IMG/VR virus record: IMGVR_UViG_3300043772_000843
Origin: an uncultured virus (IMG/VR IMGVR_UViG_3300043772_000843)
Lineage: Duplodnaviria > Heunggongvirae > Uroviricota > Caudoviricetes
DNA: 20,000 nt
Reading direction: 5' to 3' (one strand)
This document shows, in pieces, positions 1 to 20,000 of the stretch; position 1 is the first letter of the stretch, and every line of letters starts with the position of its first letter. The position numbers were made by a program, and so were the translations under genes. Below the pieces are notes generated by a model. That model saw only the letters and a program-made list of their open reading frames with translations, searched no databases and was not told where the DNA came from.

Positions 1-1777
1 CAATACTGCCCGCTGCCGCTCCAGCAGGCACCGTCAAATTGTTAAATGTATTCGCACCTAATACACTTCTGCTGTTTGCCGAAGTATCTCCTAATGTTAC
101 GTTATAAAACGCAACCCCTGCTCCACCATTGATACTAGCAATGCTAGACGTAAAATTAAACGACGATGTGCCAGCGTTAAACGTAAGGTTTGTTGAAGTA
201 GCAAAATTTATTGGCGTAGTACCAGCCGATGTTATCGTACTCGACCCCAATGTTATCGTTCTGACATTGCTGTTGCTGGACGACAGAGAGCCTGCGGTGA
301 CGTTGTAGTTCTTGGTGTCTAAGGTGCCGTTGGTGATGGTGAGGGTGTTACCACCGATGTTTAGCGCGTCAGCGAGTTCAACGGTGCCGCCGTAGGTGTC
401 GACTGTGATGCCACCGGCAAATGTTTTGCCTGCGCTAGTGATGGTCTGCGTGTTTCGGCCAGAGAACGTTAGAGTAACAAAGCCTGTAACGGAAGTGCCC
501 GAACCGTTTGTCCAGTTACCGTAACACGTTGTCCCAACGTTCATTGTAATAGTCATCGCGTTTGTTCGCGTTGACATGTTTACGCTGGATATGTGCGTTG
601 CCAAAGCAGAATCAATCTGCACCGTAGCCGACGTATTCAACCCCGTGTTCTCGATGACAGCCGTATCCTGCGCCAACGGGAAGTTGTTTGTGCTGACACC
701 CGCACCAGAGCTTGCAGCCCAAGCATTGGCAGACCAGTTGCCGCCAGCAGCCAAGTTCCAATACACCGTCTTCGGCGTGTCGAAGGTGATGCCTCTGCAC
801 CCACGTAGGTCGCCAACACGCGTGCCGCTGATGGGCGCGGCTGTGCCGATGACGTAGATGTCTCGGAAGTCTGCGTCGGTCAGGCTTGGGGCTGAGTTGA
901 TGGTGAGGGTTTGGGCGATGCCGTAGGTGTTTGAACGAAACCAGACTCTGCGGTTGCCTGCGGTGCCGGTGGTGGAGAGGGTGCCGTTTACGACAACTTG
1001 CGGAGCATTAATATTTAACTGGACCACACCAGCCGTTGCCGGTCCAGCAACAGATATATTGTTGAACGTTGAACCAGATTCCGCAGAAAAAATGCTTCTT
1101 GTATTTGCGGTCGTATTAGTATACGAAAGATTGTAAAAGGTTTGACCTCCTGAACGTACCTCAGCAGTTGTACCGCTCACATTGATTTGTGAAGTCCCGG
1201 CGTTGAACGTTAGATTTGTCGGCGTCAAAAAATCAACAGGTTGATTTGCACTAAGAGTAAGTGTAGATGAACCAAGAGTAATAGTGCGAATATTGTTATT
1301 AGTGGAAGAAAGAGCAAATGCTGTGATGCTATAGTTTGCCGTATTAAAAGTGCCCTGAGTTACAGTAAGTGCATTACCGCCAATATTCAGCGCATCCCCC
1401 AACGTCACAGTGATGCCTGACCCGTTGATCGTCACTGGCCCCAGCGTCTTCCCTGCCGTCGTCAACGTCCCTGTACCGTTCAACGTCAGCGTACCGCTGT
1501 ACGTCACCGTCATCCCTGCCACGAGCGTGACGCTGCCAGATACGGTGATGGCTGCACTACCCGCCAACGTCCCCGTAAACCCTGTGCAGTTGATGGACTT
1601 GGCACCAGTGTTGCCGCTGGAGATGGTGCAGGTGCCGGTGGACAGATTCGTGAAGAACACATCATCAGCGCTGGTAGGAACGCTTGCCCCGCCGCCGCCG
1701 CCAGACGTAGTTGACCACTTGGTTCCGGCAGTGCCGTCCCAAGCTGCTGTACCACCAACCCAAAAACGATCTGCGAT
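1..1777 (-). CDS. Large Thr/Gly/Asn/Ser-rich tail fibre/adhesin-like virion protein, partial (3' end outside window), probable ATC start
   Basis: Hand translation gives about 592 codons with no stop seen, from 1777 to the window edge: (M)ADRFWVGGTAAWDGTAGTKWSTTSGGGGGASVPTSADDVFF...NTFNNLTVPAGAAAGSI. AAGGAG lies 7 nt upstream of the ATC. Beta-rich composition and an internal 342-aa repeat. Absent from the ORF track because it has no stop within the window. Confidence 0.85.
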   Translation of the reverse strand, partial: MADRFWVGGTAAWDGTAGTKWSTTSGGGGGASVPTSADDVFFTNLSTGTCTISSGNTGAKSINCTGFTGTLAGSAAITVSGSVTLVAGMTVTYSGTLTLNGTGTLTTAGKTLGPVTINGSGITVTLGDALNIGGNALTVTQGTFNTANYSITAFALSSTNNNIRTITLGSSTLTLSANQPVDFLTPTNLTFNAGTSQINVSGTTAEVRSGGQTFYNLSYTNTTANTRSIFSAESGSTFNNISVAGPATAGVVQLNINAPQVVVNGTLSTTGTAGNRRVWFRSNTYGIAQTLTINSAPSLTDADFRDIYVIGTAAPISGTRVGDLRGCRGITFDTPKTVYWNLAAGGNWSANAWAASSGAGVSTNNFPLAQDTAVIENTGLNTSATVQIDSALATHISSVNMSTRTNAMTITMNVGTTCYGNWTNGSGTSVTGFVTLTFSGRNTQTITSAGKTFAGGITVDTYGGTVELADALNIGGNTLTITNGTLDTKNYNVTAGSLSSSNSNVRTITLGSSTITSAGTTPINFATSTNLTFNAGTSSFNFTSSIASINGGAGVAFYNVTLGDTSANSRSVLGANTFNNLTVPAGAAAGSI

Positions 1778-1778
1778 T

Positions 1779-2306
1779 TTAGCTCTCCTTAAATTTCAAC
1801 GCCTTGTGCCCGTGCGTGTCTAATTGCATATGACATGGTCTGCACACAGTTCTACCATTGTCAACGGCATACCGCAACTCCGGAAAAGAGCACCATGGTT
1901 TAATGTGGTCAGCTTCCAGATATCCACCACGAACGCTACAGATTTGACAGGTCCAGTTGTCTCTTGTAAAAACAGCTTTTCTCCAATCTCGATACGGAAA
2001 CTGAGACATAGCTTGTTTACGCTCTGATCGCTTACCTCCACGCCAATTTGGGTGCTCCGGACCGCATACCTGATTTTTTCGCTGAATTTCTGAGATTTTT
2101 TGGCAAGTTTCGTCAGTATGTCCTCTTTTTTCTGTGGGTACCAAGTCAGGATGTCCTTTTGTAAACAACCCTTTTAGTTCTCTACCCGCAAAAAAGCAGG
2201 GCTTACTGCAAAACTTTTTCCGGCCTTTGGCAGCCCACGGCTGAACTTCAAACACCTTTTCACAGTGTTTGCAAGTCAAAGTAACTTTGGGCTTTGCCGC
2301 AGGCAT
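1779..2306 (-). CDS. HNH homing endonuclease with N-terminal Zn ribbon and NUMOD3-like motif
   Basis: CKHC...CSKPC, GHTDETCQKISE, NWRGG, then RDNWTCQIC...DHIKPW...NGRTVCRPCH. AT-richer than its flanks (26/60 G+C at 2101-2160). Confidence 0.88.
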   Translation of the reverse strand: MPAAKPKVTLTCKHCEKVFEVQPWAAKGRKKFCSKPCFFAGRELKGLFTKGHPDLVPTEKRGHTDETCQKISEIQRKNQVCGPEHPNWRGGKRSERKQAMSQFPYRDWRKAVFTRDNWTCQICSVRGGYLEADHIKPWCSFPELRYAVDNGRTVCRPCHMQLDTHGHKALKFKES

Positions 2307-2309
2307 CTC

Positions 2310-2585
2310 TTACACCTTGTAGTACCAGACGCCGTCGATCTCAACCAGCTTGGCTCCCGCAGGCGGAACGACCTCTAGTTTCTGATACACCTCGCCAGCA
2401 ACCTCTTTGGTCGTCTCAGGCTCAGCCTCAACAGGCGGCGCAGTCACCACAGCAATCCAGTTATCTCGGCGCTGCTCCTTCATCGCCTGGATTTCAGCCT
2501 CTGTGAAGCCGTGATCATCAGGCAGATGAAGAGCATCGGCAAACTTGCCGTGAGGAGTGTCGAAGGAGAAATCGATTTTGATCAT
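2310..2585 (-). CDS. Acidic hypothetical phage protein (possible tail-fibre-associated chaperone)
   Basis: 91-aa ORF packed in the operon just upstream of the HNH and tail gene; function inferred from position only. Confidence 0.7.
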   Translation of the reverse strand: MIKIDFSFDTPHGKFADALHLPDDHGFTEAEIQAMKEQRRDNWIAVVTAPPVEAEPETTKEVAGEVYQKLEVVPPAGAKLVEIDGVWYYKV

Positions 2586-2590
2586 GGCTT

Positions 2591-2618
2591 AAAAGCAAAA
2601 CACCCGCCTAGACGGGTG
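2591..2618 (-). terminator. Putative intrinsic terminator
   Basis: mRNA CACCCGU-CUAG-GCGGGUG followed by UUUUGCUUUU, downstream of the 2640..3140 stop. Confidence 0.6.
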
Positions 2619-2639
2619 CCTTTTCAGAGTTGTTGAAGA

Positions 2640-3140
2640 TCAGGCTTCAAGGCTAAAGGTGTACTCAACATTTAGTTGATCGCCATTAGCCACCGTTCGG
2701 TTTCCGGGAGACGAAAAATTCGAAGCAGAAAACAGTGTCGGAGTACCTGTAGCCGCCGCGCACAAGAAAGCGCCCACAACATCACCAGAGGATGTGATTG
2801 CAAACTGCGCTTTAGATGCGGTGTTGTTGATTACCGACGGGTCTGCCGTCGTAGCAGTACCAAAGACCGCGGCTTTACGGTTGCCCGTGTAACTAGTAAA
2901 CTCAGTCCACGCTTTACTGGCTAGCGTGTCTGTTGCGGTAATTGTTGCAGGAGTAGGTCCTGTGATCAAACCAACAAACCATGCCGCAGAGTACCCACTG
3001 CCAGTGAAGTACTTGGTATTCATGTCCTGCAACCCCTGGTTTACAACGAGGTTGTGAGACTGCGTCTCCCACTTCAGGTTGCCTTGAGGGTCGTGGCAAG
3101 TGATCTTGAAGACACCGCCCGCTCTGGATTTGTCGAACAT
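2640..3140 (-). CDS. Putative virion structural/tail protein
   Basis: 166-aa ORF, Thr/Ala/Gly-rich and beta-like (HNLVVNQG...YTGNRKAAVF...GDQLNVEYTFSL), located in the tail region. Confidence 0.72.
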   Translation of the reverse strand: MFDKSRAGGVFKITCHDPQGNLKWETQSHNLVVNQGLQDMNTKYFTGSGYSAAWFVGLITGPTPATITATDTLASKAWTEFTSYTGNRKAAVFGTATTADPSVINNTASKAQFAITSSGDVVGAFLCAAATGTPTLFSASNFSSPGNRTVANGDQLNVEYTFSLEA

Positions 3141-3149
3141 GATGGTTTC

Positions 3150-3566
3150 CTATGCAAAGCGCAACAGCGCAGAAGCGGCTGTTGCCGCAGGGAGTTGAAT
3201 GGTGAAAGTACCTGACGCCGTCTTATCCGCACCAAAGTCCAGCACCGCGATGGCGCGGTTGGCCTTGGTCTCGTTGTAGATCAGCCCGCCCCGGCAGACG
3301 AATGAGGCGTTGGTGAACACCGGGTTGTCGAAGGTGACGTAGGCCGTCGTACCGGAGAGGAGGACTTGGACATTGACGAGGGGGATACCACCCGCGATGT
3401 ACCCCGCACCAGACACTTCCCCCGTGGCAGTGTAAACCGTCGTGGCTTGGCTCAGGTTTGCCGCAGCGGTGTAGAGCGCGAGCTTCAGCGTGTCAGTGTC
3501 GAGGTCATGAATACCAAGCCAAGACTCCTGCTTGAACGACGAACACATGCCTTGGAGGATTGGCAT
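3150..3566 (-). CDS. Putative virion structural/tail protein
   Basis: MPILQGMCSSFKQE...DTLKLALYT...VLDFGADKTAS. The ATG overlaps the HNH stop (TGATG) and GAGGGAG lies upstream; GTG at 3569 is an alternative start. Confidence 0.75.
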   Translation of the reverse strand: MPILQGMCSSFKQESWLGIHDLDTDTLKLALYTAAANLSQATTVYTATGEVSGAGYIAGGIPLVNVQVLLSGTTAYVTFDNPVFTNASFVCRGGLIYNETKANRAIAVLDFGADKTASGTFTIQLPAATAASALLRFA

Positions 3567-4201
3567 CACGCAACTCCCTCTACGAGACTGTTACCTTTGC
3601 GTATGTTATCAATCCAAGGGATAACCTGCAAATTTTCTGGGACGTGCAGGCCCGAAACAAGCGCACCTTGCAACGGTATGATGTGGTCAACGTGCCACAC
3701 AAAACCGAACATTTTTGTCCTCAATGCGGCCAGTTTATAAGCCTCTTGGATTACCCAAAGATCGTCACTACTAAGCCATTTTGGTGTCCGCAGAAGTTTT
3801 GCCGCACGCCGCTTAGCTGTATCCGCATTCTTTGCGCCAGGATGTCGTTGGCGGTGCGCAGCAGCATACTCTTTGGCTTTTTCAGGATGCGCAGTCATCC
3901 ACTCCTTAACACGCAAACTCATCTTTTCGCGGTTTTGCTTTTGGTATTGACGGTCTAGTTCCCGCTTTTTAACAACAAACTCTGGGTTTTGCCGTTGTTT
4001 TACATACTGTGTTTTTGTCCATTCCCTGAGTTTTTCAGGGTTATTTTTCCTGCACTTAACCAGTGTCTCTTTAGCACACTGCACGCAAGCGCCGGAAACC
4101 CTACGAAGCCCTTCCAATTCAGGATGTTTTTTGCAGGGCGAGCCGTAACAGGTAGGAAGCCCTTTGGCTATCGCATTTTGTCGTGTTAGGCGTTCGTTCA
4201 T
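3566..4201 (-). CDS. HNH endonuclease (free-standing, homing type)
   Basis: CKKH...CVQC Zn motif, basic helical linker, WHVDHIIPLQG..VSGLHVPENLQVIP..DNIRKGN. Low GC (24/60 at 3961-4020). ATGA overlap with the upstream gene. Confidence 0.88.
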   Translation of the reverse strand: MNERLTRQNAIAKGLPTCYGSPCKKHPELEGLRRVSGACVQCAKETLVKCRKNNPEKLREWTKTQYVKQRQNPEFVVKKRELDRQYQKQNREKMSLRVKEWMTAHPEKAKEYAAAHRQRHPGAKNADTAKRRAAKLLRTPKWLSSDDLWVIQEAYKLAALRTKMFGFVWHVDHIIPLQGALVSGLHVPENLQVIPWIDNIRKGNSLVEGVA

Positions 4202-4851
4202 TTGACGGGGTTCCGTACCTGACCGTTTCTAAACGTATCCCCTCTATTTTTCCCATCACCAAGGTTCTTGAGCAGCAGGAACGACTCATTGAACTGGTTC
4301 TGGTACATCGTCATGATGTCCGCCTCTTCCTTCATGAACCGACCCGCTTCAACCATGACCGCGTTGAACAGCACCGACTCAAAGTTGTCGCCAATCCATG
4401 ACGTACCCGCAGTAGCGATGCTCTCGGGGTAGTAGAAGTAGTGCAGCTCCGCCTTGTACCCCGCCACAGGTGTCGGGCCCAGGATGAACGTCAGCTCGGT
4501 CGGCAGGTTGTACACCGGGCCGAAGAGCGCGTAGTAGCGCGGCACGCCCGTCGTCGCCGGGTTCGGGTACGACTCCCGAATGAAGTTGACGTCCTTGTTC
4601 AGCAGGAACGTGTACTCTCCGCCTGCGGCAGGAAACACCGCCATCGAGAAGACCGACAAGAAGTCGTTGGGGGCAGCGAGGTACTGGTTGCCCGCGCTCA
4701 AGTCGCCCGTGACGTTCTTGCGGAGCGCCGGGAGCTGTACGCTGTTGTAGATCTTGTCCTCGGCCAGCCTCGTCAGCGTGGCAAAGTCCGTGTCCGAGAA
4801 CGTGTTCTCGACGCTATCCTCAACAGCGGTCTTGAGCTGGGTGTAGTTCAC
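4198..4851 (-). CDS. Putative head-tail adaptor / tail tubular protein
   Basis: 217-aa ORF with GTG start: (M)NYTQLK..., LPALRKN, P.DFL, GVPRYYA, GPTP, YFYYPES. Pattern resembles podovirus adaptor proteins; downstream of the head genes. Confidence 0.7.
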   Translation of the reverse strand: MNYTQLKTAVEDSVENTFSDTDFATLTRLAEDKIYNSVQLPALRKNVTGDLSAGNQYLAAPNDFLSVFSMAVFPAAGGEYTFLLNKDVNFIRESYPNPATTGVPRYYALFGPVYNLPTELTFILGPTPVAGYKAELHYFYYPESIATAGTSWIGDNFESVLFNAVMVEAGRFMKEEADIMTMYQNQFNESFLLLKNLGDGKNRGDTFRNGQVRNPVK

Positions 4852-5027
4852 GCCATCGGTCCTCGGGCCATGAAGCCCTTGGTCTGAGCCTTGCCACCCC
4901 GGACCTTGATCCCGGAGGTCTTCACCGGCGGGCAGGGGGCGGTCGACTCAGCACCGACAACAAGGCGCAAGGGAGTGCGCTCAGCGACGCCCACAACGGG
5001 CGTAGGGACCGGCTTGGCCTTCATCAT
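4848..5027 (-). CDS. Small basic hypothetical protein (59 aa)
   Basis: MMKAKPVP...KTSGIKVRGGKAQTKGFMARGPMA. ATG lies 4 nt after the upstream stop; GTGA overlap with the next gene. The track start at 5174 overlaps another gene. Confidence 0.7.
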   Translation of the reverse strand: MMKAKPVPTPVVGVAERTPLRLVVGAESTAPCPPVKTSGIKVRGGKAQTKGFMARGPMA

Positions 5028-5031
5028 GGGT

Positions 5032-5205
5032 TCACCCCTTCTTGCGCCCGACCGGGCCTTGGTTGCGTGCGCGGGCCATGTTGCGGCCCATATCCTGCGC
5101 CATTTTCGTGGTGACACCGCCCTGGGCGAGCTTCGCGCCGGGGCCGTGCGCCACACCAGCGGGCTTCTTGGCATGCGCCCGGAGGGCCTTCATCGCGTCT
5201 TTCAT
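5032..5205 (-). CDS. Small basic hypothetical protein (57 aa), not in ORF track
   Basis: MKDAMKALRAHAKKPAGVAHGPGAKLAQGGVTTKMAQDMGRNMARARNQGPVGRKKG*, with an AAGGAG RBS at 5212-5217. Confidence 0.8.
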   Translation of the reverse strand: MKDAMKALRAHAKKPAGVAHGPGAKLAQGGVTTKMAQDMGRNMARARNQGPVGRKKG

Positions 5206-5217
5206 CTTGAACTCCTT

Positions 5218-5264
5218 CGGGCTGCGCCCGCTTGAATGATACCGCTGACCAGCGGTTTAGGGAA
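5218..5264 (-). promoter_or_regulatory. Possible internal promoter with flanking inverted repeats
   Basis: -10-like TATCAT (5241-5236) and weak -35 TTCCCT at 17 nt. Inverted repeats ACCGCT-N4-AGCGGT (5241-5256) and CGGGC-N3-GCCCG (5218-5230). Confidence 0.4.
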
Positions 5265-6360
5265 CTGGGAGGTAGTTGATGCGGACTGCTCCGCCGCCAC
5301 CGCTACCCGAATTTGCAACAACACCGCCTGCGCCGACAACAACAGGATACGTAGTTCCGGGGGTGACTGTCAGGAATGTCCAGCGAAGTCCACCACCGCC
5401 GCCACCGCCACCAGCCGACGCTGATAAACCAGAACCGCCACCACCACCGCCGTACAACGCCCCGTTCTGACCTACAGAGGTTTCTCCGCCAGAACCCCCT
5501 CCGCCGAATCCGCCCCCTGTGCCGTTTGCGCCCTGCCCACTCAGACCTACGCCACCGCCACCAACTCCGTATGAAAGAAACGCGCCGCCGCCGCCCGCGC
5601 CGCCGCCAGTCCCTGCAACTCCGCCAAGACCAAGATAGCTGCCGCCATTTCCACCGTTACCTGCGTACCCGCCCGCCCCGCCACCGCCGCCAGAAAAAAT
5701 ACTTACCCTGTTACTGCCTGCACCGCCGTTACCGCCAAAGACAGTTGCGCTTAACGTAGTGCCCGTCCCTCCTGCACCGCCGCCAGTACTTGCCCCCGCG
5801 CCGCCGCCACCCGCAAAAAACGTGTCAAAACTAGACGCAACTCCCGGATTTCCAGTACCCGCAACAGGTCCGCCACTTCCTCCGCCGCCAACACACAAGA
5901 CATACACCTGCGTGACACCTACCGGAGCCGTCCAAGCGTACGTACCGGGCGTGGTAAAGAGTACGGAAGTCCACGGCGCAAAAGTCACCTGACCAACCTG
6001 TCCTACACCAACAAGCGTATTCGGTGTCAACGGATCAGTGAAGTCTCTCGCACCGCCAATCGGAGCCCAACCCCACTGGATGACCAGCATCCCTTCGCTG
6101 ACGTTGTTCAACGCGTTGACACCGGACTGGAACCAAGTGTTGGTGTCCGGACGGGGGTTGCGAATAGCCTGCGGGTCTGCAATCGGGTACATACCCAACT
6201 GCAACTGCGGCTGATCCGGCGTCCAGCACTGCGGACAAGCTTTGATCTGTGTCTCTTTCGTCTTGACGACGAGGTTCTTCAGTCGCTTCAGGTCAAAGCG
6301 AAAGCCACAGACGTCGCAAAAGCCGAACGCCTTTCTTCCGTTTGCGAAGCGGTTAGACAT
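5257..6360 (-). CDS. Zn-finger (CxxC-CxxC) virion protein fused to a glycine-rich domain
   Basis: N-terminal CDVC...CPQCW..DQPQL. From about aa 128, FTTPGTYAWTAPVGVTQVYVLCVGGGGSGG...VTPGTTYPVVVGAGG...GGGGAVRI, typical of phage Gly-rich tail domains. Confidence 0.8.
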   Translation of the reverse strand: MSNRFANGRKAFGFCDVCGFRFDLKRLKNLVVKTKETQIKACPQCWTPDQPQLQLGMYPIADPQAIRNPRPDTNTWFQSGVNALNNVSEGMLVIQWGWAPIGGARDFTDPLTPNTLVGVGQVGQVTFAPWTSVLFTTPGTYAWTAPVGVTQVYVLCVGGGGSGGPVAGTGNPGVASSFDTFFAGGGGAGASTGGGAGGTGTTLSATVFGGNGGAGSNRVSIFSGGGGGAGGYAGNGGNGGSYLGLGGVAGTGGGAGGGGAFLSYGVGGGGVGLSGQGANGTGGGFGGGGSGGETSVGQNGALYGGGGGGSGLSASAGGGGGGGGLRWTFLTVTPGTTYPVVVGAGGVVANSGSGGGGAVRINYLPVP

Positions 6361-6366
6361 GACAAC

Positions 6367-7107
6367 TCAGGAAATGAATTGTTGCCTTGGGACGAACCGC
6401 ACTGCTGCCTTCTCGCGGTCCTCTGAACTGGCGCGGTCCCAATCAGCGTCGTACTGCTCCTTAAGGACAGGGAGACGGTCGATAGCACCGGGGATCTTGA
6501 GGCCCAAGTAGTACGCCAAACCAGAGACCAAACACGGGAGGAAGCGGAAGGGGATGTCCTGCGTGTAACCGCCGCCTGCACCAGCGTCTTGGACCCTTCG
6601 CAAGTACCAGTAGACGAACTGGTAGACGCCGGTCTGGTCCGGAGTGGGCCACACGGTGATGCTCGGTGAAGCCGTTGCCCCCGGCGAGTAGCTGCTGCCC
6701 GCAGGGTACGTCGCATTGGAGTTCCGGTTCACCAGTACCTGAATGGGCCGCGCCTGCTGGAGCTTGTTGGGGATGGACGAGTAGGTAGAGATCGAAATGC
6801 GCGTGATGGTCAGGTCAGCCTGCGTACTGACGTTGCCTGCACCGGTCCTGATGACGTGTTCGAGGAGGTCGACGGTGTCAGAGGGCAATGGGTAGGTGTT
6901 GACGCCTTGGGTCAGGTTGATGACCGCTTGGTTGAACGTCCACATGTTCACACCACGGTTCGCCCAGTCTGCGAACAGCAGGTTCAGCGATCTCCGCGCC
7001 GTGCGCAAGTCATAACCCGTGCGCAGCTCAGCACCACAGCGCTCGAAGGCTTCCTCGACCGCTTCGTTGAGGTCAAGGTTGAATGTTGTGGTGCCGGAGG
7101 TAGTCAC
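6367..7107 (-). CDS. Putative head-tail adaptor/connector protein
   Basis: 246-aa ORF (GTG start): TTSGTTTFNLDLNEAVEEAFERCG, ARRSLNLLFADWANRG, VWPTPD, DIPFRFLPCLVSGLAYYL. Adaptor-like pattern and position. Confidence 0.72.
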   Translation of the reverse strand: MTTSGTTTFNLDLNEAVEEAFERCGAELRTGYDLRTARRSLNLLFADWANRGVNMWTFNQAVINLTQGVNTYPLPSDTVDLLEHVIRTGAGNVSTQADLTITRISISTYSSIPNKLQQARPIQVLVNRNSNATYPAGSSYSPGATASPSITVWPTPDQTGVYQFVYWYLRRVQDAGAGGGYTQDIPFRFLPCLVSGLAYYLGLKIPGAIDRLPVLKEQYDADWDRASSEDREKAAVRFVPRQQFIS

Positions 7108-7280
7108 TTCTTGAACCCTTTCAGCGTCTGCGCCAGACGCGCACGCTGACCCATCTTACCGGGAGCCTTGGCGGCTGCGGCGAGTTTCTTGGCTGGGATG
7201 GGCTTGTCGCCCTTGACACCAAGGGATTTGCGCAAAGAACCCGGGGACTTTATGGCTCCTGCGATCCAATTCTTCGCCAT
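7104..7280 (-). CDS. Small Lys-rich hypothetical protein (58 aa)
   Basis: MAKNWIAGAIKSPGSLRKSLGV...RARLAQTLKGFKK. The start overlaps the upstream stop and GGAG is upstream. Confidence 0.8.
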   Translation of the reverse strand: MAKNWIAGAIKSPGSLRKSLGVKGDKPIPAKKLAAAAKAPGKMGQRARLAQTLKGFKK

Positions 7281-7516
7281 CATGCACTCCGTTTCTTCCC
7301 CGAAGGACTCACCGGCCAAGACTGCCTAGCAGGGCCCGTTTTGCGCTGTGCCATCGTCTTGCGCTGGGCAGTGGAGAGCTTGCTCGCGGCTTTGGCAGGG
7401 CGGCATGCGGGATAGGCGCGGGAGGACTTCTCCTCCCCTGAGCGACCGCAGGCCTTGCCCGTCTTCACGTCGACCCACTTCTCGCCAAACCACTTGCCGA
7501 GTCCGCCCTTAGCCAC
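7280..7516 (-). CDS. Small basic hypothetical protein (possibly DUF5872-like)
   Basis: GTG start; AKGGLGKWFGEKWVDVKTGKACGRS...YPACRP; overlaps both neighbours. Family name recalled, not verified. Confidence 0.75.
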   Translation of the reverse strand: MAKGGLGKWFGEKWVDVKTGKACGRSGEEKSSRAYPACRPAKAASKLSTAQRKTMAQRKTGPARQSWPVSPSGKKRSA

Positions 7517-7763
7517 GCTTCACCCGGTTGTCAGCACCGCCCCAAGACCCACCGCGCTTCTTGTACTCCTTCGCGGCCCACGCGTTGGCGTAGGCGCTCG
7601 GGTACACGTCGAACTTGCTTTTGGCCTCAGACTTGACCTGAGACCACAAAGAGGCATTCTTGGGAGTTGATTTCGTCTCGCCGCCCTTGGCGTATCCCGG
7701 GGCCGAAGCCCGGGACTTGATCAACTCGGGGCGGATACATCCCATGCCACGGGACGCGCGCAT
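7509..7763 (-). CDS. Small basic hypothetical protein (possibly DUF5872-like)
   Basis: MRASRGMGCIRP...YAKGG...KFDVYPSAYANAWAAKEYKKRGGSW. ATG at 7763 overlaps the upstream TGA. Family name recalled, not verified. Confidence 0.75.
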   Translation of the reverse strand: MRASRGMGCIRPELIKSRASAPGYAKGGETKSTPKNASLWSQVKSEAKSKFDVYPSAYANAWAAKEYKKRGGSWGGADNRVKRG

Positions 7764-8476
7764 CAGACGTACCTTGCCTTCTTGCCGCGAGTCTCGCACC
7801 CGCCACCCTTGGTCATGCCGCCCTTCTTGAAGCCCATCTCGGCACCGCGCTCCATGACGTCACGGGCGTAGTCTTCCGTGGCTTTGCGGCCCTCGCGCAT
7901 CTGCGCCTGACGCTTGATGATTTCGTCACGGGGCTTCGGTGCCCGAGTCGGTTGGGGAGGCGTCGTCTTGGATGGCTCACGGGTATACCCCGTGTCCTTC
8001 GACGCCTGCCGAGCCTGCGGGCGCGAGAACGCCGCAGCGGCGTCGTCCAGCTTGGTAGTCACCGGACGTCCAACACGCGATTCAACACGAGGAGCCGCCT
8101 TCGACGCTGCGCTCTTGGCTGCGCCCGCCAGCTTGGAGGCTGCACCTACCCCAGGCATTGCGCCCAGCGCGGCCAAAGTACGACCCTTGGCACGTTCACG
8201 TTCTTCCTCGTTGCTCGCCACGCGCTCACCACGTGCTGCACGATCCTTCATTCGCTCCAGCATAGGAGTAGGGTCCGGCATAGACTTGCGGCGTGGTCCC
8301 GCAGGGGCGGCAGACGCCGGAGCCTTGCCCGTCTTGTCCGCGTTCAACAGATCCCGCAGAGTCTTGTCTGCGCCGTACTTGCGCTTGAAGTCCGCAAGTT
8401 CCTCGCGGCTGACCTTGGCACGCCCTTGGGCGTCTTCGCCACGGTCTTTGACCGGGCCGGTGTAGGTGGTACGCAT
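7763..8476 (-). CDS. Basic low-complexity hypothetical protein (possible internal/cargo virion protein)
   Basis: 237 aa, Ala/Arg/Lys-rich, GAGGT RBS, ends FKKGGMTKGGGCETRGKKARYV. Confidence 0.75.
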   Translation of the reverse strand: MRTTYTGPVKDRGEDAQGRAKVSREELADFKRKYGADKTLRDLLNADKTGKAPASAAPAGPRRKSMPDPTPMLERMKDRAARGERVASNEEERERAKGRTLAALGAMPGVGAASKLAGAAKSAASKAAPRVESRVGRPVTTKLDDAAAAFSRPQARQASKDTGYTREPSKTTPPQPTRAPKPRDEIIKRQAQMREGRKATEDYARDVMERGAEMGFKKGGMTKGGGCETRGKKARYV

Positions 8477-8483
8477 CTCTACC

Positions 8484-8615
8484 TCACTTGCAGCTACCGC
8501 CGCCCATCATCTTCTTGGGTTTGGCTTTGCCGTCCTTCTTCATGAAGAACGGAAGTTCCTTCTTGCCTTTCGCCTTGGGGGGCATCTTGGCGGACATCGG
8601 GGGCTTCTTCATCAT
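8484..8615 (-). CDS. Very small Lys/Met/Pro-rich protein (43 aa), not in ORF track
   Basis: MMKKPPMSAKMPPKAKGKKELPFFMKKDGKAKPKKMMGGGSCK*. Fills the gap between neighbours exactly; AAGGT upstream. Confidence 0.72.
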   Translation of the reverse strand: MMKKPPMSAKMPPKAKGKKELPFFMKKDGKAKPKKMMGGGSCK

Positions 8616-8616
8616 C

Positions 8617-8814
8617 TCACACCTTCCTTCCTCTGGTAGGGCCCTTGGTTATGCAACCGTCGGCCCGAGTCACACCGCCGTTGGTGTACTTCTTGGGAGC
8701 AGGTTTGCGCTTGCTGGGCGGGGGTGGCGCAGGGGGCTGCGGTGGGGTCGGCTTGCCGTCCTTGTAGTCCGGGTCAGGGACCATCTGCCATCCAGATCCG
8801 CTTTTCGTTGCCAT
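8617..8814 (-). CDS. Small Pro/Lys-rich hypothetical protein (65 aa)
   Basis: GGAG RBS; ends KKYTNGGVTRADGCITKGPTRGRKV. Confidence 0.75.
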   Translation of the reverse strand: MATKSGSGWQMVPDPDYKDGKPTPPQPPAPPPPSKRKPAPKKYTNGGVTRADGCITKGPTRGRKV

Positions 8815-8832
8815 CTTGAACTCCAGTGAGGG

Positions 8833-9078
8833 TCAGCCCGGGTTGGGGCGGTTCTTGAGATTGTCGATCTTGACTTCGAGCCTGTCAAAGCGTTCGAGCA
8901 ACTCTTTCATGTCCTGACGAAACTCTGCGCGGGTGAGATGGTCCCGGGCAACTTCCTCGCGTGTCCTGTTCAACAGGATGCTCAAGCGGTCAAGTTCACG
9001 GAACTTAGCGGCCATGAAGAACGCCACCACGCCCAATAGCACCGTCAGGAGGGTGTTCCATAGGAGCGTCGCATCCAT
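8833..9078 (-). CDS. Small membrane-anchored coiled-coil protein
   Basis: MDATLLWNTLLTVLLGVVAFFMAAK is one transmembrane helix, followed by heptad-like ERFDRLEVKIDNL. ATG lies 1 nt after the upstream stop. Confidence 0.72.
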   Translation of the reverse strand: MDATLLWNTLLTVLLGVVAFFMAAKFRELDRLSILLNRTREEVARDHLTRAEFRQDMKELLERFDRLEVKIDNLKNRPNPG

Positions 9079-9079
9079 T

Positions 9080-9334
9080 TCAGCACTTCCATGCACGCAA
9101 GGATTTGTTGATACGGGAGTTTGGGTCTTTTGCCGTTTTGGAGCTTGTCAGCTTCGCCTTCATGCCTTTCATCCGGGCACAAAAGGAGTCACGACGAGGC
9201 CCGCCTTCAGGCTGCGGGGCCTTCAACCCCGGCTTGCCCGGGTTGGCTGCGTTGTAGCTGGCGCGGCCTTTGGCGTTGAGACCCCCGGCTTCAGACTTGC
9301 CTTCCTTACGCGTCCACGCAGGTGTCTTAGCCAT
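9080..9334 (-). CDS. Small basic phage protein (possibly DUF6321-like)
   Basis: MAKTPAWTRKEGKSEAGGLNAKGRASYN...RRDSFCARMKG...DPNSRINKSLRAWKC. Family name recalled, not verified. Confidence 0.8.
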   Translation of the reverse strand: MAKTPAWTRKEGKSEAGGLNAKGRASYNAANPGKPGLKAPQPEGGPRRDSFCARMKGMKAKLTSSKTAKDPNSRINKSLRAWKC

Positions 9335-9608
9335 AGAAAATGGTGACTTTGGCCGCAGTAGGCAGCGTCACATAAACGCCGTTTTCAAACAGAATCCCCT
9401 CTCCGGGGATCAAGTTGGCAAAGGGGTTGTTGGTGTTTGCGGGGACATTGAAGCGCAAACGCTCAAGCCCCGTAGCGGTGCCATCGGTGAAGATGATGTC
9501 ACCGGCTGTACCACCAGAAAGGCACTGGTAGCCTTTCAGCCGCACCCGCCCCGAAACAAGGGAGCCCGTAGCTTCTAGGTGCGCTGATTTGACGTCAGTC
9601 TGCATCAT
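9327..9608 (-). CDS. Small putative virion structural protein
   Basis: MMQTDVKSAHL...GRVRLKG...IPGEGILFENGVYV...VTIFYG. GGAG at 9615-9618 favours the ATG at 9608/9605. Confidence 0.78.
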   Translation of the reverse strand: MMQTDVKSAHLEATGSLVSGRVRLKGYQCLSGGTAGDIIFTDGTATGLERLRFNVPANTNNPFANLIPGEGILFENGVYVTLPTAAKVTIFYG

Positions 9609-9627
9609 GGTGAACTCCAATAGGAGA

Positions 9628-9645
9628 ACGCCCCCGGAGGGGCGT
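9628..9645 (-). other. Intergenic RNA hairpin with UNCG tetraloop
   Basis: mRNA ACGCCCC-UCCG-GGGGCGU with no good U-tract, so a stability or pause hairpin rather than a clear terminator. Confidence 0.5.
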
Positions 9646-9650
9646 CAACG

Positions 9651-10151
9651 TCAGTCTTGGAAGGCGGTCGGGTTCACTGAACCATCAGGCTGACGCTGGA
9701 CGTAGCTCACCGTGACGACAATCTGTCCCGACGTGGCGTTGCCCGTCGTCGCCGTGAACGTGGCTTGAAGCATGACATCAGAGGTGCCGATGTTGTCGCA
9801 GTCGTCCACTTGAAGCCCCGCGTCGACCGTAGCCTGAGCCGCACGGCCCTTGGTCGTTGCCAGATTCACCGACTCCAGATACTGGTTGTCGTCCGACGCA
9901 TTGCCCACAATCATCGCAACCTGCGAGATGGAGTTGCCCGCCAGCGCCACGGTCTTGTCGGCGATGATCGAGACGATCTTCGACCCCGCAGGCAGCGTGA
10001 ACAAATTCTGAGCCGGAGCCGCAGAAGTCAACGCCACACCCGACATGTTGATGGTAGCGGACTGCGTAAGCAGCACCAGACCCGTATTGCGGCCAGGGTT
10101 GTAGCGCTGGGTGCCCGAGCGGAGCGGGCCGGAGAAGGTTGAGAAGCTCAT
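9651..10151 (-). CDS. Putative virion structural (head fibre/decoration-like) protein
   Basis: 166 aa, MSFSTFSGPLRSGT...LFTLPAGSKI, beta-rich; first gene after the major capsid terminator; GAGG RBS. Confidence 0.75.
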   Translation of the reverse strand: MSFSTFSGPLRSGTQRYNPGRNTGLVLLTQSATINMSGVALTSAAPAQNLFTLPAGSKIVSIIADKTVALAGNSISQVAMIVGNASDDNQYLESVNLATTKGRAAQATVDAGLQVDDCDNIGTSDVMLQATFTATTGNATSGQIVVTVSYVQRQPDGSVNPTAFQD

Positions 10152-10240
10152 GGCTTTTCCTCAGTTGTGCCTACCGTCGTGAGGGGCGTCTGCCGGGACA
10201 GTCGATAGGCCGGTCATGGTGCCCGGGGGCCCTTGCGGGC
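10152..10240 (-). ncRNA. Putative cis-regulatory structured RNA leader (double pseudoknot)
   Basis: Five mutually compatible pairings in about 90 nt, one of which covers the RBS; see findings. Confidence 0.6.
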
Positions 10241-10248
10241 GTAGCCCG

Positions 10249-10257
10249 AGCCTAGCA
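10249..10257 (-). promoter_or_regulatory. Possible extended -10 promoter (TGcTAGGCT)
   Basis: TG-n-TAnnnT directly after the major capsid terminator and directly before the structured leader; poor -35. Confidence 0.4.
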
Positions 10258-10267
10258 CACTTGGCCC

Positions 10268-10295
10268 AAAAAGAAAAGGCCCCCGAAGGGGCCTT
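10268..10295 (-). terminator. Intrinsic terminator after the major capsid gene
   Basis: mRNA AAGGCCCC-UUCG-GGGGCCUU followed by UUCUUUUU. Confidence 0.9.
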
Positions 10296-10313
10296 GGATC
10301 ACGCCGGAGCCGC

Positions 10314-11225
10314 TCAGCTCGCGCCGGGGGAGCCGTACACGCCCAGCGGGTCAGACCAGCCGAACGAGTAACGCTCGCGGGCCTTGTAGCGGTTGTTCCC
10401 CGTGTCGAAGTCAGCGTCCATCGAGGTGGACATCGGGACGCGCACGAAGTGCTTCAGGCCGTTCGGAACGTCAGTGGTCAGGAACCACGCGTTCGGGTCG
10501 GTCAAGAAGTGGTTGACGGTGTACCCTTCCGGGATCGAGCCGTTGTTCTTCAGCGCGTTGATGTCGTTGTCGGTGGTGCCGACGCGGAGGTTGGTCTCCA
10601 GCAGGCGGGTTGCGACGAACATCAGGGCCGGGGGGATGATCAGCTTCCGGGGCTTGGCAGCGATCAAGAGGCCCTTCTCATCCGTCCACGCAGCGATCTG
10701 GATCACTGCGTTCTCCAACGCGGTCTCGTTCAGGTCCGTAGCCACCGAAGGACGGTTGCTGTTGGTACCCCCGGAGACCAGCGGGTGGGCAGTGCTGAAC
10801 AGCGAGACACCATCACCGCCCGGGAAGGCAGCGTTGAAGCCGTTGTTCAGGATGTTCGCGGCCTTGACCTGCTTGCTGTAGGCCATAGCCCGAGCCAGCG
10901 ACTTGGTGTAGCGCGTGCTCAGACTGTCGTACAGGTTGTCTTCCATCGCCTCTTCGGTGATGGAGAAGCCCATAGCGATGGTCTCGTGGTTGTAACGAGC
11001 GGTCCAGGCTTCCTGCGCGTTGTCATACGCAATGGCCTGACCTTCGTACTTCACCGGAGCGGCAGAGAAACCAGCGAGCTTGGTCTCCTCTTCGAACGAG
11101 CGGTCGGAGGTCTCCGTTTCGTAGATCTCCTTGTGCTCCTCGGCGTAGCGCTTGTACTCCATGCCGAACAAGGCGTTCAGGCCGGGGAGAAGCTCCTTGA
11201 GGAGCTGTGCACGAGAAATTGCCAT
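10314..11225 (-). CDS. Major capsid protein (HK97 fold inferred; Mu gpT-like)
   Basis: 303 aa: MAISRAQLLKELLPGLNALFG, KQVKAANILNNGF, GDGVSLFSTAHPL, KPRKLIIPPAL, ARERYSFGWSDPLG. GAGGAG RBS, strong codon bias, followed by a terminator. Confidence 0.9.
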   Translation of the reverse strand: MAISRAQLLKELLPGLNALFGMEYKRYAEEHKEIYETETSDRSFEEETKLAGFSAAPVKYEGQAIAYDNAQEAWTARYNHETIAMGFSITEEAMEDNLYDSLSTRYTKSLARAMAYSKQVKAANILNNGFNAAFPGGDGVSLFSTAHPLVSGGTNSNRPSVATDLNETALENAVIQIAAWTDEKGLLIAAKPRKLIIPPALMFVATRLLETNLRVGTTDNDINALKNNGSIPEGYTVNHFLTDPNAWFLTTDVPNGLKHFVRVPMSTSMDADFDTGNNRYKARERYSFGWSDPLGVYGSPGAS

Positions 11226-11237
11226 GATTCAGACTCC

Positions 11238-12164
11238 TCAGACGCCAGCGGCGAGCAAGTACGAGTGGTAACCGAAGTTCCAGCCGACGATGACTTCGGG
11301 GTAGCCGATGAAGCTAACCGAGGTGCCGCTGGAGGCCGTGACGCTGGCGCTGACCGTGATGGTGTTGGTGCTGGTGACCACACCCGTGACCGTCAGGTTG
11401 CTGCCCGGAGAGCCCGCCGTGGTGCCGCTGATGCCGTCGATGACGCACTGCATGCCCGGGACGATGCCCGTGGTCGACGGAACCGTGAAGGTCGTCGCGC
11501 CCGAGGGAGACGAGGACAGCGCAGTAGCCACCGTGACGGCGGTGTCAGGCACCAGTTGGATCACGCGCAGGCAGGGCGAAGTGCCCGCACCGGTGCCGAC
11601 CGTCTGGCGGATGTTGCCAGCCACCGACGAAGCCACCGTGGGGTTGCCGCCCGAAACACCAGCCAGCGAGTTGCCAGTTGCCGTCGAGCCGCCGTTGCCA
11701 GCGATCAGGAAGGCGTTGGTGCCAAGGAACGACGGCGACATGTAGCCGATGGTCGTGCCGGTGTTCAGTTGGGTGTTGGCGCTGCCTTGCGGTTGCGCGA
11801 TCACTGCTGCCTTGAACAGGGCGTTCGGGTCGTCCAGCACGTAGGCCACCGCGTTGGGGGCGTTGGTGCTTGCCGGGTAGTACTGCTGACGCAGCTTACC
11901 GTAGATCGGGCCCGACCCGGTGCTGTATTCGCAGCCCAGAAAGACGCCGACAATGTCACCAGCCGCAGCGGCGGACTGCGTGTCCGCGTTGTAGGGGGTG
12001 ATGATGCTGTTGCCGTTGGATAGACCAACCACATCCCCGTTGAAGATGTTGGTGGCGTAGCCTTGGCCGATGGGGATCATCCGAGTCGAACCTGCAAACG
12101 GAATACCGCCCTTCAGGTTGATCGGCGCAAGCCCGTAGGGCTTGTCAATCGTGGGGAAAGCCAT
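11238..12164 (-). CDS. Putative capsid decoration/cement protein
   Basis: KPYGLAPIN, NIFNGDVV, GVFLGCEY, AYVLDDPNALF; immediately upstream of the major capsid gene; AGGAG RBS. Confidence 0.68.
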   Translation of the reverse strand: MAFPTIDKPYGLAPINLKGGIPFAGSTRMIPIGQGYATNIFNGDVVGLSNGNSIITPYNADTQSAAAAGDIVGVFLGCEYSTGSGPIYGKLRQQYYPASTNAPNAVAYVLDDPNALFKAAVIAQPQGSANTQLNTGTTIGYMSPSFLGTNAFLIAGNGGSTATGNSLAGVSGGNPTVASSVAGNIRQTVGTGAGTSPCLRVIQLVPDTAVTVATALSSSPSGATTFTVPSTTGIVPGMQCVIDGISGTTAGSPGSNLTVTGVVTSTNTITVSASVTASSGTSVSFIGYPEVIVGWNFGYHSYLLAAGV

Positions 12165-12176
12165 TTATGACTCCTA

Positions 12177-12620
12177 TCAGGAACCGTTACCGAACGACCC
12201 ACGCGACGAGCTGCTTTTCTGTTCAGCAAACAACGGCATGCGAGGGTCACTTTGACTTGTGAACTTGGAATTCACGGAATGCGACTGGCTGTTGGTCATG
12301 TCCGCGTAGTGGGTAACGCGCTGACTCAACATATCGTCGGGCATCTTGCAGAGCATCAGACCGCCGATCTCGATGTTCCCCGTCTTGGTGTTGGCCTCGA
12401 AAGCCAACTCAGGGTGATCTTCTGCCTTGACGGGCTCATAACCCTCACGCAGTCGTTGCGACACATTCGTGGGGTTCGCTTCCCCCAGCAGATGCGTCAT
12501 CACCCACCGAAAACCCACACCGGGCTCCGGGGTCGGATCAGGGAGCGTAGAAGCGGGACGCCAGCGACGCTGCGTCTTCTCGCGAGTCGCGAGTTCTCGG
12601 GGCGTGCGGGTCTCAGCCAT
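12177..12620 (-). CDS. Hypothetical head-module protein
   Basis: MAETRTPRE...WRPASTLPDP..FRWV...RLREGYEPV...IGGLMLCKMP. ATG at 12620 with GGAG, overlapping the scaffold stop. Confidence 0.78.
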   Translation of the reverse strand: MAETRTPRELATREKTQRRWRPASTLPDPTPEPGVGFRWVMTHLLGEANPTNVSQRLREGYEPVKAEDHPELAFEANTKTGNIEIGGLMLCKMPDDMLSQRVTHYADMTNSQSHSVNSKFTSQSDPRMPLFAEQKSSSSRGSFGNGS

Positions 12621-13563
12621 TCTGCTGCTCCAGTTTTGCCACGTTGCGGGCATACTCTTCCAAGGGGACGCCGAGGCGTCGGGCGATTGCTACCTGCGAT
12701 TGCGTCAGCTTGATCTTCTTCGCTGACGTAGCTCTTTGCGTCGGTGCTACGACGGTAGGCGGCCTGCGGGCCGGTTCGGACTTGGGAGTCTCGAACTTGT
12801 CGGGGAAGACTTGGCGTAGCCGAGAGTCGATGGTATCGAAGTACTCTTTCGACCCCGGGTTGTACCCGGATCTGACGAGCTTGTTGTGCACGCCCATCGC
12901 GAGACTCGTCATCTCTTCGTCTTCACCGAACCACGAGTTACGCTGTTTCCAAGCCTCTGTGGCTGGATCGAGTTGAGTAACCGGTGCTTGTTGCGAGGGC
13001 TGTTGAGGAGCAACGTTACCACGTTGTTCTTCAGATTGCAAGGGGGCAGGCTTGAGTGCTTTGGCACGCTGCTGCATGAACACCGCTTCGTTCAGCTTGG
13101 CCTGTGCCTCAACAAACGCCTCGGTATCTCCAGCCTCGTGTGCGGCTTTCAGCGCACTCTTGGCCTTTTCGACTTCGACTTCCGCGAGTCGCTGCGCTTG
13201 AGAGACGAACGCACCGGTACCCTTGTCGATCTGTCCCTTGAGCTTCTTGTTCTCCTCGAACAGTATCTGAGCGGCACGGATGGCCTCTTGGTTCTGCCGC
13301 TCCAGCGCCTCTTTGGCGCGGCGCTCATCGTGACGAGCGTGCGTCAGCTCCTTGATCCGACTGCGAACCTTCTCGCCATACTGCGCCAGTTCGTCGTCCG
13401 TGGGCTCTTCCACGGGCTTTTCCAAGGGTTTGCGGCCCCTGTCCTGGTCGGGGGTGTCATCGACAACCTCGATCTCGGCGTCGTTTTCAACCTCGAACTC
13501 CACCTTATCGGTGGCTTTGTCGTCCTTGGTCTCGATCTCGTCGGGAAATTTGAACTCAGCCAT
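12613..13563 (-). CDS. Putative capsid scaffolding protein
   Basis: Acidic N-terminus, long coiled coil, WKQRNSWFG, and C-terminal LTQSQVAIARRLGVPLEEYA; lies between portal and major capsid; AAGGAG RBS. Confidence 0.72.
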   Translation of the reverse strand: MAEFKFPDEIETKDDKATDKVEFEVENDAEIEVVDDTPDQDRGRKPLEKPVEEPTDDELAQYGEKVRSRIKELTHARHDERRAKEALERQNQEAIRAAQILFEENKKLKGQIDKGTGAFVSQAQRLAEVEVEKAKSALKAAHEAGDTEAFVEAQAKLNEAVFMQQRAKALKPAPLQSEEQRGNVAPQQPSQQAPVTQLDPATEAWKQRNSWFGEDEEMTSLAMGVHNKLVRSGYNPGSKEYFDTIDSRLRQVFPDKFETPKSEPARRPPTVVAPTQRATSAKKIKLTQSQVAIARRLGVPLEEYARNVAKLEQQNG

Positions 13564-13572
13564 TGGTGCTCC

Positions 13573-13944
13573 TTAAGCGCGAGTGATACCACGGGGGTCT
13601 TGCACCACGGCTTCCACCTGATCGTCATTGATCAGACGGAACTCACGACCGTGGATCTTGAACCGCGTACCCGCGTAGGCGCGGGTGATGACGAAGTCAC
13701 CCTCCTTGCACCACGGCCCGCTTGGGAACTTGTCCATGTCGGCGTAGGCTTGGGGTCCAGCCTTGAGCACGAACAGCACCACAGTGCTGTGCTCTTCGAC
13801 GCGAAGCGTGGTGTCCGCCTTCAGGATGCCACTCTCGTACTTGTCCTCCACTTCCGGGAGGGCGCACAGCAGCTTGTATCCCGAGGGTTCAGGCAGTTGG
13901 CGGGCCTTTTCGGTGTCGGAGATGTCGTTGATATCGTCACTCAT
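13573..13944 (-). CDS. groES: Phage-encoded co-chaperonin GroES (Cpn10)-like protein
   Basis: LPEPSGYKLL, mobile-loop-like KYESGILKADT, VLKAGP, CKEGDFV, YAGTRFKIHGREFRLINDDQVEAVV match the Cpn10 pattern. Confidence 0.87.
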   Translation of the reverse strand: MSDDINDISDTEKARQLPEPSGYKLLCALPEVEDKYESGILKADTTLRVEEHSTVVLFVLKAGPQAYADMDKFPSGPWCKEGDFVITRAYAGTRFKIHGREFRLINDDQVEAVVQDPRGITRA

Positions 13945-14020
13945 GGTTCACTCTCGCGGGCAGGTTGGCACCGTGGCTTGCCCGAGCACCACGGCGGGGG
14001 TCCGGGCCAGCGGCCCGGGG
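13945..14020 (-). promoter_or_regulatory. Structured leader of groES (hairpin plus H-type pseudoknot)
   Basis: 8-bp stem GCCGUGGU/GCCACGGU whose loop CGGGCA pairs with downstream UGCCCG; upstream hairpin CCGGGCC-GCU-GGCCCGG. Confidence 0.5.
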
Positions 14021-14023
14021 GGA

Positions 14024-14218
14024 TCAGTTGTCGTTGCGCTTCAGCGCCTCGACCATGTCGAGGAGTTCACGCTCGGCCAGAGCCAAACCGTGGATCACGC
14101 CGCAGGCGTAACGGTACTCACCGAAGTCCTTGGCGGAACCTCCGGCGATGTTGTCAGTGAGACCGTTGAGTTGGGTTCTGATCTTGGTGCGCAGCACCAT
14201 CAGGATCTTCTCGTCCAT
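14024..14218 (-). CDS. Small hypothetical protein between portal and GroES
   Basis: 64 aa, helical, GSAKDFGEYRYACGVIHGL; starts 3 nt after the portal stop. Confidence 0.78.
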   Translation of the reverse strand: MDEKILMVLRTKIRTQLNGLTDNIAGGSAKDFGEYRYACGVIHGLALAERELLDMVEALKRNDN

Positions 14219-14221
14219 GTT

Positions 14222-16672
14222 TTAGCCCCGTGGGTTGTTGGGGTTGTTGGCAGGTCGGGGCCGCGAGGCTTGGATCACCTTCACCGCCCTATCCGCGTCC
14301 TTTGACTGCTTGTCCATGACAGTCTTCATGGTGGCCTTACGGTTTTCTGACGCGAGTCGTTCGCGGTCGAGTCGCAGGCGCTCTTGGGCGACGATGAAGT
14401 CCATCTCGTCGTTCTTGGCCTTCCTCTGGCTGTCGCGCTCCTTGAGCTGCAACTCTGCCTGAGCGATCTGAAGCTCAGGGTTCTGGGCCTGCTGTTGTGC
14501 GGCCTGCTGCGCCGCCATCGCTTGGTTCATCACCAGTGTGCGCTGGGCAGCGGCGGCGACCAGCGGAGCCAGAGCCTTCTCGTCGTCCAGCGTGATGGGA
14601 GCGGTGTCGTCCTCGTCCAGCGCGGGCAGCGGGACCCCGAGGGACATCTCGATCTGTGCCCGGTACGAGAACCCAGCGTGCTCCGCGATGTGGGCCATAA
14701 GCGCAGCCATCATCTGCTGCGCCATCGGGTTCTGACCGATAGCCATCGCGATCTTCGGGTCCTGCATGAACGACTGGTGCACTGCCATGTGCGCCTCGTG
14801 GTCTTGGTACGCGAAGGCCTTGACGGGCTTGCCGCGCAGCACGTTCATGTTCTCGGTGACGGGGTCTTGTGGTTTCTGGTCCTCGGGCAGCGGCACCAGC
14901 TTGTCGGCGTTCTTGATCCCCAGCACCTCCAGCATCTGGCGGTGAAGCTGCGGCAGGTTGTAGATCTGCGGAGCCCCTTGGGCAAGCTGAAGCGCCGCTT
15001 GGTACTGCACCACCCGCTGACTCATGGTCGCCGCGTTCGGGTCGCTGACCGGGATCACCTCGACGAGGGAGTAGTCGCTCTGCCGCGCACGCGGCACCGC
15101 CGTGTCAGGCTCGTAGTCGTAGGACTCCGGGGCGAAGTCAGCGATGATGGCTTTCAGGAGCTTCAGCTCCTGTTTCATCGCGTAGTGCATCCGCGCCTGC
15201 ACCGCCGACATGATCTTGAGCTGGCGCTCCAGCAGCGCCAGCATGGTGCCCACCGGGGCCTGCGCGGACATGTCCGAGACCTTCAAGTCTGCTGTGGCGG
15301 CGAACCGCCGCGCCTCGTCCACGATGCTGTTCAGCAGCGTCAGGAGCGTCTGGGACGGCTCCTTGTAGGGCAGGGGCATGATGTTGTCGCGCACCGTGCC
15401 GGAGGGCACGTCGACGTCCCTGAACTCGCCCGGGGCGATGGGGGTATCGTCCCCTTTGATTCGAAGGCCACGGGCCTTCAGTCCCCCAGGCAGGTTTGAC
15501 AGAGTACCGGCGTCGACCAACTGGCGGGTCAGGCTCGTGGCGCTCTTGGCCGCGCCTCCAATGAGGTGAATCAGCCCGAAGCCATACGCACCGAAGCCCG
15601 GGATGTACTGGTAGTGCACGAAGTGCTGACGCGCTTGGTGGGTCAAGTCTCCTTCAAGCCAGTTTCTCCTGATGGAGAGCACTGCACCGGTATCTTTAAT
15701 CACCGTGACGACGTAGGGCCGCTCGATGGCGGTGGGGTTGCCGTCCTTGTCCTTGTGCTCGTCGCCCGGGATGCTCAGCTCGACGTGGATCTCCAACAAC
15801 AAAAATCTGTCGTCATGGGTGGCGGCGAAGCCGGTCTCCTCGTCCTTTCTTTTCTGTATCTCATCAATGTTCTTGTTCGGCTCACCAATGTCGATGTCGC
15901 GGTAGAACCCGGCGTTTTGGAGACGTAGGATCTCGTTCTTGGTCTTCCTCATCCTGTGCGTGACGCGTGGGCACGAGGAGAGTTCTGACGTGCCGTAAGG
16001 CAGGATGATGTCTTCAGCAGGGATGAAGGTCGAGACCTGACGGTCAAGATTGCGGTCGAAGTAGACCTTCTTGAAGGCGGAGCCCGCGATCGGCAGGTTC
16101 CACAAGAGTTTCTCATGCTCCGGGCGATACTCCACCATGACTTCCGTCAACTGGTAGTTCATGTCGTCCTGCACGCGTGCTGCGGCCTCTTCCTTCTCTC
16201 GTGTCTGTTTCCCAATGATCTTGGCCTTGACGGGGCCTGCGGCAGGGAACAGCTCAGTGATGGCTTCACTCTGGAACCGCACCACCGCCTCGGTGAGGAT
16301 GGGGGAGAACACACCGCATGCACCGGACCAAGGCTCCGTCCGCTCCTCATACTTGAGGCCCAAGAGCTTCAGTCCATCAGCGTAAGTCTCTTCCCAGTCT
16401 TTCCGGGAGTTGATGTCGTTGTCATAGTCCCCCAACAGCCCCCCGGAAACCTCTTCGAGGATCGCTTCATCAAGGATGTCGGCCAAGTTCGCTTCAAAGT
16501 CGTCGCCCAGGTCATCGTCTCCTGGCACGAGGGTGATCTCAACGCCATCGGTGTCGATGGTGACACTGTCCGGATTTTCAATTTCGATTTCAAGGGCAGG
16601 CTCATCGCCCATTACCTCCGGCAGGGGCGGCACGCCCGTCGAGTACAACGCTTTGTCAATGTTGGTCGCCAT
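14222..16672 (-). CDS. Portal protein (large, P22-like with C-terminal helical extension)
   Basis: 816 aa after terL: SRKDWEETY, GSAFKKVYFD, GFGLIHLIGG, LVDAGTLSNLPGG, and a Gln/Ala-rich helical tail. Confidence 0.88.
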   Translation of the reverse strand: MATNIDKALYSTGVPPLPEVMGDEPALEIEIENPDSVTIDTDGVEITLVPGDDDLGDDFEANLADILDEAILEEVSGGLLGDYDNDINSRKDWEETYADGLKLLGLKYEERTEPWSGACGVFSPILTEAVVRFQSEAITELFPAAGPVKAKIIGKQTREKEEAAARVQDDMNYQLTEVMVEYRPEHEKLLWNLPIAGSAFKKVYFDRNLDRQVSTFIPAEDIILPYGTSELSSCPRVTHRMRKTKNEILRLQNAGFYRDIDIGEPNKNIDEIQKRKDEETGFAATHDDRFLLLEIHVELSIPGDEHKDKDGNPTAIERPYVVTVIKDTGAVLSIRRNWLEGDLTHQARQHFVHYQYIPGFGAYGFGLIHLIGGAAKSATSLTRQLVDAGTLSNLPGGLKARGLRIKGDDTPIAPGEFRDVDVPSGTVRDNIMPLPYKEPSQTLLTLLNSIVDEARRFAATADLKVSDMSAQAPVGTMLALLERQLKIMSAVQARMHYAMKQELKLLKAIIADFAPESYDYEPDTAVPRARQSDYSLVEVIPVSDPNAATMSQRVVQYQAALQLAQGAPQIYNLPQLHRQMLEVLGIKNADKLVPLPEDQKPQDPVTENMNVLRGKPVKAFAYQDHEAHMAVHQSFMQDPKIAMAIGQNPMAQQMMAALMAHIAEHAGFSYRAQIEMSLGVPLPALDEDDTAPITLDDEKALAPLVAAAAQRTLVMNQAMAAQQAAQQQAQNPELQIAQAELQLKERDSQRKAKNDEMDFIVAQERLRLDRERLASENRKATMKTVMDKQSKDADRAVKVIQASRPRPANNPNNPRG

Positions 16673-16705
16673 GAGGGCTCCGAAGGGTGTGGGGGGGGTG
16701 TTGGA

Positions 16706-18253
16706 TCAGTAGTACGCCGCTTTGCGGGCGTGGAAGTGTTGAGGTTCGCGGAAGTCAGATGGCAAGCCAATCAGCCCACCTTGTCTGAAGCGCGACAGCG
16801 CCATCGAGGTGCAGTCCACCATGTCATCATGGGACCCGAAGGGGAATGCCACGCACTGTTCAATCACTTCTTCAGCCCACCGTCGTCCCTCGGGATACCA
16901 GACCATGCCGCTGCGGATAATGTCAGCCACGGCGCTCAGACGAGCCACTTTATCACCGGTGCCACGGTGCGGCGTAAATTCTTGCACCGGGATACCCATA
17001 CGGCGTAGCTCTTGGTACAGAGGCACCCCGCTGGACTTCTTCTCGACAATGAACGCTTCCGGCTCCCATTCGTTCCACTCGCGAATGGCGAGGTCTTTCA
17101 GTTCCGGGAACTCAACACGCACGTTGATGGCGTTCAGTAGGATGATGTGTGGCTCGCCGTTGGTCAGATTGTCGTCACTAAAAACTCCCCAGGTGAGAAG
17201 GGCGGTGAAGTCGGCACGGTTGTTCTTTTCCGCCGCTGCGTCCAACGTCATGATGACAAAATCACACTTGGGCGGGTCGTCCAACTTCCAAGATCGCCAC
17301 CAATCGCGCTGGATAATCGCACCCTGCTCCCCGGTGGGGTTCTGCATGTACTGTGCGTTCCATTGGAACAGCGGCATGGACGCTTTGGTCCGTTCCAAGG
17401 CTTCGAGATCGAATTTTTCCGGCCAAAGGGCCTTTTCGACAACTTCAACGCCATCTGGGCCTTCCTTTTCGACGGTTAGTATGGCTGGGAACTCGAAGAC
17501 TTCGTACTGATCTGCCTTGGGATTGTTGGCACCGTCCTTGATCAGGTGCCCAATGAGGTCATCTTGGTGCCAGCGGGTGTGAACTACCGCTACACGGCCC
17601 CCCGACATGAGACGAGTACGTGCACCGAAGGCGAACCACTGGTAGGTTTTCTCCAGTTCATCGAAATTGCCCGTAAGCAGGTCTTGTTCTGAGTGCGGAT
17701 CGTCGACTAAAAGAAGGTCAGCACCGCGACCAGCGAGGGCGGCACCGACGCCCGTGGCGAAATATTCCCCTCCGGAGTTGGTTGACCACCGTCCAGCGCT
17801 TTTTGAGTCCTGAGCAAGGGTGATGGCGGGAAATACGGCCTTGTAACGTGCGTCATCAATGAGGTTTCGCACCTTTCGACCGAAATCGACGGCCAGATCG
17901 CCAGTGTGTGACACCATCAGCACCTTTTTATTGGGGAATTTCCCCAAAAACCATGCTGGAAACAGCGTGCTGATCAGGTGCGACTTACCATGCCGAGGGG
18001 GGATGGAGACTGCGATCCGATCTTTGAGCCCGTAAGCGATGTTTGTCAGCAGTTCCGCAAGTCGTTTGTGGTGGGTAGCGATGACATACGATGGGTCCAT
18101 ATGTTGGCAAAATGCCAACAGGTCATCCTGACACTTCTTGGCGTGCTTTCTCCGCTCCAGCTCCTCCAGCACCGACAGTAGGCGTGTCTGCTCATCGGCA
18201 GTCAGCCTGTGGATGTTCGCCAAGGCGAATTGGATCTCCTGTTCGGTCAGCAC
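16706..18253 (-). CDS. terL: Terminase large subunit
   Basis: Walker A IPPRHGKS, Walker B LLLVDDP, coupling motif HTRWH, and RNase H-like nuclease TLD...IVEKK...HDDMVD. GTG start. Confidence 0.95.
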   Translation of the reverse strand: MLTEQEIQFALANIHRLTADEQTRLLSVLEELERRKHAKKCQDDLLAFCQHMDPSYVIATHHKRLAELLTNIAYGLKDRIAVSIPPRHGKSHLISTLFPAWFLGKFPNKKVLMVSHTGDLAVDFGRKVRNLIDDARYKAVFPAITLAQDSKSAGRWSTNSGGEYFATGVGAALAGRGADLLLVDDPHSEQDLLTGNFDELEKTYQWFAFGARTRLMSGGRVAVVHTRWHQDDLIGHLIKDGANNPKADQYEVFEFPAILTVEKEGPDGVEVVEKALWPEKFDLEALERTKASMPLFQWNAQYMQNPTGEQGAIIQRDWWRSWKLDDPPKCDFVIMTLDAAAEKNNRADFTALLTWGVFSDDNLTNGEPHIILLNAINVRVEFPELKDLAIREWNEWEPEAFIVEKKSSGVPLYQELRRMGIPVQEFTPHRGTGDKVARLSAVADIIRSGMVWYPEGRRWAEEVIEQCVAFPFGSHDDMVDCTSMALSRFRQGGLIGLPSDFREPQHFHARKAAYY

Positions 18254-18278
18254 GGGTCGAGTTGGGTTGGGTTGGGGG

Positions 18279-18875
18279 TCAGCTCAACAGCGCGTCAACG
18301 TCGATTGGTTTAGTGGTTGTGATGGGCGGAGCCAGCACCACCGCCTCTTCAGCGTCTTCCGTACCCATGAGCTTGCGCAACTTGTCCTTGAGGGTGTTCT
18401 CAAGGTCGACCGTCGAGCGATTGTTGACGGTGATCTCGGTGCGTTCGGTGAACAGTCCGACGTCGCTGACCTTGCCGAGCATCTCAAGGGCTCGCATTCT
18501 GATGCGGGCGTCGGGGTTTTCCGACTCGATGATCAACCTGTTGGTGACGTAGTGGCGCAGACGCTTGGCATCCCGCACCACCTCCATGTCGTACCGGGTC
18601 AGGATGGCATTGACGTAGTAGGCACCCTCGGGCGTTTCCAAGGCTCCATTGACCTTCGGTGGCGTCTCACCCTTGCTTGCGGAGCGCAACACGTTCTCTG
18701 CCACGTCGGTCAGCTCACACACGTCAGGTGGCTCGTCCTCGTAGCCCTCAGACAACAAAAGGCCAGCGGTGTTGCACGCGGCCTGTGCACGGGCCCGCAC
18801 CTCGTTGTACGAAACCCCCTGCGGGGGCTTGCCTATGGGCAGTGGGACGAAGTCTTCAACCTGCGTTTTGATCAT
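18279..18875 (-). CDS. Putative terminase small subunit
   Basis: Directly upstream of terL; RHYVTNRLIIES.NPDARIRMRALEMLGKVSDVGLFTER. ATG 18875 (AGGA upstream) is preferred because ATG 18911 overlaps the predicted -10. Confidence 0.65.
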   Translation of the reverse strand: MIKTQVEDFVPLPIGKPPQGVSYNEVRARAQAACNTAGLLLSEGYEDEPPDVCELTDVAENVLRSASKGETPPKVNGALETPEGAYYVNAILTRYDMEVVRDAKRLRHYVTNRLIIESENPDARIRMRALEMLGKVSDVGLFTERTEITVNNRSTVDLENTLKDKLRKLMGTEDAEEAVVLAPPITTTKPIDVDALLS

Positions 18876-18909
18876 GGTGGCTTCCTGCGCCGCACCTGGG
18901 CGTAATGCC

Positions 18910-18939
18910 ATGGTACCCCGATTTGCGCCCTCGCGTCAA
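18910..18939 (-). promoter_or_regulatory. Sigma70-like promoter for the packaging/structural operon
   Basis: TTGACG (18939-18934), 18-nt spacer, TACCAT (18915-18910). Confidence 0.65.
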
Positions 18940-19188
18940 CTCGGTGTTTTGGTTCTATCCCGTGTCACTTTGCTGCCCATTTTGGTACCATAAACCGGGG
19001 GGTACTTTAGGTACCATTGACGGGGGGTGTTCGCATATTTAAGTACCCCGGGGGTGTACTTGTTAAAGTCCCACATACGGAAATTATTTGTCATCGTGGG
19101 TGCGGAATACAGCGTAACGCGCGGGCGGGACTCCAAACCCATAGCGGGGGGTGGGGGGACGGTGGGGTCCAATTTACCGGTAAACACG

Positions 19189-19216
19189 TTGACGGGAACC
19201 GTGGATATGTTACAGT
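19189..19216 (+). promoter_or_regulatory. Sigma70-like promoter with extended -10
   Basis: TTGACG (19189-19194), 16-nt spacer ending TGT, TACAGT (19211-19216). Confidence 0.65.
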
Positions 19217-19289
19217 CCGTTCACTGCATCGATCGATGCGGTCCGACCCGGCGGAACCGGGGTGACACAAACCCGAATGAGGTAATGTC

Positions 19290-19862
19290 ATGGCTACTCG
19301 TAAGATTGACAATTCCCCTGCGGCCCTGCGCAGCGCTGCTATCAAGGCAGCGCAGGATGCGATCGCGGCCAAAGGCAAACTGGACGGATTCTCCAAGCGT
19401 TTCACTGCCGCAGTCTTGCGCCTTGCGGCGCAGGGTACAGACGAAAGCCGCGCCGAGGGTGAGAATCTCGGCGTCGCGCTGGCCAAGCTCACGGGAGGCG
19501 CATCGTACGCTTCAAACGCGAAGCGTATCCTTGCAGCGACTCCGGCTGCTGCGCGCAAGGCCCTTGAGGCTTGCGAGGATGATGGCGGTTCAGGGTTCCC
19601 CGCACCTGCCGGATTGTTCAAAAAGTTCCCGGAGGAATTCCCAAGCTTGTCGAACAGCGGACGCCCTGCGGCTGCGGCTGCGGCTGCGGCTGCGGCTGCG
19701 AACGATAGTGTGTCGCTGAACACCCCGGCAGGGTGGACACTGGCGCTCACTGCGCTCTGCGCCAATGTCCAAGGGCAGAAGTCGTGGACGAACGACGATA
19801 TCGCGGCGGCTCGCGATAGTGCTCAGCGCATCCTCGCGATCATCAAGCGAAACGCGGCGTGA
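19290..19862 (+). CDS. Ala-rich hypothetical protein (possible first early gene)
   Basis: 190-aa ORF with GAGGT RBS, its own promoter and downstream terminators; the only convincing plus-strand gene. Confidence 0.8.
   Translation: MATRKIDNSPAALRSAAIKAAQDAIAAKGKLDGFSKRFTAAVLRLAAQGTDESRAEGENLGVALAKLTGGASYASNAKRILAATPAAARKALEACEDDGGSGFPAPAGLFKKFPEEFPSLSNSGRPAAAAAAAAAAANDSVSLNTPAGWTLALTALCANVQGQKSWTNDDIAAARDSAQRILAIIKRNAA
19666..19700 (+). repeat. Hexamer microsatellite (CTGCGG) x about 5.8 encoding Ala11
   Basis: ctgcggctgcggctgcggctgcggctgcggctgcg read directly. Confidence 0.9.
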
Positions 19863-19894
19863 CCGGCAGGGGGCCCGGCCCCCTAGACCCCGAC

Positions 19895-19924
19895 AACCCC
19901 GGCGAAAGTCGGGGTTTTTTTTTT
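19895..19924 (+). terminator. Intrinsic terminator 1
   Basis: AACCCCGGC-GAAA-GTCGGGGTT with a T10 run. Confidence 0.9.
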
Positions 19925-19926
19925 GT

Positions 19927-19958
19927 GCCCGCAGGGTTCGCGCCCTGTGGGCTTTTTT
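19927..19958 (+). terminator. Intrinsic terminator 2 (tandem)
   Basis: GCCCGCAGGG-TTCGCG-CCCTGTGGGC followed by T6. Confidence 0.82.
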
Positions 19959-20000
19959 GCGTCCGGACCGGGTGTCAGAAGCACGCGAGTACGCGAGCGG

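What the first reader, a model, noticed from the sequence alone, without database searches (positions are those of the whole stretch)
10152..10240. Compact double-pseudoknot RNA leader that can sequester the RBS of the first post-capsid gene
Seen: the minus-strand leader reads GCCC-GCAA-GGGC cc CCGGG caccaugaccg GCCUAUCG a CUG UCCCGG CAG acgcc CCUCA cga CGGUAGGC acaac UGAGG aaaagcc AUG. It offers five compatible pairings. (1) A GNRA hairpin at 10229-10240. (2) An 8-bp stem, 10203-10210 with 10169-10176. (3) An inner CUG/CAG stem. (4) That stem's loop CCCGG (10193-10197) pairing with upstream CCGGG (10222-10226), giving pseudoknot 1. (5) CCUCA (10180-10184) pairing with the Shine-Dalgarno UGAGG (10159-10163), giving pseudoknot 2. 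It sits right after a terminator and a candidate -10. Inference: a phage riboswitch-like or protein-responsive translational switch, or a packaging-related RNA, setting the ratio of capsid to accessory proteins.
Basis: partly seen in the sequence, partly recalled or inferred. Interest (0 to 1): 0.8.

Follow-up and report, generated by a model that had tools for sequence, protein, structure and literature searches.

The report
Knotted leader RNA of cement gene
A roughly 70-base stretch at the very start of the messenger for a phage capsid "cement" protein folds into a conserved double knot that clamps the ribosome landing site; it is an uncatalogued, more elaborate relative of a catalogued RNA motif of unknown function and probably sets how much cement protein is made.

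Summary
Real and conserved. All five pairings exist; 0 of 400 shuffles give the four-helix topology. Across 183 distinct homologous leaders, the four core helices covary. The GNRA hairpin is private to this strain. The RNA begins at a predicted promoter after the capsid terminator, and stays with the next gene, a jelly-roll cement protein, when other genes insert between (25 of 68). SD pairing as in this window is a minority form (22 of 183). In all forms, however, helix P4 lands on the initiation region: on the SD, just 5' of it, or on the start codon, where it tracks codon 2 (129 of 132). No Rfam match here, but Rfam Mu-gpT-DE (RF03012) fills the same slot in Roseobacter phage CRP-902 and shares the core. 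The models do not detect each other, so this is a variant, not a member. A covarying alternative 5' hairpin (42 of 169) suggests two states. Most likely a translational-control leader; ligand unknown; no expression data. This scan has already reported the family on other DNA many times.

The parts
10314..11225 (-). Major capsid protein gene (303 aa), upstream of the element
   Evidence: Pfam PF25209 E 2e-12, weak Mu-like_gpT PF10124 E 9e-9; PHROG 371 major head protein; 63% identical to the HTVC023P capsid protein
10268..10295 (-). Intrinsic terminator of the capsid gene
   Evidence: 8-bp stem plus U-tract; similar hairpins follow the capsid gene in homologues
10249..10257 (-). Candidate extended -10 promoter; inferred +1 near 10242
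   Evidence: Sequence; not called by the consensus scan; in homologues the best TAnnnT lies 7-9 nt before the first helix in 52 of 103 (form C), 17 of 32 (B), 61 of 84 (A). Inference, no mapped start.
10229..10240 (-). GNRA hairpin, strain-specific 5' addition, not part of the conserved motif
   Evidence: Present; 3 of 177 homologues by pattern, only the window's own strain with a G/C stem
10222..10226 (-). P1 5' strand (pairs with loop L3; alternatively with 10210-10213 in hairpin P0)
   Evidence: Swap control: native 138 of 143 strong versus 34% of swapped pairs with a different partner word; P0
10210..10213 (-). 3' strand of alternative hairpin P0 (excludes P1, overlaps the first base of P2)
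   Evidence: Covaries with the P1 word in 42 of 169 homologues; forms first in prefix folding of the window
10203..10210 (-). P2 5' strand
   Evidence: Anchored columns 78-99% paired at positions 1-9
10199..10202 (-). Conserved junction A and P3 5' strand (A-C-N-G)
   Evidence: A, C and G invariant in alignment A1; middle pair changes on the same branch 23 of 25 times
10193..10197 (-). P1 3' strand in loop L3 (pseudoknot 1)
10188..10192 (-). P3 3' strand and conserved A-C (C-N-G-A-C)
10180..10184 (-). P4 5' strand (anti-SD in this subtype)
   Evidence: Swap control: native 141 of 143 versus 25% swapped with a different word
10177..10179 (-). Conserved [A/C]-G-A junction before P2 3' strand
10169..10176 (-). 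P2 3' strand
10159..10163 (-). P4 3' strand holding the Shine-Dalgarno (pseudoknot 2)
   Evidence: subtype shared by 22 of 183 homologues
9651..10151 (-). Capsid cement (decoration) protein gene, 166 aa, controlled gene
   Evidence: No Pfam or PHROG hit; profile hit to KHP30 cement gp15, E 0.0016; AlphaFold beta-sandwich, pLDDT 76; Foldseek best hits 7eel_H (Pam1 capsid asymmetric unit, E 4.7e-6) and 7dn2_1; 34% identical to the DSL-LC04 protein annotated 'cement protein'

Best explanation
A cis-acting translational operator at the 5' end of the cement-gene transcript. Shown: the structure (P1-P4) is conserved by covariation, travels with the cement gene, and always puts helix P4 on or against the ribosome-binding site. 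Inferred: transcription restarts after the capsid terminator; the 5' end pairs into loop L3 (P1), stacks on the 3-bp P3 and builds a small invariant core, which holds P4 over the SD (this window), just 5' of it, or over the start codon (relatives). Closed P4 lowers initiation. A phage head protein that binds the invariant core (free cement as feedback repressor, or the far better conserved capsid protein) shifts the open/closed balance, so that cement output matches capsid output although the two genes are transcribed separately. The broad claim (cis leader acting on translation initiation) I put near 0.8; the protein-ligand step brings the whole to about 0.45.
For: Covariation of P2 and P3: 92.7% of cells paired, 12 of 13 pairs with double changes, 0 of 500 shuffles reach the score, slid controls 25-37%; same-branch changes 0.49-0.88 versus 0.21-0.36 for non-partners on a 135-tip capsid tree. 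P1 and P4 pass swap controls. P4 partner ends -7 to -18 from AUG (143) or on the start codon (131) in 274 of 275 elements. In the start-codon forms the loop word follows codon 2 (GCC with Ala 95, CCC with Gly 34, no cross cases, 3 other of 132), and all 14 changes fall on the same branches. Element stays before the cement start across 329-1287 nt inserts (25 of 68). One copy per record in 5 of 5. About nine invariant or near-invariant junction bases suit a binding surface. KHP30 cement has 9 chains in its entry, so cement is a high-copy protein whose leader cannot simply stay shut (inference). Precedent: T4 gp32 represses its own translation via an upstream pseudoknot (passage in PMC10690425).
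Against: No probing, reporter or binding data; RNA contigs laid on the region were uninformative. In 79 of 143 form-C leaders the G residues of the SD are unpaired, so simple occlusion cannot be the general mechanism. The downstream proteins span 55-285 aa and four BLAST clusters under the same RNA, and the window's cement has few basic residues (sequence), which fits poorly with autogenous binding. One locus (L007) has a cement start with no element, and 6 of 12 annotated relatives show none. P4 and the SD:anti-SD duplex have similar isolated energies (-5.3 and -5.6 kcal/mol).
Confidence: 0.45

Rival explanations
1. Ligand-free throttle set by folding kinetics: during transcription the local hairpin P0 captures the 5' strand first, delays P1 and the core, and leaves the RBS open for a limited time before the knot closes; output is a fixed burst per transcript.
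For: P0 covaries with the P1 word in 42 of 169 leaders across four words; of 52 leaders with any such word, 42 carry their own; the P1 word changes 6 times among 36 carriers on the tree. P0 forms first in prefix folding of the window. Precedent: MS2 maturation-gene leader (passages of PMC4615214).
Against: P0 is absent from 127 of 169, including all 71 CUAGG-type leaders; CCGG is self-complementary, which makes 32 of the 42 cases easier to get; nearest-neighbour folding cannot score pseudoknots.
Confidence: 0.25
2. Mainly a 5'-end stabiliser or translation enhancer for a late operon: the first bases are paired in every form, shielding the end from 5'-dependent decay, and the knot next to the SD acts as a loading platform rather than a block.
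For: The -10 lies 7-9 nt before the first helix in all three forms; SD free in 79 of 143 form-C leaders; the window's extra hairpin also sits at the inferred 5' end; cement is needed in high copy (inference).
Against: Does not explain why P4 pairs with the start codon and tracks codon 2 in 131 elements, or with the whole SD in 21-22.
Confidence: 0.15
3. A small-molecule or ion riboswitch of a new class, with P4 as the ligand-stabilised pseudoknot over the RBS.
For: Compact pseudoknotted fold with invariant junction bases and RBS pairing, an anatomy typical of translational riboswitches such as preQ1 and SAM-II (recalled).
Against: The only controlled gene is a virion protein; no Rfam riboswitch match; only about nine conserved bases, and wide swapping of peripheral helices between forms.
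Confidence: 0.07
4. A self-cleaving ribozyme, a released small RNA, or a packaging RNA.
For: Double-pseudoknot compactness as in HDV-like and glmS ribozymes (recalled); Rfam files Mu-gpT-DE as 'Gene; sRNA'; position in the head module.
Against: Strand order differs from the HDV-like and twister orders as I recall them; no Rfam ribozyme match; no terminator after it in 9500-10150; fixed spacing to the start codon and codon-2 covariation point to a cis role.
Confidence: 0.08

Closest known systems
Mu-gpT-DE RNA motif (Rfam RF03012, 53 positions, filed as sRNA; origin in the Weinberg 2017 survey is recalled, its supplement could not be read)
   Same: Same slot: after the capsid terminator and a -10, directly before a homologous cement gene (CRP-902, 72.3 bits; its protein 30% identical to the window's, E 2e-12). 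Same core order P2-A-CNG...CNG-AC-loop-[A/C]GA-P2'. Its loop also pairs with the initiation region, on the start codon (91 of 92). A marine form B combines this window's 5' half with the RF03012-like 3' half (40 elements).
   Different: RF03012 has a 4-bp P2 that holds part of the SD, a long P3 hairpin and no P1 (24 of 92 at threshold, no better than swapped). The window's form has an 8-10-bp P2, a 3-bp P3, a 5'-end pseudoknot P1 and P4 on or beside the SD. Neither model finds the other.
T4 gene 32 translational operator pseudoknot
   Same: Phage leader pseudoknot upstream of a gene needed in stoichiometric amount, bound by protein to control translation (passage in PMC10690425).
   Different: Single pseudoknot, ssDNA-binding protein as ligand, no sequence or structure likeness tested or seen; here the ligand is unknown.
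MS2 maturation-gene 5' leader (delayed folding)
   Same: A metastable 5' hairpin postpones a long-range pairing that hides the SD of a virion-protein gene (passages of PMC4615214).
   Different: RNA phage, cloverleaf without pseudoknots, one protein per virion; here P0 is found in only a quarter of leaders.
Polynucleobacter-1 RNA (RF01718)
   Different: No match at E <= 10 in 0 of 5 carrier records; 141 positions against about 70 here.

Membership tests
Mu-gpT-DE (RF03012) | Scores above the Rfam gathering cut-off (49 bits) | tested here: not met
   No hit in the window, in 20 homologous loci or over cut-off in 0 of 5 form-C records; positive controls pass: CRP-902 and 3 of 5 records
Mu-gpT-DE (RF03012) | Lies downstream of a Mu-gpT-like major capsid gene, before a start codon | tested here: met
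   Capsid gene hits PF10124; element at 10159-10226 before ATG 10149-10151
Mu-gpT-DE (RF03012) | Core outer stem-A-CNG...CNG-AC-loop-GA-outer stem | tested here: met
   Consensus printed against the window and 183 homologues
Mu-gpT-DE (RF03012) | 4-bp outer stem whose 3' strand is part of the SD, with long inner hairpin | tested here: not met
   Window has 8-bp P2 clear of the SD and a 3-bp P3 with a 6-nt loop
Mu-gpT-DE (RF03012) | Reciprocal detection by a model of the window's form | tested here: not met
   Model R1 over 78 loci, mostly form A: best form-A scores E 0.66 and 1.1; the one strong hit (L282) is a form-C leader
Polynucleobacter-1 (RF01718) | Covariance-model match | tested here: not met
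   0 of 5 records at E <= 10
Known riboswitch or ribozyme classes in Rfam 15 | Covariance-model match | tested here: not met
Riboswitch (any class) | Selective small-molecule binding that changes expression | not testable with these tools
   Needs in-line probing and reporters
Protein-bound translational operator (gp32 or S15 kind) | Structure on or next to the RBS of the controlled gene | tested here: met
   P4 partner on the start codon or ending -7 to -18 in 274 of 275
Protein-bound translational operator (gp32 or S15 kind) | Direct binding and repression by a protein | not testable with these tools
   No RNA-protein assay available

The most novel reading that the evidence does not exclude
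The leader is the sensor of a previously undescribed feedback loop in phage head assembly: one small RNA core, reused in at least four architectures across freshwater phages, pelagiphages and roseophages, is read by an unassembled head protein (or, bolder, by a small ligand) and toggles a pseudoknot over the SD or the start codon, with a co-evolving 5' strand exchange (P0 versus P1) as the switch.
Probability: 0.3. Interest if true: 0.75.

Novelty: new variant of a known kind. Interest (0 to 1): 0.5.

Why it matters
It gives a testable job (translational control of a cement gene) to an orphan Rfam motif filed as an sRNA, and widens it to forms that the Rfam model misses, in a phage group described as among the most abundant in the ocean (passage in PMC10149686). 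Cultured carriers exist (HTVC023P, HTVC027P, CRP-902, DSL-LC04), so the question of how a tailed phage matches cement to capsid output when a terminator separates the genes can be tested directly. The scan has noted the family before; what this window adds is the SD-clamping subtype, the codon-2 covariation count and the alternative 5' hairpin.

Tried and rejected
Rfam scans of the window, of 20 homologous loci and of one element: only terminator look-alikes and a 12-bit edge match to RF03012. A loose helix descriptor gave many chance hits and stopped with an error; replaced by an anchored one. Ten of 285 distinct parses were dropped as false or mis-started before counting (three were real form-A leaders with TTG starts); L012, L196, L341 and L003 are mislabelled by the automatic form call (seen) and were left in, except L012. 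Searches fixed some letters by pattern, so invariance of P3 and of form-A P2 in those loci is no evidence; P3 variation is taken from the 84 protein-selected leaders. GNRA hairpin as part of the motif: rejected. A second pairing of the P4 loop with the start codon in form C: no better than swapped (7.7 versus 7.8). RNA evidence: 20 runs held small shares, none half; four laid runs were contigs of relatives, the three declared RNA runs did not cover the leader: uninformative. Host: MAG contigs carry unrelated taxon labels, so no host is inferred. No assembly for the window was held. Literature: 'Mu-gpT-DE' occurs in one work only (Rivas 2020, one passage and supplement rows seen, listing two extra covarying pairs); searches found nothing, 77 only unrelated papers, 75 one survey. 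For Weinberg 2017 I saw main-text passages only. For Fremin 2023 I saw passages and tables; its alignment files could not be read, so this form may be among its 8495 unnamed candidates.

Full report
Setting. The window is the head and packaging module of a tailed phage on the minus strand: terminase, portal, GroES-like protein, major capsid protein at 10314-11225. The capsid protein is 63% identical to that of pelagiphage HTVC023P and 55% to Roseobacter phage CRP-902. The next gene (9651-10151, 166 aa) has no Pfam or PHROG hit, but a profile of 51 relatives hits the KHP30 cement protein gp15 (E 0.0016), the AlphaFold model is a beta-sandwich (pLDDT 76) whose best Foldseek hits include a 140-residue chain of the Pam1 capsid unit and gp15, and it is 34% identical to a protein annotated as cement in phage DSL-LC04. 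I call it a cement protein.

Observation. All five pairings are present at the stated places. None of 400 shuffles reproduces the four-helix order. I name the helices P1 (5' strand with loop L3), P2 (8 bp), P3 (3 bp) and P4 (loop with SD).

Conservation. A model built from 69 leaders finds the element in 68 of 79 loci fetched by capsid similarity. Of the 11 misses, 7 end within 529 bases of the capsid stop, 3 have no cement start within range, and 1 (L007) has a cement start without the element. Pooling 402 sequences gave 285 distinct parses, 275 kept. On the model alignment P2 and P3 are 92.7% paired, 12 of 13 pairs show double changes and no shuffle reaches the score (that alignment leans towards the structure). 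Columns fixed only by the conserved junction letters give the same answer: 78-99% pairing at P2 positions 1-9, with the partner column carrying the highest mutual information at each, and same-branch changes of 0.49-0.88 against 0.21-0.36 for non-partners. P1 and P4, which have variable spacing, were tested by swapping partners between sequences: 138 of 143 and 141 of 143 native pairs reach the threshold against 34% and 25% of swaps with a different word. The GNRA hairpin fails: only the window's own strain has it.

Which gene it belongs to. In 25 of 68 loci 329-1287 bases lie between the capsid stop and the element (one insert is GIY-YIG by Pfam, two others tested have no Pfam hit), and the element stays before the cement start (23 by pattern, one cut, one variant N-terminus). 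Loci found by DNA pattern alone lead to a cement-type start in 70 of 80. There is one copy per record in 5 of 5 records, 4 of them complete. The best -10-like hexamer lies 7-9 nt before the first helix far more often than the 13% expected from an even spread (52 of 103, 17 of 32, 61 of 84), so the RNA most likely starts within a few bases of the structure. This is inference; RNA data were uninformative.

Relation to known RNAs. Rfam gives no match to the window or to 20 homologous loci. In CRP-902, however, RF03012 Mu-gpT-DE scores 72.3 bits in exactly this slot, before a homologous cement gene. Its consensus has the same core: outer stem, A, CNG..., CNG, AC, loop, GA, outer stem. Collecting both kinds by pattern shows three main forms. 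Form A (92; RF03012) has a 4-bp P2 holding part of the SD, a long P3 and no P1. Form B (40) has P1-P3 as in the window and the loop of form A. Form C (143, the window) has P4 upstream of the start codon. HTVC027P and 023Pt_psg01 show a fourth variant with a 2-bp P3 (read by eye). The forms interleave on the capsid tree (20 changes among A, B and C; FastTree, many weak branches), so they are interchangeable occupants of one slot. The two models do not detect each other, so the window's RNA is a variant related by position, core and an intermediate form, and not a member of RF03012.

Where P4 lands. In forms A and B the loop pairs with the start codon and codon 2: loop GCC goes with Ala codons (95), CCC with Gly codons (34), with no cross cases and 3 others among 132; all 14 changes on the tree are joint. 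In form C the partner ends 7-18 nt before AUG; the G residues of the SD are all paired in 21, partly in 43, free in 79. The window's CCUC/GAGG subtype has 22 members, 13 of them in one supported clade with the window.

A possible switch. In 42 of 169 leaders, including the window, the P1 5' strand can instead form a local hairpin P0 with the bases at the foot of P2, and the P0 word follows the P1 word across four variants (6 changes among 36 carriers). P0 forms first in prefix folding. It is missing from the largest subtype (0 of 71), so it is a lineage feature.

Mechanism. Shown: fold, linkage to the cement gene, placement of P4. Inferred: a translational operator whose invariant core is read by a head protein, matching cement to capsid output across a terminator (0.45); rivals are a ligand-free kinetic throttle as in MS2 (0.25; PMC4615214 passages), a stabiliser or enhancer (0.15), a riboswitch (0.07) and a ribozyme or free RNA (0.08). 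Against autogenous control: the cement proteins are diverse (55-285 aa, four clusters).

Novelty. Not found in print; the alignment files of Weinberg 2017 and Fremin 2023 could not be read and may hold this form. This scan has reported the same family on other genomes at least ten times; those notes are not independent evidence, and the Mu-gpT-DE link, the cement identity and the start-codon pairing were each tested here. Verdict: real, conserved, a new variant of a known orphan motif; interest 0.5.

Noticed in passing
L026 1706-1774, L054 2548-2616, also L133, L207, L253, L266: A 23-aa PqqA precursor peptide gene sits between the capsid terminator and the leader in several relatives (pattern; Pfam PF08042 for the two tested): a phage-borne PQQ precursor gene, possibly a hint to methylotroph hosts (recalled, not tested).
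   Followed up: partly
25 of 68 capsid loci, e.g. L003 2466-3431, L051 2479-3117, L028 2604-3362: The gap between capsid terminator and leader is an insertion hot spot; L003 carries GIY-YIG/NUMOD3, the other two tested have no Pfam hit.
   Followed up: partly
window 10241-10251 and L004, L088, L092, L097 upstream of P1: In the window's clade an inverted repeat runs from the -10 into the P1 strand. It could be a DNA operator, or a hairpin that blocks P1 only in read-through transcripts from the capsid gene.
   Followed up: no
L115 3471-3553 (HTVC027P) and L116 about 3441-3531 (023Pt_psg01): Fourth variant of the leader with a 2-bp P3, read by eye; scores only 17.6 bits or less with model R1.
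   Followed up: partly
L002 and L087 (same contig): A phage with 91% identical capsid protein has a different gene after the capsid gene, and the leader plus cement gene lie more than 1.5 kb further on.
   Followed up: no
window 1779-2306 and 3566-4201: Two endonuclease-like genes among the structural genes: the first hits Pfam HNH, the second has an HNH-like end but no Pfam hit.
   Followed up: partly
window 9080-9334: Stand-alone DUF6321 gene two genes after cement, probably on the same transcript as the leader.
   Followed up: no
G010 (record behind L310): Two RF03012 matches over the cut-off in one 69-kb record; may be an assembly overlap.
   Followed up: no
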